Below, in pieces: positions 1 through 64,000 of a stretch of DNA of 64,000 bases; within the stretch, counting starts at the first letter, position 1; every line of letters starts with the position of its first letter. Both the position numbers and the translations under genes were made by a program. Where the stretch lies: the NCBI GenBank assembly GCA_965248455.1, contig OZ252105.1, forward strand, positions 2,269,360-2,333,359, written 5' to 3'. The notes beneath the pieces are model-generated. The model was not told the origin of the DNA. It made no database searches and worked only from the letters and a program-made list of their open reading frames with translations. The stretch comes from Dehalococcoidia bacterium. Lineage in GTDB: Bacteria; Chloroflexota; Dehalococcoidia; Lucifugimonadales; Australimonadaceae.

Positions 1-1
1 G

Positions 2-187
2 GACGACCCGGCGTCCGGGCCGATGGACGTGGGCGGGTTGACGATGCACCTCCCGGCGACGCCCGGCAGGCAGCAGATGGACGGACGCCCCGCGTTCGCC
101 GGCGCGAACGACTACGTGTTCGGCGTGCTGCTGGGGCTCACGCCCGCAGAGCGGCAACGCCTGGAGGAGACCCGCGCTATCGCTTGA
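2..187 (+). CDS. C-terminal end of a CDS that starts upstream of the window (hypothetical; tail weakly resembles family III CoA-transferase C-termini)
   Basis: The frame is open from the window edge to TGA at 185-187 (...GANDYVFGVLLGLTPAERQRLEETRAIA*). It is absent from the ORF track because no start lies inside the window. The family guess is pattern memory only. Confidence 0.3.
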   Translation, partial: DDPASGPMDVGGLTMHLPATPGRQQMDGRPAFAGANDYVFGVLLGLTPAERQRLEETRAIA

Positions 188-219
188 TATTCCAGGCATA
201 TCGCTTGGAATATCAAGCG
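181..219. repeat. Perfect 14-bp inverted repeat hairpin (cgcttgatattcca N11 tggaatatcaagcg) at the breakpoint of the truncated IS481 copy
   Basis: Arms 181-194 and 206-219 are exact reverse complements. The region is locally AT-rich and overlaps the stop codon of the upstream CDS. Homology to the full IS481 copy begins only at about 244. Confidence 0.6.
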
Positions 220-243
220 TGGAGCACAAAAACTGTTTCTGTG

Positions 244-822
244 TACGAGCATGCCCGCCCCGGCGCGCTGGTCCACCTCGACATCAAGAAACTCGGCCGC
301 ATCCCGCAGGGTGGCGGCAAGCGCATCCTGCCCGGCTTCGCCGAGACCCGCAGTGGTCCTCAGCGCGGCCCCCGCCTCGGTTTCGACTTCCTCCACGTGG
401 CCGTGGATGACCACTCCCGCTATGCCTACGCCAAGGCCCTGCCGGACGAACGCGGCCCGACTGCTGCCGCCTTCCTTGTCCGGGCTCTGGCCCACTTCGA
501 GCGCCAGAGCATCGCCGTCGAGCGCATCCTGACCGACAACGGCGCCTGCTACGTGAGCCGCATCTTCACCGACACGGCGGCGGCCAGGAATATACGAGTG
601 AAGCGCACGCGGCCTTTCCGGCCTCAGACCAACGGCAAGGCGGAGGCGTTCAACAAGATCATGCAGGCCGAGTGGGCCTACCAGCGACCGTACTACTCCA
701 ACCGCGAGCGGCTCGACGCGCTGCCTGGGTTCCTCGCGTATTACAATCACCGGCGTCCACACGGCGGCATCGGCGGGGCTACTCCCGCCTCGCGCCTGTA
801 AACAACGTCCCTGGGAACTACA
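244..822 (+). mobile_element. IS481-family element, 5'-truncated copy (integrase-core part of the transposase plus terminal inverted repeat)
   Basis: ORF 184-801 matches the 311-aa transposase at 40343-41278 nearly residue for residue, from YEHARPGALVHLDIKKLGRIP to HGGIGGATPASRL. It lacks the N-terminal HTH third. The terminal repeat aacaacgtccctgggaactaca ends at 822 and is followed by tctagc. Confidence 0.85.
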
Positions 823-900
823 TCTAGCTAACCACCCCACTGCCTGCGCGACGTCGTCCCTGCGTTGAGCCGCATCCCGCATTCGGGAGGAGCAGAACGC

Positions 901-2725
901 CTAACGCGGGCCCTCGACACGCACCATGATGACGTCTACCCCGTGATACTTCTGGTGGCGCACTGAGGACGCGTAATGCCGCAACAGGCGGAACGATATC
1001 TCTCGGACGTCCGGTATGTCCGGCATCTCGCCCAGGTACGCCAGCCGATCCTCCAGATTCTCCTCTCCTGACGCCGCCACGAACTCCAACTCCGCCGCGC
1101 CGCCGTCGGAACGGGCGGTCACGATCAGGCGCTGCGCTTTGCCCGCTGTAGAGTCGTCGCCTTCATCCGATAGCAGGCCCGCCAGCGTCTCCTCCCCCAC
1201 CAAGGTCAGCCGCTGCGTCGACGCATCGTCCCAACTGGTTTTCGATGCGAACCCGCGCAGGAACTCGTCTATCCTCGGCAGCGCGGCGATGTCCAGCGCA
1301 ACCGCCAGACGCTTGCGACGTGGGCTCGCCAGCTCCATGAACATCATCATTATGATCGCGACGACAGCGCCCGCCGTCATGCCGTTGCCGAGCAACACGC
1401 TCAGAAATCCCTCTCCCAGCAGGTCTGGGAAGATCGCCTGATTTTGGAAGCCTACGCCTATCCAGAACGACAGTCCCACGACGGCGGCCTTCCGATGATC
1501 GACGCCGTCCTGGATGATGATCTTCATACCCTGCACAAAGAGCAGCCCCAATAGAACGATGACGTAGGCGGCGGCCACCGGGCCGGGAATAGCGATCAGC
1601 AAGGACGTAACCTTGGGGAAGAACGCCAGCACCGCGATGACGATGCCGATGACGACTCCCACTCGCCGCGCGCCGATCCCCGTGACCTCGGCAAGCGACA
1701 CACTGGTCGAGTAGGTCGTGTTGGGCAGCGTCCCTCCGATGCCGGAGAGCAGATTGCCCACGCCGTCAGCGTTGAGCGCGCCCTGCACGACCCGGAAATC
1801 GGTTGCCCTCGGCCTGCGTTGGGAGACGCGTTGAATGGCTACTCCATCGCCGATGGTTTCTATCGCGCCCACGATAGTAACCACGACGAATGCCGGCAGG
1901 AGCGCCCAGAACTCCACCCCGGGGGTCAGGTCGAATCCCGGCCATGCGCTCAGAGGGATGCCGACCCAGGACGCATCCAGCACCTGCTCCACGTCGTAGA
2001 GTCCGTAAAACGCAGCCACCACGCAACCTACCACTATGCCGATGAGCGGCGACCACAGCCGCCATGCGGGAGAGGCGCGCAACACGAGCGCCGCGACGGT
2101 AACCAAGGTAACCAGAGCCGCCGTCGGAGCAGCAGCCGACGACGTGCCGTCAGGCACATCCTTCAGGGTGTCGAATACGATGGGCGCCACCGTAACCGGT
2201 ATCAGCATGATCACGGTGCCGGAGACGACCGGCGTGAATATCCGGCGCAGCAGCGAGAGCCGCGCAGCCAGCACGAACTGAACTAGCGACGACACGACGA
2301 TGAGGCTCGCCATCGTGGGACGGGCCGCCCTCCACCAGGGCCGCGACGCAGACCGCGATGAACGCTCCTGACGTGCCCATCATCAGCACATGCCCAGCCC
2401 CAACCGGGCCGACCCGGACAGCCTGGAGGATGGTGGTGGCTCCGCAGACGAGCAACGCCGCAAAGACGGCCCACGACAGATAACTCTCCGGCTGCTCGGC
2501 AATCCGGGCCACAATGACCACGGTCAGAACCACCGGCGCCAGAATGATCATAGCGGCCTGAAAGCCAGCGCCGACGGCCACTAATGAGGGCGGCTTCTCG
2601 TCCGGTTCGTAGCGGATGTTCTCGTTCGTCTGTGCCACAGCCAACGGATTCACCTCCGGGTTCGGGAAACACATCCACCGCCTTGGCCTACAGCAAACGC
2701 TGCCCAGCACGATGGCAATGACCAC
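901..2725 (-). pseudogene. NCS2 (xanthine/uracil/purine) family permease with a C-terminal cytoplasmic extension, split by a 1-nt frameshift near 2311-2320
   Basis: ORF 2150-2725 gives a typical permease N-terminus up to GTSGAFIAVCVAALVEGGP. ORF 901-2313 continues with MASLIVVSSLVQFVLAARLSLLRRIFTPVVSGTVIMLIP. Removing one C from the sense-strand tccc run joins them as GGPSTMASLIVV. Confidence 0.75.
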
Positions 2726-2844
2726 GAAGTGTAGCAGGTGAAATTGTCGGTGGGAGAACCTAGCGAGAGGGTACGCTCAACGACAAGCAGGAGCGCGGTC
2801 GAGTCAGACCGGCTCCGCAGGGCTCGCTCGGCGGCGCAGGTCGT

Positions 2845-3906
2845 TCAGGGACCGAATCTGGCGAGCCAGGCCGGTATGACTTCCTTGTTGTAGACGTTGT
2901 TGGGAACCTCTCCCCGCAGAGCCGCGAGAACGGAATCCGTCGCCCACTTCACGCCCGGCCTCAGACCGCCGGTGCCTGCATTGGACGAGACCATGTGCGG
3001 CGAAAGCAGCACTTTGTCTCCGAGATCCTTCAGGCGGTTTTCCGACGGCAACGGCTCCTGCTCGAAAACGTCTACTCCAGCCGCGGCGATCTGGCCGGCT
3101 TCCAACGCGTCGACCAACGCGGCCTCGTCGACGACTCCGCCTCGGGACGTGTTGATAAGCACGGCGTTCGGCTTCATCATCGCCAACTCGTCGGCGCCGA
3201 CCATGCCGCGCGTCTCTTTCGTCAGGACGACATGGAACGTTACTACGTCGGACTGTGCCAGCAGAGTCTTCATATCGACGGGCTGAACGCCGCACTGCTC
3301 GAAATGATCCAGCGACACGTACGGGTCTACGCCTACCAGGCGCACCCGCCACGGGCGCAACAGCTCCGCGATACGCGTCCCGATGCGGCCCAGGCCGACG
3401 ATGCCGACGGTGATGCCTTCGTAGCCATCCCCGCGGCGACCGAGGTAGGTTCCCTGGTGGGCCTCGTTGCGCCAGCCGCCGGACTTCACCTGCTGGTCGC
3501 GCTCCCGGAGGCGCTTGAGCAACGCCAGCATGATGGCCATGGTGCCCTCGGCCACGCCGCCCCAGTTCGACTCCGTGGGAGCATGGGTCACCATGATGCC
3601 GAGCTCGGTCGCGGCGTCGACGTCTATGTCGTCGACGCCGATGGTGTACTTGGCGACGACGCGCAGATCAGGAGACGCTTCGAGGATGCTTCGGGTGATC
3701 GGTGAACTGCGTATGGAGGTGCCGATGAGGGCATGGGCGCCCTCGGCCAGCTTCACCATCTCCTCTTCGTTGTTGCCCTGAGGCGTCAGCCAGGAGGCGT
3801 CGCCCAAGACGAGCGAGCATCCCACTTCCTCGAGGGCTCGGTGCGATTCTCCGGTCTCGTCAGCCGGAGCGAAGATGAATACCTTGCGGGTGTCTTCAGT
3901 CATCAA
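2845..3906 (-). CDS. D-isomer-specific 2-hydroxyacid dehydrogenase family protein (NAD-binding)
   Basis: 353-aa ORF with the Rossmann motif GIVGLGRIGTRIAELL and the family-typical NTSRGGVVDEAAL and SPHMVSS segments. Confidence 0.85.
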   Translation of the reverse strand: MMTEDTRKVFIFAPADETGESHRALEEVGCSLVLGDASWLTPQGNNEEEMVKLAEGAHALIGTSIRSSPITRSILEASPDLRVVAKYTIGVDDIDVDAATELGIMVTHAPTESNWGGVAEGTMAIMLALLKRLRERDQQVKSGGWRNEAHQGTYLGRRGDGYEGITVGIVGLGRIGTRIAELLRPWRVRLVGVDPYVSLDHFEQCGVQPVDMKTLLAQSDVVTFHVVLTKETRGMVGADELAMMKPNAVLINTSRGGVVDEAALVDALEAGQIAAAGVDVFEQEPLPSENRLKDLGDKVLLSPHMVSSNAGTGGLRPGVKWATDSVLAALRGEVPNNVYNKEVIPAWLARFGP

Positions 3907-3938
3907 ATCTTCCTCAGCCGCTCGACTGCGGCAGGCGC

Positions 3939-5720
3939 TTAGCCGCCGTAGTTCACGCGAACCACGACCACGGCGATCGTCGATTGTTCTTTCATCACGT
4001 TGTACGCGCGCTCCAACGCAGGGCCGAGGTCAGCGCCGTCTTCGACGGGGCCTTCGACGTACGCGCCCTGAGCTGCTGCGAGCGAGGGGAGGTCGATCCT
4101 GGGGGCCTTGATGTCGACGGCGATGTCCGCGCGGGCCGTCGAACGACCACGATGCTCCGACGTCCACGAGACGTGTCCGCCTTCGCCGACGTAACCTCCG
4201 TTGTCGAGCACGACGACGAGCATGGGAATCTTGTGGTGAACCGCCGTCCAGACGGTGGTCGGCACGTACAACATGTCACCGTCGCCATTGAAGGAGACGC
4301 CGAACCCGCCCTCCTGCTTCGCGGCAAGCGCGGAGCCGACGGACTTGGGGAGGCTCGTGCCGAGGGCAGCGGCGCCGCCCGCTCCCATGACGGAGCCGGG
4401 CCTGTCCATGGTCCAGATGCGGCGCGGCCAGCCAGCCGAGCCGCCGGCGAACACCCACTTGTCCTTCTCGATGAGCTTCCATAGCTCCGCCGAGATGCGC
4501 GCGTGGTTGATCCCCGAGCCCGCGTACACGGCGTCGAGCTCCTCTTTCCAAGACGCCTGTGCTTCTGCGCGGGACGCTTCTACCGTGGCGATCCGGCTGG
4601 CCTTGCGAGCCTCGGAGCCGGGGTCTGCCGCCATCGCTGCGTTCAGGTCCTCCGTCAGCTGAGGGATGGCAAGGCTGGTGTCTCCGAGGATGGATATCTC
4701 CTTCGGGTAGAGCTTGCCGAAATCCATGATGGTGCTGCGGATCCACACCTCGGACGTACCGATCGAGGCGACCTTGGCGTTCTCCTGGATGCGGCTCCAC
4801 GTCTCTCGGGTATAGCGGTTACGGTCCACCAGCACGTTCTCGGCTTGATCCGTCTCCAACAGCAGGATGAAGTCAGCCTTGAGCAGAAGGTCGGTGTCGG
4901 TCGCATCGAGGTGGTTCGTGTTCGGGAAGTTGAGCGATCCGCCGGCATCGACGACGGGGATGCCGCCAGCCTCCGCCAGCTCCACCAGCGCGCCAACCGC
5001 GTCGCGGTTCTTGCCGACGCGCCCAGCGACGATGAGGGGAAGCTCAGCGTCGTTCAGCATCTGCGCGACCCGCCGCAGCGCGTCCGGATCCGCCATCATG
5101 CGGGTTGGGGGGTCGAACAGCGAAACGTCGGGGATCGGGATGGGGTTGTCGAGCTTCGCTTCCTGCCACCCGGCGTCGAGCGTGATGTAGACGGGGCCCT
5201 TCGGCTCCGTCATGGCCACGCGGTACGCGCGCATGAAGGACTCAGGCACGCTCAGCGGGTCGTGGGGCTGGTCGTCCCACTTCACGTAGTCTCGAACGAG
5301 GTTGCCTTGGACGAGGGCCGTATGCACCCAATCGATCCACGGACGGCGTCCCTGGAGGCTCATCGGGCCGGTGCCGCTCATTATGATCATCGGGGCGCGG
5401 CCCGCGTAGGCGTCGTAGATGGCCATGGCTGCGTGGAGCGTCCCCACGACGTTGTGTACGAGAGCGACGAGCGGGCGATCGGTTACGCGCGCGTAGCCGT
5501 GGGCGATCGAAACGGCGATCTCCTCGTGCAGGCACTCGATGACCTCCGGGTTGTTCTCTCCGAAGGTAACCAGGGAGTCGAGCAGGCCACGGAACGTCGC
5601 GCCGAGGTTCGTCGGCGCATAGTCGATGTGGTAGGCCTGCATCATCTCGACAACCACATCGGAGCCCCATTCCGCTCTTCCGATGGTCGCTCCGTCTCGT
5701 GATGGTGGTCGGTTTGTCAT
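3939..5720 (-). CDS. Thiamine-pyrophosphate-dependent enzyme (acetolactate-synthase-like superfamily; substrate unknown)
   Basis: 593-aa ORF with the three-domain length typical of the family and the TPP-binding motif GDGDMLY...VVLDNGGY near the C-terminus. Confidence 0.85.
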   Translation of the reverse strand: MTNRPPSRDGATIGRAEWGSDVVVEMMQAYHIDYAPTNLGATFRGLLDSLVTFGENNPEVIECLHEEIAVSIAHGYARVTDRPLVALVHNVVGTLHAAMAIYDAYAGRAPMIIMSGTGPMSLQGRRPWIDWVHTALVQGNLVRDYVKWDDQPHDPLSVPESFMRAYRVAMTEPKGPVYITLDAGWQEAKLDNPIPIPDVSLFDPPTRMMADPDALRRVAQMLNDAELPLIVAGRVGKNRDAVGALVELAEAGGIPVVDAGGSLNFPNTNHLDATDTDLLLKADFILLLETDQAENVLVDRNRYTRETWSRIQENAKVASIGTSEVWIRSTIMDFGKLYPKEISILGDTSLAIPQLTEDLNAAMAADPGSEARKASRIATVEASRAEAQASWKEELDAVYAGSGINHARISAELWKLIEKDKWVFAGGSAGWPRRIWTMDRPGSVMGAGGAAALGTSLPKSVGSALAAKQEGGFGVSFNGDGDMLYVPTTVWTAVHHKIPMLVVVLDNGGYVGEGGHVSWTSEHRGRSTARADIAVDIKAPRIDLPSLAAAQGAYVEGPVEDGADLGPALERAYNVMKEQSTIAVVVVRVNYGG

Positions 5721-5746
5721 CTTGTTGTCCTTAGAGGAGAAGGTTG

Positions 5747-6832
5747 TTAGGAAGCGATCGGCGCGACCTGGATGCCGTAGAGACGCTCGGCGTTCTCATA
5801 CAGCAGCTTGCGGAGGGTGTCCTCCGGCAGGTGCCCCAGGGTGTCTTCGATCACCTGAACCGAGTTGGGCCACGTCGTGTTCTCGTGAGGGAAGTCGTTG
5901 GACCACATGCAGTTGTCCTGACCCCAGAACCTGAACGATTGGCCCGCGACGGCGTCCTTGAAGAAGGTGGCGTAGCCCTGCCGGTCGAAGTACTCGCTGG
6001 GGCGCATCGTTATCGGCATCGGGTTACGTGTCTTGAAGCGGTTGTAGTAGTAGTCCCACTGCTGAAGCATGAACGGAATCCAGCCCGCCTCGTTCTCCAC
6101 GATGACGACCTTCAGCTTGGGGAACCGCTCCAGAGCGCCCGAGAAGATAAGCTCCAGCACCGCGTTGGCGACCTCGTAGTGCTTGGTGTTGACGCTGTTC
6201 TTGTAGCTATCGGTGCCTTCAAGCTTCTCGCCGCGGGCAATCCGTTCGAACTGCTCTTTGCTGTAGCCGTGGCCGGTCAGGATGTGGAGGCTCACGGGCA
6301 TCTCCAACGCCTCAGCAGCCTCCCACAGCGGATCGTAGTGCCCGCTCTTGAACGGCAGGTCAGGCCGGGGCGTCTGCCATACCAACGCGCCGCGCAAGCC
6401 TGCCTTGTGCGACCGTTCGAGCTCGGCGACCGCTGTCTTGATGTCGTGGGTGGCGATCATGCCGACGCCGAGCAAGCGGTCAGGCGCGACGGCGCAGTAG
6501 TCGGCAATCCAGTCGTTGTAGACCTCGAAGCAGGCCACCTGCATCTTGGGGTCATCGAGCGCGAAGAGGCCCAGCCCAAGCGTCGGGTACAGCACCTCGG
6601 CGCTGACATTGTCCTGGGCCATCTCCTTCTGGCGCTCGTGCGGATCCCAACCGCCGGCTTGCGACTGGAACCCTTCTCCCACCTTATGAGGCGGGAAGAC
6701 GGGTGCTTCGGCTCTCATGGTCACCGGAACCCCGTTCTTCCAGAGGTCGACCGGCTCCATCACATGGGAGTCCGCAGAGAACAACACTTTAGTTCCGACG
6801 TTGACGGATGCAGTAGCCATAGAGTCCTCCAT
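5747..6832 (-). CDS. Amidohydrolase-2 family metal-dependent hydrolase (ACMSD-like)
   Basis: 361-aa ORF with N-terminal DSHVMEP, C-terminal WSNDFPH and family-typical length. Confidence 0.8.
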   Translation of the reverse strand: MEDSMATASVNVGTKVLFSADSHVMEPVDLWKNGVPVTMRAEAPVFPPHKVGEGFQSQAGGWDPHERQKEMAQDNVSAEVLYPTLGLGLFALDDPKMQVACFEVYNDWIADYCAVAPDRLLGVGMIATHDIKTAVAELERSHKAGLRGALVWQTPRPDLPFKSGHYDPLWEAAEALEMPVSLHILTGHGYSKEQFERIARGEKLEGTDSYKNSVNTKHYEVANAVLELIFSGALERFPKLKVVIVENEAGWIPFMLQQWDYYYNRFKTRNPMPITMRPSEYFDRQGYATFFKDAVAGQSFRFWGQDNCMWSNDFPHENTTWPNSVQVIEDTLGHLPEDTLRKLLYENAERLYGIQVAPIAS

Positions 6833-6858
6833 AGAGAGGCAAAGTAGAGGGAAATTGA

Positions 6859-6887
6859 TGAATACACCTTGTGCGAAGGCGTGTCAA
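6859..6887 (-). promoter_or_regulatory. Sigma-70-like promoter for the 6832->901 gene string
   Basis: On the minus strand, TTGACA (6887-6882) is followed by a 17-nt spacer and TATTCA (6864-6859). This lies about 27 nt upstream of the ATG at 6832, which is preceded by GGAGGA. The intergenic stretch is AT-richer. Confidence 0.4.
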
Positions 6888-7019
6888 GGAAAGCAGAGCG
6901 AATCGTGCATCTTTGCCGAAAACAGCGGCGATTGCCGTTGCGCTGCTCGACATGAACGACGAAAGGCGGTTTGGCGTAACGGGGCTGCCCAACCTTCCCC
7001 CGGTGGGCCAAGAGCGACG

Positions 7020-8198
7020 CTATTCGCCGGTCTCAGGCAGCCAGCCCCAAGGGAACGGGCCATAGTCGACGGCGTGCTGCGTGCCGCCCTTGAACGTCAG
7101 CACCGGCTGAAGCGCCTGCTCGCCCATGAGCGTTACTCTCTCTGAATCGTTGTAGCGCCATCTGCCCTGGACAGCGTCCAGAATCGTCACGTCGGCAGCT
7201 GTGCCCTCCGCCAGCGAGCCCAGCTCCGCCTCCTGCCCGATCATGCGCGCGGGGGCCAGCGTGCTCATCCGAATCACCTCCTGAAGCGAGAAGCCCAACG
7301 CCAGGAACTTGCCCATCGTGTGGGTCATCGACTTCACGATGTCGCGGCCCGGCCTGGTGATGTCCGTGCTGATGCTGGCAGGCGCGATGTCCTGGTCGAG
7401 CATCCGCTTGGCGACCTCGAAGCTGAGGTTCCAGCGACCGTGCGCGGGATCGAACAGCACGCCCCGCTCCTTGGCGTCGATAAGCTCCGGCAGCACTCGA
7501 TTCGCATCGTCGATGGCCTTGCCGGGATGCCCGGTGTAGAGGTGCGTGAGCAGGTCGTTCGGACGCAGCAGCGGGAGCAGCTGGCGGGTGATCGTAGGGT
7601 CGGAGGTGGACTGGGGGTCGCCGATATGCACCATCAGCCGCACGCCGCCCTCCTGGGCAGCCGTCAGCGCAGACTTGATATAGTCGATGCCCATCGCGTC
7701 CACGGCGGGCCCGCACGCGCGGATCTTCACACCGATGATCTCTCCACGGTGAGCGTTGATCATGGCGATCGTATCGTCGAGGAGGATGTCGTTTTCATCG
7801 CGCGCCTCGGGCATGAACGCGAGGCCGGCCTTGGCGATATGGATGTTGGTGAGCACACGGGTTACGGCGCGTTGGATGACGAGGTGGTGAAAGCCGTTGT
7901 AGTTGGAGCTGCCGGCGCTGCCAGCGTCGACGATGGTCGTGACGCCGGAGAGGACACCGGCCAGATCAGGGTCGAGCCCGTTGCTTGAGCCGTGCTCGAA
8001 GATGTGAGCGTGGACGTCGATCAGACCGGGGACGACGAGCTTGCCGCGCGCGTCCACCCAGCGCTCCGCCTCCGACGCGTCGATGTCTGCCGCCACCCTC
8101 GCGATGCGCCCGCCCTGGAACGCGACATCAAGGGTCGCGTCGGTATCCGAGGCAGGGTCGATGACCCGGCCACCCTTAATCAGCACGTCGTAGGCCAT
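7020..8198 (-). CDS. Amidohydrolase/deacetylase family metallohydrolase (dihydroorotase-like fold)
   Basis: 392-aa ORF with the metal-binding PGLIDVHAHIF motif and family-typical length and layout. Confidence 0.8.
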   Translation of the reverse strand: MAYDVLIKGGRVIDPASDTDATLDVAFQGGRIARVAADIDASEAERWVDARGKLVVPGLIDVHAHIFEHGSSNGLDPDLAGVLSGVTTIVDAGSAGSSNYNGFHHLVIQRAVTRVLTNIHIAKAGLAFMPEARDENDILLDDTIAMINAHRGEIIGVKIRACGPAVDAMGIDYIKSALTAAQEGGVRLMVHIGDPQSTSDPTITRQLLPLLRPNDLLTHLYTGHPGKAIDDANRVLPELIDAKERGVLFDPAHGRWNLSFEVAKRMLDQDIAPASISTDITRPGRDIVKSMTHTMGKFLALGFSLQEVIRMSTLAPARMIGQEAELGSLAEGTAADVTILDAVQGRWRYNDSERVTLMGEQALQPVLTFKGGTQHAVDYGPFPWGWLPETGE

Positions 8199-8319
8199 GG
8201 CTCCCTCCGGAGCGCCTCCACTGAGGCGTACGTCTCGCCGCGACGGTACCCCCGTCGCGCCCGTCTGGCAAGCGAGGGCACGCGTCGGTCACGCACTACG
8301 ACGGCGAACCGATCATACG

Positions 8320-8712
8320 CTACGAGGTCGAGGGCCAGCCGGAGCGTTCCGTGAGGGGTTCGCCAACCACCTCCTGGCCGGACGACGCGGGGCGGCTCGC
8401 GTTCGGCGGTGGCCAGTTCAACGCTTTCTCCAGGTTGGAGAGGTATTCGGCGAAGGCGCGACGTCCCGTCGGCGTCGCCTGTACCCACGTGCGCGGCTTG
8501 GCCTCCAGGAACTCTTTCGCGATAACCAGATAACCGGCGTCTTCGAGCTTCCGCAGATGAGTGGTCAGATTGCCGCCGGTGAGGTCGAGCGTCGTCTGAA
8601 TGAATCCGTAGGCGAGCCGATCCGTCTCAGGCTGGGAGACCAGCATAGTCATTATTCGCAGTCGGGTGGACTGGTGGATGGTCTCGTTGAGGGCAATGGC
8701 CTCGTAGGTCAT
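8320..8712 (-). CDS. Winged-helix transcriptional regulator (ArsR/MarR-like, HTH_34-type)
   Basis: 130-aa ORF. The segment STRLRIMTML...LTGGNLTTHLRKLEDAGYLVI...PRTWVQATPTGRRAF is a classic wHTH pattern. It is paired with an upstream membrane-protein gene. Confidence 0.7.
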   Translation of the reverse strand: MTYEAIALNETIHQSTRLRIMTMLVSQPETDRLAYGFIQTTLDLTGGNLTTHLRKLEDAGYLVIAKEFLEAKPRTWVQATPTGRRAFAEYLSNLEKALNWPPPNASRPASSGQEVVGEPLTERSGWPSTS

Positions 8713-8824
8713 AGGGCTCCGCTCTTATGTATCCACGCCACGCCCAGGACCACCCTATCGGTGGCGCCGTAGTCGCAGCTGGATGGACTGTGGATGCTCT
8801 TGTTGAGGACGATGGGTTCATCGG

Positions 8825-9484
8825 TCAATGGACCTCGCTCTTGCGTATCCTCCACGCACCTAGAACCACCACTACCAGCATCAATGCCGCCGACACCAAC
8901 ATAGCCTCGTAGCCGTCCACGAGGTAGTTGGGAATGTAGAACGCTGCCGCGAACCCCGCGCCCACCGCCGCCAACACCGGACGGTGCATGATGCCGAGCA
9001 GGATGTATGCCAGGGACAGTATGCCCAAGGTGACGCCCGGTATCTTGTCCCCGTCTTCCGCATTCCACATTCCCACTGCCGCCGGAATGAGGAACATCGC
9101 TACAACCACCGCGAGCCAGTAGAGGAACACCCGAATGCCAGCGCTACGAGCGGCGGCGCCGGCTGCGATCTTCCTGCCGGCGCGGCGTCCGATGAACCCG
9201 CTTCCCACCATACCCGGCACCATCAGGATGCCCCACAGCACCCCGAAAATCCACGGACTGCGCTCCGCGAATTCGGATGCCAGCGTCAGGATGGCGTACT
9301 GCGAGCCGACTCCCACCGAGGCTATCGCGGCCCAAAGTAACATTATCGTCGCCGTTCCGGCGACATACATGGAGCTCCGCGCCCTGTCCATCGTCTCGTG
9401 GATGTCACGCCAGCTCTCTTCGGGTGTGCCCGCCCCCATCTCACCGCCCGATATGTCCATCGCGCACCTCCTCCTTGTCGCCAT
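8825..9484 (-). CDS. Integral membrane protein (about 5-6 TM segments), function unknown
   Basis: 219-aa ORF with repeated hydrophobic segments. It is the first gene of a two-gene unit with the wHTH regulator. Confidence 0.6.
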   Translation of the reverse strand: MATRRRCAMDISGGEMGAGTPEESWRDIHETMDRARSSMYVAGTATIMLLWAAIASVGVGSQYAILTLASEFAERSPWIFGVLWGILMVPGMVGSGFIGRRAGRKIAAGAAARSAGIRVFLYWLAVVVAMFLIPAAVGMWNAEDGDKIPGVTLGILSLAYILLGIMHRPVLAAVGAGFAAAFYIPNYLVDGYEAMLVSAALMLVVVVLGAWRIRKSEVH

Positions 9485-9505
9485 GTGGCCGTTAGTACGT
9501 CGATA

Positions 9506-9558
9506 GGTTTGCTATGCAAACCATAGAATACTGTATTACAAAGTAGTTTGCAATACAG
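9506..9558. promoter_or_regulatory. Two adjacent palindromic operator candidates in an AT-rich divergent promoter region
   Basis: GGTTTGC-TAT-GCAAACC (9506-9522) is a perfect 7-3-7 palindrome. CTGTATTACAAA-GTAG-TTTGCAATACAG (9531-9558) matches 11 of 12 positions. Both share a TTTGC/GCAAA half-site. Confidence 0.5.
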
Positions 9559-9566
9559 ACTAAACT

Positions 9567-9596
9567 CGACACAAGACGGGGCGGGAAAAGTACAAT
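9567..9596 (+). promoter_or_regulatory. Sigma-70-like promoter placed for a near-leaderless transcript of the small ORF at 9606
   Basis: TCGACA (9567-9572), an 18-nt spacer, then TACAAT (9591-9596). The ATG at 9606 lies 9 nt after the -10 hexamer, with no Shine-Dalgarno sequence. Confidence 0.35.
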
Positions 9597-9605
9597 AGCC
9601 GGGAT

Positions 9606-9788
9606 ATGACAGCTAAGGGCGCCAAGGTTGCCGTCCACGTCCTACTGTTCCTGCTGGCGGTCGTCGTGTTCTATCTTGGATTGGGAGTGGGACTGCAGGT
9701 CAGCCCCATTCTGGGCACGTTTCTGTGGATCGCTGCCGCAGTGATAGCCGCGCTGAACCTGTTCTGGATCCTGCGGTCGCGCGGGTAA
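9606..9788 (+). CDS. Small two-TM membrane protein (60 aa), hypothetical
   Basis: MTAKGAKVAVHVLLFLLAVVVFYLGLGVGLQVSPILGTFLWIAAAVIAALNLFWILRSRG has two clear hydrophobic helices and a basic C-terminus. Confidence 0.4.
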   Translation: MTAKGAKVAVHVLLFLLAVVVFYLGLGVGLQVSPILGTFLWIAAAVIAALNLFWILRSRG

Positions 9789-10035
9789 TTCAGGATCCGA
9801 ACCCAAGCGCCGACTGCTTCCACCGAGGCCAGAGCGCTGGGCACGGCTGCATTGGTGGCGTTCGCTCCACCTCCTGCTCGGCGACCCAGCTCGGTCGGTG
9901 GCACTACCCCAAGCTTCACCTCGTTGCTGACTATGGTCCAGGAGACGCTGTCTCCCGGTACTGCCAAGGGAGCCTTTGCGTCTGCTATGGGTTCAGCGAC
10001 GAACAGTTCGCTCTCTCCTGAAATTCCCTGTGGCG

Positions 10036-10114
10036 TTACAATCACCGATGTCCACACGGCGGCGGCGAGGCCACACCAGCCTCCCGGCTGTCAACAACGT
10101 CGGTGGGAACTACA
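10036..10114 (+). mobile_element. About 80-bp terminal remnant of an IS481-family element (last codons of the transposase plus terminal inverted repeat)
   Basis: ttacaatcaccg...ccacacggcggc...tgtcaacaacgtcggtgggaactaca parallels the 3' end of the copy at 750-822 (YNHRRPHGG...). It is followed by the same tctagc flank. Confidence 0.7.
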
Positions 10115-10158
10115 TCTAGCAGGCGATCTCCGCCTGCGCGAGAAAAACGGAGGACGCT

Positions 10159-11241
10159 ATGGAAACGTGCAAAGCCGCCGTCGTGACCGGGTTCGGTGAT
10201 GCGACCGAGGTTCGCGATGTCCTCATGCCCGACCTCGAACCCGGAGGCATGCTGCTCCGGGTCGAGGCTGCAACGCTGTGCGGGACCGACGTGCACATCT
10301 GGCACGGAGGCCCTTCGCGCATGCTCCCCTACATACCGGGGCACGAAACGGCAGGCCGCATCGTCGCGATGAACGGAGCGCGGTGGGACGTCCAGGGCAG
10401 ACCTCTCCAGGAAGGAGACCGCGTCGTCTCCGCCTACCGGTTCTGCGGCCACTGCTTCTACTGCTCCATCGCGAATCAGCCGACGCTTTGCTCGGACAGC
10501 ATCCGATTCGGACGCGCGCGGGCCGACGAGCCGCCATACCTGTTGGGCGGCTGCGCGGAATACCACTACATCCCTCCCGGCACGGCCATCGTCTCCATCC
10601 CCGAGGAGGTCGCATCACCCCAGGCCGCCTCCGCCGCATGCGCCCTGCGCACAGTGATGCACGGATTCGAGCGGCTCGGGGCATTGCGCAGCTACGACAC
10701 GGTCGTCGTCCAGGGGTCGGGGCCCGTCGGTCTCTACGCGTCGGCAGTAGCCCGGGATCGCGGCGCGGGCCGTGTACTGGTTATCGGGGCGCCGCGCGCC
10801 AGGCTGGAAGTCGCTGAAGCGTGGGGCGCCGACGAAACGCTGGACATCACAGAGGCCCCCGAGGCTGAAGCGCGAAACGCCTGGGTGCTGGACCGCACAT
10901 CAGGCCGAGGGGCGGATGTCGTCATCCAATGCGTTTCCGCCGCCGTCATCCCCGAAGGCTTGGGTTTCCTGCGACCTGGAGGACGCTATCTCTCCATCGG
11001 AGGCGGGGGCGGTCCGATCTCGCTCCCGGGCTTCGGACAGCAGGTCACCATCGTCAGCGTCCGCTCCGGCGAGGGGCGCCACTACCACCAGGCGCTGGAG
11101 TTCCTGCGGATCCGCCGTGACTCGGTTCCGTTCGAACGGCTCCTTTCAGGAACCTATCCGCTGGAGCAGACCGCCGACGCCCTCCATGCGATGGCCGACT
11201 TCCGAGAGGTCAAGGCCGTCATCCTCCCCCACGGAGGCTAG
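10159..11241 (+). CDS. Zinc-dependent medium-chain alcohol dehydrogenase family oxidoreductase
   Basis: 360-aa ORF with GHETAGRIV (catalytic Zn), the CGHCFYC structural Zn cluster and the VQGSGPVGL NAD(P)-binding motif. Confidence 0.85.
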   Translation: METCKAAVVTGFGDATEVRDVLMPDLEPGGMLLRVEAATLCGTDVHIWHGGPSRMLPYIPGHETAGRIVAMNGARWDVQGRPLQEGDRVVSAYRFCGHCFYCSIANQPTLCSDSIRFGRARADEPPYLLGGCAEYHYIPPGTAIVSIPEEVASPQAASAACALRTVMHGFERLGALRSYDTVVVQGSGPVGLYASAVARDRGAGRVLVIGAPRARLEVAEAWGADETLDITEAPEAEARNAWVLDRTSGRGADVVIQCVSAAVIPEGLGFLRPGGRYLSIGGGGGPISLPGFGQQVTIVSVRSGEGRHYHQALEFLRIRRDSVPFERLLSGTYPLEQTADALHAMADFREVKAVILPHGG

Positions 11242-11619
11242 CGGAGGGCGTTACCACTTGTCCGGCGGGCAGCCGTGCTCGCGAGTAGCGGGGAGCCGCC
11301 ACGAGCCGGGCCATGATGTAGAGCTCGCGAGGAGACGACACGGCCCTGAAAAGACAGTGAACAGAGGTTCTCGCTTGGGCGCAGATGGTGGGCCTTTCGC
11401 GAGCCGCTTCAACGGCCAGTACCGCGATTTCGGCTGGGTCCTCTGCCCCACCTTCTGTCTGCCGTGTTCAACCAGGAGGTCATGGCCATGCCGCATTCCC
11501 AGACAGACAAACCCGTTGTGCGGGTGTCGTTCGAAGGAGAGGCAACGAGCGTTCCCGCCTTGGGGAGCGCGTGGAAGTCGAGTTGGAAGAACTAGAGAAG
11601 AGCCGGAAAGGAGAGAGCC

Positions 11620-11931
11620 ATGAGTGTTGTGAAGATAAATGCCATAACCCCCGCTGAGGGAGGAGGCCCGGAACTGGAGGCGCGCTTTGGCAACCGCGTA
11701 CGCGAAGTGGAGCACATGGAAGGCTTTGAGGGCTTCGAGCTACTCCGCCCCGTGGAAGGAGAGACCCGCTACTACGTCTACACGCGCTGGCGCTCCGAGG
11801 AGGACTTCCAGCGCTGGGTGAACAGCGACGAGTTCCGCCGCGGCCACGCAAAGACGGATGGTGAAAAACCGGCCGCAACGCATGCCACGCTGCTCTCGTT
11901 CGAAGTCGTGGAGTGGCCTGCTGCGGTTTGA
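11620..11931 (+). CDS. Antibiotic-biosynthesis-monooxygenase (ABM) domain protein, heme-degrading MhuD/IsdG-like
   Basis: 103-aa ORF preceded by GGAGAG. The pattern MSVVKINAI...FELLRPVEGETRYYVYTRWRSEEDFQRWVNSDEFRRGH is typical of ABM-family proteins. Confidence 0.7.
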   Translation: MSVVKINAITPAEGGGPELEARFGNRVREVEHMEGFEGFELLRPVEGETRYYVYTRWRSEEDFQRWVNSDEFRRGHAKTDGEKPAATHATLLSFEVVEWPAAV

Positions 11932-12127
11932 GCGGCTAGAGAAGTGGCCAAAGAGCACGCAGAGACAATACCCGGTTCAGGAAGGAGAAACACGCATGAC
12001 GTCTTCGCCCCACATCACCCCCGGCCTCAGCCCCGCGCAGGCGTCCGCCACCCCGCGTCGTCGAAGTGCGGCGCGTCACCCCGGCTCCACCGCCTGGGTT
12101 ATGAGTTCGGTAACGCTTGGGCGCAAA

Positions 12128-12204
12128 TGGTGGCGCATACGGGATTCGAACCCGTGATCTTCGCCTTGAGAGGGCGATGTCCTTGGCCGCTAGACGAATG
12201 CGCC
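12128..12204 (-). tRNA. tRNA-Glu (anticodon CUC)
   Basis: Manual cloverleaf: acceptor GGCGCAT/ATGCGCC, D stem GTCT/GGAC, anticodon stem TCGCC/GGCGA with loop CTCTCAA, T arm ACGGG-TTCGAAT-CCCGT, encoded CCA. Confidence 0.9.
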
Positions 12205-12361
12205 ACGCAAAGAGATGGCCGCGGCCTGGCCGTTGCTCAGTATACCACCCGCGCCCGCCTGAGCGTGCCTCTGCCCTCGTCTTCGACGCCTGACGGTCGA
12301 AATGGGACGACCGCGCGGGTATGATGCGCGTGCCTACACTACCCGTGGAGCCGAACCCCGC

Positions 12362-14026
12362 ATGACGACCACCAGACTCGACATCATCACGTTCGAGGTG
12401 ATGAGCGCCCGCCTCGATGGCATCGTCCGCGAGATGGAGAACGCCGTCTTCCGCACGGGCTTCTCCACCATCGTGCGCGAGTCCCACGACTTCAGCTGCG
12501 GACTGCTCGACGCCACGGGACGCCTCGTCGCGCGCGGGTCGCATCCGGGGCACATGGGCGGTCTGCCCGCGTCCATCCAGGGCCTCTTCGAGTTCCATGC
12601 GCCTGCCGACATGCGCGAGGGCGATGCGTTCCTCGCCAGCCACCCGTACCACAGCGGCTGTCCGCATGCCAACGACATGGTCGTTATGACGCCCATCTTC
12701 GCCGACGGCGAGCTGATCGCTTTCGCCGCGAGCATCGGCCATACGCCCGATACGGGAGGCGTCGCTGCCGGTACGCGCAACGCGACGGCGCGCGACCTGT
12801 TCGGCGAGGGCCTGCTGATTCCCCCGGTGCGCTTCATGCGTGACTATCGCATCGAGCAGGACACCGCCGCCTTCGTGCGTGCCAACAGCCGAGTCCCCAA
12901 CATGATGATCGGCGACCTTACCGCGAAGGCTGGCGTCTGCCACACGATAGGCGAGGCCCGCCTGCACGAGCTGATCGCCGCCTACGGACGCAGCGCGCTT
13001 ACGCAGCAGTTCGAGCAGGCAGGTACGCGCACCGCCCACCGCGCCCGCGAGCAGCTTGCCGCGTGGCCGGACGGCGTGAGCGAGGTCGAGGCGTGGGTGG
13101 ACGACCCCAGCGCCGGCGAGTCCATCCGCATGCACGTCGCGGCCATCAAGGAGGGCGAGCATCTCGTCCTCGACTTCTCCGGCACCGGCGACCAGGCCAC
13201 CTCGCCGATCAACCTCCGCCCGTCGTTCGTCGAGGGGCTCGCGCGCAACATGGCCATCCGCCTGACGGATCGGCACATCCCACTGAACCACGGCATGGCG
13301 GAGGTGGTGGAGTGCCGCTTCCGTCACGGCAGCCTGCTCGACCCCGCATTCCCGGGGCCGGTGGGCTTCTACTCCAAGACGCTCGCGCTTGCCGAAAGCG
13401 TCATCGGCGCCGTGATGGCGAAGGCGTCCGGCAGGCCCGCGCTCGCGCACATCGCGACCCAGAGCTCCATCGTCGTGGGCTACTCCGGAGGCGGCAGCCG
13501 TCAGTACGTGCAGTACGAGCTGATGTACGCGGGCGCGCCGGGGTGGGACGGCGGAGACGGTTTCAGCGGCGTCGGCTCCCGTGCAAGCTACGGCGCGAAG
13601 TTCACCAGCGTCGAGGTCATCGAGTCGGAGTTCCCGGTGCAGATGACGCGGTTCGAGGTGCTCCCTGACTCCGGCGGAGACGGCATGTTCCGAGGAGGCC
13701 CCGGCTACGTGCGAGAGTACAGCGTGAGTGCGCCGGGTCGCCTCTCCGGCGGCGCGGCGCGTCGAGAGGCCGCTGGTGTCGAGGGCGGCAGCGACGGACG
13801 CAACGCCTACGTCGTCGTGCACCCAGGCACGGAGCGCGAACAGCGGTACCCCGGCATCGTCTCGAACGTAGGCTTGGAGCCGGGCGACGTCTTCCGCATC
13901 GAGACGGGAGGCGGAGGCGGCGTGCTGCCTCCTGCCCAGCGCGACCCCTCCCGCGTAGCCTCGGACGTCGAGGACGGCATCGTCAGCCCGGCCAAGGCGC
14001 GTGAGGTCTACGGCGTAAGTGAGTAG
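12362..14026 (+). CDS. Hydantoinase B / oxoprolinase family protein (HyuB-like)
   Basis: The N-terminus MTTTRLDIITFEVMSARLDGIVREMENAVFRTGFSTIVRESHDFSCGLLD is the family hallmark. I chose ATG 12362 rather than the upstream track start at 12302. Confidence 0.85.
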   Translation: MTTTRLDIITFEVMSARLDGIVREMENAVFRTGFSTIVRESHDFSCGLLDATGRLVARGSHPGHMGGLPASIQGLFEFHAPADMREGDAFLASHPYHSGCPHANDMVVMTPIFADGELIAFAASIGHTPDTGGVAAGTRNATARDLFGEGLLIPPVRFMRDYRIEQDTAAFVRANSRVPNMMIGDLTAKAGVCHTIGEARLHELIAAYGRSALTQQFEQAGTRTAHRAREQLAAWPDGVSEVEAWVDDPSAGESIRMHVAAIKEGEHLVLDFSGTGDQATSPINLRPSFVEGLARNMAIRLTDRHIPLNHGMAEVVECRFRHGSLLDPAFPGPVGFYSKTLALAESVIGAVMAKASGRPALAHIATQSSIVVGYSGGGSRQYVQYELMYAGAPGWDGGDGFSGVGSRASYGAKFTSVEVIESEFPVQMTRFEVLPDSGGDGMFRGGPGYVREYSVSAPGRLSGGAARREAAGVEGGSDGRNAYVVVHPGTEREQRYPGIVSNVGLEPGDVFRIETGGGGGVLPPAQRDPSRVASDVEDGIVSPAKAREVYGVSE

Positions 14027-14092
14027 CCCCAGGATGCGGGCGAGCGTCTCCGAGTGCTACCGTAGTCCCTGAACCTAGCCAGGAGGCCCAGC

Positions 14093-15019
14093 GTGGAGAC
14101 CGAGCAGATATTCCCCGGCGTGTGGGAGTTCCGCACCACCTACGGACGCGACACCGCCGAACTCTTCACTGACGGCGCGATGCCGCACGCGGCATGGTTC
14201 GTCGCGGGCGAGCACCCCACCATCCTCGACCCCGGCCCTACGTCGATCGCCGAGGAGCTGCTCGACGCTATCCGCGCGCTCGGCCACGAAACGGACGACA
14301 TCGAGTGGATCGTGCCCTCGCACGTCCATATCGACCACGCGGGAGGCTGCGGCTGGCTCGTGCGCGAGTTGCCGCAGGCGAAGGCCGTCTTCCACACGCG
14401 CGGCGCGCCGTTCATGCGCGACACCTCCCGCCTCATCGCTGGAACCGCTGACGTCTTCGGCGAGACGTGGCAGGACGTTTTCGGCGAGCTTCTGCCCGTA
14501 CCGGACGACCGCCTCGTAACCGTGGAGGACGGCGACAGGCTGCAGATCGGAGGCAGCGGCTACCGCATCGTATTCATGCCGGGGCACTCGCTCGACCACA
14601 TAGGTGTCTACGACGAGGAGCGCGGCGCCCTCTACTGCGGCCACGGTCTCGGCAACTACAAGCCGCCGCGCTTCCTGCCGGATCCGCCGATGACGCTGCC
14701 GTACTTCGACGTGGACGCCAGCCTCGCCTCGATACGAAAGGCGCGCGAGCTTGCGCCGAAGTACCTGCTGCCGGTGCACTCCGGGTTCCTGGCGTCCAAC
14801 CCCGCGTTCGCCATAGACGCAGTGGAGCGCATAACGGTCGAGATCGGAGAGATCGTGAAGCAGGGCATGGCCGACGGCAAGAGCGAGGCGCAGATGGAGG
14901 ATGACGTGCGCCGCCACCTGTTCGCCGACCCCGCGAAGGCCGACCGCTCCTACATGCCGGTCGTCATATCCTACGTCCGTTACTATGAACGTCAGGCGCG
15001 GAGGGCGCAGCAGGCGTAG
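14093..15019 (+). CDS. MBL-fold metallo-hydrolase
   Basis: 308-aa ORF with the metal-binding SHVHIDHAGG motif (HxHxDH). Confidence 0.8.
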   Translation: METEQIFPGVWEFRTTYGRDTAELFTDGAMPHAAWFVAGEHPTILDPGPTSIAEELLDAIRALGHETDDIEWIVPSHVHIDHAGGCGWLVRELPQAKAVFHTRGAPFMRDTSRLIAGTADVFGETWQDVFGELLPVPDDRLVTVEDGDRLQIGGSGYRIVFMPGHSLDHIGVYDEERGALYCGHGLGNYKPPRFLPDPPMTLPYFDVDASLASIRKARELAPKYLLPVHSGFLASNPAFAIDAVERITVEIGEIVKQGMADGKSEAQMEDDVRRHLFADPAKADRSYMPVVISYVRYYERQARRAQQA

Positions 15020-15076
15020 GCCTCGCCTCGCAACAACGTCCCGCCGCGCTCAAACAACCATAAGGAGAATCTCGCC

Positions 15077-15562
15077 ATGCCCTCATTCGATGTCGTATCC
15101 AAAGTCGATATGGCCGAGGTTGATAACGCCATCAACGGCGTCAAGCGCGAAACGCAGCAACGGTTCGACCTGAAAGGGACGAAGGCAGGCGCCGAACGTG
15201 CCGATGGTGTGCTGACCGTTACCGCGGAAAGCGAGATGCAACTCCGGCAGATGCACGAGCTGCTGCATACGTACTTCGCCCGGCGCAACGTGGACAGCCG
15301 CGCGTTGGAGTTCAAGACGCCGGAGAAGGCAACCGGCAGCAGCCTGAGGCAGCAGGTAACGATCCGCCAGGGCCTCGACGCGGACCTGGGTCGCAAGATC
15401 GTGAAGGCGGTGAAGGGCACGAAGCTGCGGGTGCAAGTCTCGATTCAGGGCGACGAACTGCGCGTATCAGGCAAGAAGCGCGACGACCTGCAGGAAGCCA
15501 TCGCCTTCATCAAAGAGCTGGGCATCGAGCAGCCCCTCCAGTACGTCAACTTCCGCGAGTAG
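15077..15562 (+). CDS. yajQ: YajQ family nucleotide (c-di-GMP)-binding protein (UPF0234)
   Basis: 161-aa ORF starting MPSFDVVSKVDMAEVDNAINGVKRE, ending QYVNFRE, with family-typical length. Confidence 0.85.
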   Translation: MPSFDVVSKVDMAEVDNAINGVKRETQQRFDLKGTKAGAERADGVLTVTAESEMQLRQMHELLHTYFARRNVDSRALEFKTPEKATGSSLRQQVTIRQGLDADLGRKIVKAVKGTKLRVQVSIQGDELRVSGKKRDDLQEAIAFIKELGIEQPLQYVNFRE

Positions 15563-15569
15563 CCTCCCC

Positions 15570-15604
15570 CGTCGCTCCCGCGCAGGCGGGAGCCTCGCAT
15601 CCCC
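15570..15604. repeat. Solo REP-like GC hairpin unit between convergent genes (possible bidirectional terminator)
   Basis: The unit is cgtcgctcccgcgcaggcgggagcctcgcatcccc, with stem 15574-15581 / 15586-15593. The same unit recurs at 27748, 28107, 39232, 39342, 43808 and 45699, with a degenerate copy at 10123. Confidence 0.7.
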
Positions 15605-15637
15605 TGGCTTGGAGGGTTGTCGCCCCCTCCCTCGCTC

Positions 15638-16048
15638 TCACTCCTCGCTGACCCACGTGATGAGGCGCTCAGGCGTGAACCGCAGCAGGACGGAGGAGTC
15701 GTCCAGCGTCTCGTCGAGAAAATCCTCAGCCGCCTGCCCCTGCATGTACCGTTCCGTGATGGCGCGCGCGGCCTCGGCCACGCCGTCGCGAGCGATTACG
15801 GCGCGGCCTTCCGCGGTAACGTAGGCGTACGGAGCATCGTGCGGAGCGATCGAGATTACCACGCGGCTGTCGCGCTCGATGTTCCGCACACGCCGAAACG
15901 TTCGGCTCGTGTAGACGATAAAATCGCCGTCGGCGAACTGATACCAGACCGGCGCAACCTCCGGCGAGCCGTCCGCTCTGAGCGTGACGAAACTCGCCAC
16001 GAGCGGACGCTCGAGGAATGCCGCCATCTCCTCGTAGCTCATGCGCAT
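15638..16048 (-). CDS. Pyridoxamine 5'-phosphate oxidase (PPOX) family / F420-dependent-class small oxidoreductase
   Basis: 136-aa ORF. The pattern FVTLRADGSPEVAPVWYQFADGDFIVYTSRTFRRVRNIERDSRV is typical of the split-barrel PPOX class. Confidence 0.7.
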   Translation of the reverse strand: MRMSYEEMAAFLERPLVASFVTLRADGSPEVAPVWYQFADGDFIVYTSRTFRRVRNIERDSRVVISIAPHDAPYAYVTAEGRAVIARDGVAEAARAITERYMQGQAAEDFLDETLDDSSVLLRFTPERLITWVSEE

Positions 16049-16050
16049 CG

Positions 16051-16869
16051 TTACACCGTTACCGTCTGCCCGCCGTCCACGACGAGCGCGTGGCCTGTAA
16101 CGAACGACGATTCGGACGACGCCAGGAAGAGGACGCAGTACGCGACCTCCTCCGGCTGCCCCATGCGGTGGAGCCCTGGGATGCCCTCGCTGCTCGCGAC
16201 CCGCTGCGCGTCATCGAGCGGGCGAGGCCGAGGCGGGAACTCGCGCACGCGGTTGGTGTCGATGGGGCCGGGGCAGACGCAGTTCACGCGCACGCCGGGG
16301 CCGTAGTCGATGGCCAGCTGACGCGTGAGGTTGACGAGTGCAGCCTTCGTGGCGCTGTACGACGGATAGCGCGGGCTGGCGATGATGCCGAAGCTCGACG
16401 CGGTGATGACGATGTTGCCTTTGCCCTCTGCCATGAAGTGGGGCAGGGCGGCGCGCACCCCGTGATAGACGCCCTTGAGGTTCAGGTTCACGACGTGGTC
16501 CCATGCCTCATCGGACATCTCGTGGATCATCTGGCGAACCCCGGTGCCCGCATTCAGAAAGATCACGTCGAGCCCGCCGAAGCGGCTTATCGCCGTGGCG
16601 ACCATCTCCTCGCAGACGGCCTTCTGCGAAACGTCGCCGAGCAGGAAGAGGGCCTCGCCGCCATCTGACTCGATGAGCTTGTCGATGCGAGGCTCGCCGC
16701 GTTCAGCGATGTCCACGCAGACCACCTTGGCGCCCTCGCGAGCGAACAGCCGGGCGGTCGCCCTGCCGATACCGCTGTCGGCTGCCGTCACGATAGCAAC
16801 CTGCCCCGTGAGTCGTCCCCTCCCCGCGCCCATACGCGAGTGCTCGCCCTCATGCGTCGTCGTCATCAA
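16051..16869 (-). CDS. SDR family oxidoreductase
   Basis: VAIVTAADSGIGRA (TGxxxGxG-type motif), NAG, and the catalytic YSATKAA. The true start may be the internal Met before GAGRGRLTGQ. Confidence 0.85.
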   Translation of the reverse strand: MMTTTHEGEHSRMGAGRGRLTGQVAIVTAADSGIGRATARLFAREGAKVVCVDIAERGEPRIDKLIESDGGEALFLLGDVSQKAVCEEMVATAISRFGGLDVIFLNAGTGVRQMIHEMSDEAWDHVVNLNLKGVYHGVRAALPHFMAEGKGNIVITASSFGIIASPRYPSYSATKAALVNLTRQLAIDYGPGVRVNCVCPGPIDTNRVREFPPRPRPLDDAQRVASSEGIPGLHRMGQPEEVAYCVLFLASSESSFVTGHALVVDGGQTVTV

Positions 16870-17046
16870 TCCCTCCTCCCGATGCGGGATAAGCGGAGTG
16901 TAGCGCGTGAGCGCCCGGAACGCCCGCCCGCGATGGAGGGGTGGGCTTGGGGGGGGGGGGTGAACACTACTGTTCCCATAGTAATCTGTAGCACTACATA
17001 CTACAATGAGAGCATAGAGAGTCTGTTATGCCCAAGGCGATGGTGA

Positions 17047-17340
17047 GCGCGCATCTTTACCTACAAGCGGCTGCGCGAGTTCTGGGAACGTCACCCCGAT
17101 GCAAAACAACCTCTGGTTGCCTGGTACCGAGACGCGGAGAACGGAGACTGGGAAACCCCTGTCGCCGTCAAGTCCCGGTACCCCAGTGCCAGCATCGTTG
17201 GGGACAGCCGCGTTGTCTTCAACATCAAGGGCAACGACTATCGGTTGGTGGTAGGCATAAATTACCCCTACCGGACGGTCTACATACGGTTCTTGGGCAC
17301 CCACGCCGAGTATGACAGGGTCAACGTAGAGGAGGTGTAG
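17047..17340 (+). pseudogene. higB: HigB-family (RelE-fold) toxin, start codon region disrupted
   Basis: The frame ending at TAG 17338-17340 reads RIFTYKRLREFWERHPDAKQPLVAWYRDAENGDWETP...RVVFNIKGNDYRLVVGINYPYRTVYIRFLGTHAEYDRVNVEEV, a HigB-toxin pattern. An in-frame TGA at 17044 leaves no ATG/GTG/TTG. ATG-GTG at 17040-17045 lies in the adjacent frame, so 1 nt in the gcgcgc run separates the two frames. Confidence 0.65.
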
Positions 17341-17342
17341 TC

Positions 17343-18566
17343 ATGGCCAACGTCAAGCCGATTCGGACCGAAGTGGACTACGATGCCGCAGTGGCCCGCA
17401 TCGGGGAGTTGATGGATGCGGGGCTGGATACGCCTGAAGGCGAGGAACTCGACCTTCTGGCGGATCTCGTCTTGTTGTACGAGTCGCAGCACATGGAGAA
17501 GGAGTTCCCCACTCCCATCGCCGCCATCGAGTTTCGCATGGATCAGGCAGGGCTGAGCCCTCGCGACCTCATCCCCTACATCGGCAGCCGCGCCAAGGTC
17601 TCAGAGGTGCTCTCTGGTAAGCGAGCGATCACCATGGCCATGGCCCGTGCGCTCCACCAGCATCTCGGCATCCCCGCCGGTGTCTTGCTCCAGGAGCCGG
17701 GCGTGGACATAGACGACTCGCTGGCCGGCATCAAGTGGACGCGGTTCCCGCTCAAGTCGATGGCGAAGCTGGGGTGGATTCCGAATGTCCCCGACCTGAA
17801 AGATCAGGCGGAGGAATTGATCCGCAGTCTGATCCGACGGGCTGGCGGGCAGCGAGTGGCCGTCGCCCCGCAGTTTCGCAAGAACGACCACTGCCGCCTG
17901 AACGCCAAGACGGACGCCTACGCCCTCAGGGCGTGGTGCTGGCGTGTGATGGCGCAGGCGCGGAACCGCGCCATGAACGTTGCCTACGAGCGCGGCACCG
18001 TCACTGAAACGTTCCTTCGGGATGTTGCCCTGCTCAGTACGTCGGACGATGGCCCTAGGCAAGCTAGGGACTTCCTGGCGGAGCAAGGCATCGGGTTCGA
18101 GTTCGTGCCTCCTCTGCCGAAGACCTACCTAGACGGCGCAGCCCTACGGCTGGCAGACGGAAGGCCGGTGATAGGCCTGACCCTCCGGTATGACCGGATC
18201 GACAACTTCTGGTTCACGCTGCTCCACGAGTTAGCACACCTCGGTCTGCACCTAGATACCGACGAGGACGAACTCTTCACGGACGACCTCTCGCTCCGCA
18301 ACGGAGAGGGGGATTCCGCCGACCCCAAGGAGGCTCAGGCCGATGCGTGGGCCCAGGAGGCCTTGATTCCCCAAGCCGTCTGGGAGACCAGCGGAGTCCG
18401 TGAAGGGCCGACGCCGATGGCCGTCATCGATGTAGCCTACGAACTGAAAATCCACCCCGCAATCATCGCTGGCCGCATCCGCTACGAAACCGGCAACTAT
18501 CGCCTGCTGTCTCAGTTCGTCGGAACCGGCAACGTCAGGCGGCAGTTCGAAGTTGGAGTAGACTGA
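17343..18566 (+). CDS. HigA-type XRE-HTH antitoxin fused to an ImmA/IrrE zinc-metallopeptidase domain
   Basis: 407-aa ORF. The N-terminal part (IAAIEFRMDQAGLSPRDLIPYIGSRAKVSEVLSGKRAITMAMARAL) is HigA-like. The C-terminal part carries the FTLLHELAHLGLH HEXXH motif. A GAGGAGG ribosome-binding site lies inside the end of higB. Confidence 0.8.
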   Translation: MANVKPIRTEVDYDAAVARIGELMDAGLDTPEGEELDLLADLVLLYESQHMEKEFPTPIAAIEFRMDQAGLSPRDLIPYIGSRAKVSEVLSGKRAITMAMARALHQHLGIPAGVLLQEPGVDIDDSLAGIKWTRFPLKSMAKLGWIPNVPDLKDQAEELIRSLIRRAGGQRVAVAPQFRKNDHCRLNAKTDAYALRAWCWRVMAQARNRAMNVAYERGTVTETFLRDVALLSTSDDGPRQARDFLAEQGIGFEFVPPLPKTYLDGAALRLADGRPVIGLTLRYDRIDNFWFTLLHELAHLGLHLDTDEDELFTDDLSLRNGEGDSADPKEAQADAWAQEALIPQAVWETSGVREGPTPMAVIDVAYELKIHPAIIAGRIRYETGNYRLLSQFVGTGNVRRQFEVGVD

Positions 18567-19413
18567 TGCCTCCGAAGCGCCCTCCGATGGCCATCATCTA
18601 CGATTTTGATGGCACGCTTGCCCCTGGCAACGTACAGGAACATCGTTTCATCCCCAACATAGGCATGAAACCCCAAGAGTTCTGGGATGAGGTCAGCCGT
18701 CTTTCCAAAGAGCATCAGGCGGATGGGATTCTGATGTACATGCACCTGATGCTGGAGAAGGCAAGGGAAAAAAGGTCCCAGTGCGCCTGAGTGACTCCAG
18801 GGCGCATGGCCAGGCGCTTGAATTGTTTGAAGGCGTCACTGACTGGTTTGACCGGATCAACAAATACGGGCGGAGCGAGGGCGTTCTTATTGAGCACTAC
18901 ATCGTGTCGTCCGGCAATACGGAGATCATTGAAGGTACCAAGATTAAGCACCACTTCAAGAAGATATACGCCTCCAAATTTATGTTTGATCATAACGGGT
19001 TGGCAGTATGGCCAGCGCTGGCAATCAATTATACGACGAAGACCCAATATCTGTTCAGGATCAACAAAGACGCGCATGACTTGAGCGACGATAGCGAAAT
19101 CAATAAGTTCGTCGAGAAGAAGGACCGTCCGATCCCCTTCGAGAACATGATCTACATTGGTGACGGCTCGACTGATGTGCCGTGCTTTCGGTTAGTGAAG
19201 GATCAAGGTGGGCTCTCCATCGCGGTATTCAAACCTCATGCCAAAGGCGCCCGCAACAAGGCTAAAGGATTTCACTGGGATGGTCGCGTCCACTGCGTAA
19301 TCCCTGCTGATTACACCGAGGGAAGCAAGCTAGACCAAGTCGTCATGGCAAATATCAGGCAGGTAGCTGCTCGCGAGGCACTCGAGGCCCTACAGAGGCA
19401 GGCGCCAACCTGA
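18566..19413 (+). pseudogene. HAD-superfamily hydrolase, split by a 1-nt deletion in an A6 run (18768-18773)
   Basis: ORF 18566-18790 has HAD motif I (IYDFDGTLAPG). ORF 18781-19413 has motif IV (YIGDGSTDVPCF). An A7 run would read ...EKAREKKVPVRLSD. The start overlaps the ImmA stop codon (TGATG). Confidence 0.75.
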
Positions 19414-19438
19414 GGCGTCGGGGTGATCTTCTGAAGAT

Positions 19439-19512
19439 TGGCTGGGGATGATGGATTCGAACCATCGTTACCTGATCCAGAGTCAGGCGGCCTACCACTA
19501 GCCGAATCCCCA
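19439..19512 (-). tRNA. tRNA-Gln (anticodon CUG)
   Basis: Acceptor TGGGGAT/ATCCCCA, anticodon stem CCTGA/TCAGG with loop CTCTGGA, T arm GATGG-TTCGAAT-CCATC, discriminator G, encoded CCA. Confidence 0.85.
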
Positions 19513-19558
19513 GCGAGTGCGGACTACCATCGTACCAAAGCCGTGCCTTCCCGTGTAC

Positions 19559-21022
19559 CTACCCCGGTGACAGCGCGGCGAGTGCGGCCCGCATGCGCGT
19601 GAGGCAGCGATCCTTCCCCAGCACGGCCAGCGTGTCGAACAGCGGCGGCGCGGCGGTGCGCCCCGTTACCGCAACGCGTATCGTTCCGAAGAGCTGGCCC
19701 GTCTTGACGCCGAGGTCTGGCGCCAGCGCGCGATAGGCCGACTCCAGAGGTTCCACGCTCCAATCGCCGATGCTTTCGGCGGTGGCGATGGCCTGCTCCA
19801 ATGCTGCCCGCGTACTCTCCGCGTCCATCCCCTTCTGCACCAGCGACGCAGCGTCGTACGCCAGACGCTCCTGGAAGAAGAACGACAGCATCTCCGGCGC
19901 GTCCGAGAGCTTCTTCAGCCGCTCACGCTCCAACGGAACGATCGAGGAGAGATAGGCCCGGTCAACCGGACGAGCGCTCGCAGGGAGGCCGCCCGCCTCG
20001 CCGTCGACCCATGGCGTGATGGCGTCCGCAAGCTCGGCGTCGCCCATGCGTCTGATGTAGACGCCGTTGAACCAGTCCAGCTTCTCGTGATTGAACACGG
20101 CGGAGCTGCTCAGGATGCGTTCGAGCGTGAAATGCTCGATGAGCTCGTCTCTCGTGAACAGTTCGCTCGTCTCGTCGAGCGACCAGCCGAGCAGCGCCAG
20201 GAAGTTGAGCATCGCGTCCGGCAGATAGCCGTCGTCGCGGAACTGCAGAACGGATGTCGCTCCGTGTCGCTTGCTCAGTTTCGCGCGGTCGGGCCCAAGG
20301 ATGATCGGCAGGTGAACGAGGCGCGGCATGTCGTACCCCAGCGCCTCGTAGAGCATCTGGTGGCGCGGCGCGCTCGGCAGCCACTCCTCCGCTCGCATCA
20401 CGTGCGTTATCTCCATCGCATGGTCGTCCACCACGTTCGCCAGGTGATACGTCGGGAAGCCGTCCGACTTCAGCAGAACGAAATCGTCGAGCAGCGATAC
20501 GTCGAACATAACCGGCCCGCGCACGAAATCATCGACGGTGCTGGAGCCTTCGAGGGGCGTCTTGAAGCGCACCACGGGGTTGAGATTCTCAGCCTTGGCC
20601 TTCTCCGCCTCGATTGGATCGCGACAGCGGCGGTCGTAGCCGGAGCGGTCGCCTTTCGCCTGCTTCTCGCGCCGCACGTGGTCGATGCGTTCCTCGGAGC
20701 AGTAGCAGAGGTACGCCTTATCCTCAGCGACGAGGCGCTCGGCATGCTCCTGATAGAGCGGAAGCCTCTCCGACTGGACGTACGGGCCGTAAGCGCCGTC
20801 CTTCCCCGGCCCCTCGTCCCAGTCGAGGCCGAGCCACGAGAGCGCGTCGAGAATCGCATCCATCGCCCCAGGCACGAGGCGCGACTGATCAGTGTCCTCC
20901 ATGCGCACGATGAACGATCCGCCGGCGTGGCGGGCGTACAGCCAGTTGAACAGAGCTGACCTGATATTGCCGACGTGAGGCTCGCCGGTAGGGCTGGGGG
21001 CATAGCGAACGCGGACGGTCAT
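19559..21022 (-). CDS. gltX: Glutamate--tRNA ligase
   Basis: 487-aa ORF. MTVRVRYAPSPTGEPHVGNIRSALFNW carries the HIGH-type motif, and KLSKRHG is the KMSKS motif. Confidence 0.95.
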   Translation of the reverse strand: MTVRVRYAPSPTGEPHVGNIRSALFNWLYARHAGGSFIVRMEDTDQSRLVPGAMDAILDALSWLGLDWDEGPGKDGAYGPYVQSERLPLYQEHAERLVAEDKAYLCYCSEERIDHVRREKQAKGDRSGYDRRCRDPIEAEKAKAENLNPVVRFKTPLEGSSTVDDFVRGPVMFDVSLLDDFVLLKSDGFPTYHLANVVDDHAMEITHVMRAEEWLPSAPRHQMLYEALGYDMPRLVHLPIILGPDRAKLSKRHGATSVLQFRDDGYLPDAMLNFLALLGWSLDETSELFTRDELIEHFTLERILSSSAVFNHEKLDWFNGVYIRRMGDAELADAITPWVDGEAGGLPASARPVDRAYLSSIVPLERERLKKLSDAPEMLSFFFQERLAYDAASLVQKGMDAESTRAALEQAIATAESIGDWSVEPLESAYRALAPDLGVKTGQLFGTIRVAVTGRTAAPPLFDTLAVLGKDRCLTRMRAALAALSPG

Positions 21023-21135
21023 CGTGAGTCAATCCTATCATGCAGCCTGCCGGACGCCTGCCATAGGTAGCCGCCGACTCGTGCGCGAACGTGCTATCTC
21101 GGCCAGGCGGCTACCGGCAGAGGAACGCTGTGGGT

Positions 21136-21789
21136 CTATCCCTTGGGCGACGGCAGGAACGGGATGATTTGGCTTGCGAGGGCGGACATCGTGCGGGACT
21201 GTATCCAGATGTGGCCGCTGCCCCGGAACTTCGGGACGAGCCCTTCGCCCCCGCCGATGAGCGACCCAAGTCCGCCGACCTTGCCGACGGAGTACTGCAC
21301 ATCATCCGTAAACGCGACGACGTGCCCGGTGTCGACGACCAACTCCTTGCCGGGTTCGATGGAGACCTGCTTGAGAGCGCCGTAGCAGTTGTAGAAGACG
21401 GTTCCCTGCCCGCGCTCGGCGAACGCTCGCAGGAAGAAGATCTTCTCCCCGCTGAACATCCCCTTCATGCCCTGGAACTGCGAATCCGTCTGCACGTTCT
21501 CCGTACACGCCTTGAAAGAGCCGCCCTGGATGAACAGGTTCTGCCCCGGCGATAGCTCGTGAGACAACACGTCCCCCGGCACGGGCGGCGATAGGCTTAC
21601 CCAGCCTCCGCCGGCCCCGGCGGTGAACGTGTTGACGAAGAAGGACTCGCCGCCCACCATGCGCTTCAGGCCGCCGAACAGACCGCCGCCTCCGCCCATG
21701 CCGGTCTTCATGGTGACATCCTGCTGAGCGACCATCGCTCCCGGCTCCGCCTTGATCGATTCTCCGGCGGAGAGTTCGGCGGTGAGCAT
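21136..21789 (-). CDS. AIM24 / TIGR00266 family protein
   Basis: Family-typical AEPGAMVAQQ..., a Gly-rich loop, VDTGHVVAFTD and HIWIQSR. The frame stays open upstream (..KTTIEFSPSYT-MLTAEL), so the true start may be a non-ATG codon near 21825. Confidence 0.75.
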   Translation of the reverse strand: MLTAELSAGESIKAEPGAMVAQQDVTMKTGMGGGGGLFGGLKRMVGGESFFVNTFTAGAGGGWVSLSPPVPGDVLSHELSPGQNLFIQGGSFKACTENVQTDSQFQGMKGMFSGEKIFFLRAFAERGQGTVFYNCYGALKQVSIEPGKELVVDTGHVVAFTDDVQYSVGKVGGLGSLIGGGEGLVPKFRGSGHIWIQSRTMSALASQIIPFLPSPKG

Positions 21790-21995
21790 CGTGTAGCTGG
21801 GGCTGAACTCAATGGTGGTTTTCAGGGGAATCCTCTCGTGTGCCTCGTGTGTCCGCGTCGCCTGGTACGTGTGCGACTACGAATAATGGTAGGGGAACGC
21901 TCAGGGGTGGTCAAACCATTTGGGGTGGCCAAAACATAGCGAAAGGAGGCGGTTTTGGTATGCTCTGGCGTGATGCCAGCCAAGGAGGACGCGGG

Positions 21996-22946
21996 ATGAC
22001 GACGACACGGCGATTGCCATCTGAGGAAGAAGTGCTGGGCTATTTCCAATCGCTGAGCAACTGGGGGCGCTGGGGAGACGACGACCAGCGAGGCACCCTG
22101 AACCTGGTTACCGACGAGAAGCGCCAGCAGGCGGCATCGCTGGTGAAGGATGGCCTGAGCATCGGCTGCGCGCGTCCCGTGAGCACCCAGCACGCCGTCG
22201 ATCAGCCGATTACGCCCGTGCATTTCATGGTGGAGAGCGGCGAGGTCTACTGCCTCGACGACGACGCGGAGTGGACGACGCAGCACTCGATGGACTACTT
22301 CGGTATGGCGATACACGGCCCGGGGCAGACGCACCTCGACGCGCTCTGCCATCAGTTCTGGCGAGGGAAGATGTACAACGGACGCCCGGCCAGCGTCATA
22401 TCCTCCGGCGAGAAAGCAACGTTCGGGGCGGTGGACGGCATGAAGGACGGCCTCGTCACGAAGGGCGTGCTGCTGGATCTGGCGAAGCTGCGGGACGTGC
22501 TCTGGTACGAGCCCGGAGAGGCGGCGTACGTCGAAGACCTCGAAGCGGCGGAGGCCGCGCACGGGGTGAAAGTGGAAGAAGGCGACGCCCTCCTCATACG
22601 ATTCGGATGGACCAGACGGCGTAATATGCTTGGGCCGGTGCCCAGGGACGGCGGACGCGCGGGGCTGCATGCCTCCTGCCTGCCGTGGCTGCACGAGCGT
22701 GGCATATCGGTGCTCGCATGCGACAGCGCCCAGGAGGTTCGCCCCACGGGCTACGACGGCATGTACGGCCCCATCCACTCGGTTGGGCAGGTTGCAATGG
22801 GCCTCTGGCTGGTAGACAACGCAGATTTCGATGCGCTCGCTGAAGCGTGCGAAAGGGTGGGACGCTACAAGTTCATGTTCACGCTTGCCCCGCTTCATTT
22901 CCCGCTGGCGACAGGCTCGCCCATCAACCCCATTGCGTTGCTTTAG
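21996..22946 (+). CDS. Cyclase family protein (kynurenine-formamidase-like fold)
   Basis: I chose the internal ATG at 21996, which is preceded by AAGGAGGA. Supporting motifs are RWGDDDQRGTLN and GPGQTHLDALCH (HxGTHxDxxxH-like). Confidence 0.7.
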   Translation: MTTTRRLPSEEEVLGYFQSLSNWGRWGDDDQRGTLNLVTDEKRQQAASLVKDGLSIGCARPVSTQHAVDQPITPVHFMVESGEVYCLDDDAEWTTQHSMDYFGMAIHGPGQTHLDALCHQFWRGKMYNGRPASVISSGEKATFGAVDGMKDGLVTKGVLLDLAKLRDVLWYEPGEAAYVEDLEAAEAAHGVKVEEGDALLIRFGWTRRRNMLGPVPRDGGRAGLHASCLPWLHERGISVLACDSAQEVRPTGYDGMYGPIHSVGQVAMGLWLVDNADFDALAEACERVGRYKFMFTLAPLHFPLATGSPINPIALL

Positions 22947-23012
22947 GCGATGGCGCCCCGCGCGCCTGCTCTCCGATGAACAACCGAAGCATCCCGGGAG
23001 CGTGGCGGCCTA

Positions 23013-25028
23013 ATGGACGCGATAACGACAGCCGCCGCGACGCTGCTGGAGCCGACCTACTGGATCGTACTGATAAGCGTCGTGCTGCTCTCGGCGTTGG
23101 TGAGCGCCATCCCAGGCACAAACGCCTTTCTCGTCATGGCGCTCGCGTTCCCCTACATCCTCTTCAACGTGGAAGACAAAGCGATAGGGCTGGTCGCGCT
23201 GGCCACCATAAGCGGCGTCAGCAACACGCTGGACTCGATACCCGCAGTCCTCATCGGCCAGCCGAGCGCCGCGACGCAGGTAACGTTCCTGGAAGGCCAT
23301 CAGCTCGCACGCCAGGGGAAGGCCGCCTATACGCTGGGAGCGGTCTACGCCGTCTCTGCGCTAGGCGGCATCTTCGGCGCGATGCTGCTCGTCATCGCCA
23401 TTCCGGTGGCGCGTCCGTTCGTGCTCAAGTTCGGCTTCTCGGAGATTGCGGCAACGGGCGTCATCGGCATCGCGATGGTCATCGTGCTCAGCCGTGGCGT
23501 TATGGTCAAGGGACTCATCGCTGCGTTCGTCGGCATGCTGCTCGGCATCATAGGGTCGTTGGGCGGCAGACTCACAGTGGACCCGTTCGTCAGGATGGAT
23601 CTGGTGCCCTTCATCCTGGGACTCTTCGCCCTGCCGGAGCTGATAGACCTCATGATCAGCCGCCAGCCCGTCGCGCCGAAGGGCGCGGTAACCTCGACGG
23701 CGGAGGTCATGCGTGGCGCGAGGTACGGCATCTCGCGTTGGCGGATGACGCTGCGCCAATCCGCCTTCGGCGTCTTCCTCGGAGCGATCCCCGGCGTCGG
23801 CTCGGCTGTCGTGGACTGGCTGGGCTACGCGTTCGGCATCATGCTCACAAAGGACAAGTCGCAGTTCGGCAAGGGCTCGATAGATGGCGTGCTGTTTGCG
23901 GAATCGGCCCAGAACGCCAAGGAGGCAGGCGCGGCGCTGCCGACGCTCGCCCTGGGCGTGCCCGGAGCGCCAACCTGGGCGCTGGTCGTCACCGCCATGA
24001 TCTCGTACGGCGTGGCGCCAGGGCCGGAGATGCTAGGTTCCAACGCCCATATCACCATACTGTTGGTCATTACGCTGGCCCTCGCCAACCTGTTCATAAC
24101 GGGCATCGGGCTGGGGGTTACGGGGCTGCTTGCGCGGCTCACCACCGTCCCATACCCCATCATCGGCTCCGTCGTCATACCCATCGTCCTGCTCTCTGCA
24201 TTCATCGACACCTACAGCTGGCGCGGCATCCAGATCGCGATAGGCATCGGCGTCATGGGGCTGATGATGAAGCGGTACGGGTGGCCCAGGCCGCCGATGA
24301 TTCTCGGCTTCATCCTCGTGCCGATCATCGAGTTGAACCAGTTCAACTCCGTGAACATATACGGCTACTTCGGTTCGCTGAGCCGCCCGCTGACCTTTTC
24401 CATCCTGGCCATCGCCGCACTAACGGCTGTGGTGCTGATGCGCTCCGTGTCGCGCATGGAGCGCGATGCGGCAATCATCCCCGAGAAGAACCCGGACGAG
24501 ACGACGAGAACCGCTCCCGCCCGCCTGCTGACGGCGCTGCGCCGCCCTGACGTCATCATCCCGCTCGTCGTGATGGCGGGGGTGGGTCTGCTGCTGTCGG
24601 ATCACCTGCGTAACCCGGTGCAACCGGCGTGGCGGTTCACGAGCTACCCCTTCTGGCTCTCGGTGATGACGCTCGCGCTGCTGGCCGTCGAACTATGGCG
24701 GGGACTCCGTGGACGCCCGCGCCCGCTCTCGATCATGGACATCGGATTGCTGAGCCGCGACATGGAAGGAGCGCTCGCCGCATCACTCCGGGTTGCGGGG
24801 CTGTTCGCGCTCTTCATCCTCGTAGGGACAACCGCAGGGATGCGATGGGGAGCCCTCGCCTTCGCGATTGCCGGGCCGATAGTGCTGCTGCGAGGCCCCG
24901 GGCGGTGGGTGGCATCGGCGATCACGCTGCTGATTGTCCTGATCTTCGTCTGGGTCTTTCTCGACAACATCCTCTTCATCATCTACCCGAAGCCGTTTAT
25001 CGCCGAGTGGTTCCGGAGCCGGTTCTAG
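23013..25028 (+). CDS. Tripartite tricarboxylate transporter TctA-family permease with an extra C-terminal four-TM (TctB-like) extension
   Basis: 671 aa against about 500 aa for a typical TctA. The TctA-like body runs to about residue 490, followed by a hydrophilic linker and four further hydrophobic helices. Confidence 0.8.
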   Translation: MDAITTAAATLLEPTYWIVLISVVLLSALVSAIPGTNAFLVMALAFPYILFNVEDKAIGLVALATISGVSNTLDSIPAVLIGQPSAATQVTFLEGHQLARQGKAAYTLGAVYAVSALGGIFGAMLLVIAIPVARPFVLKFGFSEIAATGVIGIAMVIVLSRGVMVKGLIAAFVGMLLGIIGSLGGRLTVDPFVRMDLVPFILGLFALPELIDLMISRQPVAPKGAVTSTAEVMRGARYGISRWRMTLRQSAFGVFLGAIPGVGSAVVDWLGYAFGIMLTKDKSQFGKGSIDGVLFAESAQNAKEAGAALPTLALGVPGAPTWALVVTAMISYGVAPGPEMLGSNAHITILLVITLALANLFITGIGLGVTGLLARLTTVPYPIIGSVVIPIVLLSAFIDTYSWRGIQIAIGIGVMGLMMKRYGWPRPPMILGFILVPIIELNQFNSVNIYGYFGSLSRPLTFSILAIAALTAVVLMRSVSRMERDAAIIPEKNPDETTRTAPARLLTALRRPDVIIPLVVMAGVGLLLSDHLRNPVQPAWRFTSYPFWLSVMTLALLAVELWRGLRGRPRPLSIMDIGLLSRDMEGALAASLRVAGLFALFILVGTTAGMRWGALAFAIAGPIVLLRGPGRWVASAITLLIVLIFVWVFLDNILFIIYPKPFIAEWFRSRF

Positions 25029-25930
25029 CGGTCGTTCCGCAGCACGCCAAGAGCGTCGGCGAGGTCATCTGGCAGCGGAGCCTCGAACGTGACGCGCTCG
25101 CTCTCGTCGGGAGGCAGCGCGAACTCCAAACGCATCGCGTGCAGGAAGTGCCTCCCCACCAGCGCGGAGCGCTTGCCGTACACCGTGTCGCCCACCAACG
25201 CATGCCCGATGTGCGCCATGTGCACGCGTATCTGGTGCGTCCGCCCCGTTACGGGGTGAGCCTGCACCAGCGTGAACCTGCCGAGTGGCCCATCGAAACG
25301 CTCCGTCACGTGATAGTGCGTCAGCGCGAAGCGCCCGTTGCTCACGACCGCCATCTTCTTGCGATTGCCCGGGTTCCTCCCGATGGGCGCGTCCACCGAG
25401 CCGTCGTCGTCTCGCGCCAGACCGGTTGAGAGCGCAGCGTACGTCTTGGAAACGGTGCGTTCTTTCAGCTGGCGCGTCAGGCTCCAGTGCGCCGCGTCCG
25501 TCTTCGCCACGACGATCAGCCCGGAGGTGTCCTTGTCCAGCCGGTGTACGATGCCCGGCCGCTGCGTACCGCCGATGCCCGGTAGGTCATGTGTGATGGC
25601 AAGCAGCGCGTTGACCAGCGTACCGTCCGGGTGCCCCGGTGCGGGATGAACCGTGAGCCCTGCGGGCTTGTCCACGACGATGAGGTGCGCGTCCTCGTAG
25701 ACGATCCCCACCGGGATGTCCTGCGGCGTGAGATCGAGCGGCTTTGGCGCGGGGATGACAACCGCTACGACGTCGCCAACCTGCACAATCGCCGAGGGCT
25801 TTGCCTCTCGCCCGTTCAGCGTGATCAGCCCCTCGCGCACCAGTGAGGCAGCGCGAGAGCGGCTCAGTGACGGGTCGCGTGCCTGCACGAACACGTCGAG
25901 CCGCGAACGGCCCTCGCTCCCGCTCACCAC
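25025..25930 (-). CDS. RluA-family 23S rRNA pseudouridine synthase (RluD-like)
   Basis: N-terminal S4-like domain and the catalytic motif HRLDKDTSGLIVVAK. 301 aa. Confidence 0.9.
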   Translation of the reverse strand: MVSGSEGRSRLDVFVQARDPSLSRSRAASLVREGLITLNGREAKPSAIVQVGDVVAVVIPAPKPLDLTPQDIPVGIVYEDAHLIVVDKPAGLTVHPAPGHPDGTLVNALLAITHDLPGIGGTQRPGIVHRLDKDTSGLIVVAKTDAAHWSLTRQLKERTVSKTYAALSTGLARDDDGSVDAPIGRNPGNRKKMAVVSNGRFALTHYHVTERFDGPLGRFTLVQAHPVTGRTHQIRVHMAHIGHALVGDTVYGKRSALVGRHFLHAMRLEFALPPDESERVTFEAPLPDDLADALGVLRNDR

Positions 25931-25946
25931 GAAGCGAAGCGGAGCG

Positions 25947-26462
25947 CTAGCCGTCGTACTCCTCGTCGCCGGGGGTGGTGGTCGTTACCAGCGCAGGCTC
26001 GTTGCGAGAGGGTCGCGAGAAGAGCGCGAACCCCGTGAAGAGGACGATGCCCGTCACGATGGAGGCATCCGCCAGGTTGAAGATGTACCAGGGGCCGACG
26101 TCGATGAAGTCGGTTACATGCCCCTGTGTGATGCGGTCCGCTAGGTTGCCGCAGGCGCCGGCGAACATGAGGCCGAGGCTCGCCTGCAGCCAGAGGCTGG
26201 CATCCTTCTGCGTTCGGTAGAAGAGCACGAGCACCCCGATGCCCACGATCGAGGCGAGGGTCAGCGGCACATTGTGGCCCCCGAACAGGCCGAACGCACT
26301 GCCGGAATTCGCCACGTGCGTGAACCGGAAGAAGCCGTCGGTAGGCCACGACTGGTACAGCGGCAGCGTCAGCACGATGCCGAGCTTCGACAGCTGATCT
26401 GCGGTGAAGGCTACCAGCGCTATCAGAACGACGACGCCATGCCGATCGAAGAAACCTATCAT
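25947..26462 (-). CDS. lspA: Signal peptidase II (lipoprotein signal peptidase)
   Basis: Motifs NSGSAFG and FNLADASIVTG. I chose the internal Met (MIGFFDRHG...) because the 224-aa track ORF extends over the repeat/IS target region. Confidence 0.85.
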   Translation of the reverse strand: MIGFFDRHGVVVLIALVAFTADQLSKLGIVLTLPLYQSWPTDGFFRFTHVANSGSAFGLFGGHNVPLTLASIVGIGVLVLFYRTQKDASLWLQASLGLMFAGACGNLADRITQGHVTDFIDVGPWYIFNLADASIVTGIVLFTGFALFSRPSRNEPALVTTTTPGDEEYDG

Positions 26463-26558
26463 CACCCCAAAGTCTACCAGCGCCCGCAAAGCGTGGCGAG
26501 AATATACGCTCCCTCGCCGCGTGCGAAACGACTCCCAAACCAACGACAACTGCCCCTT

Positions 26559-26732
26559 GTATGGTGGTGAGAGGCGGGGTAGGCCGTTTGCCCCTTGGTC
26601 GCTGAGACCGTGCGTAAGCATGACCGCCCCGCCTCTATTCCACCCGCCCTACCGGTAGCCCGAACAGTTGCCTGAGCTAGTGAGCTCGTATTCACAAGGC
26701 AGGGCACGGAAGGGCAGTCAGGAGCATAGCGT
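26559..26732 (+). ncRNA. Candidate IS110 bridge (guide) RNA encoded in the non-coding left end
   Basis: A 10-bp stem (26570-26579 / 26627-26636) encloses tgcccctt, identical to the left flank at 26551-26558. It also encloses gcgtaag, the reverse complement of the right junction at 27688-27694. Further on, acagttgc at 26664-26671 equals the element's last 8 nt before the TT core (27681-27688). Confidence 0.55.
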
Positions 26733-27671
26733 ATGGACTCATCCCTCTGCATCGGCATAGACGTTTCCCAGGATTGGCTCGATCTCGCGGCTCACCCAAC
26801 CGGACAACCCCAGCGCTTCAAGACCACTCCCGCCGGCCTGCATTCCCTCGTCGAGCACTGTCGCGATGCTCAGCCCCGCCTGATTGCCTTCGAAGCCTCC
26901 GGCGGTTACGAACGCCCTCTCTCCCACGCACTCACCCACGCCCAACTCCCCTTCGCCATCCTCAACCCCCGCAACGTCCGTTACTATGCCCGCTCCACCG
27001 GCGTCCTGGCTAAGACCGACCGCATTGATGCGGCCGTCATCGCCCAGTTCGCCCACGACATCCGCATCCAGCCGAAGCCTGCGCCGTCGCGCCCCGAGCA
27101 GACCGTGCGCGATCTTGCCACCCGCCGCAATCAACTGGTGGGGGACCACACGCGGGTGCGACACCAAGCCCGGCTGTTCTCCGGCGCAAGCCTGGCCAGC
27201 GCGAAGCGCCATCTCGCCTTCCTGAAGCGGGAGATCGCGGCGGTGGAGCAGGAACTGCGGAGGGTCATCGCCCAGGATGTCTCCCTGCGCGAGCGTTGGG
27301 AGCGGCTGCGGAGCGTTCCTGGCGTGGGTGAGACCCTAGCGGCAGCGCTACTCGGCAGTATGCCGGAGCTGGGACACTTGAACCGAGCAGCGGTCGGGAT
27401 GCTGGCAGGCCTCGCCCCGCACGCCCGCGACAGCGGGAAGCGCGAGGGGAAGCGCTTCTGCTGGGGCGGGCGTGCAAACGTGCGGAGGGCGCTGTACATG
27501 CCTATGCTCTCGGCAGTCCAGCACAACCCCGTGATACGCACGTTCTACCAGCGGCTGCTGGACCAGGGTAAGCCGAGGAAGGTGGCGCTCGTCGCATGCA
27601 TGCGCAAGATGCTGACCATACTGAATGCCATCCTGCGTGAGGAGACCACCTGGGACCCACAAATCGCTTGA
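26733..27671 (+). CDS. IS110-family DEDD transposase/recombinase
   Basis: 312-aa ORF. N-terminal GIDVS, FEASGGYE and KTDRIDA form the RuvC-like DEDD set. The C-terminal part shows the SVPGVGETLAAALL...RKMLTILNAIL pattern. Confidence 0.9.
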   Translation: MDSSLCIGIDVSQDWLDLAAHPTGQPQRFKTTPAGLHSLVEHCRDAQPRLIAFEASGGYERPLSHALTHAQLPFAILNPRNVRYYARSTGVLAKTDRIDAAVIAQFAHDIRIQPKPAPSRPEQTVRDLATRRNQLVGDHTRVRHQARLFSGASLASAKRHLAFLKREIAAVEQELRRVIAQDVSLRERWERLRSVPGVGETLAAALLGSMPELGHLNRAAVGMLAGLAPHARDSGKREGKRFCWGGRANVRRALYMPMLSAVQHNPVIRTFYQRLLDQGKPRKVALVACMRKMLTILNAILREETTWDPQIA

Positions 27672-27690
27672 CCTGCTATCACAGTTGCTT

Positions 27691-28620
27691 ACGCCATAGC
27701 CCCAATGATTGCTACATTGGCCGCATACGTCGTTCCCCCGAATCCTACCGTCGTTCCCGCGAAGGCGGGAACCTCGCAGAGCTAGTCTCAGAAGTCTCCG
27801 CGCCCCTGTCAGCGGCAAAATGGTGCAACGCAAAGCGTAACAATGACTGGATGCGCTACGACATACGACTATCAGAGACGCTCTTGACACCCAATGTCGT
27901 CTTGGACGAACGAGGTCAAAGCCTTCGGTGCGACTTCTGAGACAGGCTCCGCATCCCTGTCCCCCTGCGTGACCTTCGGGCGGTTCGTGAACCGCCCGAA
28001 GGTCACGCCACCCCAAACGTACCCCCAACCCAACGACAACTGCCCATTGCGCCATCGCCCCACCAGCCCCTACATTGGTTGCATGCGTCGTTACCGCGTC
28101 CGATGGCCGTCGTTTCCACGAAAGCGGAGACTTCGTCCCTTACGGATTCTGCCGAAATGAATCAAAACGAGTCAGAATGAACCGGTTCTACGCCTGCCTC
28201 AGTCCTTCTGCCCCCTGCAGGTCCCTTCTCCCTTGAGGGGAGAAGGTTAGGATGAGGGTGAAGCCTCAAGCGCAGCCCTGGCTCCATCGCCCGCGTAGAC
28301 GATAGGAAATGCAACGAAATGCGACCAAATGCAACTGAATTAAAAGTTTCGCCACTCCTGGCCACTCCTGACGAGGCCAACCACGACCACAACCAGGGCC
28401 GGCTGGCCCACCGCATACGAGTGAGCGGAGTGCCAAACGAGGCCACGGTGACCTCATTTCCAGCCTCGCCGCTAGGAGTAAACGAGGCCAAACAGGGCCA
28501 AATAGGGCCAGGGTTCACCCCCCCCCCGTCGTTCCCGTGCCCGCATCTACGAGAGAAATGATAGGGAATGAGCGGAAATGAGCGGAGATTAAAAGTTTGC
28601 CACTCCTCGCCACTCCTGAA
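27691..28620. repeat. Mosaic repeat block R1 (two IS110-target cores/REP-like units, a 20-bp-stem palindrome, two 10-bp-iteron modules, a C10 tract)
   Basis: Its sub-elements recur at 38962-39445 and 45283-45810, in the opposite orientation. No convincing ORF. See findings for coordinates of the sub-elements. Confidence 0.75.
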
Positions 28621-28699
28621 CAGCCATACGTGGCCGGATGGCCGGTTCGCGAACCGCTCGCCCCTCGCTGATAGAATCACGATAGCAACTGGAGGATGA

Positions 28700-29758
28700 G
28701 TGCTCATGGTAACGAACGGCAGCGCGCCCCGCGTCATAGATCTGCGGAGCGATACCCTTACCAAACCAACCGAGGCGATGCGTCGCGCTATGGCCGAAGC
28801 CGAGGTCGGTGACGACGTCTACGGCGAAGACCCCACGGTCAACAGGCTCGAACGAACCGCCGCCGAGCTGATGGGCAAAGAGGCTGGGATGTTCGTCGCG
28901 AGCGGCACCATGGGCAACCTCGTCTCCGCTCTCGCATGGTGCAATCGCGGCGATGAGCTCATCTGCGGCGTCGACGCCCACCTGATCGTCAACGAGATGG
29001 GGGCGATCGCGGCGTTCGGGGGTGTTCAGATGCGCGCGCTCCCGAACGACCATCGCGGACTGATGGATCCGGATGTCGTGGAATCGACCATCTCGCCGGG
29101 AGGCTTCTTTCCGCGCACCGCGCTCCTGGCCATCGAGAACACCCACAACCGGGGCAACGGCGCTGCCTACACCGTCGAGCAGATGCAGCCGCTGACCGGC
29201 GTGGCCCGCGCGCACGGCATGGCCATCCACATGGACGGCGCCCGCATCCTCAACGCATCCGTCGCGCTTGGCGTTCCCCCTGCGGAGCTGGCGTCCGTTG
29301 CGGATTCGGTTACCTTCTGCCTCTCGAAGGGCCTCTCCGCGCCGGTCGGCTCCGTCGTCACCGGCAGCGTCGATTTCATCCAGCGTGCGCGTCGTATCCG
29401 CAAGATGACAGGCGGAGGCATGCGGCAGGCGGGCGTGCTCGCCGCTGCGGGCCTCGTCGCACTCGACACTATGGTTGAGCGTCTCGCCGACGACCACGCG
29501 AACGCGAAGCGTCTCGCTGAGGGACTGGCGAGCATCCCCGGCTTCAGCGTCGACCCCTCGACCATCGAAACGAACATCGTCTACGCCGAGCTGGACGACG
29601 GCGATGGCCCAGGCACGTCGAACCTGCTGCGCGAGCGCGGCATCCTCGGCAACGGACGCTTCAACTGGGTGCGGTTCGTGCCCCATTACGGCATCACCGC
29701 GGAAGACATAGACGAGGCGCTGGACGTTATCGCAAGCGTCACAAAGGTGGCAGTGTAG
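28700..29758 (+). CDS. ltaE: Low-specificity L-threonine aldolase (PLP-dependent, beta-eliminating lyase family)
   Basis: LRSDTLTKPTEAMRRAMAEAEVGDDVYGEDPTVNRLE and the PLP-lysine context FCLSKGLSAPVGS. 352 aa. Confidence 0.85.
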   Translation: MLMVTNGSAPRVIDLRSDTLTKPTEAMRRAMAEAEVGDDVYGEDPTVNRLERTAAELMGKEAGMFVASGTMGNLVSALAWCNRGDELICGVDAHLIVNEMGAIAAFGGVQMRALPNDHRGLMDPDVVESTISPGGFFPRTALLAIENTHNRGNGAAYTVEQMQPLTGVARAHGMAIHMDGARILNASVALGVPPAELASVADSVTFCLSKGLSAPVGSVVTGSVDFIQRARRIRKMTGGGMRQAGVLAAAGLVALDTMVERLADDHANAKRLAEGLASIPGFSVDPSTIETNIVYAELDDGDGPGTSNLLRERGILGNGRFNWVRFVPHYGITAEDIDEALDVIASVTKVAV

Positions 29759-29812
29759 GGAGTACACTCTGCCCACTCGACACCGTGCGCGCAGAGCGTT
29801 AGGAGGGTAAGA

Positions 29813-30874
29813 ATGCCGGTCATAGATGCGGACACTCACGTAGACGAGCCTGAGCAGGCATGGGAGTACATGACGGGCGCTGCCGCTCGATTCAAGCCGG
29901 TCACCATCTCCCCGCCGGAGGGCGTGACGCCCGGCGGCATTGATTCGTCAGCGAGCCGCTGGTGGCTGGTGGACGGCAGGATGCGCCAGCGCATGATCCG
30001 CAACGACGAAATGACCGGCACGACGCTGAACTCCCGCGAGCTGCTGGACGTGAACGAGCGCCTTCAGCACATGGACGCTCGCAACGTTGACGTGCACGTC
30101 ATCTATCCCACGTTCTTCCTCAGCTACATAACGGGGAACCCGGACGCGGAGGTAGCCCTCACCGATAGCTACAGCCGCTATGTCGCAGCGAAATGCGCTG
30201 AGACCGAAGGCCGCCTGCGATGGGTCGCCGTTCCGCCGCTGCTGGACATGGACGCCTCCGTCAGCTACCTGCGCTGGGCGAAGCAGAACGGCGCGGTTGG
30301 CGTATTCAAGCGCGGCCTGGAGCACGGCAAGCGAGCGAGCGACCCGTACTTCTTCCCGCTCTACGAAGAGGCGAGCGCCCTGGATATGCCTATCTGCATC
30401 CACACCGGCAGCGGCAATCCTACCGAGGCGCGCCTCGGGCACGGCGATGGCCTCGGCGGCGTCCCCATCATGGACGCCTTCCACTCGCTCGTCCTCTACG
30501 GCGTGCCCGACAAGTTCCCGAACCTCCGCTTCGGTTTCATCGAGGCAGGCTCGACGTGGATACCGTACGTGCTGGATCGTCTGACCGCGGAACGGAAACG
30601 GCGCTCGTGGATACGCAAGTTCGATATGCACGCCGACCTCTTCCGCGAGAATCGCTTCTTCGTGGCAGTCGACACCGTCGAGGACGTCGAGTACATCCTC
30701 CGGTTCGGCACGGAGGACAGCCTGATGATTGGGAGCGACTACACGCACTTCGATACGTCGGCTGAACCCGACGCCATCGACGAGGTGCGCCGGTGGGCAT
30801 CCGAAGGCCGGATCAGCGAGACGGTCGCAAGGAAGATGCTGGAAGACAACCCCAGAGCGTTCTACGGCATCTAA
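29813..30874 (+). CDS. Amidohydrolase-2 family metal-dependent hydrolase
   Basis: MPVIDADTHVDEP N-terminus, IGSDYTHFD near the C-terminus. 353 aa. Confidence 0.8.
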   Translation: MPVIDADTHVDEPEQAWEYMTGAAARFKPVTISPPEGVTPGGIDSSASRWWLVDGRMRQRMIRNDEMTGTTLNSRELLDVNERLQHMDARNVDVHVIYPTFFLSYITGNPDAEVALTDSYSRYVAAKCAETEGRLRWVAVPPLLDMDASVSYLRWAKQNGAVGVFKRGLEHGKRASDPYFFPLYEEASALDMPICIHTGSGNPTEARLGHGDGLGGVPIMDAFHSLVLYGVPDKFPNLRFGFIEAGSTWIPYVLDRLTAERKRRSWIRKFDMHADLFRENRFFVAVDTVEDVEYILRFGTEDSLMIGSDYTHFDTSAEPDAIDEVRRWASEGRISETVARKMLEDNPRAFYGI

Positions 30875-30981
30875 GTCTAGCCGCGTCCCGCGTCCAGCCC
30901 CTGCTGAGCCTACGTACAACGGGCGGCGGCGTTCCAGGAACACCGCCGCCGCTCCATGCCCCCACGAGAGAAACCAGAACT

Positions 30982-31446
30982 ATGCCCGACATGCAAGCGC
31001 CAGAACGCATCGACCCGCAACGTTTGGGGGATTACCTCGATGTGATGAGCAAGGCCGTCTTCCAGACGGGCATCTCGTGGCGCGTCGTGGAGAGCAAGTG
31101 GCCCGGCACGCAGGAAGCGTTCCACCATTTCGACGCGGAGCGAGTCGCTGATCTGACGCCGGTGGAGATAGACGAGCTCGCCGTCGACACCCGCATCATC
31201 CGCAACCGCAAGAAGATCGAATCGATCCAGCACAACGCCCAGCGCATGCTCGACCTCGAGCGGGAGCACGGAACATTCCGCGACTACCTGCGGTCGAAAG
31301 CGAGCTTCACCGACCTAGTGAAGGACATGCGCAAGAACTTCAAGTTTCTGGGCGACATGGGCACGTACTACTTCCTCTACGTTGTAGGCGAAGAGGTTCC
31401 GCCTCACGAAGAGTTCATGAGCCAGCGCAAAGGACGCGCCTCCTGA
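30982..31446 (+). CDS. tag: DNA-3-methyladenine glycosylase I
   Basis: I chose the internal ATG at 30982. YLDVMSKAVFQTGISWRVVESKWPGTQEAFHHFD...IIRNRKKIESIQHNA matches the Tag family pattern. Confidence 0.8.
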   Translation: MPDMQAPERIDPQRLGDYLDVMSKAVFQTGISWRVVESKWPGTQEAFHHFDAERVADLTPVEIDELAVDTRIIRNRKKIESIQHNAQRMLDLEREHGTFRDYLRSKASFTDLVKDMRKNFKFLGDMGTYYFLYVVGEEVPPHEEFMSQRKGRAS

Positions 31447-31514
31447 CGGCTCGTCGGGTGCGGTGCCTTCCGGTTGGTTCAATCACGAGAGAGGCGCTGA
31501 AGAGCCGAATGCTC

Positions 31515-31866
31515 AAGGGAAAGCAATGCGCCGGAGCGACCTTTTGGCCTCTCCGGCGCTGCTCTCGTGCCCCGCCTTTGGGTGGGGCTCACCTTCCGCT
31601 CCGTTGCCGCTCCCGGCGATTACTGCCGGACTCAGGCCCCCCTGATTGGTATTCCGGGGTGTGCGCCTGCTAAGTGTGCACGGAGCTTCCGGCTTTCGGA
31701 TGCCCTCCATGACCGCGCTTGCGCCTAGATTGCGCTTACGCTGCCACGAGGGCCGAAAAAGGGAAGTGCCACTTATGGTGCAGTGCGTAGACCGCTCGTG
31801 TAACCATGGCAGACCTCCTCTCGTCCGACGCTCCGACCTTGGGGAGGAACTCACTCCTTCGGTCTG
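31515..31866 (-). ncRNA. Candidate unclassified structured RNA in the gap between convergent tag and rarA
   Basis: Minus-strand TTGACA (31902-31897) and TATGAT (31877-31872). Multiple nested GC hairpins. A 9-bp stem gcgccggag/ctccggcgc (31528-31536 / 31551-31559) is followed on the minus strand by attgctttccc. No protein-like ORF. Confidence 0.3.
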
Positions 31867-31958
31867 ATGCCATCATAGAGCACGCCTATCCGCACCTGTC
31901 AATAGCGGATGCGTCGAAATCCGGGAGATTCCGAGCGCCTGTGCAGCGTTACCCGACG

Positions 31959-33332
31959 TTACCCGGGATCGCCGCCTGTCCCGCGCGTCTTGCCCCACCA
32001 TGCCTCCAGCCGCTCGCGCACGATCTGCTCGTAGCCCTGCGTACCAGGCTCGTAGAAGCGGGTATTCGCGAGCTCATCCGGCAGGTTCTGCTGTCCCGCA
32101 AAGTGCCCCTTGTAATCGTGAGCGTACTTGTAGTCCCTGCCGTATCCCAGATCGCGCATCAGGCCCGTTGCCGCATTCCGCAGGTGAAGCGGCACCGGAT
32201 GCTGACGGCCCGTGCGCACCGCGCTCACCGCCTTATTGAGCGCCATGTAGGAAGCATTGCTCTTCGGCGCCGTAGCGAGATACACCGCAGCCTGCGCCAG
32301 CGGGATAGCACCCTCCGGCAGCCCGACGAAGTGCACCGCTTGCTGAGCCGCCACCGCGACAGACAGCGCCTGCGGATCGGCCATGCCCACGTCCTCTGCT
32401 GCGAGTATCACGATGCGCCGCGCGATGAACAGCGAATCCTCGCCCGCCTCCAGCATCCGCGCCAGCCAGTAGACCGCCGCATCAGGGTCGGATGCGCGCA
32501 CCGACTTGATGAATGCGGAGATGGTGTCGTAGTGGCTGTCGCCAGCCTTGTCGTACTGCGGCGCGCGGCGTTGAAGCGCCTCCTCCACCAGCGGGCGGTT
32601 GATCTCCTTCCGGCCTTCGGCGTCCTGAGGCGCGATCTCTGCCGCGAGCTCCAGGCCGTTCAGTGCGACGCGCGCATCGCCTGATGCAACATCCAGCAAG
32701 AACGCGAGAGCGTCCGGCTGGAGCGATATGTTCTCGTTCCCCAACCCGCGCTCCTTGTCGCTCAGCGCGCGCCGTATGACGTGCGAAACCTCATCATCGG
32801 CCAGAGGCTTCAGCGTGAGCACCCGGGTGCGCGACAGCAGCGCGGAGATGACCTCGAACGACGGGTTCTCGGTCGTCGCGCCTATGAACGTGATCGTTCC
32901 GTTCTCGACGTGCGGGAGAATCGCGTCCTGCTGCGATTTGTTGAAGCGGTGCACCTCGTCGGCGAACAGGATGGTGCCGCGCTCCTCGAGGGCCCGTATC
33001 TCCCGCGCCTCCTCAACGGCCTTGCGCAGGTCTGCAACACCGGAGGTAACGGCGGAGACGGCGATGAAGTGCGATTTTGTGAGGCCTGCGATCAGTTGGG
33101 CAAGCGTCGTCTTGCCGACGCCCGGCGGCCCCCACAGCACCATCGAAGGCACTTGGTCCGCGCGGATGGCACGCTCCAGCACGTGCCCCTCGCCCAGCAG
33201 ATGCTGCTGCCCCACGAACTCTTCGAGCGTCCGAGGCCGCATACGAGCAGCGAGCGGTGCATGCTCCGCCTCGTGCTTGCGGCGCACATGCTCGAACAAC
33301 GACTGGTCGCTCCGCATCCCTGGCGGCGTCAT
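31959..33332 (-). CDS. rarA: Replication-associated recombination protein A (AAA+ ATPase MgsA/RarA)
   Basis: 457-aa ORF with Walker A (LWGPPGVGKTTLA), Walker B (LFADEVHRFNKSQQD) and a family-typical C-terminal domain. Confidence 0.9.
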   Translation of the reverse strand: MTPPGMRSDQSLFEHVRRKHEAEHAPLAARMRPRTLEEFVGQQHLLGEGHVLERAIRADQVPSMVLWGPPGVGKTTLAQLIAGLTKSHFIAVSAVTSGVADLRKAVEEAREIRALEERGTILFADEVHRFNKSQQDAILPHVENGTITFIGATTENPSFEVISALLSRTRVLTLKPLADDEVSHVIRRALSDKERGLGNENISLQPDALAFLLDVASGDARVALNGLELAAEIAPQDAEGRKEINRPLVEEALQRRAPQYDKAGDSHYDTISAFIKSVRASDPDAAVYWLARMLEAGEDSLFIARRIVILAAEDVGMADPQALSVAVAAQQAVHFVGLPEGAIPLAQAAVYLATAPKSNASYMALNKAVSAVRTGRQHPVPLHLRNAATGLMRDLGYGRDYKYAHDYKGHFAGQQNLPDELANTRFYEPGTQGYEQIVRERLEAWWGKTRGTGGDPG

Positions 33333-33462
33333 ACCCGAAGGTTACACCCTTCCCGCCGTCATCGGGACGAGAACTCGCTGATTGTTCCTGATATGCCGTG
33401 CCACCGTGGGCGGGCATCGGAACGGGAGAAGCACGGGAGCTTCCGCCGAGTATAATCCCCCT

Positions 33463-34215
33463 ATGAACGTCCTCGTCAGGCTCTACGCCTCCTACCGCGA
33501 GACGGCAGGCGTCGCGAGCGTGAACCTCGCACTGAGCGATAGCGCGACAGTGACCGATGCGGTCGCTGCGCTCCTGGACGCCAAGCCGTCGCTGCCGCGT
33601 AACTTTCGGCCGCATCTCATTGCCGTCAATGAGGAGTTTGCGAACCTCGCCTATCCGCTCCACGACGGCGACGACATCGCGCTCTATCCCCCCGTGAGCG
33701 GCGGCATGAGCGTGCGCGTCGGCGCCGAAGAGATAGACGCGGGTGACTTGGCTGATGCGGTGCGGCGATCGTCCAACGGCGCAGTCGTCCTCTTCGAAGG
33801 CACGACGCGCGACAACACCGCAGGGCGGAGCGTCGAATACCTCGAGTACGAGGCTGATGAACGTATGGCCGCCAAAGTGATGGGCCATATCCTCGAGGAA
33901 ACGATGGTGCGTTTCTATGTTCCGGCGATGGCGGTGCAGCATCGCTTTGGCCGTCTCGCCATCGGTGACGTCAGCCTCGTCGTGGCGGCGGGCGCTCCGC
34001 ACCGCCTGGAAGCATTCCTCGCCGGCTTGTACGTCGTCGATCGCATCAAGCACGTCGTCCCCGTGTGGAAGAAAGAGCACTTCTCGGACGGCGGCGTGTG
34101 GGTAGGCGCGGCATGCGACCCGGAGACGCACTCTCTCCACCTCGCCGAAGCGCCGTACGCCGGCTTCCTCGCGCTCAGCGAGAACGACAACCTGCGCGTC
34201 CACACCCACGCTTAG
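33463..34215 (+). CDS. Fused molybdopterin synthase: MoaD-like sulfur carrier (ends ...YPPVSGG) plus MoaE catalytic subunit
   Basis: Residues 1-81 are ThiS/MoaD-like and end in Gly-Gly. They are immediately followed by a MoaE-like domain (VVLFEGTTRDN...VEYLEYEA...VPVWKKEHFSDG). I chose ATG 33463; TATAAT lies at 33451-33456. Confidence 0.8.
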   Translation: MNVLVRLYASYRETAGVASVNLALSDSATVTDAVAALLDAKPSLPRNFRPHLIAVNEEFANLAYPLHDGDDIALYPPVSGGMSVRVGAEEIDAGDLADAVRRSSNGAVVLFEGTTRDNTAGRSVEYLEYEADERMAAKVMGHILEETMVRFYVPAMAVQHRFGRLAIGDVSLVVAAGAPHRLEAFLAGLYVVDRIKHVVPVWKKEHFSDGGVWVGAACDPETHSLHLAEAPYAGFLALSENDNLRVHTHA

Positions 34216-34276
34216 CCCCACCGCAAGTAGCGACAGATAAGCCGCTTCCCCGGCTCAGTAGGCTGGTCGAATCGAG

Positions 34277-35635
34277 GTGCAGGGCGTAACCTGCGCACGT
34301 CCCGGAGGCTTTCGTTCACCTTTGACGACGCTGCCCAAGAACAGCAAACCCCGCTTCTTCTACGGCTGGTACATCCTGGCAGTCATACTGCTGACGGGTC
34401 TGTTCGCAGGCCCCACGAGCCAGGTGTTCATCGGCCTCCTCGTCGAACCTATCAGCAACGATACCGGCTGGAGTCCCACCGCTATCGCTGGCGCGGTAAC
34501 GTTCGGCGGCATCCTCGCAGGTGTGAGCGCTCCGTTCGTCGGCCTGCTGGCGGATCGCTACAACCCCCGCGTCCTGATGACCACGGGCGTACTGGTCATG
34601 GCAACCGCGTTCTTTGTCATCGCGGCTTCTCCCAGCGTATGGCAACTCGTGGTCGGCTACGCGATCGCCCGAGGCATCGCCCAGAACCTCATCGCGGGCG
34701 TCGTCCCGCGTGTCGTCGTCGTCAACTGGTTCCGGCGCATGCGAGGCCGCGCGGTCGGTCTCGTTGGCACCGCTCACCCGGTGGGCACTTTTGCGATGGG
34801 CCCCGCCGCGCTGTTCATCATCAGCCTGGGGTACAGCTGGCGGTGGGTGTGGATCATATTCGGCATCGCCATCCTCATATTCCTCGTAGTGCCGAACGCG
34901 CTCGTGGTGCGCCGTACCCCGGAGGAGATGGGCCTGCTGCCCGATGGCGCGGACGCCGCAACGGAGGGCGATGCATCGCGTGCAGCCTCCGCCCTCGAAG
35001 CAGAGCAGTCATGGACGTTGCGCGAGGCGATCAGGACGCCATCGTTCTCGCTCATCATCCTCTCCATCATCCTCACGAACTACGGTGGAGGCGGGCTTCC
35101 GTTCCACATGCCGCAGTACTACGAGCAGCAGGGATTCGCCGTACAGATCGGCGTGGCCGCCGTGAGCATGTTCGCGATATCCGGGGCGTTCGCCAATACG
35201 CTGTGGGGCTTCCTCGCGGAGCACATCTCAGAGCGTATCCTCGGCGTCTTCACGATGTTGTTGGGCATGGTGCTGGCGCTCGGCTTTCAGTTCGTTTCGC
35301 ATCCGGTGGTAGCGGTGGGTTATGGCGTTATCCTCGGCATAGCCGCTCGCGGCGAGGGCTCCATCCTCATGCTGCTCATAGCGAACTACTACGGCAGGCG
35401 GTCGTATGGCGCTATCTCCGGCATGGTGCAGACCGCACTGCTCGTGGGGCTGGCGCTCGGCCCGGTTACCATGGCAAGGCTCCGGGAGGCCACGGGCTCG
35501 TATGACATCGTCTTCTACTCCGCAGCCGTCACGTTCACGCTCGCGGCGATTCTGCTGTCGCTCGCGGTGAAACCGAAGAGACCCGAGCGCCTGACCAAAT
35601 TAGACGAGACCATAGAAAGAGGCTTACTGCTATGA
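34277..35635 (+). CDS. MFS transporter
   Basis: 452-aa ORF with about 12 predicted hydrophobic helices, a central loop, and FFYGWYILAVI N-terminal region typical of the oxalate/formate-antiporter-like MFS clade. The exact start is uncertain. Confidence 0.75.
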   Translation: MQGVTCARPGGFRSPLTTLPKNSKPRFFYGWYILAVILLTGLFAGPTSQVFIGLLVEPISNDTGWSPTAIAGAVTFGGILAGVSAPFVGLLADRYNPRVLMTTGVLVMATAFFVIAASPSVWQLVVGYAIARGIAQNLIAGVVPRVVVVNWFRRMRGRAVGLVGTAHPVGTFAMGPAALFIISLGYSWRWVWIIFGIAILIFLVVPNALVVRRTPEEMGLLPDGADAATEGDASRAASALEAEQSWTLREAIRTPSFSLIILSIILTNYGGGGLPFHMPQYYEQQGFAVQIGVAAVSMFAISGAFANTLWGFLAEHISERILGVFTMLLGMVLALGFQFVSHPVVAVGYGVILGIAARGEGSILMLLIANYYGRRSYGAISGMVQTALLVGLALGPVTMARLREATGSYDIVFYSAAVTFTLAAILLSLAVKPKRPERLTKLDETIERGLLL

Positions 35636-36378
35636 CCACGACCTCCGATATCGAACTGATGAAGCGCCAGGTGGCCGAGAGTTCCCACGTCCTGGACCAC
35701 CAGGGTCTGGTGGACTTCCACGGCCATATCAGCGCGCGCATGCCGGGCACCAACGTCCTCTACATCAAGCCCGTGCTCCGCGCGCACAACCGGATACGCC
35801 CGGAAGACATCATCGCCGTCGACATCGACGCCTACCTCGAGGGCGGCGATGCCTTGTGGGTGCCGGATGACCAGAAGGGACGCACCATAGATGCGCCGCT
35901 GCCGCCCCGTGAAACAGCCCTCCATGCGGCCATCATGCGGGCGAGGCCAGACGTGAACTCCGTGGTGCATACCCACCAACTCATTGCGACGGCGGTAGGC
36001 ACGGGGAACGTGCCCATCAAGGCGTTGTACAACCAGGCCGCGCCCTTCGCTCCAGAGACGCCCATCTACGAGAAGCCCGACCTAATCACGACGACAGCGC
36101 AAGGCCAGGAGGTAGCCGATACGCTCGGTGATCGCGGCGCGGCGCTGCTCCGTGGCCACGGTGTCGTCGTCGTTGGCGAGTCCATGGACCACTCGGTGTC
36201 GAACACGATCTACCTCGAACGTGCCGCCATCATGCAGGTCATCGCATCGATCGTCGGAACGCCGACCCCGATGAGCGACGAGTACGCCACCCGTTTCGGC
36301 GCTGACTGGGCCAAGCGAGCTTCGCACGCCTACGAGTACTTCCGCTCGCTCGTGCCCAGCCTCAACACCCCGGCGTAG
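35632..36378 (+). CDS. Class II aldolase/adducin family protein
   Basis: 248-aa ORF with GHISAR and SVVHTHQLIATA metal-binding His motifs. ATGA overlap with the MFS gene. Confidence 0.8.
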   Translation: MTTTSDIELMKRQVAESSHVLDHQGLVDFHGHISARMPGTNVLYIKPVLRAHNRIRPEDIIAVDIDAYLEGGDALWVPDDQKGRTIDAPLPPRETALHAAIMRARPDVNSVVHTHQLIATAVGTGNVPIKALYNQAAPFAPETPIYEKPDLITTTAQGQEVADTLGDRGAALLRGHGVVVVGESMDHSVSNTIYLERAAIMQVIASIVGTPTPMSDEYATRFGADWAKRASHAYEYFRSLVPSLNTPA

Positions 36379-36455
36379 GTTCAGGGCATATTCGCGTGCC
36401 TGCACGCCCCACGAACCCTTAGCGTCGTTCGTGGGGGGCTGTAGTCCCTGCCGCG

Positions 36456-37220
36456 CTATCCCTCCCGCGCTGCTCGTGCTGCGTAGTGATGCCAGATGCC
36501 GCTGGGCTTTCGGGGCGTCGGCGCGACCTCCGGCTTCAGGTGCTCGGCGTCCGGCATCGAGCGCATGTTCGCGACGAACTCAGCGCGCTGCTCCGGCGTC
36601 AGGACAGCGTGGCCGCTGCCCACCGCGCAGAACGCCAAGTAGTTCATCCGCGCCTGTTCCTCCAGATGCAGCATGTTCACCATCGCGTCCTCCATATCCC
36701 CGCCCACCGTCGCTGCGCCGTGGCCCTGAAGCATGACGGCGCTGTGCCCGCCCAGCAACCGAGCGACCTCTGCGCCGTCCTTCTCGTTGATGATCAGGCG
36801 CGGGCTGGGGAACATCGGAATAGGCTCGGAGAACAGCGGCATGCCCTCGATGCACATCGCCCCCATCTGCTCCTGCAGCACGCTCATCAGCACCGTGTAG
36901 CGAGGATGTACGTGAACGACCGAGTTGATGTCCGGACGCTCCCGCAGCAGGCAGGAATGCATCTTCACCTCGTTCGGAAGGTTCATCTCCTTCGGCCCTC
37001 CGGCCTTGTAACCCTCCGTGTCCACGATCACCATGTGCTCCGCGTACGTCTGCGAGAGCGCAGGGCCGAGCGCCTTGATGACGAACTTCCCCGGGTCGTC
37101 GGGCAGGCGCAGGCTCACATGGCCCCGCTCGATCGTCGACGCGTCCGCGAGACCCATCTCGTAGAGCATCCGATTCGCCAGCGCAACCTCTTCCAATAGT
37201 CCACCAAGCTTATCGGTCAT
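36456..37220 (-). CDS. Class II aldolase/adducin family protein
   Basis: I chose the internal ATG at 37220, preceded by GGAGGC (MTDKLGGLLEEVALANRMLYEMGL...). It carries a SVVHVHPRY motif. The track's 309-aa version runs into the amidase gene. Confidence 0.8.
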   Translation of the reverse strand: MTDKLGGLLEEVALANRMLYEMGLADASTIERGHVSLRLPDDPGKFVIKALGPALSQTYAEHMVIVDTEGYKAGGPKEMNLPNEVKMHSCLLRERPDINSVVHVHPRYTVLMSVLQEQMGAMCIEGMPLFSEPIPMFPSPRLIINEKDGAEVARLLGGHSAVMLQGHGAATVGGDMEDAMVNMLHLEEQARMNYLAFCAVGSGHAVLTPEQRAEFVANMRSMPDAEHLKPEVAPTPRKPSGIWHHYAARAAREG

Positions 37221-37231
37221 CGTGTGCCTCC

Positions 37232-38659
37232 TTATGCTGTCGCTGACTGCCCCACGGGGGCCTCGCGAGTGTGCCAGTCCGTCGCCGCCTGGTAGGCATG
37301 CGCCGCGCGCAGCACCCGCGCATCGTCGAATCGTGCGCCGCCAAGCATAAGGCCCAGCGGCAAGCCGTCGGTCGAGAATCCGCAAGGCACAGAAACGCTC
37401 GGCATCCTGCTCAGGTTGAAGATGCGGGTCAGACGCAAGAGCGCCTCGCGCACTGGAACCTCGCGCCCCGCGATCTCCATCGTCTCCTGATCGCGATGCG
37501 GCGCGGGTGCGGCCACGGTTGGCATCGCCAGCAGGTCGACACCCGCGAACGCTCGGGCGATGGCCCGCGCGTAGGCGACACGGGCACGTTGCGCCTGTGC
37601 GTACGCCGTCGCCGGAACGAACAGCCCGGACTCGAAGCGCCGCCGGATTGCCGGATCCATGCGGTCGCCGTGCTCGATAACGCGAGCGCCGTGAGCCATC
37701 GCCGCCTCCGCGGTCGTGATGCTCGCCGCGAGCGCGGGCGTCCAGTCCAGCTCAGGGATGGACATCTCGATGACGCGCGCGCCCAACCGTTCGAGCGTCT
37801 GCATCGCGGTCTCGAATGCCAGTGCAACTTCCGTATCGAGCGGCTCCCAGATGTACTCGACCGGCACGCCGATGCGCAGGCCGTCGATGTCGCCGTTCAG
37901 GGCCTCGGCGAAATCGACAGCTTCCAGCGCGGCCACCGACACCGGGTCGCGTTCGTCGTAGGCGGCAAGGACGTTCATCGTGAGCGCGAGGTCCTCCACC
38001 GTCCGCGCCATAGGCCCCGTCGTATCGAGCGAGTGCGAGAGCGGCGTGACGCCATGCCTGCTCACGAGCCCGAACGTCGGCTTGATACCCGATATGCCGC
38101 ACAGCGCCGAGGGTATGCGTATCGAGCCGCCCGTGTCCGATCCGAGCCCCATCGGGAAGAACCCAGAGGCGACGCCCGCTCCGGTGCCGCTCGACGATCC
38201 CCCTGGCATGCGATCGAGGCCCCATGGGTTGCCCGGCATGCCGTAGGTCGCGTTCCGCCCCGTGGGGTCGAAAGCGAACTCGACCGTGTTGGTCTTGCCG
38301 ATCATGATGCCGCCTGCCTGCTTGAGGAGACGCACCGTCGTCGCGTCCTCTTCGGGCACGACATCGGCATCGAGCGCCGAGCCGGAGGTCGTGCGGACGC
38401 CCGCAGTGCGATAGATGTCCTTCACGCCGAAGGGCACGCCGTGCAGCGGGCCTCGGCTCTTCCTGCTCGCCAGCTCGACGTCCGCCTGCCGAGCGTCGGC
38501 CAGCGCCTGCTCGGACGTGCGCGTGATGAACGCGCCGACCTTCGGCTCCAGCGCATCGGCGCGCGCCACGAACGCCTCGACGACCTCTATCGAGGATAAC
38601 TCCCGCGCCGCGATACGTCGCGCCAGCTCCGTCGCGGAGGCTTGCGTGATGTCGGTCAT
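37232..38659 (-). CDS. Amidase-signature family enzyme (GatA-like)
   Basis: 475-aa ORF with the GGSSSGTGAGVASG amidase signature and the catalytic Ser-cisSer-Lys context. Confidence 0.9.
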   Translation of the reverse strand: MTDITQASATELARRIAARELSSIEVVEAFVARADALEPKVGAFITRTSEQALADARQADVELASRKSRGPLHGVPFGVKDIYRTAGVRTTSGSALDADVVPEEDATTVRLLKQAGGIMIGKTNTVEFAFDPTGRNATYGMPGNPWGLDRMPGGSSSGTGAGVASGFFPMGLGSDTGGSIRIPSALCGISGIKPTFGLVSRHGVTPLSHSLDTTGPMARTVEDLALTMNVLAAYDERDPVSVAALEAVDFAEALNGDIDGLRIGVPVEYIWEPLDTEVALAFETAMQTLERLGARVIEMSIPELDWTPALAASITTAEAAMAHGARVIEHGDRMDPAIRRRFESGLFVPATAYAQAQRARVAYARAIARAFAGVDLLAMPTVAAPAPHRDQETMEIAGREVPVREALLRLTRIFNLSRMPSVSVPCGFSTDGLPLGLMLGGARFDDARVLRAAHAYQAATDWHTREAPVGQSATA

Positions 38660-38844
38660 TCCGCGCCTCCGATGGCGTCCTCGATGGCAACGCCCGATAC
38701 GTCTATCGCCGCAACCGGCGCGATGCGGCCGAGCATCGCCTGCACCTCCGGGCGCAGCGCTTCCAGGTGATCACGGCTGGCGGGCAGCCCCACGGCCTGC
38801 GCCCACGCGGCGAAAGCATCCGGCGTCATCTCATCGGTCATCAC
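38656..38844 (-). CDS. Small (62 aa) AtzG/GatC-like putative amidase partner subunit (DUF4089-like)
   Basis: 4-bp ATGA overlap with the downstream amidase. Acidic helical protein MMTDEMTPDAFAAWAQAVGLPASRDHLEALRPEVQAMLGRIAPVAAIDV... Confidence 0.55.
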   Translation of the reverse strand: MMTDEMTPDAFAAWAQAVGLPASRDHLEALRPEVQAMLGRIAPVAAIDVSGVAIEDAIGGAE

Positions 38845-38961
38845 GAACCCCCATCCCCGTTTCGGCGAATACGGTTTCGGGCGAGTATAGGTTGCGCCAC
38901 CACCTCAGACCAGCACACTCCCGTGTTTTCTCGAAATCGCGGCTTCAGGAACGTTTTTCTG

Positions 38962-39445
38962 AAATAGTGGCTCCATTGGCCTCATTTGGCTCTATCTACT
39001 CCTAGCCGAGAGTTGGAAGTGAGGCCGGGGTGGACTCGTTTGCGGTTCCGTTCACTCGTGGGCACGAGACCACATGGCTTCATTTAGCGGACTCGTTGGC
39101 ATCATGCGGCCTCATTTCGTAGGATAGAGGACGGGGGGGGACAGCCTCCAGGAGTGGCCAGGAGTGGCAAAACTTTTAATTCTGTTCCGTTTTGTTCCAT
39201 TTCGTTCCATTCCCTATCGTCTACGCGGGCCGGGATGCGAGGTTCTCGCCTTCGCGGGGGCCTTTGGATACCTCCTCCCCCCTGAGCGCCCTCACCCGAT
39301 GCTTCGCATCGACCTCTCCCATATGCAGGGAGAGGTGAATACCCACCTTCGCGCGAACGACGGTTGGTTTTCGATGAAACGACGTATGCGAACTATAGTA
39401 GGGCTGAGGGAGGCAATGGCGCAATGGGCTGTTGTCGTGATTCGG
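38962..39445. repeat. Mosaic repeat block R2 (iteron modules, G8 tract, REP-like units, IS110-target core), opposite orientation to R1
   Basis: 39149-39227 is the 10-bp iteron module. 39232-39260 and 39342-39363 are REP-like units. 39378-39438 is the core. The G8 tract is at 39133-39140. Confidence 0.75.
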
Positions 39446-39516
39446 ACAGGGGCGCCTGGAGCGCACGCATGGTGGCGGCTCGGTGCCAACTCCCGCGCCG
39501 TATACTGATTCGCGTG

Positions 39517-40182
39517 ATGCACCCTTTCCGCGCAGTCGTTTTCGATTTCGACGGCACCATGCTCGATTCGGAACGCCCCCTCTACGATGCGTACGTCGCA
39601 GCCTTCCGTGAGTTCCGCGTGGAGCTCACGATGGACGTATGGAAGATGGCAGCTGGCCGAGGCACCGGCGTCAATCTCGCGATCGATTACTTGGAGAGTG
39701 AACTGGGCCGCGAGATCGACAGGGAGGCTATCCGCCAACGAGCGCGGAGCCTTCGCCACGACGCGACGCGCGAGATGCCGGTCAACCCTGGCGTCGCGGA
39801 GCATATCGCAGAGGCGAAAGCCGCCGGGATGAAGCTCGCCATCGCGTCGAGCTCCGCATCCGAGTGGGTCAACGGCCATCTCACCCGGCTGGGGCTGCTC
39901 CCATCATTCGACGCCGTCTGTACCCGCGATGACGTCTCGCAGACGAAACCTGCCCCCGATCTCTACAACCTCGCCCTCGAACGTCTGAACGTGAAGCCCA
40001 CCGAGGCATTCGCCATCGAAGACTCGCCGAACGGCGTTAGCGCGGCACAGGCGGCGGGCATGCGCTGCGTGGCCGTCCCCGATTCGCTTACGATTCAGAT
40101 GGACCTGAGCCACGCAGACCTGATCGTAAGCTCCCTTGCAGACCTATCGCTGGCGCAACTGGCAGCAGCAGTCGCAGTCTAG
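39517..40182 (+). CDS. HAD-superfamily hydrolase (beta-phosphoglucomutase/phosphatase-like subfamily IA)
   Basis: I chose ATG 39517 (MHPFRAVVFDFDGTMLDSE, motif I). Later motifs are SSSASEW and IEDSPNGVSAAQAAGM. The upstream part of the track ORF lies in the repeat block. Confidence 0.8.
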   Translation: MHPFRAVVFDFDGTMLDSERPLYDAYVAAFREFRVELTMDVWKMAAGRGTGVNLAIDYLESELGREIDREAIRQRARSLRHDATREMPVNPGVAEHIAEAKAAGMKLAIASSSASEWVNGHLTRLGLLPSFDAVCTRDDVSQTKPAPDLYNLALERLNVKPTEAFAIEDSPNGVSAAQAAGMRCVAVPDSLTIQMDLSHADLIVSSLADLSLAQLAAAVAV

Positions 40183-40321
40183 GGTGGCTGGCCTGTATGT
40201 GCATGTCGCTAGCTTGCGCTAGGGAGGAACCGACGAAGGGGCGACTCGACCGGCGAGCCGCTCCTGTTCGTGGCGAATGAGGTCAGTTAGACGGTAACCA
40301 TCTACGAGATAGCGCGCTAGA

Positions 40322-41365
40322 TGTAGTTCCCAGGGACGTTGTTTACAGCCGGGAGGCGGGAGTAGCCCCGCCGATGCCGCCGTGTGGACGCCGGTGATTG
40401 TAATACGCGAGGAACCCAGGCAGCGCGTTGAGCCGTTCATCATTGGAGTAGTACGGTCGCTGGTAGGCCCACTCGGCCTGCATGATCTTGTTGAACGCCT
40501 CCGCCTTGCCGTTGGTCTGAGGCCGGAAAGGCCGTGTGCGCTTCAACCGCAGGTTCCTGGCCGCCGCCGTGTCGGTGAAGATGCGGCTCACGTAGCAGGC
40601 GCCGTTGTCGGTCAGGATGCGCTCGACGGCGATGCTCTGGCGCTCGAAGTGGGCAAGTGCCCGGACAAGGAAGGCGGCGGCAGTCGGGCCGCGTTCGTCC
40701 GGCAGGGCCTCGACGTAGGCATAGCGGGAGTGGTCATCCACGGCCACGTGGAGGAAGTCGAAACCGAGGCGGGGGCCGCGCTGAGGACCGCTGTGGGTCT
40801 CCGCGAAGCCGGGCAGGATGCGCTTGCCGCCACCCTGCGGGATGCGGCCGAGTTTCTTGATGTCGAGGTGAACCAGCGCGCCGGGGCGGGCATGCTCGTA
40901 GCGAACGATCTCCCGGGTGGTGCGATGGAGCCACGCGAGGCGGTGGAGTCCGGCGCGGCGCAGGACAGCGTAGACGGTGGAGGGGGCGATGCCCAACCGC
41001 CACCCGATGCGGTGCGGCCCCCAGGCAAGCATGCGGCGTGCAGCGCAGATGGCCGCTTCCTGCAGCTGACCGGTTTGGCGGGGGCTGCGCAGGGGATGGC
41101 TGGAGCGGTCGAGGAGCGCGTCTGGCCCACCTTCACGGAACCGCCGCACCCACTTGGTGACGGTCGCGCGGGAGACGCGGAACAAGCGGGCTACTTCGGC
41201 TTGGGGCCAGCCGGACAACACCTGTTCGACCAACTCGGCGCGGGTCACGGGGGTCAAGCGTGCGTTACGATGGGTCATGAGGGGCCTCCTGTTACTGCTG
41301 GGTTTCGTTCACACAACAGCAACAGCGGGGCCTCTCACCTGTCAACAACCTCTATGGGAACTACA
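40322..41365 (-). mobile_element. Complete IS481-family insertion sequence (1044 bp) with a 6-bp target-site duplication
   Basis: Imperfect terminal inverted repeats of about 26 bp: tgtagttcccagggacgttgtttaca at 40322 against tgtagttcccatagaggttgttgaca (reverse complement) ending at 41365. They are flanked by direct GCTAGA at 40316-40321 and 41366-41371, the NCTAGN-type target known for IS481. Confidence 0.9.
40343..41278 (-). CDS. IS481-family transposase (HTH plus DDE integrase core)
   Basis: 311-aa intact ORF with an N-terminal HTH (AEVARLFRVSRATVTKWVRRF) and an rve-type core (HLDIKKLG...DNGACY...PQTNGKAEAFN). Confidence 0.95.
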   Translation of the reverse strand: MTHRNARLTPVTRAELVEQVLSGWPQAEVARLFRVSRATVTKWVRRFREGGPDALLDRSSHPLRSPRQTGQLQEAAICAARRMLAWGPHRIGWRLGIAPSTVYAVLRRAGLHRLAWLHRTTREIVRYEHARPGALVHLDIKKLGRIPQGGGKRILPGFAETHSGPQRGPRLGFDFLHVAVDDHSRYAYVEALPDERGPTAAAFLVRALAHFERQSIAVERILTDNGACYVSRIFTDTAAARNLRLKRTRPFRPQTNGKAEAFNKIMQAEWAYQRPYYSNDERLNALPGFLAYYNHRRPHGGIGGATPASRL

Positions 41366-41405
41366 GCTAGAGGTGAGGCGCAGGGCACGCCTCCGGCGCG
41401 CACCC

Positions 41406-42683
41406 CTACCCGGCGGGCGACCGGAGCCAGAAGGCGAGACGACCCTCGGCGACGGGGCGCGGCGCAGCGTCGCCAACCGCGTCCACGACCCACACCTGCG
41501 GGGTTGCACCCCGCTCGATGACGCCTGCGAACGTCAGTTTCGTGGAATCGGCCGACCACACGTGGTGGGACGGAGCGAACTGGTCGAAGAACTGCAGGTG
41601 TGTGAGGAAGTCAGCGGTGGAGATGAAGCGGGTCAGCAGCCGCGTTTCACGCGTGGCGGAGTCGACGACCTGCCACGCTGTTGGATCAGCGAGAGCAACA
41701 TGCGCGAGGCGCGAGCCATCCGGCGCCCAGTAGAAGGCGGCCATCGCGCCGCGCAGCAACGGTTCGTCGGGCCCTGAGCCGCCCTCGTCCACGATGTAGA
41801 GCGAATCGTAGAACGGCTCCCAGACCTGCTTTGTCGCAACCGCGATGCGCCCACCGGTTGGGGACCATGCGAAAGCGGCCTCGCCGGGGACATCCATCAC
41901 GGTGACACGGTCGGTCCCGTCGATCTTGGAGGTGACGAGCTTCCCCGTGCCGCCCTCGTCCACGACGTAGGCGATGCGCTCGCCGTCCGGGCTGAACGCG
42001 GGGACGCGGTAGCGGAGCGACTCTGCTTCGAGGTCGCGCGTCGAGCGGTCGCGGACATCGTGGAGCAGCAACTGCTCGCGCCGGTGCACCAGGATGTATC
42101 GCCCGTCCGGCGACCAGATGTGATAGAGCGGGGCGTTGGCGGCGACCTCGTAGGGTTCACCGTCGCTGGGCCGGACGGCGAAGAGGCCGAGTCCCCGGCC
42201 GTGGCCTCGGGGGGCGACAAACGAGAGGAACTGCGAGTCCGGCGCCCAGAGGGCGTAGTGCGGAGCGCCGTTGGCGACGAGGCCGACTGACCCCGGAAGC
42301 GTCTCGTGGAGCTGCCGCTCCGTCGAACCGCCAGCGTCGAGCAGCACGAGGCTGGCGACTGCGTTGCCGTCGAGGCTTGGAGTGCGCGAGAGGGCGACGA
42401 GCCTGCCGTCGGGCGACCAGGTCGGCCAGGTGTAACGAACGCTCTGCGCCTGCTGCGGGCGAAGCGAGACGCTGATGCCGGACTCGCCGGACCCGCCGCC
42501 ACCGGTGAGCCGTTCGGGGCTGCCGCCGTCGCCTTGCACCGTCCAGATGTCGAACTGCGGCCCGACGAAGACGATGCGCTGGCTACCGGAGGGTTCGGGG
42601 GTCGTGGTCGTAGGCTCGCCGCTGCTGCACGCCGCGAGAACGAGCAGCCCCGCAGTGACGCTGGCGAGGCGGAGCGGATTCAC
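41406..42683 (-). CDS. TolB-like beta-propeller (PD40/WD40-like repeat) lipoprotein
   Basis: Lipobox LLVLAACSSG. Repeated WSPDGR / WAPDS / FSPDGE / WAPDGS propeller-blade motifs. Confidence 0.8.
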   Translation of the reverse strand: MNPLRLASVTAGLLVLAACSSGEPTTTTPEPSGSQRIVFVGPQFDIWTVQGDGGSPERLTGGGGSGESGISVSLRPQQAQSVRYTWPTWSPDGRLVALSRTPSLDGNAVASLVLLDAGGSTERQLHETLPGSVGLVANGAPHYALWAPDSQFLSFVAPRGHGRGLGLFAVRPSDGEPYEVAANAPLYHIWSPDGRYILVHRREQLLLHDVRDRSTRDLEAESLRYRVPAFSPDGERIAYVVDEGGTGKLVTSKIDGTDRVTVMDVPGEAAFAWSPTGGRIAVATKQVWEPFYDSLYIVDEGGSGPDEPLLRGAMAAFYWAPDGSRLAHVALADPTAWQVVDSATRETRLLTRFISTADFLTHLQFFDQFAPSHHVWSADSTKLTFAGVIERGATPQVWVVDAVGDAAPRPVAEGRLAFWLRSPAG

Positions 42684-43537
42684 GCCCCGTTTACCCGAAC
42701 CTCAAGGCTGATGTCGAGCGCTTTCACCGAGTGCGTGATGGAGCCGGAGGAGAGGAGGTCGACGCCCGTCTCTGCGATCTCCCGCACGTTCTCGATCGTC
42801 ACCCCGCCGGACGCTTCCGTCAGCGCGCGGCCCTTGCAGATGGCGACTCCCTCCCGCATCTGATCGGGCGTCATGTTGTCGAACAGGATGATGTCAGCCC
42901 CGGCCTCCACCACCTCGCGCACCTGGTCGAGCGTGTCGCACTCCACCTCGATGCGGATCGTGTGCGCGGCGTCGTGCTTGGCCCGGCGTATGAGCTCGGT
43001 CATGCTCTCGCCGCGAGTGGCCATCGCCGCGATGTGATTGTCCTTGATCAGGATGCCGTCGCCGGTGCTCATCCGGTGGTTGTGCCCACCGCCCATGCGC
43101 ACGGAGTACTTATCGAGCAGCCGCCAGCCGGGCAACGTCTTGCGCGTATCGATGATCAGCGCGGGGAGCCCTTCCAGCTCGCGGACGAACTCGTTGGTGG
43201 CCGTCGCGATGCCGCTCATGCGTGATGCGAAGTTGATCGCGGTGCGCTCAGCGCGAAGGATGCTCGACATCCGACCGCGTATCGTCGCCATGTACGTGCC
43301 GCGCTCAACCTGCGAGCCGTCGTCGAGCAGGCGCACGGTCTCGAGGCTGGGATCGACCTCGCGGAAGACCTCCAGCGCGACATCGACTCCGGCGATGATG
43401 CCGTCGGCCTTCGCCATGATCAGCGCCTCGCTCATCAGGTCGTTCGGGAGCAGCGAGGAGGTCGGGTCGTAGGCGACCTCGTCCTCGGCGAGCGCCATCT
43501 GAATCAGCTGTCTCGTTCCATGCCAATGGTGCAGCAT
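42680..43537 (-). CDS. nadC: Nicotinate-nucleotide pyrophosphorylase (carboxylating) / quinolinate phosphoribosyltransferase
   Basis: 285-aa ORF. IDTRKTLPGWRLLDKYSVRMGGGHNHR and LEVECDTLDQV match the NadC pattern. Confidence 0.9.
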   Translation of the reverse strand: MLHHWHGTRQLIQMALAEDEVAYDPTSSLLPNDLMSEALIMAKADGIIAGVDVALEVFREVDPSLETVRLLDDGSQVERGTYMATIRGRMSSILRAERTAINFASRMSGIATATNEFVRELEGLPALIIDTRKTLPGWRLLDKYSVRMGGGHNHRMSTGDGILIKDNHIAAMATRGESMTELIRRAKHDAAHTIRIEVECDTLDQVREVVEAGADIILFDNMTPDQMREGVAICKGRALTEASGGVTIENVREIAETGVDLLSSGSITHSVKALDISLEVRVNGA

Positions 43538-43612
43538 CCGGTCACCTCACGCTGGCGGAGAGCCCGCCGATAAGAAGGATGACCGGATTTTACGGCGGCG
43601 CAAGGGCTATGC

Positions 43613-43639
43613 TGTGAAAATTTTCACATATTTTCACAT
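43613..43639. promoter_or_regulatory. Perfect 16-bp palindrome TGTGAAAATTTTCACA plus a tandem ATTTTCACAT repeat upstream of nadC (operator candidate)
   Basis: 43613-43628 is exactly self-complementary. ATTTTCACAT occurs twice in tandem (43620-43629 and 43630-43639). It lies 76-100 nt upstream of the nadC start, in an AT-rich patch. Confidence 0.5.
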
Positions 43640-43686
43640 GAAGAGAGAGGGAGGCACCGGAATGGAGGAGGAGGCAAAGGGAGAGC

Positions 43687-45060
43687 TTAGTCACGCGCGG
43701 CGCCTGCTGCGGTTGCTACGCGACCCTGCAGCGACCACGGCGTCGTACGCGTGATGCGCACGTTGACGATGTCGCCGAGGGCTATGCCCTCACCCGGGGG
43801 GAGAAGGGGCGAGATTCCCGCCTGCGCGGGAATGACGGGGTGGGCGTCGGGAGTGACGGGTTGGGCGTCGAAGAAGACGAGCTTGTCCGTGCGCGTGCGC
43901 CCCTGCAGGCGTCCGTGGCTGTGGCCGTCCACAAGCACCTCTTCGGTCGAGCCTAGGTAGGTGTTGTTGATGCCGGTGAGGATCGTTTCCTGCGCGGCCT
44001 CTATCGCCTTCAGGCGGCGGTGCTTCTCCTCCTGGGGCACGTCGTCGGTCATCTTGCGCTCGGCGAACGTGTTGGGGCGCGTCGAGTACATCGCAACGTG
44101 CACCTTGTCGAACCCGATGTCGCGCACCATCGCCAGCGAATCCTCGAACTGCGCATCCGTCTCCCCCGGAAAGCCCACGATGAGGTCGGTGACCATCGCG
44201 ACGCCGGAGATGGACGCTCGCACGCGGCCAACGAGTTCGCGGTACTGGGCGTTTGTGTAGCCCCGGCGCATCCTCGCCAGCACGTCGTCGTTGCCCGCCT
44301 GGAAGGGGAGGTTGATGTTCTCCATCACACGCGGCAGAGCTGCAACAGCATCGATGATGCGCTGGCTCATGTCGTTCGGGTGCGACGTCAGGAAGCGGAT
44401 CCGCGCCAGCTCCGGCACGCGCTCGTGGATGGCCTCCAGCAGGTCGGCGAGGTCAGGCGCGCCGTCGAGGTCATGCCCGTAGGAGTCGACGTTCTGCCCG
44501 AGCAGCGTCACTTCGCGCACGCCTCGCGCCGTCAGCATCCGGCACTCCTCCACCAGTTCCGCGATGGATCGCGAGACCTCTCGGCCCCGGCGGTAGGGGA
44601 TGATGCAGAACGTGCAGAACTTATCGCAGCCGTGGATGATCGGCACATGCGTCGTAACCGACGGATGGCCGGGCACGAACGGCCCTGCGCAGCCATCCGG
44701 GTCCACGCCCAGCCGGTCGCCTACGATCTCGATGAGCGGCTCGAACTGCTGCGGCTGCATGAAGACGTCGACGTAGGGGTAGCGCTTGCGGAGGTCGTCC
44801 TGCTTCGGCCCGACCATGCAGCCCATGACAGCGAGCGTCTTCTCCGGGAAGCGCTCCTTCCACGGTTTGAGCGACGTGAGCATCCCCACGACCCGATCCT
44901 CGGCCTGCTGCCGCACGACGCAGCTGTTGAGCACGATTACGTCGGCCTGTTTGGCGTTGGGCTCCCATTGCAGGCCGAGCTGCTCCAAGCCTGCCCCCAT
45001 CCGCTCGGAGTCGGCTTTGTTCATCTGACACCCAACTGTCCAAACGTGGTAACTGGTCAT
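43687..45060 (-). CDS. miaB: tRNA-i6A37 methylthiotransferase MiaB (radical SAM)
   Basis: I chose ATG 45060 (MTSYHVWTVGCQMNKADSE). The radical-SAM cluster is GCDKFCTFC, followed by a C-terminal TRAM domain. The 519-aa track version would run across tRNA-Ser. Confidence 0.9.
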   Translation of the reverse strand: MTSYHVWTVGCQMNKADSERMGAGLEQLGLQWEPNAKQADVIVLNSCVVRQQAEDRVVGMLTSLKPWKERFPEKTLAVMGCMVGPKQDDLRKRYPYVDVFMQPQQFEPLIEIVGDRLGVDPDGCAGPFVPGHPSVTTHVPIIHGCDKFCTFCIIPYRRGREVSRSIAELVEECRMLTARGVREVTLLGQNVDSYGHDLDGAPDLADLLEAIHERVPELARIRFLTSHPNDMSQRIIDAVAALPRVMENINLPFQAGNDDVLARMRRGYTNAQYRELVGRVRASISGVAMVTDLIVGFPGETDAQFEDSLAMVRDIGFDKVHVAMYSTRPNTFAERKMTDDVPQEEKHRRLKAIEAAQETILTGINNTYLGSTEEVLVDGHSHGRLQGRTRTDKLVFFDAQPVTPDAHPVIPAQAGISPLLPPGEGIALGDIVNVRITRTTPWSLQGRVATAAGAARD

Positions 45061-45127
45061 CGCTACACCGGCAGGCCTTCCAATGTTCGGGGGGCTGACG
45101 TGGGGGAGAGGCGGAGCGAGCGAGCGC

Positions 45128-45220
45128 TGGCGGAGGGAGCGGGATTCGAACCCGCGAGGGGGCTCATCACCCCCAACCCGCTTAGCAGGCGGGCGCACTA
45201 GGCCACTATGCGATCCCTCC
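45128..45220 (-). tRNA. tRNA-Ser (anticodon GCU)
   Basis: Acceptor GGAGGGA/TCCCTCC, anticodon stem CCCGC/GCGGG with loop CTGCTAA, long variable arm (GGGGG..CCCCC), T arm GCGGG-TTCGAAT-CCCGC, encoded CCA. Confidence 0.9.
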
Positions 45221-45282
45221 CTCGCCCCGAATAGATACCATACCAAATCGCCGCCTCCGAGAGTATAGAACAGCGCGCCGTT

Positions 45283-45810
45283 TCAGGAGTTGTCAGGAGT
45301 GCGCAGGAGCGGCGAAACTTTTATTTTCCGCTCATTTCCGCTCATTTCCTATCATTTCTCTCGTAGACGGTGGCGATGGGGCTGGGATGCGCTTGGGGCT
45401 TCGCCCTCATCTGGCCGTCTCCAGAGGGGATGAGACCTGCGAAGAAGGGGCCGCTCCTGTTTTGCTTGTTTTCGGCCATTTCTGCCACTTATCTCACTTC
45501 TGGAGCGCGCGGTTGTTCAGGAGTGCGCAGGAGTGGGGACCCCCCATACCTTGGCCCGATTTGGCCCGATTTACCTTTGGCTGCGGGGCCGGAACGAGGC
45601 CAAGGGCGGCCTCGTGTGGCACGCCACTCACCCGTAACCGTGAGAGGGCGCCCATGAGGAACGTCCCCTGCGGGGGCCTCACGCCACCTCTCCAGGCCGG
45701 GGATGCGAGGTTCCTGCCTTCGCTGGAACGACGGAAAATATTCGCGTAAACGACGCATGCAACCAATGTAAGGGCGGGCGGGAAGATGGCGCAATGGGCA
45801 GTTGTCGCGG
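45283..45810. repeat. Mosaic repeat block R3 (iteron modules, GGGGACCCCCC tract, REP-like unit, IS110-target core)
   Basis: 45283-45370 is the iteron module. 45551-45572 holds the tttggcccga x2 iterons. 45699-45734 is a REP-like unit. 45749-45807 is the core. Confidence 0.75.
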
Positions 45811-45908
45811 GACGTTGGGGTCCGAGCGGGCGTTGGGGCGACAGGCCCGCCCTGGCAATACTCCAGTTTTGATTTCTGATATAGAAACATACCGCTGAGG
45901 CACAGGAG

Positions 45909-46157
45909 GTGGGTCTGATGAACGCGACAACTCATGTCTCCCGATGGGGCACCAGCCTTGCCGTACGCATCCCCAAGGCTATCGCCCAGCAGCTGGGCGT
46001 TCAGGAAGGCTCTGCGGTCGAGATCATCCCCGGAGACAACCAGGTTGTGCTGCGCAAGAGGCTGTTCGTGCTCAGCGATATGCTGGCCGAGGTGACAGAC
46101 GACAACCTCCAGGCTGGGCAGGACGCTGGCCCTGCCCAGGGCAACGAAGGGTGGTAG
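45909..46157 (+). CDS. AbrB/MazE/SpoVT-family antitoxin-like DNA-binding protein
   Basis: 82-aa ORF. VSRWGTSLAVRIPKAIAQQLGVQEGSAVEIIPGDNQVVLRK is the swapped-hairpin SpoVT/AbrB pattern. Confidence 0.75.
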   Translation: MGLMNATTHVSRWGTSLAVRIPKAIAQQLGVQEGSAVEIIPGDNQVVLRKRLFVLSDMLAEVTDDNLQAGQDAGPAQGNEGW

Positions 46158-46270
46158 GCGGGGCGTACGTCCCCGACAGGGGAGACATCGTATGCCTAAA
46201 ACTCCATTCCGCAGACCGAGCGCGAGCAGGCAGAACCGGATGTACTCCAAATCGGGCGCAGGGCAGCACC
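46150..46270 (+). pseudogene. Decayed MazF/PemK-like toxin remnant
   Basis: A GTG overlapping the mazE-like stop opens VVGGAYVPDRGDIVCL, the canonical MazF N-terminus (YVPDRGDIVW). The frame then degenerates: a shifted frame gives ..IPQTEREQAEPDVLQI.. against the expected PQxGxEQxGxRPxLV. It is cut off by the convergent lipoprotein gene. Confidence 0.4.
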
Positions 46271-46274
46271 TACG

Positions 46275-47004
46275 CTATCCCGCGTGTAGCTGCGTACGGG
46301 TGGGAGTCGGGGGAGGCGCAGGGGTGGGAGTCGGAGGAGGCGCAGGAGTGGGCGTCCAATCAGGAGGGGAGATGCGGAAATCCTCTCCGAAGCGTCCATG
46401 AGTGGTTACATTGGAAATCTCCGCGTTTTCTGTGCGAACCACCCGATCTGTCGTGCGAGCCATCCGGCTTTCCGTGCGAACCAACCGGAGCGTATCAGCG
46501 TCGATGAACAGGTCTATCGTCCGGACTAACGTTGGCGTAGGGGTTAGTCCGTTTCCTCTGAGATGATAGACGCGTGCGCCGTCCAGCATCTCATCGCTGA
46601 GCCGTTCGACGTCACCCAGGCCGGGGGGGGAGACTATATGTTGGAGGATAATCCGCCCCGGGGATGTCCTCCGGTCCATTTAAGTAGACCTCTCCATCCA
46701 CTACTACAGCTTCCTGTGTGACAAAGGGAACCCCTGCTCTAGATGCATTCTTGATATTGCGGTAGTTCTGCTCATCCTGCAGTTCGCTCTCCACCGTCAC
46801 CGTGATTCCAAGCGACCAGGAGGTACCTACGTAGACAACGGCGAATGATTCCACCTTCGCCATAGCCTCTTCCGTCGCCGCGAGTATCTCTCCGGCGCTG
46901 GCATCGTCGAACGGAAGCGTATCGGCACGGCATGCGGCAGCGAATACGGCGATGGCTAACGCGGCAACCGCGGGGATGGCAAGGGCCTTCTGCATATGGG
47001 ACAT
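46275..47004 (-). pseudogene. Putative lipoprotein with a Pro/Thr-rich tail, split by a 1-nt insertion in a G8/C8 run (46623-46630)
   Basis: The signal/lipobox is MSHMQKALAIPAVAALAIAVFAAAC. The frame changes at the homopolymer; C7 would read ...TYSLPPGLGDVERL... The tail PTPAPPPTPTPAPPPTPT is encoded by the 24-bp tandem repeat. Confidence 0.6.
46298..46357. repeat. 24-bp tandem repeat (2.5 units) encoding the Pro/Thr-rich tail of the lipoprotein
   Basis: gggtgggagtcgggggaggcgcag / gggtgggagtcggaggaggcgcag / gagtgggcgtcc. Confidence 0.8.
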
Positions 47005-47059
47005 GCTAACAGGGCGTGTACAATCCGCCCGTACATGGCAGTCTTTCGCGGAGGAGCAT

Positions 47060-47275
47060 ATGCCCGATATGACGACTGAGGAAGTGCGTATGCTTCTGCG
47101 GGTGCAGGGGCTGGCGCCGCTCGACGCGACGGACCTCGAAGAAATCACGCATCGCATCAACGCTATCAACGAGGCTGTTGCCGCCCTCGAGAGCGCAGAC
47201 GCCGACGCCATCGAGCCGTTGCCCGTCTTCTGGCTCACGCAGGAGGAAACGGAAGAGGGAGCGCACGATGCCTGA
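47060..47275 (+). CDS. Small (71 aa) GatC-like putative amidase partner subunit
   Basis: I chose ATG 47060, preceded by GGAGGAG. MPDMTTEEVRMLLRVQGLAPLDATDLEEITHRINAINEAVAALESADADAIEPLPVF follows the GatC pattern. 8-bp overlap with the amidase start. Confidence 0.6.
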   Translation: MPDMTTEEVRMLLRVQGLAPLDATDLEEITHRINAINEAVAALESADADAIEPLPVFWLTQEETEEGAHDA

Positions 47276-48686
47276 TGACCTGACCCTGAATGACCTGACC
47301 CTGAGACCGGCGACGGAGCTCTCCGCACTGATCACGAGCGGCAAGTTGTCGCCGGTGGAGCTGACCGAGGCGTTCATCGCCAGAGCAAAACGATTCTCAC
47401 GTCTCAACGCCTACATCACGCTCGACGAGGAGGGGGCGCTCCGCGCCGCGCGGTACGCCGAGGCCGAGCTTGCTCGCGGCGCAGGACGCGGCCCGCTCCA
47501 CGGCTTGCCCGTCGCGGTGAAGGACCAGTTCGACGCCAAGGGGCTGCGCACGACGGTCGGCGGCAACATCGTCAACTACATCGCGGAGGAGGACGCCACC
47601 GCCGTCGGGCGGCTCCGCGAGGCAGGCGCGGTGCTCCTCGGCAAGCTGAACCTCAGCGAATACGCGCTCGGCGGCAACGTGCAGCACCCGTTCGGCGTGC
47701 CCCACAACCCGTGGGACGAAACACGCCAGGCCGGTCAGTCCAGCAGCGGCTCCGGCGTGGCCATTGCGGCGTCGCTCTGCGCAGCATCGCTCGGCGGCGA
47801 TACCGCAGGCTCCATACGCGGCCCGGCGGGCTGGTGCGGCATCGTGGGGCTGCGTCCAACGTGGGGAGCGGTGAGCCGCCACGGGGCCTTCCCCATGGCG
47901 TGGTTCATGGACACGATAGGCCCCATGACCAAGACGGTCGCCGATGCGGCGATGCTCTATCAGACCATCGCCGGGCACGACCCGCGCGATCCGTACACGT
48001 CCCGCCGCCCCGTAACGCCGTTCGAGCCGCTCGCCGATCTGCGAGGCATCCGCGTGGGCGTCGTCCGCGAGAGTATCGACAACGGGATGTCGACCGCCGA
48101 GGTTGCCGATGCGGTCGATGCGGCGATGCGCGTGCTCCAGGAGGCCGGCGCCTCGATCGCCGACGCCTCGCTGCCCCTGTTCGACAGGGGAGGGCTCATC
48201 GCGAATACGCTGTCCGACGTAGAGGCTGCGCACACGCATCGCCGGTGGCTGCGCGAACGGCCTCGCGACTACGATTTCGCAACGCGCAGGCGTCTGATGG
48301 CGGCGAGCCTCGTGCCCGCGACCGCGTACACCAAGCTCACGCGGTTCCGCACGCTCATGCGCGAGCACGTCATGCGCGAGCTCGACCGATTCGACATCAT
48401 CGTGACGCCTGCGCAGCCCGCGGGCGCGCCGCCCATCGCCACCGAAACGGGGCTCACGTCCAAGGAGGCGGTGATGGGACAGTTCTTCGGGTTGCGCTCC
48501 CACCGAAGCCCGTTCAACCTCTCCGGCGTGCCTGCGATGGCCGTTCCCTGCGGCTTCACGAGCGGCGGCCTCCCCATGAGCGTCCAGCTGGCGGCGCGTC
48601 CGTTCGCGGAGAACACGCTCTTCCGCATAGGCCACGCCTACCAAGAGCGCACGGACTGGCACGAACGCCGCCCGCCGCTGGCCTAG
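47268..48686 (+). CDS. Amidase-signature family enzyme (GatA-like)
   Basis: I chose ATG 47268 (MPDDLTLNDLTLRPATELSALITSGKLSPVELTEAFIARA). The amidase signature is GQSSSGSGVAIAAS. Confidence 0.9.
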   Translation: MPDDLTLNDLTLRPATELSALITSGKLSPVELTEAFIARAKRFSRLNAYITLDEEGALRAARYAEAELARGAGRGPLHGLPVAVKDQFDAKGLRTTVGGNIVNYIAEEDATAVGRLREAGAVLLGKLNLSEYALGGNVQHPFGVPHNPWDETRQAGQSSSGSGVAIAASLCAASLGGDTAGSIRGPAGWCGIVGLRPTWGAVSRHGAFPMAWFMDTIGPMTKTVADAAMLYQTIAGHDPRDPYTSRRPVTPFEPLADLRGIRVGVVRESIDNGMSTAEVADAVDAAMRVLQEAGASIADASLPLFDRGGLIANTLSDVEAAHTHRRWLRERPRDYDFATRRRLMAASLVPATAYTKLTRFRTLMREHVMRELDRFDIIVTPAQPAGAPPIATETGLTSKEAVMGQFFGLRSHRSPFNLSGVPAMAVPCGFTSGGLPMSVQLAARPFAENTLFRIGHAYQERTDWHERRPPLA

Positions 48687-48790
48687 GCTCCCGTATAGCC
48701 CCCACAACGCCTAGCCGCGCCCAGCGCTGCGGTGCTATCCTCGCGAACGCCGTCTACGGCGATTTCAACGGCGGCTCTGTGTAGCGCGCG

Positions 48791-49306
48791 ATGGCAGATT
48801 TCTACGACCGCATCACCAGTGAGCAGGCCGACCTCATCCGGCAGGCGCGGCTCTTCTTCGTCGCCACCGCCGATCCTGCGCTCACGCCGGGGAAGAACGG
48901 CGCCGGGGCGGTGAACGTGTCGCCCAAGGGCGGCGTACCGCTCCACGTGCTGGACGAGCGCCGCGTGGCGTACCTCAACTACATCGGCAGCGGCAACGAG
49001 ACGGCGCGCCACTCGCTGGCCGGCGGCCCTATCACCCTCATGGTGTGCGCCTTCGAGCAGGAGAACGCTGCCGTCGTGCGGCTGTACGGACGCGCCGACG
49101 TTACGCCGCTCGCGGAATCGCCCCACGCCGCGCTGCTCATGAACGCGCCCGCTGACGAAATCGCTCTGCCGCAGCGGCAGGCCATCGTCGTCAGCGTCGA
49201 GGGCACGAGCACCAGTTGCGGCTACGGCGTGCCGGTGATGGCGTTCGGGGCGCAGCGCACGGTGCGCGATCGGGGCCGGCGCTACAAGCAGGCGAAGAAA
49301 GCGTAA
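48791..49306 (+). CDS. Pyridoxamine 5'-phosphate oxidase family protein
   Basis: 171-aa ORF with the pattern LFFVATADP...VNVSPKGG...LNYIGSGNETARH. Confidence 0.7.
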   Translation: MADFYDRITSEQADLIRQARLFFVATADPALTPGKNGAGAVNVSPKGGVPLHVLDERRVAYLNYIGSGNETARHSLAGGPITLMVCAFEQENAAVVRLYGRADVTPLAESPHAALLMNAPADEIALPQRQAIVVSVEGTSTSCGYGVPVMAFGAQRTVRDRGRRYKQAKKA

Positions 49307-49322
49307 CCCCGGGACAGACGCC

Positions 49323-49769
49323 CTACGGCTGGGCGTCTATCAGCACGAACGCGATGATGCACGGCTCCGTGCCGCGATTCACCCAGTTATGCACCGTCGC
49401 CCGCTGCACGAGCACATCGCCCGCTTGCAGGTGCACCTCCACACCGTCGTCCAGCTCCATCTCGATCTCGCCGGACATCACGACCGCGTAGTCGATGGTG
49501 GGCGTTACGTGCATGTCGCGCTCGTTGCCCGGCCCGAACTCGATGACGCGGAAAATCGTCCCGCGGTATGACGGCGGACGCTCCACGCTGCGGGCACCGA
49601 GATCCTCCGCGCCCGTCAGCTCGGCCGGCGTCGAGTCCGTTATCCATACGAGCGCCGTCTCGACGCCGGGGCGCGGGTTGCGCTTGTTGCCCGCCGTATC
49701 GTCTATGCGGACGACCGCCCTGCCGTTGTCGTCGTGGCCCGTTACAACTCTGCGAACGTTGAGCGCCAT
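49323..49769 (-). CDS. Cupin domain protein
   Basis: The C-terminal part DYAVVMSGEIEMELDDGVEVHLQAGDVLVQRATVHNWVN is a classic cupin beta-barrel motif. I chose the internal Met (MALNVRRVV). Confidence 0.7.
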   Translation of the reverse strand: MALNVRRVVTGHDDNGRAVVRIDDTAGNKRNPRPGVETALVWITDSTPAELTGAEDLGARSVERPPSYRGTIFRVIEFGPGNERDMHVTPTIDYAVVMSGEIEMELDDGVEVHLQAGDVLVQRATVHNWVNRGTEPCIIAFVLIDAQP

Positions 49770-49972
49770 CAATCTCCTCCCCCTGTGTAGTGCGCTCCGC
49801 ATCCTACGGCCAGCGCTCCGCCCGCCGCTATAGGCTCCCTGCCCTAGTCATGCCGAGCAGCGGTTGATGGCAAGCCTGCGGATGCACGCCCTTCCCTTGT
49901 TGGCGAGGCGAGGGCGGTGCTATCCTGCTCCTATCCTGAGTTGGGGGCATGCCTCCGGCTCGTCCCAAGCGT

Positions 49973-50048
49973 GGGCCTGTAGCGCAGTTGGGAGCGCGCC
50001 TCAATGGCATTGAGGAGGCCGGGGGTTCGAATCCCCCCAGGTCCACCA
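49973..50048 (+). tRNA. tRNA-Ala (anticodon GGC)
   Basis: Acceptor GGGCCTG/CAGGTCC including the G3:U70 alanine identity pair. Anticodon stem CCTCA/TGAGG with loop ATGGCAT, T arm GGGGG-TTCGAAT-CCCCC, encoded CCA. Confidence 0.92.
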
Positions 50049-50175
50049 AACTTGACGATAGACAGAACCATCTTCGAGATGTGGCTCGTCCTGGCAGGCT
50101 CGCCAAAGTCTGCTACTGCGCGATCATAACTGGGCGGCATGGGCGGTCGCATTGCCTCGAAATCTGCCCGTGTGG

Positions 50176-50837
50176 TCAGTCGTCCAGCAGACCGTTCCGC
50201 ACTGCCCAGACCACGATCTCCTGTGTCGTGCGAAGACCCAGCTTCACCTGAATGGTGTAGATGGCGTTTCGGATGGTAACCGGCTTGACTCCCCTTGCCT
50301 CCGCAATCGCGGCGTATGACATTCCCCGAGAGAACGACGCAAGTACCTCCTTCTCCCTCGGGGTCAGGTCGGCCTCCTGTTCCTCTTCCGCTGTCGCCCC
50401 GCTCCGTATCCCGGCGAAGACCCGCCTCACCACATCGGTCGGCAAACGCATCTCGCCCGCAGCCACGACCTTCACCATGCTCAGGAGCTGGTCCATTCCG
50501 GACACCTTCTGAAGGTAGCCGGTCGCTCCGGCGGCCACCGCCTCTATCACGGCGTCCGCCTCAGTCGAGGCGGTCAGCATGACCACCCGTGTGTCGGGCA
50601 GCGACTCCATGATCTCCCGGCACGCCTCCACGCCGTCCTTCTTGGGCATCATGACGTCCATGACGATCACGTCGGGCGACAGTTTGGAGGCCGCTTTCAC
50701 CGCCTCCACGCCGTCCCTGGTCTTGCCCCTACCACCTCAAACTCCTCAGACCGTTCCAGCATCACCTGAAGACCCTCCCGCGTGATCGAATGGTCGTCTG
50801 CGAGCAGCACCCTTATGCGACGAGGCTCTGTTGACAA
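50176..50837 (-). pseudogene. NarL/FixJ-type response regulator (receiver plus LuxR HTH), split by a 1-nt frameshift at a C4 run (50726-50729)
   Basis: The N-terminal frame, from TTG 50837, reads STEPRRIRVLLADDHSITREGLQVMLERSEEFEVVG. The track ORF 50176-50709 continues ..DGVEAVKAASKLSPDVIVMDVMMP... and ends in the LuxR HTH (TPREKEVL...IRNAIYTIQVKLG). One extra G (sense strand) would join the two parts. Confidence 0.75.
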
Positions 50838-50838
50838 C

Positions 50839-52096
50839 CTATCCCTCCCGTTCTCCGCGACCCAATGGCATCACACAGGTCACGCTCGCGCCCCCGACCG
50901 GTCCCCTGGGCTCGACGATAAGGCGTCCGCCCAAACGCTCGGCGTACGTCCGCATGTTTGCGAAGCCGTGGCCGCGTTCCTCGTAGTTATCGGGAAGTCC
51001 TACTCCATCGTCCGACACCGACAGCCTGAGCTCACCCTGTCCGAAGTCGAGCTCGGTCAGTACCCGGCTCGCCTCGGCATGGCGAAAGGCGTTGGTAAGA
51101 GCGTTGTGGGCTATGGTGAACAGTAGACTTCTGGCCTCAATCGAGAGTGGCGGCGCCACCCCATTCTGCGTCAGCTCCGTCGACACCGACGTAACGGATG
51201 TGAACGTCGCAACGTGTCCAGCCCAGCTCCCTGCCGTCGAATATGCGGCCCATGTCTATCGGGTGTCTCAGCTGCCAGATGGCGGTTTTAGCAAGCCGTG
51301 AGGTCGCTTCGAGTCTGGCAGTGTGTTCCTCGTTCGAGTCTCCGGCAACCTGTTTGGCCGCGTCTATGCCCTGGCCGATCATGTACGCGGACTGCGCCGT
51401 CGTATCGTGAATCGCCTGAGAGAGCTCGATCCGCTCCCGTTGCAGCTCCCGCTCCCGTTGCAGCTCCCGCTCCCGCTCCACCGCCGCCTGCCTCTTGATC
51501 CGTTCGAATCGGGCGATAAGACTGACGTACAACACAATTGCGTACATCGCCGCCAACCTAGCCAGCAGCTCCTTTTCATCGCCCGCGACGAGGTCAAGAC
51601 CGAGGCCGACCGTCAAGCACACGAGGGTATAAACGACGGCCGTCATCGTCGTCCAGGCCAACCCGAGCCACAACGACGTGAAGAACACGACGAACAGCGC
51701 AAGGGCCGGGTAGTAGGCTAGGGATAGGAAGCCCTCGAACCCACGCTGGAAGATGATGCCGCCCGTGGCCAAGACTACGTACATGGCGCTGAGGAGGAGC
51801 AACCAGCGCCATGTAACCGACCTGTTCGTCAGGAGCCGGTAGTGGACCAGGCCATTGAGCGTCACCAGCGGCACAAGCAGGAACGCATATTCGATGTGCC
51901 CCCCGTAATACCAGAAGCCCGGCCGGTAGACAAACTGGACCGCAACGACAAGGCAGATGAACCAGCGACCCCAGACTGAAACTCCTGCGGCGTACTCAAC
52001 TACGTCCGGGTCGGACACGATGGTTGATGGAAACCGCTTCGCTATGGCTCCTATCTCAGGCTTTAACAAGTTCAGGCACCTACCTAATACACACAT
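50839..52096 (-). pseudogene. Membrane sensor histidine kinase (HisKA_3 plus HATPase_c, NarX/DesK type), split by a frameshift near 51215-51235
   Basis: ORF 51137-52096 has about 5 TM helices, a coiled ERELQRERELQRER linker and the H-box LSQAIHDTTAQSAY. ORF 50839-51186, and its frame extended upstream (WAGHVATFTSVTSV...), carries the N-box FTIAHNALTNAFRHA and SVSDDGVGLP. Confidence 0.75.
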
Positions 52097-52680
52097 ACTT
52101 GGATGCGCCGTGACACTCCAGATCGATTACACCCTTCAATACTGAGGCTGTCGCGACGTGCCTCAGTCCGTCCTGACTGGATGAAAGCCCCAGCTTTGGC
52201 GTGGCACCTGAGACATCTCCTCTCCGGTATGCGCGTGAGAACATGGAGTGTTTGGTGGTCACGGCGGTGTATTTATGACAACTACTCTAGCCACCATCGT
52301 TTGCGCCCGCAAGAGCACTTTATACCTGTCCAAATTGCAGAAACACTCTCCCTCAGAGCAAACACTTTCCCGCCCCAAAGAGTGCTACGGCACTTACCAG
52401 AATGCTGAGAAATCCTTAGCGTTCTTCAGCGGTGAGAAGAATCACAGGATAGGCGGAATCACCGGCTGCCACTCTACGTGCGGCCAGCTTAGGAGGTGGT
52501 TGGCTCCGCTAACCCCGACTCTGCGAGGGAGGCATTCACAGGGCGCTCGACAGACCAGTCCATGCACTTGAGACGGCGGGCGGAACGACGGCCCCTGCCG
52601 TCGCTGCGCCAACCGCCTTCCGGGACCGCCCTGCCCGCACCGGCTGACCATCGTATACCCCACATCGAGGAGGAGACCTT

Positions 52681-54300
52681 ATGAACACCCGTCCTCACAT
52701 CGCCGCGTTCGCCGCCCGGAGTATATTCCTGGCATGCGCCCTGCTCTCGCTGCTGGCCATCCTGGCCCTGCCGGTCTTCGCCCAGACGGACGGGACTCTG
52801 GAGCCCCTCGAGGCTCTCAAAACGAGCGAGATCATTCCGTTTCAGGAGTCCCAGAACGGCTTCGCCGTGGCATGGATCGAGGTGCCCTACGCCGCGGAGT
52901 ACAAGCTGGAGGTGAAGAAAACGAGCGAAGGCGAGGAGGCATGGGTCCGGGTCACGAAGGGCGACTTCGGCCCGCTGCCCGGCGGCCTGTCCTCCTACTC
53001 GCTCACCGGCGTCGCCACCGGCCTCGAGTGCAACAAGGCATACGACGTCCGGCTGGGCATCCGCGGCGACGGCGAATCCTACTCCAACGTGTGGGTCTCT
53101 ACCACGAAACCGAACTTTGCTACGACCACGGAGTGCGCCAAGGGGAACAGGATCACGAACCTGCGGAGGACCGTAGAGCCGGGCGTCGTGACCCTGATCT
53201 GGACGGCGCCCACCGATGACAAATTCACGGGCATCAAGGTTGATCGCATCAGCCGGGTGGACGACGAGGCGCAGGGCGCGCAACCACCGGCACAAGACCC
53301 CTTGACCACCCTTTACGAGAGCAACAACGACTCCCGCACGAGGTACGAGGACCGCACTGTGGTGGAGGGCTACAAAAACGCCTACATCGTGACCCCCATC
53401 GAAAGGCTCGACCCGCCCATCCAGCACACGGACGGCACCACGGAGGAGTACAGGGCGGTCGACCTTGGCAGGGCCTTTACCGGCGAGGCTCTTCTCAGGC
53501 CAACGTCGACGCCGGTTTACCCTCGCAACGTGCGGTTCACCCAGGAATCTCGGAGTTCCCGGCGGCTGGCGTGGGAGACGCCGGCCGACCGCCACCTCAC
53601 CATCGAGAAGATCTACCGGGGAGAGACGTCAAGGCCGGTGAACGACCCGTGGCTCACCGGTTACCAGGTGGAACGCCGCGAGTACATCCTGCACGAGGCG
53701 GAACGCTCGGACGAGGTCACAACGGTCCTCCCGGAGTCCGTGGAAGAGAGGCTCCTGACCGCCACGATGACGGTAGCCGTGGCGGGATTCACTCGCGGAT
53801 TTGACGCGTCCTCGTTCCCCCACATGGGCGCACTCACTCAAACCACCGTCAGTCACCGTTCACGTCCAGGCGGTTACACAGTTGATGAGCTGTTTTACAA
53901 CACGGCAGGAACCCCAACCTTTGTGCAACTGCACCTGAGTCCCGCGCCGCCCGAGGACGCGTTCGAAGACTGGACGCTGAAGCTCACCAATATCTCGCTT
54001 CCGTTTTCCGATGCGACGCACTCCCTCACCAACACGGGCCGCTTATTTTCGTGGCAATACCCCGCGAGCTGGGGCGATGGGGTGGAGATCCTTGTCAAGA
54101 TCGAGGAGAGGCGGGTCCTGGACTGGGAAACGCTGCGCGAAGGGGACAGCAACACCACCACTACTTTCACCGACAACGCCGCCGCCGGGGACAAGCTCTA
54201 CGTGTACCGGGTGCGGGCGGTGAACGCGCTCGGCTCCTCCGGGGCAAACGACAACAGCAACTGGGCCTGGATGGACCTGCCCCCCATAGGCGGGTTGTAA
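52681..54300 (+). CDS. Secreted protein with fibronectin-type-III-like repeats, function unknown
   Basis: 539-aa ORF with a signal peptide (..LLAILALPVFAQT). Repeated beta-rich modules carry LIWTAPTDDKFTGIKVDR and YVYRVRAVNALG type Fn3 signatures. Confidence 0.6.
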   Translation: MNTRPHIAAFAARSIFLACALLSLLAILALPVFAQTDGTLEPLEALKTSEIIPFQESQNGFAVAWIEVPYAAEYKLEVKKTSEGEEAWVRVTKGDFGPLPGGLSSYSLTGVATGLECNKAYDVRLGIRGDGESYSNVWVSTTKPNFATTTECAKGNRITNLRRTVEPGVVTLIWTAPTDDKFTGIKVDRISRVDDEAQGAQPPAQDPLTTLYESNNDSRTRYEDRTVVEGYKNAYIVTPIERLDPPIQHTDGTTEEYRAVDLGRAFTGEALLRPTSTPVYPRNVRFTQESRSSRRLAWETPADRHLTIEKIYRGETSRPVNDPWLTGYQVERREYILHEAERSDEVTTVLPESVEERLLTATMTVAVAGFTRGFDASSFPHMGALTQTTVSHRSRPGGYTVDELFYNTAGTPTFVQLHLSPAPPEDAFEDWTLKLTNISLPFSDATHSLTNTGRLFSWQYPASWGDGVEILVKIEERRVLDWETLREGDSNTTTTFTDNAAAGDKLYVYRVRAVNALGSSGANDNSNWAWMDLPPIGGL

Positions 54301-54448
54301 CGGGCTGCCAGTCGCTGGGTGTTCAGCGATGCAGCACGGAAGAGCCCTGCCGGCCGCCCGGGCGGATAGGACCGGGCGGGTCGGAGGTCTCTAATACCTT
54401 GCGGACTGCCCCGGCAAACCTGAACCCGCTACATAAGGGAGGAACGTC

Positions 54449-55600
54449 TTGATCAAGTTGAGGATGAATAAGGTGGCATTGGCGGCGCTGGCCGTCTTCA
54501 TCTCCCTTCTCCTGGTCGCCTGCGGCGATGGAGACACAGGGTTGTCTCGCGCTGAGGTCGAGGAGATCGTGCGCGAGGAGATGGCCGACGCGCCTGCTCC
54601 GCCCGAACCCTCGCCCGGACTAACAGCCGACGACGTGGAGGAGGCCATCCGCCGGGCGAGGGCGGACCCGCCCCAGCCGGAAGCGGGTCTGTCCAAAGGC
54701 GAAGTCGAGCGGATAGTCGAAGCCGCTGTTGCCGCCATCCCCGAACAGCAGGCCGGACTCATCACCGCCGAGGAGGCGGAGTGCATCGCCCGCGGCGTGG
54801 TGGCCTCCATCCCGCCGAGGTCCGCTCCTGTCGAGTACACCAAGTTCTTCGTAGACAAAGCCATCAGCAGGTACGACACCCGGGGACTCGACGCCACCCT
54901 TGCCCATTACAACCGCCCGGAGAGCGTCGATGGCCAGTGGTATGCCTTCGTCATTGACGAGAACGATCTGGTCATCGGGCATCCCGACGCCCAACGCCTC
55001 GGGCTGGACCTGAAGGGCTGGGTGGGCACCGACGCCAACGGCTACAACTTCGGGCCGGACATGCTCTCGGCCACCGAGGAGGGCAAGTGGGTGTCCTACG
55101 TGTACGAGAACCCGGAGAACGGGGACTTCGGGGCCGGCTACACCGGCGAGCTTGAGCTGAAGAACGTCTGGGTAGTGCGCCACGACGGGCTGCTGTTCGC
55201 CTCCGGCTGGTATATCAACGCCGACGAATTCACCAAGTCGCTCGTGTTCGCCGCCGTCAACACTTTCCGCTTGGTGGGACTGGAAGGGACCATCGCGTAC
55301 TTCACCGGTTCCGAGAGCGTTTATTCGGGACTGGCGGCGACCATCGAGTACTACAACAGCGCCGAGAACGTTAAAGGGGACTGGTTCGCGTTCATAGCCA
55401 ACCCAAGCGGCACAATCGTGGACCACTACCACAAAGACATGGTGGGAACGGACATCAGCGACATCTTTGGCACAGACATGTTCGAGGTCACCGCAGAGGG
55501 CAACTGGGTGACCACGGAGGACGTGCGCGTCTGGGTGGTCGGCTACGACGGGATGACGTTCGGCTCCGGCTGGCATAGCGGTCACGACGAAGCCAACTGA
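54449..55600 (+). CDS. Lipoprotein with N-terminal helical repeats and two Cache-like (sCache_2-type) modules
   Basis: Lipobox SLLLVACGDG. Four repeats of the type LSRAEVEEIVREEMA. Two modules of the type YNRPESVDGQWYAFVIDENDLVIGHP...GKWVSYVYENP and YYNSAENVKGDWFAFIANPSGTIVDHY. Confidence 0.55.
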   Translation: MIKLRMNKVALAALAVFISLLLVACGDGDTGLSRAEVEEIVREEMADAPAPPEPSPGLTADDVEEAIRRARADPPQPEAGLSKGEVERIVEAAVAAIPEQQAGLITAEEAECIARGVVASIPPRSAPVEYTKFFVDKAISRYDTRGLDATLAHYNRPESVDGQWYAFVIDENDLVIGHPDAQRLGLDLKGWVGTDANGYNFGPDMLSATEEGKWVSYVYENPENGDFGAGYTGELELKNVWVVRHDGLLFASGWYINADEFTKSLVFAAVNTFRLVGLEGTIAYFTGSESVYSGLAATIEYYNSAENVKGDWFAFIANPSGTIVDHYHKDMVGTDISDIFGTDMFEVTAEGNWVTTEDVRVWVVGYDGMTFGSGWHSGHDEAN

Positions 55601-55638
55601 CGTGGCTCTGGCCGGCTCTTCCACCGCTGGAGTTCTCC

Positions 55639-55917
55639 ATGATCCGTCCAACAATCAGGCCACTCGCGCTCCTGGGCTTGCTCATATGCGCTGCCCTCTA
55701 CGCTCCGTTCGTTGGAGCGCAGGCGTCTACCGACGCCACACCCGAACCGACCGCGGCGGCTGCGGCGGGGCCAAGCGTTACTACGATAACACCGGTGCCG
55801 ATTGTCGAGGCACCTGCAGGGAGATGGCCCGACCCCCTGTGGTTGTGGTTGTTCCTGGTGCTCATGGGAATCGTGCTTGTGGCGGGCGGCTTGAAATGCC
55901 TGCATAGGCGGCGATAA
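55639..55917 (+). CDS. Small secreted protein with a C-terminal TM anchor and basic tail (sorting-signal-like)
   Basis: 92 aa: signal peptide, Pro/Ala/Thr-rich linker, then WPDP-LWLWLFLVLMGIVLVAGGL-KCLHRRR. Confidence 0.45.
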   Translation: MIRPTIRPLALLGLLICAALYAPFVGAQASTDATPEPTAAAAAGPSVTTITPVPIVEAPAGRWPDPLWLWLFLVLMGIVLVAGGLKCLHRRR

Positions 55918-55944
55918 TACCGATACCGGGCGGGTGGATAGCAC

Positions 55945-56253
55945 TTGGCTTTCCAGGCAACAAGACAAACCCGCATATGCGGATGGCAGGACGGAGAGGA
56001 CTACGGTCGGGACCGCAGGATTGAAGTCAAGCAAAAGGATCTCGCCCGCCTAACCACCATGTCCCGAACAGCCGTCGCAGACGGCTTTGCGGAGCTTCTC
56101 CAAGCGAATGCAATCCAGTTGGACGAGACCAACCGGGAGCGTTTCACTGGAGTCGTATCGGTCGCCGACGAGGATGAGTTGAAGGATGCGGCTTTCTCAG
56201 AGGTTCGCGATCGTACGATAGTAGGCTTTCTTGATGGTTCACCCCAAGACTGA
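55945..56253 (+). CDS. Hypothetical protein with a possible HTH segment
   Basis: 102-aa ORF in lower-GC DNA. QKDLARLTTMSRTAVADGFAELLQANAI looks HTH-like. Weak support. Confidence 0.3.
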   Translation: MAFQATRQTRICGWQDGEDYGRDRRIEVKQKDLARLTTMSRTAVADGFAELLQANAIQLDETNRERFTGVVSVADEDELKDAAFSEVRDRTIVGFLDGSPQD

Positions 56254-56345
56254 CCATCGCCCGCTATGACCAGCAGCCGAGGTAACCGCCTTAGGCCGCT
56301 TTGCTGGCGACTCAGAAGGCTCGGCGTTTGGTAAGTGCCCCTAGG

Positions 56346-57291
56346 TGTAGTTCCCAGGGACGTTGTTTACAGGCATGAGGCGGGAGTAGCCCCGCCGATG
56401 CCGCCGTGTGGACGCCGGTGATTGTAATACGCGAGGAACCCAGGCAGCGCGTCGAGCCGCTCGCGGTTGGAGTAGTACGGTCGCTGGTACGCCCACTCGG
56501 CCTGCATGATCTTGTTGAACGCCTCCGCCTTGCCGTTGGTCTGAGGCCGGAAAGGCCGCGTGCGCTTCAATCGCAGGTTCCTTGCCGCCGCCGTGTCGGT
56601 GAAGATGCGGCTCACGTAGCAGGCGCCGTTGTCGGTCAGGATGCGCTCGACGGCGATGCTCTGGCGCTCGAAGTGGGCAAGAGCCCGGACAAGGAAGGCG
56701 GCGGCAGTCGGGCCGCGTTCGTCCGGCAGGGCCTCGACGTAGGCATAGCGGGAGTGGTCATCCACGGCCACGTGGAGGAAGTCGAAACCGAGGCGGGGGC
56801 CGCGCTGAGGACCGCTGTGGGTCTCCGCGAAGCCGGGCAGGATGCGCTTGCCGCCACCCTGCGGGATGCGGCCGAGTTTCTTGATGTCGAGGTGAACCAG
56901 CGCGCCCGGGCGGGCATGCTCGTAGCGAACGATCTCCCGGGTGGTGCGATGGAGCCACGCGAGGCGGTGGAGTCCGGCGCGGCGCAGGACAGCGTAGACG
57001 GTGGAGGGGGCGATGCCCAACCTCCACCCGATGCGGTGTGACCCCCAGGCGAGCATGTGTCGTGCAGTGCAGATGGCCGCTTCCTGCAGCTGACCGGTTT
57101 GGCGGGGGCTGCGCAGGGGACGGCTGGAGCGGTCGTGGAGCGCGTCCGATCCGCCTTCGCGGAACCGCCGCACCCACTTGGCGACAGTCGCGCGGGAGAC
57201 GCGGAACAAGCGGGCTACTTCGGCCTGGGGCAGCCAGCCAACACCTGTTCGACCAATTCGGCTACGGGCCGCTCGCGGAGTGTTAGCGCCC
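56346..57291 (-). mobile_element. IS481-family copy, defective: internal 1-nt deletion, divergent/mosaic 5' part, left inverted repeat missing
   Basis: Near-identical to 40322-41225 from the terminal repeat (tgtagttcccagggacgttgtttaca at 56346) up to about 57225. It then reads ggctg-ccccag against ggctggccccaag (frameshift). Identity drops and ends at about 57291. No gggaactaca terminus was found. The 391-aa track ORF is a chimeric read-through. Confidence 0.8.
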
Positions 57292-57810
57292 ACTCCCGAA
57301 ATGGGCCGCATCGTGAAGGGCCTCGGTAAGCATGGCCTCAGCCAACACCAACTGCGACGACTTGCAAACCTGGAGCCTGCTCCCGTCGTCGAAGGTCCCG
57401 TTAACGATGACGGCATACCTGAACCTCCAGCCCGCCGCGAACTCACGCCGCGACAGCTCGCTCTCTGGAAGGCGGTGCAGCAGACCAAGGTCCATATACC
57501 CTGACATATTCGCTGGACAACGACATTGGTTTTGTGGTTCAAAACCTTTATCCCAGAAGCAAAGGAGCACCCTCTTCCTTCTTCAAAATACTGCCTACAC
57601 GCCCTCCTTCGGTGGATTCAGGCTTGAAATTGACCCACCCGGTTACCCGGGGGCATGCCGAGTGCCTCCTGGCTGCTTGACGCTTTTCCCTGGTTACAGT
57701 GGGACTATTAATTCAAAAGTTCGCAGCACAGTTGCCTTAGGCCTACCAACCCTATCGACGTATCCTGCACTCAACCCCGGTGCTCGAACCACCCTGCGAG
57801 AACGGTTCCG

Positions 57811-58827
57811 TCATACTCGTATGCAGGCGACAGAGTGTCCGGGACGCTTCTCTTCGAGCTGGGGCACCGTGGTGCGGCATTCGTCCACGGCCATGGGGCA
57901 CCGTGTATGGAATACGCAGCCTGTCGGGGGGTTCAGAGGACTGGGGATAGTCCCTTCAAGGATGATCCTCTCCCTGCTGCGTTCAGCCCTAGGGTTCGGG
58001 ATTGGCACTGCGGACATCAGTGCCTTTGAGTAGGGGTGCAGTGGCTCCTGGAAGATGCTGACGCGGTCCGCTATCTCCATGATCTTGCCCAGGTACATGA
58101 CCGCCACGCGGTCAGAGATGTGGCGAACCACTGAGAGGTCATGGGCGATGAAAAGATAGGTGAGCCCGAACTGCTTCTGCAGGTCTTCCAGCAGATTGAT
58201 GAGCTGCGCTTGTATGGAAACGTCCAGTGCTGAAACCGGCTCATCGGCGACGATAAAGTCTGGCTGCACGGCCAGTGCCCGGGCGACACCGATCCGCTGG
58301 CGCTGCCCCCCGCTGAACTCATGCGGATAGCGGTCTGCCATATTGGGATTCAGGCCTACGGTACGGAACAGGTCGGCTACCCGCGCCAGGTACTCCTCTT
58401 TCGTTTCGACCAGTTTATGCACCCGGAGCGGCTCGCCGACGATATTGCCGGTCTTGATCCGTGGGTTGAGCGAACTGTACGGGTCCTGGAAGACGACCTG
58501 GATGCGCCGACGCATCGCGCGCATGGCCCCGCTTTTGAGGGTTGCGAGATCGACACCGTCGAACATGATGCGGCCGCTCGTGGGTCGGTAAACCTGGAGT
58601 ATGACGCGGCCGATGGTGGTTTTGCCTGAACCGCTCTCGCCCACGAGCCCCAAGGTTTCTCCTCGCCGTATGGTGAAGCTCACGCCGTCCACGGCTTTGA
58701 CCTCTCCGACCTGGCGCTGCAGGATGACGCCTGACATCACCGGGAAGTGCATCTTGACGTCGCAGACTTCCAGCAAGTTGTCCTGGCTCGATGCCGGTGT
58801 GGTGGGGGCGGAGGAGGTTAGCGTCAT
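57811..58827 (-). CDS. Peptide/nickel-type ABC transporter ATP-binding protein (OppF/DppF-like)
   Basis: I chose ATG 58827 (ATGA overlap with the upstream gene). Walker [10 protein letters not shown], signature FSGGQRQR, and a C-terminal oligopeptide-transporter extension (GCVFHTRCP). Confidence 0.9.
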
Positions 58828-59831
58828 GCTTTCGTCTGCACGAGTTCCAGGGGTCCGAACTCGTGTCCTTTCCAACACGCATACACGTGTTCGCTGCTGT
58901 CCTTGGACGAGAGGGGAGGAATCTCGGCGCGGCAGTGGTTGTCCGCATGGGGACAACGGGGAACGAAGGAACAGCCGGGAGGAAGCCGGTCCAGATCAGG
59001 TGGCATGCCCTCGATGGACGCTAGCTTGCCCTCGCGGTCCACATCCAACCGAGGCACGGAGCCCAGCAACCCGCGAGTGTACGGGTGCTTCGGCGTTTCG
59101 TATATCTCGTCCGCCGTTCCGCGCTCGATGATCTTGCCCGCGTACATAACGTTGACGCGGTCTGCGTAGCGGGCAACCACTCCCAGGTTGTGCGTGATGA
59201 TGATGACGGCCGTGCCCAGCTCGGTGCTCAGTTTCTTGATGAGTTCGAGTATCTGGGCCTGAATCGTCACGTCCAGTGCGGTGGTGGCTTCGTCGGCGAG
59301 CAGCAACTGTGGATTGCAACTCAGGGCGATTGCGATCATCACTCGCTGGCGCATCCCCCCGCTGAACTGGTGCGGGTAGTTGCTCAATCGGCTTTTTCCG
59401 TCCGGTATGCCAACCATCTCTAGGAGTTCTACACTCCGGCGAACAGCGGCTTCCGGTGAGTATCCCATGTGGATCTCAAGCGTCTCTGTGAGTTGCCGTC
59501 CGATCGTTAGAACAGGGTTCAAGGAGGTCATAGGCTCTTGGAAGATCATGGCTATCTTGTTGCCACGGATGCTTCGCATCTGACGCTCAGAGAGTTTCAG
59601 TAAATCATGGCCCTCAAAGATGACTTCTCCGCCGACTATCCTGCCGGGCGGGTTGGGGATGAGCCGGAGCAGCGACAGGGCGCTCACGCTCTTGCCGCAC
59701 CCGCTCTCACCGACGAGGCCCAGCGTCTCGCCCTCTTGGAGGTCGTAACTCACGCCGTCCACGGCCTTGACGATGCCGCCTTCGGAGTTGAACTCGGTGC
59801 GAAGGTCCCGCACCTCGAGTAACGTTCCCAA
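58824..59831 (-). CDS. Peptide/nickel-type ABC transporter ATP-binding protein (OppD/DppD-like)
   Basis: Walker [10 protein letters not shown], signature FSGGMRQR, C-terminal GCSFVPRCP motif. Confidence 0.9.
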
Positions 59832-59876
59832 CAGTAACTCCCTTCCGAACCGTTCGTCCTACATGCCGACAGTCTG

Positions 59877-60818
59877 CTAAGAGTCGCCCCGGCGCAGGCG
59901 AGGATCGAGCACGTCGCGCAGAGCGTCGCCGAGCAGTGCGAACGCGAATACGCCCACCGATAGCGCGATGCCAGGGAATAGCACCATCCAAGGCGCCGCT
60001 TCCATGTAGCCACGCGCGCCCACGTTTAGCATGCCACCCCAACTCGGTGAGGGCGGCGGTATGCCGAGGCCGAGGAATGCCAGTCCGGCTTCAGCGACTA
60101 TCACACCACCAAGCGCGCCCGTCGCTAGAACGAATACCGGGCCAAGGGTGTTCGGCAGGATATGAACGAGCACCATCCGTGGCAGGTTCACGCCCACTGT
60201 CATGGCGGCCAGCACGTACATCTCCTCTTTGACGCTCAATGTGCTCGACCGCGACAGGCGGACCATTCGTGGAACGATGGCAACCGATAACGCGATGCCC
60301 ACGTTGAGCAGCGATGCGCCCAGCGCAACGACGAGCAGCATGGCCAGAATGATGAACGGGAATCCCATCAGCACGTCAACCAGTCGTTGCACCACAAGGT
60401 CAAGTTTGCCTCCCAGGTAACCCGAAAGGACCCCGATGATTAAGCCCACCGTCGTGCCCAACCCGATAGCGAAGAATCCCACTTGGAGAGAGATGCGCGC
60501 TCCGTAGACAACCCGGCTGAAGACATCGCGCCCCAGGTTGTCGGTGCCCATGAGATGGGAGGATGAGGGAGCCTCCAGCCGTTCTGCTGCGACCTGATCG
60601 CGGATCGGGTCGTGCGTTGCGATCATCGGCGCGAACAGCGCGGTGAGTGCGAGCAGGATGAGCACGACCGCGCTGACCGCGCCCGCCGGTTTCCTGCGCG
60701 CGAACCGTTTCAGGTTCTGCGCCAGCGTGCGCTTTGGCTTCGCCTCTTGTATCAGCTGATCGAGGGCCGTCTGGTCTCCCGTTGCCGCACCTTTTGCCAC
60801 TCTGTTCACACCTCGCAA
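59877..60818 (-). CDS. ABC transporter permease (OppC/DppC-like)
   Basis: 313-aa ORF with six hydrophobic segments and an EAA-loop-like region (SVKEEMYVLAAMTVGVNLPRMVLVHILPN). Confidence 0.85.
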   Translation of the reverse strand: MRGVNRVAKGAATGDQTALDQLIQEAKPKRTLAQNLKRFARRKPAGAVSAVVLILLALTALFAPMIATHDPIRDQVAAERLEAPSSSHLMGTDNLGRDVFSRVVYGARISLQVGFFAIGLGTTVGLIIGVLSGYLGGKLDLVVQRLVDVLMGFPFIILAMLLVVALGASLLNVGIALSVAIVPRMVRLSRSSTLSVKEEMYVLAAMTVGVNLPRMVLVHILPNTLGPVFVLATGALGGVIVAEAGLAFLGLGIPPPSPSWGGMLNVGARGYMEAAPWMVLFPGIALSVGVFAFALLGDALRDVLDPRLRRGDS

Positions 60819-60823
60819 ACCAG

Positions 60824-61792
60824 CTACGAATATCGCACTCGTGGGTCCACGTAGGAATACGCAATGTCAACCACGAGGTTCAGGCCAAGCATGAAGAACA
60901 CAAGCATCATCGCCAGGCTCTGTACGACAGGGAAGTCCCTGCCCACCGCCGCTTCGACGATAGCCTGACCGAGGCCGGGGATGCCAAACAGGTTTTCGAG
61001 GATCACGGTGCCCCCGAGCAGCGTACTCACCTCGAGGCCGCCCAGCGTGATGACCGGGATAAGCGCGTTCGGCAGACTGTGGCGGCGTACCACCAGCTGC
61101 TGGCTGAGTCCTTTTGCCTTTGCAGTCCGCACGTAGTCCTGGGCCAGCACTTCCAGCATGCCTGAACGCGTGATCCGTGTGACGTATGCGCTGAAGCGCC
61201 AAGCGAGGATCAACGCGGGCCAGATCATGATCTGGAGGTGGTGGAAGGGGTCTACCCAGATGTTGGAGTAGCCCAATGGGGGCGACCAGCCGATCTGCGT
61301 CACCATGAAGAGCAGCAACAGGAGCGCTATCCAGAAGTTGGGCATCGATTGGCCGAGGATCGCCCCCATGCGGAGGACATAGTCCGGCCACTTGTCTTGG
61401 TACAGGGCTGAGAATATCCCGATCGGAACCGCGACGACGATGGAAAGCAGCACCGTGTAGACGGTCAACTGAAGCGTTATCGGCAGGCGCCGGGCGATGA
61501 TTGACGAGAGCGGTTCTGTGGAGCGGATGGACTCCCCGCCGAACTCCCCGTTCACCATGGACCAAGCCCATTTGGCGTACTGGATGGGGAGGGGGTCATT
61601 CAACCCGAGTTCATCACGGAGCTCTCTGATCTGCGTCTCGGTGTACCCGCCACCGCTCTCGGCGGCTTCCTGCCCCAGGATGGCAAGCGCTACATCCCCG
61701 GGCAGGACTCTGAGTATCCCGAAGATAAGGATACTTGCGAGCAGGAGCGTCGGGATGAACAGCAGTACTCGCCGTGCTATGTACTTCTGCAT
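60824..61792 (-). CDS. ABC transporter permease (OppB/DppB-like)
   Basis: 322-aa ORF starting MQKYIARRVLLFIPTLLLASILIFGILRVLPGD (the OppB family hallmark), with an EAA loop (YVRTAKAKGLSQQLVVRRHSLPNAL). Confidence 0.9.
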   Translation of the reverse strand: MQKYIARRVLLFIPTLLLASILIFGILRVLPGDVALAILGQEAAESGGGYTETQIRELRDELGLNDPLPIQYAKWAWSMVNGEFGGESIRSTEPLSSIIARRLPITLQLTVYTVLLSIVVAVPIGIFSALYQDKWPDYVLRMGAILGQSMPNFWIALLLLLFMVTQIGWSPPLGYSNIWVDPFHHLQIMIWPALILAWRFSAYVTRITRSGMLEVLAQDYVRTAKAKGLSQQLVVRRHSLPNALIPVITLGGLEVSTLLGGTVILENLFGIPGLGQAIVEAAVGRDFPVVQSLAMMLVFFMLGLNLVVDIAYSYVDPRVRYS

Positions 61793-61842
61793 CCCGCGCC
61801 CCTCAGGCTCGCTTTACCATGTGGCTCTTCACCCGTTTGTCC

Positions 61843-63618
61843 TTACTTGTCCAGCCAGACCGTTGCGAAGTCGAGGTTGCGGCGGTAGTTGTCTACGGGC
61901 ACCTGGATGCCCTTCACGTATTCGCGCACGACCGTGTGCGTGTTCTCCGTGTACAGCGGCGCCGAGTAGACCTGCTCCACGGCGACATAGAGCTCCATCT
62001 CCCGCGCGATCTCGATCCGCTCCTCGATGCTGGTTGCGGCAGCCAGGCGGGTGAAGAACTCGTCCACCTTCGTGTCGTTGTGCTTCGGCTCAGCCGCGGC
62101 GTTGACGCCGGCGCTCGATATAATCGAGAAGTACTGGCTGGGCAGCGCCACCGTTGCCCCGCCATGCTGCATGTCGAACGAACCCTCCAGGTTTCTGGCT
62201 GCCCGCGTGGCGTCGTCCACCAGCTGGAGGTCGATACGGATGCCGAGGGCCTCCAACTGGCCGACCACCGGTTCACACATGTGCGTCCACAGCCTGCGGC
62301 ACATGTACTCAATCTCGAAACCGTCCGGGTAGCCTGCCTCGGCCAGCAGTGCCTTGGCCGTCTCCCGGTCGGCGTCCTTGGTGGCAGGGTTCCAGCCGGG
62401 CGTCTCCATGAGGCCCGGATTCGCCCAGGCGGTGTCCGGGTCGAACATGCCGACCAACTTGGCAAAGCCGCCGAACGTCAGTTGGATCAACTCCGGGCGG
62501 TCGAGCCAGAGGTGTATGGCGCGCCTGACCCGCACGTCCTGCAGCGGTCCCTCACGGATAGTGTTGAAGGCGAGCGGTATGAAGCTCGACTGGGCCATCT
62601 CCAGGATCGTCACTTTGTCGGGCCCCAGAGTGGAGAAGATGGCGGCCTCGCGCTCGGGGGTAAGCTGGAACCCGCCGCCGCGGGCGGTGGCGTCCAGGCG
62701 TCCCGTGCGGAATGCGGTGTCCATGCCGGACGGGTCAGGCGTGATGTAGAAGTCGATCCCGTCGAGGTAGGGAAGCTGGTTCCCGTCCTCGTCCGTCATG
62801 TAGTACTTGTCGAACCGGCGCATCTTGGCAACGCTGCCCGGCTGGTATTCCTCCACGTAGAACGGTCCGAGCCCGATGAGCCCTACGTCCAGCGGCGTGA
62901 CGTTGACGTTGCCTGCGTCTATCTCAGGCTGCATCAGGTGACGCGGGTGGGCGATGATCTGGTTGTCAACCCCTAGCAACTGGTCGAAGTCGAACACGGG
63001 GCTCGTGAGGTTGATGACGACCGTCAAGTCATCTGCGGCCTCGATGCTCTCCACCCACGGGATGAAGTCCCAGTTGACGGGACGCCTGGAGTTCTCTCCC
63101 ACCGTCACGCCGAAGACAGTCAAGTCCAACCAGAACTTCACGTCCTCGGCGGTGAGCTTGACGCCGTCGTGCCAGTAGACGTTGTCGCGCAACTTGAACG
63201 TCCAGGCCGTCCTGTCGCCGTTCGCGGACCACTCGGTCGCCAGGCCGGAGCAGACCGCGGCGCCGTCGTCCGGGCACTGGCGGATCATGTTCCCCATACC
63301 GAAGATCGAGCCCCCCGGTTGGAGGATGCTGATGGTGCCCGACCGTGTCGGATCCCAGCCCAGAGGCGGGTCGGCGCGGGTGGAGAAGTTCGCTATGCCG
63401 CCGTAGCGGGACTTCTCCTCCATCATCATAGCTGTCGGGGTTGGGGCCATAGCTTCGCCGTCAGATGGCGCGGCGGTCGACTGAGGCGCCTGCGACTCCG
63501 GAGCCGGGGTTGGGGTCGGATCAGGGTCGTCTGATGTGCAAGCGGCCAGCGCCATGGTTAGAGCGAGGATGCTCGTAACAAGCGCCAGTGCTTTGAGCGC
63601 AGGAATTCTGATGGTCAT
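61843..63618 (-). CDS. ABC transporter substrate-binding lipoprotein, family 5 (peptide/nickel)
   Basis: 591-aa ORF with lipobox LTMALAACTSDD, a Pro/Thr linker, and SBP_bac_5-like length and motifs. Confidence 0.85.
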   Translation of the reverse strand: MTIRIPALKALALVTSILALTMALAACTSDDPDPTPTPAPESQAPQSTAAPSDGEAMAPTPTAMMMEEKSRYGGIANFSTRADPPLGWDPTRSGTISILQPGGSIFGMGNMIRQCPDDGAAVCSGLATEWSANGDRTAWTFKLRDNVYWHDGVKLTAEDVKFWLDLTVFGVTVGENSRRPVNWDFIPWVESIEAADDLTVVINLTSPVFDFDQLLGVDNQIIAHPRHLMQPEIDAGNVNVTPLDVGLIGLGPFYVEEYQPGSVAKMRRFDKYYMTDEDGNQLPYLDGIDFYITPDPSGMDTAFRTGRLDATARGGGFQLTPEREAAIFSTLGPDKVTILEMAQSSFIPLAFNTIREGPLQDVRVRRAIHLWLDRPELIQLTFGGFAKLVGMFDPDTAWANPGLMETPGWNPATKDADRETAKALLAEAGYPDGFEIEYMCRRLWTHMCEPVVGQLEALGIRIDLQLVDDATRAARNLEGSFDMQHGGATVALPSQYFSIISSAGVNAAAEPKHNDTKVDEFFTRLAAATSIEERIEIAREMELYVAVEQVYSAPLYTENTHTVVREYVKGIQVPVDNYRRNLDFATVWLDK

Positions 63619-63648
63619 TGGAATCCTCCCTGATCCATTTGCGTCCAG

Positions 63649-63999
63649 TTACTCTGCCGGAGCGGGGGCAACGAAGGTGATGGGCGCGGTCGCCAGGGAG
63701 CCCAGGTTGCCTTCCACTGTGACGGTGTATGTGCCGGGACTGGAGCTGATGCGGTTCATCCTGAACCTCCCGGCTTGCGTCACCGCGAACGTCCCGTATG
63801 CGGACGCATCGACGCCTGCTATTGTGCCGGGGCCATACGCGTCGGTGTGGAAGATGATGAGGACAGCTTCCCCGGGCTGGAAGCCCCAACCGGTGACCGT
63901 GAAGGTTCGCTCGGAGCCGATGGTGTATGCGGCTTTATCTAGCGAGATGCCGGCGGCGGATACGGGCGCAGGATCGCCTGGAGGACCCTGAGCGCCATC
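63649..63999 (-). CDS. C-terminal part of a CDS that starts beyond the window end (secreted Ig-like/beta-sandwich domain protein, hypothetical)
   Basis: The minus-strand frame reads DGAQGPPGDPAPVSAAGISLDKAAYTIGSERTFTVTGWGFQPGEAVLIIFHTDAYGPGT...TYTVTVEGNLGSLATAPITFVAPAPAE*, with TAA at 63651-63649. It is far more protein-like than the overlapping plus-strand track ORF 63536-63991. Confidence 0.55.
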   Translation of the reverse strand, partial: DGAQGPPGDPAPVSAAGISLDKAAYTIGSERTFTVTGWGFQPGEAVLIIFHTDAYGPGTIAGVDASAYGTFAVTQAGRFRMNRISSSPGTYTVTVEGNLGSLATAPITFVAPAPAE

Positions 64000-64000
64000 G

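What the first reader, a model, noticed from the sequence alone, without database searches (positions are those of the whole stretch)
26557..27690. IS110-family element whose left end carries flank-matching guide segments (bridge-RNA-like)
The DEDD recombinase ORF (26733-27671) sits in an element with a 174-nt non-coding left end and only about 19 nt after the stop codon.

The element interrupts one copy of a dispersed repeat. The left flank ...caacgacaactgcccc-TT (to 26558) and the right flank TT-acgccatagcccc (from 27689) line up with the uninterrupted copy caacgacaactgcccattgcgccatcgcccc at 28031-28060. A TT dinucleotide is present at both junctions.

Inside the left end, a 10-bp stem (agaggcgggg 26570-26579 / ccccgcctct 26627-26636) encloses two short segments:
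- tgcccctt (26589-26596) is identical to the left flank plus core at 26551-26558.
- gcgtaag (26612-26618) is the exact reverse complement of the core plus right flank cttacgc at 27688-27694.

Further on, acagttgc (26664-26671) equals the last 8 nt of the element before the core (27681-27688).

One segment matches the left target in sense and one matches the right target in antisense, and a second region matches the donor end. This is the geometry reported in 2024 for the target-binding and donor-binding loops of IS621/IS110 bridge RNAs. The matches would tie this RNA to the repeat core as its programmed target.
Basis: partly seen in the sequence, partly recalled or inferred. Interest (0 to 1): 0.8.

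Follow-up and report, generated by a model that had tools for sequence, protein, structure and literature searches.

The report
IS110 insertion sequence with bridge RNA

Summary
At most 29 of 200,000 dinucleotide shuffles of the left end reproduce the target-guide pair.

The ORF is an IS110-family RNA-guided transposase. It passes the NCBIfam and Pfam cut-offs and is 30% identical to IS621, with D-E-D-D and Ser aligned.

The 175-nt left end folds into two stem-loops, each with an internal loop. Across 14 relatives, 92% of cells pair and 14 of 26 pairs show compensatory change. A covariance model built from this family also finds the experimentally validated E. coli IS621 bridge RNA.

The guide loops co-vary with the flanks. 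Four close variants each match their own flanks. Across 77 left and 56 right guide/flank pairs, 0 of 20,000 permutations reach the observed match. The handshake nucleotide is complementary in 29 of 29 cases.

An identical second copy sits at the same position in another copy of the same dispersed repeat.

One correction: the shared core is CT (26556-57 and 27688-89), not TT. The element therefore runs from TGTATGG at 26558 to ACAGTTG at 27687.

A sigma-70-like promoter exists only across the circle junction. No transcript or activity data exist.

Verdict: interpretation supported. This is a new member of a known kind, of modest interest.

The parts
26531..26555 (+). Left half of the interrupted dispersed repeat. 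Its last bases are the left target (LT), of which TGCCC (26551-26555) is matched by the guide.
   Evidence: the same flank is seen in L080
26556..26557 (+). Left copy of the CT core dinucleotide
   Evidence: CT is the only dinucleotide shared by both junctions in WIN, L001, L002-5/9 and L006-8
26558..27687 (+). IS110-group insertion sequence, from TGTATGG to ACAGTTG: 1130 bp, or 1132 bp with one core copy
   Evidence: 1132/1132 identity to the copy in L080
26560..26565 (+). TATGGT, the -10 hexamer of the promoter that exists only in the circular form
   Evidence: junction scan; no promoter in the linear element
26566..26711 (+). Predicted bridge RNA (extent of the covariance-model match)
   Evidence: 91 bits and the only hit in the 64-kb window; structure
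26569..26580 (+). 5' arm of the basal stem of the target-binding stem-loop. It pairs with 26626-26637.
   Evidence: helix 1: 6 of 12 pairs show changes on both sides
26587..26595 (+). Left target guide (LTG), UUUGCCCCU. Bases 26589-26595 equal LT+core in sense.
   Evidence: covariation
26597..26609 (+). Apical hairpin of the target-binding loop (GGUC GCUGA GACC)
   Evidence: helix 2
26610..26618 (+). Right target guide (RTG), GUGCGUAAG. Bases 26612-26618 are the reverse complement of core+RT (CTTACGC).
   Evidence: covariation
26619..26620 (+). Handshake guide of the target loop (CA), complementary to the last two donor bases TG of ACAGTTG
   Evidence: The C is invariant. The concept is from PMC11208158.
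26626..26637 (+). 3' arm of the basal stem of the target-binding stem-loop
26659..26662 (+). 5' arm of the basal stem of the donor-binding stem-loop. It pairs with 26701-26704.
   Evidence: helix 3
26664..26671 (+). Left donor guide (LDG), ACAGUUGC, equal to the right end of the element plus the first core base
   Evidence: The LDG co-varies with the right end across relatives: ACAGTCG, ACGGTTG, ATGGTTG, ACAGATA, ACACTTG.
26674..26687 (+). Apical hairpin of the donor-binding loop
   Evidence: helix 4 (4 of 6 pairs with compensatory change)
26694..26698 (+). Right donor guide (RDG), ACAAG, the reverse complement of core plus the first three bases of the element (CTTGT)
   Evidence: CAAG is nearly invariant
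26699..26700 (+). Handshake guide of the donor loop (GC). G26699 is complementary to the last LT base, C26555.
   Evidence: complementary in 29 of 29 elements (G-C 20, A-T 5, C-G 4)
26720..26724 (+). AGGAG ribosome-binding site, 8 nt before the ATG
26733..27671 (+). IS110-family RNA-guided recombinase, 312 aa. D10, E54, D96, D99 and S234 align with the IS621 catalytic residues.
   Evidence: residue list from PMC11208158
27668..27673 (+). TTGACC, the -35 hexamer of the junction promoter. It overlaps the stop codon.
   Evidence: conserved as TTGACC/TTGACG in L001, L002, L006
27681..27687 (+). Left donor (LD), ACAGTTG, the last 7 bases of the element
27688..27689 (+). Right copy of the CT core
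27690..27790 (+). Right half of the interrupted dispersed repeat. Its first bases, TACGC (27690-27694), are the right target matched by the RTG.

Best explanation
The region is an intact and probably active insertion sequence of the IS110 group. It consists of a DEDD/Ser recombinase gene and, in its 175-nt left end, a bridge RNA of about 150 nt.

Inferred mechanism, by homology with IS621:
1. The element excises as a circle. This joins ACAGTTG-CT-TGTATGG and creates a TTGACC-N18-TATGGT promoter that drives the RNA from about 26571.
2. The RNA folds into two stem-loops with internal loops.
3. [quoted passage not shown] Together they specify TGCCC-CT-TACGC.
4. In the second loop, ACAGUUGC and ACAAG hold the circle junction in the same way.
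5. A recombinase tetramer exchanges strands at the CT core. The handshake bases after each 3' guide pair with the partner DNA.

The specified site lies in a sub-family of a roughly 110-nt dispersed repeat. The element therefore lands in repeats and not in genes.

Shown here: anatomy, homology, conserved structure, guide/flank and guide/end covariation, and a second identical copy at the same kind of site.
Inferred: transcription, circle formation and catalysis.
For: Protein:
- PF01548 and PF02371 match.
- NF033542, 'IS110 family RNA-guided transposase', scores 211.9 bits against a cut-off of 140.
- 30% identity to IS621, E 2e-38, with catalytic residues aligned.

Structure:
- RNAalifold gives two stem-loops with internal loops.
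- 92.2% of cells pair, against 35-45% for slid controls, and 14 of 26 pairs change on both sides.

Homology of the RNA:
- Model R1, built from this family, hits the IS621 bridge RNA at L081:1602-1750 over its full length (32.1 bits, E 1e-5).

Guides:
- Window matches pass permutation tests.
- Four close variants each match their own flanks.
- 77 LT pairs score 3.69 of 7 against 2.07 +/- 0.13 permuted. 56 RT pairs score 4.11 of 5 against 1.51 +/- 0.14. In both, 0 of 20,000 permutations reach the observed value.
- 53 distinct target-guide pairs occur among 69 elements sharing the donor guide ACAGTTGC.
- The LDG co-varies with the right end.
- The handshake base is complementary in 29 of 29 cases.
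- L001 and L002, from the same MAG and 89.5% identical overall, differ in the left end almost only in the target loop.

Activity:
- L080 carries a 1132/1132 identical copy in another copy of the repeat with identical junctions.

Promoter:
- Present only across the junction and conserved in four variants. None is found in the linear form.
Against: - No transcript, circle junction or recombination product has been observed for this element.
- Rfam has no bridge-RNA family to confirm it. The only Rfam match, sX15, is on the opposite strand and below its gathering score.
- G-U versus A-C counts in the helices do not decide the strand.
- Only 5 of 7 non-core LTG positions match the left flank here.
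- The three unoccupied repeat copies in the window do not carry the exact target (AT core, and G for A).
- No empty copy of the exact target was found (0 hits in JGI metagenomes).
- A few relatives (L011, L020) have right flanks that do not match their RTG.
Confidence: 0.93

Rival explanations
1. The short matches between the left end and the flanks are coincidences in GC-rich sequence, and the left end is only a 5' UTR.
For: Individual 7-mers are not rare. 3.2% and 2.0% of shuffles contain the LT and RT 7-mers respectively.
Against: The joint ordered occurrence is 1.5e-4, and 5e-6 with the donor match. The same positions track different flanks in dozens of relatives, with 0 of 20,000 permutations reaching the observed match. 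The structure is conserved with compensatory changes.
Confidence: 0.01
2. The functional RNA is on the minus strand (sX15-like), or the structure is an antisense or cis-regulatory device that controls transposase expression. On this view the flank-like segments are leftovers of target capture or nested insertion.
For: - Rfam sX15 matches the minus strand over the whole left end: 38 bits here, and 54 bits in Stenotrophomonas L070 against a gathering score of 55.
- sX15 was seen on Northern blots in Xanthomonas together with its complement asX7 (PMC3300014).
- Wobble counts do not fix the strand.
- Nested self-insertion does happen, as in IS621 in L081.
Against: - The homologous IS621 RNA is functional on the recombinase strand (PMC11208160).
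- The conserved junction promoter points to the plus strand.
- In L006, IS621 and many metagenome copies the RDG reads GCAAG against donor CTTGT. That is a G·T wobble for a plus-strand RNA but a C·A mismatch for a minus-strand one.
- No minus-strand promoter was found.
- An antisense RNA could coexist with the bridge RNA without replacing it.
Confidence: 0.04
3. It is a bridge-RNA element by descent but is now an inactive relic fixed at this site.
For: There are no activity data. Only one copy lies in the 64-kb window. Two outer LTG positions mismatch the flank.
Against: - The ORF is intact with all catalytic residues.
- The RNA structure, both ends and the junction promoter are intact.
- A 100% identical copy sits in a different repeat copy, which implies recent movement.
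Confidence: 0.1

Closest known systems
IS621 of E. coli (IS110 group): recombinase plus 177-nt bridge RNA (Durrant et al. 2024, PMC11208160; Hiraizumi et al. 2024, PMC11208158)
   Same: - Domain pair and catalytic D-E-D-D plus Ser.
- RNA encoded in a long left end, on the recombinase strand.
- Two stem-loops with internal loops. The 5' side pairs the bottom strand and the 3' side pairs the top strand.
- CT core, handshake bases, and a short right end carrying a -35 box.
- Very similar donor ends: ACAGTAT-CT-TGTAT in IS621, ACAGTTG-CT-TGTAT here.
- In both, the LDG matches through the core C and mismatches the core T.
- Both target a dispersed extragenic repeat.
- The covariance model from this family detects the IS621 RNA.
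   Different: - Only 30% protein identity, and no detectable DNA similarity (one search found only short IS110 fragments).
- Shorter spacing between the left end and the first stem: 8-11 nt here, about 29 nt in IS621.
- An extra basal extension of the donor stem in the close family.
- RTG pairing of 7 nt here, against 4 nt in wild-type IS621.
- High-GC host. The closest relatives are in Dehalococcoidia MAGs.
- No experimental data.
IS1111-group elements with seekRNA / right-end bridge RNA (second IS110-family group, as described in PMC11208160)
   Same: DEDD recombinase, RNA-guided choice of target, circular intermediate.
   Different: IS1111 elements have a long right end, a short left end and long subterminal inverted repeats. 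This element has a 175-nt left end and a 16-nt right end, so it belongs to the IS110 group.
REP-targeting IS110 elements of Pseudomonas putida (ISPpu9, ISPpu10; PMC12288879 and bioRxiv 10.64898/2026.03.19.712850, listed)
   Same: IS110-family elements inserted at a fixed position in dispersed extragenic repeats.
   Different: Different host, repeat family and RNA architecture (the ISPpu10 abstract reports a distinct architecture). I read only their abstracts, so the comparison is not detailed.
Rfam RF02234 sX15, and its complement asX7, of Xanthomonas / Stenotrophomonas (PMC3300014)
   Same: Full-length similarity in sequence and structure to the left end. The Stenotrophomonas loci L034 and L070 are IS110 relatives of this element.
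   Different: The Rfam model is on the strand opposite to the recombinase gene. All hits here are below its gathering score. It is annotated as an sRNA of unknown function, not as a bridge RNA.

Membership tests
IS110 family, IS110 group insertion sequence | Recombinase with an N-terminal DEDD RuvC-like domain and a C-terminal Tnp domain | tested here: met
   PF01548 at 75.2 bits and PF02371 at 67.5 bits, both above cut-off. NF033542 at 211.9 bits against a cut-off of 140.
IS110 family, IS110 group insertion sequence | Catalytic D, E, D, D and Ser conserved (IS621 D11, E60, D102, D105, S241) | tested here: met
   D10, E54, D96, D99 and S234-G235 align with them. The residue list is from PMC11208158.
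IS110 family, IS110 group insertion sequence | Long non-coding left end, short right end, no terminal inverted repeats, and no duplication beyond the shared core | tested here: met
   Left end 175 nt, right end 16 nt. Only CT is shared at both junctions across variants.
IS110 family, IS110 group insertion sequence | Site-specific insertion, with independent copies at the same sequence | tested here: met
   The window and L080 copies have identical junctions in different copies of a repeat. L002-5/9 and L006-8 behave likewise.
IS110 bridge RNA | Two stem-loops, each with an internal loop, encoded upstream of the recombinase on the same strand | tested here: met
   (92.2% of cells paired; 14 of 26 pairs with compensatory change)
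IS110 bridge RNA | First loop: the 5' side equals LT+core in sense, and the 3' side is the reverse complement of core+RT. Both co-vary with the flanks. | tested here: met
   7 + 7 nt in the window. Covariation.
IS110 bridge RNA | Second loop: the 5' side equals the right end plus core, and the 3' side is the reverse complement of core plus the left end. It is conserved with the element ends. | tested here: met
   LDG of 8 nt and RDG of 5 nt. LDG variants track right-end variants.
IS110 bridge RNA | Handshake guides after the RTG and RDG, complementary to position 7 of the partner DNA | tested here: met
   29 of 29 complementary for the donor-loop base against the genomic LT. The C after the RTG is invariant and faces the donor G.
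IS110 bridge RNA | Detectable homology to a validated bridge RNA | tested here: met
   Model R1 hits the IS621 bridge RNA at 32.1 bits, E 1e-5, over its full length. Rfam 15 has no plus-strand family that hits even IS621.
IS110 bridge RNA | Sigma-70 promoter reconstituted at the RE-LE circle junction | tested here: met
   TTGACC-18-TATGGT exists only across the junction and is conserved in 4 variants. None is found in the linear form. This is a consensus match only.
IS110 bridge RNA | The RNA is transcribed and is required for recombination, and reprogramming the loops moves the target | not testable with these tools
   Needs RNA-seq or RACE and a recombination assay.
IS1111 group | Long right end carrying the RNA, short left end, long subterminal inverted repeats | tested here: not met
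   The right end is 16 nt and the RNA is in the left end.

The most novel reading that the evidence does not exclude
Two readings go beyond 'one more IS110'.

(a) The target loop is a hot spot of coordinated replacement. L001 and L002 lie in one genome and are 89.5% identical overall. In the left end they differ almost only in the target loop, and each matches a different repeat. This could point to a dedicated way of rewriting both guides together, for example templated from DNA.

(b) The complementary strand may give an sX15-type antisense RNA that regulates the bridge RNA.

Neither reading is excluded by my data, and neither is shown.
Probability: 0.12. Interest if true: 0.55.

Novelty: new member of a known kind. 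Interest (0 to 1): 0.3.

Why it matters
The region can now be annotated precisely: element ends, core, guides and programmed 12-bp target. That explains why one copy of a dispersed repeat is split.

It adds a compact (312 aa) high-GC orthologue to the catalogue of natural bridge recombinases. Its relatives supply 53 natural target-guide sets on one conserved donor, which may interest people looking for new orthologues.

It does not change understanding of the mechanism. NCBI's own model already names such proteins 'IS110 family RNA-guided transposase'.

A side result may be useful to curators: Rfam sX15 appears to be the reverse complement of a bridge-RNA family.

Tried and rejected
- Rfam scan of the region. 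There was no plus-strand family, only sX15 on the minus strand below threshold. Rfam also fails to hit the IS621 bridge RNA, so the absence says nothing about membership.
- DNA search against plasmids. It returned only short IS110 coding fragments and was not useful.
- Metagenome scan for an empty copy of the target, ACGACAACTGCCCMTTRCGCCAT. It gave 0 hits, so I could not show an unoccupied exact target.
- Idea that the two differences from the repeat consensus (CT vs AT, A vs G) were made by the insertion. I rejected it because both occupied copies also share further sub-family differences downstream (CCATA, TGATTGCTAC). Heteroduplex at the core also could not change the second RT base.
- TT as the core. 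I rejected it from the relatives.
- Strand assignment from G-U versus A-C counts. The counts were about equal, so this was inconclusive.
- Automated boundary calls were wrong, or the register was shifted by 1-2 nt, for some distant loci, for example L014, L017 and the L061/L074/L078 group. I left them in the statistics, which makes the test conservative.
- I did not run structure prediction or the large protein searches, because the family assignment was already unambiguous.

Full report
**Observation.** Reading 26400-28200 confirms every string and coordinate in the finding.
- tgcccctt is at 26551-26558 and again at 26589-26596.
- gcgtaag at 26612-26618 is the reverse complement of cttacgc at 27688-27694.
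- acagttgc is at 26664-26671 and at 27681-27688.
- The 10-bp stem 26570-79 / 26627-36 is part of the minimum-free-energy fold (-77.4 kcal/mol, z = -2.8).
- The only long ORF is 26733-27671.

These matches are not chance.
- The two target 7-mers, in the right order and within 60 nt, occur in 29 of 200,000 dinucleotide-preserving shuffles of the left end.
- Adding the 8-mer donor match leaves 1 of 200,000.
- Using all other window positions as mock junctions gives 8 of 125,122.

**The protein.**
- It has the two IS110 domains: PF01548 at 75 bits and PF02371 at 68 bits.
- It passes NCBIfam NF033542, 'IS110 family RNA-guided transposase', at 211.9 bits against a cut-off of 140.
- I located IS621 in E. 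coli from its bridge-RNA sequence. That sequence matched at 100% identity and is followed by a gene annotated 'IS110-like element IS621 family transposase'.
- The two proteins align end to end at 30% identity, E 2e-38.
- D10, E54, D96, D99 and S234 fall on IS621 D11, E60, D102, D105 and S241. Those are the residues shown to be essential in PMC11208158.

**Relatives and the register of the junction.** A genome-collection scan returned 79 loci.
- Six copies lie in one Dehalococcoidia MAG (81-83% aa identity) and three in another (70%).
- Printing their ends side by side shows four versions of the element with nearly identical ends (TGTATGG...ACAGTTG) but different flanks.
- The only dinucleotide common to both junctions in all four versions is CT.
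- In the window the junctions happen to share CTT.
- The core is CT (26556-57 and 27688-89). The element is 26558-27687, the left end is 175 nt and the right end is 16 nt.

**Guides follow flanks.**

| Element | Target site | First loop, 5' side | First loop, 3' side |
|---|---|---|---|
| Window | TGCCC-CT-TACGC | UGCCCCU | GCGUAAG |
| L002-5/9 | CCCCATC-CT-AACCT | CCCCAUCCU | AGGUUAG |
| L006-8 | (T)CCCC-CT-CTCCC | UCUCCCCCU | GGGAGAG |
| L001 | CTAGCC-CT-CTCCC | CUAACCCU (one mismatch) | GGGAGAG |

- These pairings are read.
- L001 and L002 come from the same MAG and are 89.5% identical overall. In the left end they differ almost only in this loop.
- I scanned metagenomes for the conserved donor-loop motif and obtained 45 more loci. 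I took guide positions from covariance-model alignments. I took element boundaries from the donor-side motifs only, so that the test is not circular.
- Over 77 non-redundant left pairs, identity is 3.69 of 7, against 2.07 +/- 0.13 when flanks are permuted.
- Over 56 right pairs, identity is 4.11 of 5, against 1.51 +/- 0.14.
- No permutation out of 20,000 reached the observed value in either case. Some automated boundaries are wrong, so this is a conservative test.
- Among 69 elements with the same donor guide ACAGTTGC there are 53 different target-guide pairs.
- The donor guide itself changes together with the right end in more distant relatives: ACAGTCG, ACGGTTG, ATGGTTG, ACAGATA, ACACTTG.
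- The base after the right donor guide is complementary to the last base of the genomic left target in 29 of 29 cases: G-C 20, A-T 5, C-G 4. This is the 'handshake' position described for IS621.

**Structure and homology of the RNA.**
- Fourteen distinct left ends align well.
- RNAalifold gives two stem-loops, each with an internal loop.
- On my hand-curated version of that structure, 92.2% of cells pair, against 35-45% when partners are slid. 14 of 26 pairs show changes on both sides.
- A covariance model built from this alignment finds exactly one site in the 64-kb window, 26566-26711 at 91 bits.
- It finds nearly all relatives, and also the validated IS621 bridge RNA at L081:1602-1750 over the whole model (32.1 bits, E 1e-5).
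- Rfam 15 has no family that hits the IS621 RNA, so the absence of a plus-strand Rfam hit here is uninformative.

**Promoter.**
- The tool finds no sigma-70-like promoter on either strand of the integrated element.
- Applying the same rule to the joined right and left ends gives TTGACC (27668-73, overlapping the stop codon), an 18-nt spacer and TATGGT (26560-65).
- The same arrangement appears in L001, L002 and L006.
- A start about 7 nt downstream would fall at the foot of the first stem.
- This mirrors the junction promoter reported for IS621. It is only a consensus match.

**Target.**
- The element splits one copy of a roughly 110-nt dispersed repeat.
- Other copies lie at about 28021-28140, 39227-39440 (-) and 45695-45810 (-). 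Hairpin-only fragments are at 15570 and 43810.
- The three intact copies in the window read CCC-AT-TGCGCCAT(C/T), not CCC-CT-TACGCCATA.
- An exact-protein look-up found a second contig (L080) with a 1132/1132 identical element. It sits in a different copy of the repeat, at the same position and with the same junctions.
- That copy shares further sub-family differences with the window's copy.
- The element therefore targets a sub-family of the repeat that matches its guides. The identical second copy argues for recent activity.
- I could not find an empty exact target.

**Comparison and verdict.**
- Everything testable matches the IS110-group bridge-RNA system of Durrant et al. and Hiraizumi et al. 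(2024). The membership table lists each feature.
- The differences from IS621 are those of a distant orthologue. They include 30% protein identity, a 7-nt right target guide, a shorter leader and an extended donor stem.
- Insertion into dispersed extragenic repeats is a known habit of the family (references; ISPpu9).
- This is a new member of a known kind. It is worth annotating correctly but is not surprising to a specialist.
- Transcription, circle formation and RNA dependence remain inferred.

Noticed in passing
window 26558-26725 (minus strand); also L070:1317-1471, L034:127-290, L001:1329-1486, L013:503-661 (all minus): Rfam RF02234 (sX15, Xanthomonadaceae sRNA) matches the strand opposite to the recombinase over the whole left end: 38 bits here and 54 bits in Stenotrophomonas, against a gathering score of 55. 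Schmidtke et al. (PMC3300014) detected sX15 and its exact complement asX7 by Northern blot and noted 10 homologues in S. maltophilia. asX7 is therefore probably an IS110 bridge RNA and sX15 its antisense, or the Rfam family is on the wrong strand.
   Followed up: partly
window 26531-26557 + 27690-27790; 28021-28140; 39227-39440 (-); 45695-45810 (-); fragments at 15570-15597 and 43810-43837 (-): A dispersed intergenic repeat of about 110 nt. It has a conserved head (CGACAACTGCCCATTGCGCCAT), a middle block (CTACATTGG..GCATRCGTCGTT) and a terminal hairpin (CGTCGTTCCCGCGAAGGCGGGAACCTCG). Some copies (28021, L080) carry an extra upstream hairpin (GTGACCTTCGGGCGG...CCGCCCGAAGGTCAC). It looks REP- or MITE-like, and its function is unknown.
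   Followed up: partly
L081:1480-1750 (E. coli NZ_CP024240.1, near rhlE): Upstream of this IS621 copy, the first 72 nt of the left end are repeated: TGTATTATCC...GCCGTATCGGGCCT, then TGTATTATCC again. It looks as if one IS621 inserted into the DNA encoding the left target guide of another copy, which necessarily resembles the target.
   Followed up: no
window 40317-40616 vs 56341-56640, and 41204-41239 vs 57227-57262: Two stretches about 16.02 kb apart are 95% (300 nt) and 89% (36 nt) identical, which suggests a duplicated gene or segment. 58075-58701 and 59124-59771 also share 71-86% similar blocks about 1.05 kb apart, probably tandem paralogues.
   Followed up: no
L011, L020 (right flanks); L001 (left flank): In a few relatives one flank does not match the corresponding guide. 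In L011 the RTG reads CTAACTC against a flank of CTAGGGC. In L020 it reads CTATAGT against CTTGAAG. L001 has one LTG mismatch. Possible causes are off-target insertion, recombination between copies, or later mutation.
   Followed up: no
window 28220-28257: A weak match to Rfam CRISPR-DR57 (21.8 bits, E 0.12, gathering score 39). It is a single hairpin (CCCTTCTCCCTTGAGGGGAGAAGG) with no array around it, so it is most likely chance.
   Followed up: no
L080:106-1173 (-): Next to the second copy of the element lies a gene with HTH_38 and a faint rve (integrase) hit. It may be an IS30-like transposase, which would make that neighbourhood rich in mobile elements.
   Followed up: no

Follow-up and report, generated by a model that had tools for sequence, protein, structure and literature searches.

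A non-coding module with helically phased decamer arrays as a probable building block of a mosaic repeat family in uncultured Chloroflexota

In Escherichia coli and its relatives, BIMEs combine REP/PU palindromes with other conserved motifs, and proposals for the function of the E. coli elements centre on protein binding and the architecture of DNA. MITEs with modular interiors are exemplified by the pneumococcal BOX element (boxA-(boxB)n-boxC) and the Neisseria Correia element. Here, we describe a non-coding "iteron" module, S, from a 64-kb window, i.e., the whole stretch of Chloroflexota DNA that was analysed. S is a genuine multi-copy repeat found solely in one uncultured Chloroflexota lineage, and no description of such elements was found in the literature searched. 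It belongs to a larger mosaic, in which Y, the REP-like hairpin X, the G-rich hairpin H, S and Z follow one another, and is probably a non-coding part of a lineage-restricted composite interspersed repeat family of an uncultured Chloroflexota species group. Because S is a building block of mosaics, at least one of which was inserted like a miniature transposon, it is best read as part of a new family of MITE/BIME-like repeats, and not as a novel type of genetic system. Few bacterial repeats of the mosaic or MITE type are known, and this well-delimited family would join them with an unusual interior: three minisatellites that repeat exactly once per helical turn, and words that mark subfamilies.

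Like BIMEs, the S mosaics are extragenic and multi-copy, alternate palindromes with conserved motifs in variable arrangements, are targeted by site-specific insertion sequences and serve as substrates for rearrangement; by analogy, a role in DNA architecture or protein binding may be proposed for both. Unlike REPs and BIMEs, S has no 20–40 nt imperfect palindrome or inverted repeat (the neighbouring X is such a palindrome), shows no sequence similarity to known elements and contains three helically phased decamer arrays. One copy, at locus D, has inverted ends and a target duplication, features not generated by REP/RAYT mobilisation, and no RAYT gene was present in the gene tables of the 64-kb window and related loci. 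With MITEs, the S mosaic shares small size, lack of coding capacity, high copy number and, at locus D, a presence/absence polymorphism (486 bp, 16-nt ends, 8-bp duplication); as in BOX and Correia elements, the number of internal modules varies between copies and strains. The differences are that inverted ends occur at only one of nine S loci, that no cognate autonomous insertion sequence was found in the ~0.45 Mb of sequence covered, that the variable unit measures 10 bp against ~45 bp for boxB, and that S elements, in contrast to BOX and Correia, give no RNA-structure signal. The earlier note had stated that REP and MITE models do not explain the module. S is indeed not a REP, having neither a palindrome nor predicted pairs, but the statement was too strong: S mosaics interleave with REP-like palindromes, and the locus D mosaic is an insertion with terminal inverted repeats and a flanking target duplication.

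Short intergenic tandem units that are lineage-specific and polymorphic in number between strains are also known as STRRs in heterocystous cyanobacteria and as VNTR/MIRU loci. The S arrays are minisatellites in the same sense, with head-to-tail units whose number is polymorphic at orthologous loci; they differ in having only 2–3 units, a period of exactly one helical turn, a fixed surrounding scaffold and subfamily-specific words. Phased direct repeats adjoining AT-rich, intrinsically bent DNA, which is predicted in S, recall replication iterons and the type II ParR/parC centromere repeats of plasmids. However, the S unit is 10 bp long rather than 17–22 bp as in replication iterons, S occupies at least nine loci rather than a single origin, no rep or par gene adjoins it, and the words differ between copies in one genome.

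The window contains four S copies, whose coordinates and strands agree with those first reported, together with the further modules and arrays listed in Table 1. The shared scaffold exceeds chance expectation: GCCACTCCTGGCCACTCCTG with up to three mismatches has five matches in the window, where shuffled sequences lead one to expect 0.00, the fifth match being the orphan array, and the pattern AATG-N6-AATG-N6-AATG with up to one mismatch was found six times against 0.05 expected, the fifth, divergent array included, bearing out the proposed 10-bp phasing. The second block, AAAYNNGGCC, was likewise recovered (five matches against 0.06 expected), and the words previously read in the four copies were correct. 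Tandem Repeats Finder assigned period 10 to every array, and over the 38 distinct arrays of the window and its sister strains only two intervals between AATG cores depart from 10. The core AATG, AAAAGTTT and ACTCCTG hardly vary from copy to copy, which is explicable either by constraint or by recent spread.

Table 1. Positions of S copies, related arrays and associated modules in the 64-kb window.
Feature	Locus	Coordinates	Strand	Remarks
S copy c1, C-type	A	28291..28371	+	nhmmer 28275-28386, 101.9 bits; CGTAGACGATAGG, AATG-word units GCAAC/GCGAC/GCAAC, AATTAAAAGTTT, GCCACTCCTG x2; Z directly adjoining
S copy c2, G-type	A	28541..28618	+	nhmmer 98.8 bits; ATCTACGAGAGAAATGATAGG, GAGCG x2, ATTAAAAGTTT, GCCACTCCT[C/G] x2
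S copy c3, C-type	B	39149..39227	-	nhmmer 92.4 bits; word GGAAC x3
S copy c4, G-type	C	45283..45370	-	nhmmer 99.4 bits; GAGCG x2, three ACTCCTG units
Fifth, divergent AATG-N6 decamer array		28156..28187	+	AATGAATCAA AACGAGTCAG AATGAACCGG
Orphan ACTCCTG decamer array		45518..45537	-	CCCACTCCTGCGCACTCCTG; without AATG array
Z module	A	28372..28520	+	joins c1 in ~240-bp S-Z composite
Z module	B	38960..39148	-
Z module	C	45551..45636	-	upstream, not downstream, of c4
Y module	A	28023..28098	+	CCAACGACAACTGCCCATTGCGCC...CATTGGTTGCATGCGTCGTT
Y module	B	39378..39438	-
Y module	C	45743..45820	-
X module, REP-like hairpin		27748..27778	+	CCGTCGTTCCCGCGAAGGCGGGAACCTCGCA
Other X copies		~39340-39370	-
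		~45704-45734	-
		~15569-15599
		~43809-43845
H module		39288..39338	-	CTCTCCC...GGGAGAGG hairpin, TCGATGCGAAGCATCG hairpin, G-rich tail
H counterpart	A	~28220-28275	+
IS110-family insertion sequence		26559..27687	+	splits a further Y module (halves 26531-26558 and 27688-27740)

All copies are intergenic, as had been claimed. At the first locus the neighbour is a Beta_elim_lyase (LtaE-like) gene that lies ~80 bp downstream of c2; at the second, the minus-strand order is S, Z, then a 61-aa ORF and an amidase, facing a HAD hydrolase; at the third, a tRNA-Ser(GCT) gene (45128-45220, minus strand) lies immediately downstream of c4, together with a MiaB-like gene, facing mazE. The orphan array occupies the part of the tRNA-Ser/mazE spacer in which sister strains carry a complete C-type S copy. 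The fifth, divergent array, overlooked by the earlier note, is without the AAAAGTTT/GCCACTCCTG part and has kin in three related contigs (L017, L019 and L021).

The mosaic context of S had likewise been overlooked. The canonical composite consists of Y, X, H, S, Z, poly-C and a second X. Within it lie three short minisatellites of decamers, one composed of AATG, a 4-nt word and 2 nt, the second of GCCACTCCTG and the third of GGCCAAAY. Y, X, S and Z are common to all three window loci, in varying order, and S with Z aligns as one conserved non-coding unit of ~240 bp at at least seven unlinked loci. At locus A, Z comprises GGCCAAC/GGCCAAAY decamers, a GAGGCC...GGCCTC hairpin, CTAGGAGTAAAC and a poly-C tail, and Y is 85.9% identical to 45820-45743 and 82% identical to 39438-39378. 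Contig L022 carries four S copies, three of which lie ~190 bp apart, each preceded by a REP-like palindrome.

Insertion was observed once, at locus D, where positions 15431-15916 of contig L016 are a 486-bp insertion bearing Y-X-H-S-Z-X. Its ends are 16-nt inverted repeats, GYAACTGTTCAGAGTT, matching at 15 of 16 positions, and it is flanked by an 8-bp target duplication, CCCCGGCT, which is present singly at the empty site both in the window (34248-34255) and in L002. Target duplication and empty site concern this one copy; the terminal inverted repeat is absent from the three window loci and from L022-L025, and within the ~0.45 Mb of sequence searched the inverted-end sequence is confined to locus D. 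Most S copies are therefore not demonstrable as transposon insertions; alternatively, one particular element may carry the mosaic as cargo.

Gene conversion, suggested in the earlier note, or recombination is well supported, copies often being nearer to paralogs than to orthologs and unit number being polymorphic. Orthologous S copies are only 60–87% identical (one pair, with L002/L003, 100%), against 95–99% for the flanking genes, and window copy A2 shows 0.90 identity to an L022 paralog against 0.80–0.84 to its own orthologs. At one locus, strains have 2 or 3 AATG units and 1 to 3 GCCACTCCTG units, and the stepwise states ATCG/AGCG/AGCG, ATCG/ATCG/AGCG and AGCG x3 observed at one locus are compatible with slippage. 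The repeat family is also linked to visible strain differences and thus to genome plasticity: IS110-family elements home into Y and X modules, a 7-kb inversion between strains has a breakpoint in an X hairpin, and the divergence of orthologous intergenic regions is five to ten times as fast as that of their flanking genes.

The 4-nt word had been described as uniform within a copy and different between copies. It is far more alike within arrays, with an identity of 0.94 within against 0.30 between arrays in the window, differences at 9–31% of positions within arrays against 47–65% between loci, and none of 5000 permutations reaching the observed within-array likeness; full uniformity, however, is limited to 13 of 36 distinct arrays, the other 23 being mixed. 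Nor does the word vary freely. Of 98 units, 67 carry CAAC, AGCG, GAAC or AGAC, words that come back at unlinked loci; two such loci even share the mixed array AGAC/CGAC/AGAC. The words therefore behave like labels of subfamilies, passed on by inheritance, rather than like addresses of individual loci. Scaffold and right flank track the word class. The claim that all units change in concert holds, orthologous arrays of sister strains differing in every unit: the locus B word is GAAC x3 or CAAC x2-3 depending on the strain, the c1 ortholog reads AGAC x3 and the c2 ortholog AGAG x2. The two connector nucleotides differ at 42–47% within arrays against 51–60% between loci, and this near-equality counts against whole-unit slippage, which should homogenise all ten positions. 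At locus B of L020, the TG and CG connectors of the CAAC allele are kept, yet the units read GAAC, so that short-patch conversion or selection on the word is required.

We propose that the composite moves as a non-autonomous element that has terminal inverted repeats and duplicates its target site, as observed once. Recombination between its modules has been shown to reshuffle it. Three ordinary processes would then jointly yield a word that is uniform within a copy and different between copies. The word would be a subfamily mark that a module receives from the copy it was duplicated or converted from, an interpretation based on the recurrence of words at unlinked loci and on the resemblance of copies to paralogs over orthologs. 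Slipped-strand mispairing or unequal exchange may gain or lose whole decamers, in keeping with the observed number polymorphism, and patchy conversion between arrays may produce the mixed and chimeric ones.

Strong curvature had been predicted for all copies and is borne out in part. In a parameter-free scan for a 10-bp-phased AAA/AAT signal, the four S copies rank 1, 2, 5 and 7 of the window. In a wedge model, their bends are 44, 60, 34 and 71 degrees, where the window averages 20; c2 and c4 fall in the top 0.1% of the window, while c1 and c3 reach only the 97.8th and 89.7th percentiles. In a genome of 64% G+C, S and the end of Z are thus predicted to stand out as AT-rich islands with intrinsic bending. 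All three arrays have a period of exactly 10, which would not be expected under neutral slippage and suggests selection for helical phase; such selection hints at a putative function of the arrays. By analogy with E. coli BIMEs, any cellular role of S would most likely be architectural, with a nucleoid-associated protein docking on S or bending it. A promoter UP element or upstream curved DNA would have phased A-tracts co-oriented with a promoter and fixed at about -40 to -60; phased A-tracts are present in S, but their distance is variable and no promoter was detected. S lies upstream of and co-oriented with the next gene at six of nine loci; the rule that S always points at the downstream gene is broken at the remaining three (locus D, L022 and L024).

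The least probable of the readings considered is a purely local origin, in which each array would stem from a recent single-decamer duplication, with no subfamilies and no exchange between loci. Unit-number polymorphism between strains and the G-type arrays, which are perfect whole-unit repeats including the connector (AATGAGCGGA x3), would suit it, but C-type arrays at different loci have position-specific connectors (GA, CA, TG) in common, and the recurrence of words and mixed arrays at unlinked loci, together with the nearness of copies to paralogs, already contradicts it. We also consider it unlikely that S is a protein-binding array (chromosomal 'iterons' or an operator) in which selection keeps phase and word likeness, a putative dimeric or oligomeric protein contacting AATG and/or ACTCCTG on one helix face every 10 bp. 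Such a protein would account for the exact spacing in nearly all of the 38 arrays and in three different arrays of one element, for near-invariant AATG, AAAAGTTT and ACTCCTG beside freely varying connectors, for a homogeneous word next to a heterogeneous connector, for the all-unit G/C switch on otherwise unchanged connectors at locus B of L020, and for the co-orientation with the next gene at six loci. Against it, no candidate protein emerged, with rep, par or regulator genes nowhere consistently adjacent in the gene tables of the loci; S lies ~50 to >330 bp from a putative -10 box or gene start and is anti-oriented at three of nine loci; and 23 of 36 arrays are mixed. Moreover, several words per genome would call for several proteins, or else the word is uncontacted, and then selection for its uniformity has no basis. 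A bolder version, in which all three arrays are helically phased putative docking sites for an architectural or regulatory protein and word uniformity is kept by selection for cooperative binding or coherent bending, strikes us as distinctly unlikely; if true, a mobile BIME/MITE-like element would spread ready-made, tunable bent-DNA/protein-binding cassettes upstream of genes of this Chloroflexota lineage.

It is very unlikely that S-Z forms a structured non-coding RNA or 5' leader, or part of one. The proposed fold has two ACUCCUG units pairing with YAGGAGU and CGGAG in Z, closing a ~150-nt domain, and RNAalifold indeed places nested ACUCCUG/YAGGAGU (7 pairs) and CUCC/GGAG (4 pairs) helices in 10 of 10 copies, alongside a conserved GAGGCC...GGCCUC hairpin with a varying loop. 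The long-range pairs never vary and therefore provide no test of RNA structure; the covariation term over the 10 copies is 0.14 kcal/mol, folding z-scores on the two strands are -0.55 and -1.12, and S alone has 0 predicted pairs. Furthermore, S contains no sigma-70-like promoter or terminator and none brackets S-Z, the orientation to flanking genes is inconsistent, and a 10-nt period is meaningless for RNA. The Rfam comparison advised by the earlier note (Rfam 15) returned tRNAs alone in the window when the gathering threshold was applied; with the cut-off relaxed to E up to 5, no match overlapped S or Z. The adjoining H module, not S, weakly resembles the whalefall-1 motif (RF01762; 39288-39338, minus strand; 25.5 bits, below the gathering score of 37; E = 0.007). 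A coding function was rejected as well: stops occur in all six frames in 5 of 10 copies, and variable columns have no 3-nt periodicity. Inspection by eye found sigma-54, ECF-type, IHF, ARG-box and Fur-box motifs to misfit in spacing or sequence. Two further candidate pairings also failed: for a hairpin joining the G-type word GAGCGG to CCGCTC of the first GCCGCTCCTG unit, the G variant and that word do not co-occur across copies, and the complementarity of the c1 word ATGCAAC to GTTGCAT in Y is true of locus A alone.

The composite repeat family, our preferred reading, was followed through related sequences. In the window and 16 related contigs, nhmmer gave 69 matches to S (59, 7 and 3), spread over nine unlinked loci, and of the 38 distinct arrays 36 were scored for word statistics. 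The earlier note had considered that the module might be absent from all related genomes; S was recovered in sister strains whose flanking genes are 95–99% identical. In P0002, a relative whose amidohydrolase is at least 90% identical but whose synteny is different, no S was found in ~60 kb (L008-L011). Scaffold patterns had no true match in GTDB representative genomes, JGI metagenome contigs and IMG/VR, where all matches were due to chance, either to CT-microsatellites or to a Bacteroidales MAG that is unrelated; the wider distribution of S is therefore not visible from these collections. The mosaics also affect annotation: at least 93 spurious ORFs called in public ENA assemblies contain the mosaic, and about 70 of the 93 include the S peptide SGVARSGETFNSVAFG or a near variant.

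The phased-decamer module S belongs, as a real and previously undescribed part, to a lineage-specific, non-coding, interspersed mosaic repeat, a family organised like BIMEs, of which at least one insertion is MITE-like. The alignment of the four copies in the window, confirmed at the positions where the earlier note had placed them, spans ~110 nt. S opens with a 5′ piece (CGTAGACGATAGG or ATCTACGAGAGAAATGATAGG), followed by two to three decamers composed of AATG, a 4-nt word and two connector nucleotides; this array closes with the terminal pseudo-unit AATTAAAAGTTT, and one to three decamers GCCACTCCTG form the 3′ part. The decamer phasing is real: Tandem Repeats Finder returned a period of 10 in every array, and window counts far exceed expectation for AATG-N6-AATG-N6-AATG with at most one mismatch (6 vs 0.05) and for doubled GCCACTCCTG with at most three mismatches (5 vs 0.00). 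The second block reported near the modules, AAAYNNGGCC, is also enriched (5 vs 0.06 expected). Chance does not explain the S pattern. All four copies are intergenic, and their neighbours had been named correctly: a Beta_elim_lyase (LtaE-like) gene at locus A, an amidase facing a HAD hydrolase at locus B, and tRNA-Ser(GCT) with a MiaB-like gene facing mazE at locus C.

Coordinates of S copies and associated features in the window and in related contigs (L-numbers)
Feature	Window	Related contigs
S copy c1, locus A	28291-28371 (+)	
S copy c2, locus A	28541-28618 (+)	
S copy c3, locus B	39149-39227 (-)	
S copy c4, locus C	45283-45370 (-)	
Fifth, divergent AATG array, missed by the earlier note	28156-28187	
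Orphan ACTCCTG array, missed by the earlier note	45518-45537	
H module; similar sequence in L002	39288-39338 (-)	L002 ~8240-8290
486-bp block; undisturbed site in window	34248-34255	L016 15431-15916
IS110-family element splitting Y; uninterrupted Y in L002	26559-27687	L002 7967-8044
Transposase ORF of this element	26733-27671 (+)	
Different IS110-family element		L016 8221-9400
Empty site of the latter		L012 9401
ltaE-to-moaE segment, inverted in L012-L015	28.7-34.3 kb	~14.3-21.4 kb
Segments 99% identical		L013 15402-15628; L016 15350-15576
177-bp unit	27776-27952	L013 15629-15805
20-nt palindrome	27967-28008	
REP-like hairpin GTCATTCCCGCGCAGGCGGGAATC	43809-43845 (-)	
ATTTTCACAT x2	43620-43639	
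Tandem repeat, 24-bp unit x2.5	46298-46356	
Tandem repeat, 18-bp unit x2.5	51431-51475	
IS481-family insertion sequence	40316-41370	
IS481-family partial copies	244-828; 56341-56924	
IS481-family ends	10057-10130	
Strain-variable genes beside the mazE/tRNA-Ser mosaic		L012-L021 ~1-2000

Self-comparison of the window revealed further modules shared among its three intergenic regions: Y (~75 nt), the REP-like hairpin X (CCGTCGTTCCCGCGAAGGCGGGAACCTCGCA), the G-rich hairpin H, and Z (~150 nt), which contains the AAAYNNGGCC block. They are arranged as X..Y-X'-H-S-Z-S at locus A, Y-X-H-S-Z at locus B and Y-X-Z-S at locus C. In C-type arrays the scaffold is of the CGTAGACGATAGG form and Z comes next, the alignment showing C-type S plus Z as a single conserved composite of ~240 nt at no fewer than seven unlinked loci; G-type arrays have ATCTACGAGAGR-AATGATAGG, and the sequence after them is unique. 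At the unlinked locus L022, four S copies, three of them ~190 bp apart, alternate with REP-like palindromes in a manner resembling BIMEs. The H module consists of two adjacent hairpins and a G-rich tail, and, set against the Rfam whalefall-1 motif, it scores 25.5 bits (E = 0.007), below the gathering score of 37. At the equivalent position of L016, GGGAGAGGGTTAGGGTGAGGG contains four G3 runs and thus fits a G-quadruplex-type pattern.

The S scaffold pattern gave chance matches only in GTDB (one genome per species), JGI metagenome contigs and IMG/VR. Exact-protein look-ups identified syntenic sister-strain contigs in ENA assemblies (L002, L003, L012-L021), whose genes show 95-99% nucleotide identity to those of the window. 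A spurious ORF across S-Z-S, used in translation for a protein-collection search, matched 93 ORFs, all in ENA assemblies of this Chloroflexota lineage; ~70 of the 93 encode the S peptide, either as SGVARSGETFNSVAFG or in variant form, and four S-peptide ORFs led to the further unlinked loci L022-L025. With a profile of the four copies in the window, 59 + 7 + 3 S copies were detected at nine loci in the window and the related contigs.

The word had been described as uniform within a copy and different between copies. Scored as the fraction of differing positions in 36 distinct arrays with hand-checked registers, the word differs by 9-31% within arrays and 47-65% between loci, the AATG core by 0-3% and 0-4%, and the two connector nucleotides by 42-47% and 51-60%; the observed within-array word identity was reached by none of 5000 permutations. 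The tendency therefore stands, but uniformity is no rule, being complete in only 13 of the 36 arrays. Few words make up the vocabulary (CAAC 26, AGCG 21, GAAC 11, AGAC 9, AGAG 6, and CAAT, ATAG and ATCG 5 each), with the same words at unlinked loci; two of these, L018 locus B and L025, share even the mixed array AGAC/CGAC/AGAC. Because words recur at unlinked loci and word class tracks the rest of the module, they probably behave as inherited subfamily markers.

Between orthologous arrays, word differences affect all units together. Locus B carries GAAC x3 in the window, L002, L003, L020 and L021 and CAAC x2-3 in L012-L017 and L019, while the c1 ortholog reads AGAC x3 in L002 and L003 and the c2 ortholog AGAG x2. 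Unit number at one locus also varies by strain (two to three AATG units, one to three GCCACTCCTG units), and one locus presents the stepwise states ATCG/AGCG/AGCG, ATCG/ATCG/AGCG and AGCG x3. Identity between orthologous S copies reaches only 60-87%, against 95-99% for flanking genes, apart from the locus B copies in L002 and L003, which are identical; a copy is often most similar to a paralog. The concerted word differences, varying unit number and likeness to paralogs point to array-internal slippage or unequal exchange, plus frequent ectopic conversion or replacement among copies. Simple whole-unit slippage does not fit the homogenisation of the word but not the connector, nor the two units at locus B of L020 that combine CAAC-allele connectors with the GAAC word; short-patch repair of heteroduplex between arrays, or selection on the word, can produce such patterns. 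Overall, the word distribution is best explained by subfamily inheritance, whereby the word would come with the copied module, together with slippage within arrays and ectopic conversion between copies.

Other readings of S were rejected. Rfam, searched for described ncRNA families, contains no match to S or Z. A structured RNA is opposed by RNAalifold, which predicted no pairs in S and possible S-Z pairs (ACUCCUG with YAGGAGU of Z, CUCC with GGAG) that never vary, by a covariation term of 0.14 kcal/mol, and by folding z-scores (-0.55 on one strand, -1.12 on the other). S was likewise dismissed as coding sequence. No sigma-70-like promoter or terminator was found within S, and a promoter role is further contradicted by the variable distance to the next gene and anti-orientation at three of nine loci. 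A replication iteron set is at odds with 10-bp units and many loci without a rep gene.

In a parameter-free scan of the 64-kb window for AAA/AAT at 10-bp period, the four S copies rank 1, 2, 5 and 7. The strong curvature anticipated by the earlier note was partly borne out: a Trifonov-type wedge model of bends over 60 bp, of which only the ranks are trustworthy, predicted 71 degrees for c4 and 60 degrees for c2 (both top 0.1% of the window), 44 degrees for c1 (97.8th percentile) and 34 degrees for c3 (89.7th), with a window mean of 20 degrees and a maximum of 74 degrees in Z of locus A. The period of 10 in three different arrays of one element is the best hint that helical phase matters, and a putative protein-binding or architectural function of S is plausible. 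S represents a new family inside a known kind of element, relevant mainly to genome plasticity in this lineage and to the reason for a period of one helical turn in all arrays. Elsewhere in the window, doubled ATTTTCACAT gives the fourth-strongest phased A-tract signal, and two other tandem repeats were noted.

At locus D, the spacer between moaE and an MFS gene, L016-L021 carry a 486-bp block (Y-X-H-S-Z-poly-C-X) whose 16-nt ends, GYAACTGTTCAGAGTT, are inverted repeats agreeing at 15 of 16 positions, with an 8-bp direct duplication CCCCGGCT on both sides; the site is undisturbed in the window and L002. Inverted ends, target duplication and empty site are the hallmarks of a non-autonomous transposable element. 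This evidence is limited to one copy, as neither the window nor the other S loci yielded GYAACTGTTCAGAGTT-type ends; no autonomous element with such ends was found in the window and related contigs.

The mosaic is itself a target. An IS110-family element (Pfam DEDD_Tnp_IS110 and Transposase_20) splits Y at CTT in the window, CTT being shared at the junction; Y is uninterrupted in L002. Upstream of its transposase gene lie ~174 nt of non-coding sequence; the corresponding region in other IS110-family elements encodes a guide (bridge) RNA. A different IS110-family element in L016 interrupts a REP-like hairpin in its left arm, between GTCATT and CCAGCGAAGGCTGGAATCC, and relatives lie within or next to the mosaics of L012, L017, L019 and L025, so that several IS110 lineages appear to home to mosaic modules. 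The ~7-kb ltaE-to-moaE inversion has one breakpoint in the X hairpin that occurs both in the mosaic of locus A and in the element at locus D, and the L013 segment nearly identical to L016 is followed by locus A sequence.

The 177-bp unit ends in 21-nt inverted repeats (86% complementary) and adjoins a 20-nt palindrome, perfect and with a loop of 2 nt; both may be further small elements of the same mosaic. The hairpin GTCATTCCCGCGCAGGCGGGAATC lies within the MiaB-like gene, in its 3′ part, where it is in frame and translated as PVIPAQAGISP, and product length ranges from 419 to 449 aa across strains. The window also contains an IS481-family insertion sequence (HTH_28, rve, LZ_Tnp_IS481), whose partial copies are 584-nt segments with 96-97% identity. 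Beside the mazE/tRNA-Ser mosaic, gene content varies by strain, including AAA_15/AAA_21 with DUF4276, N6_N4 methyltransferase with Mrr, a 1136-aa SIR2_2 protein, HEPN and PemK, and the region resembles a defence or toxin-antitoxin island of variable content, with the mosaic as its anchor point.
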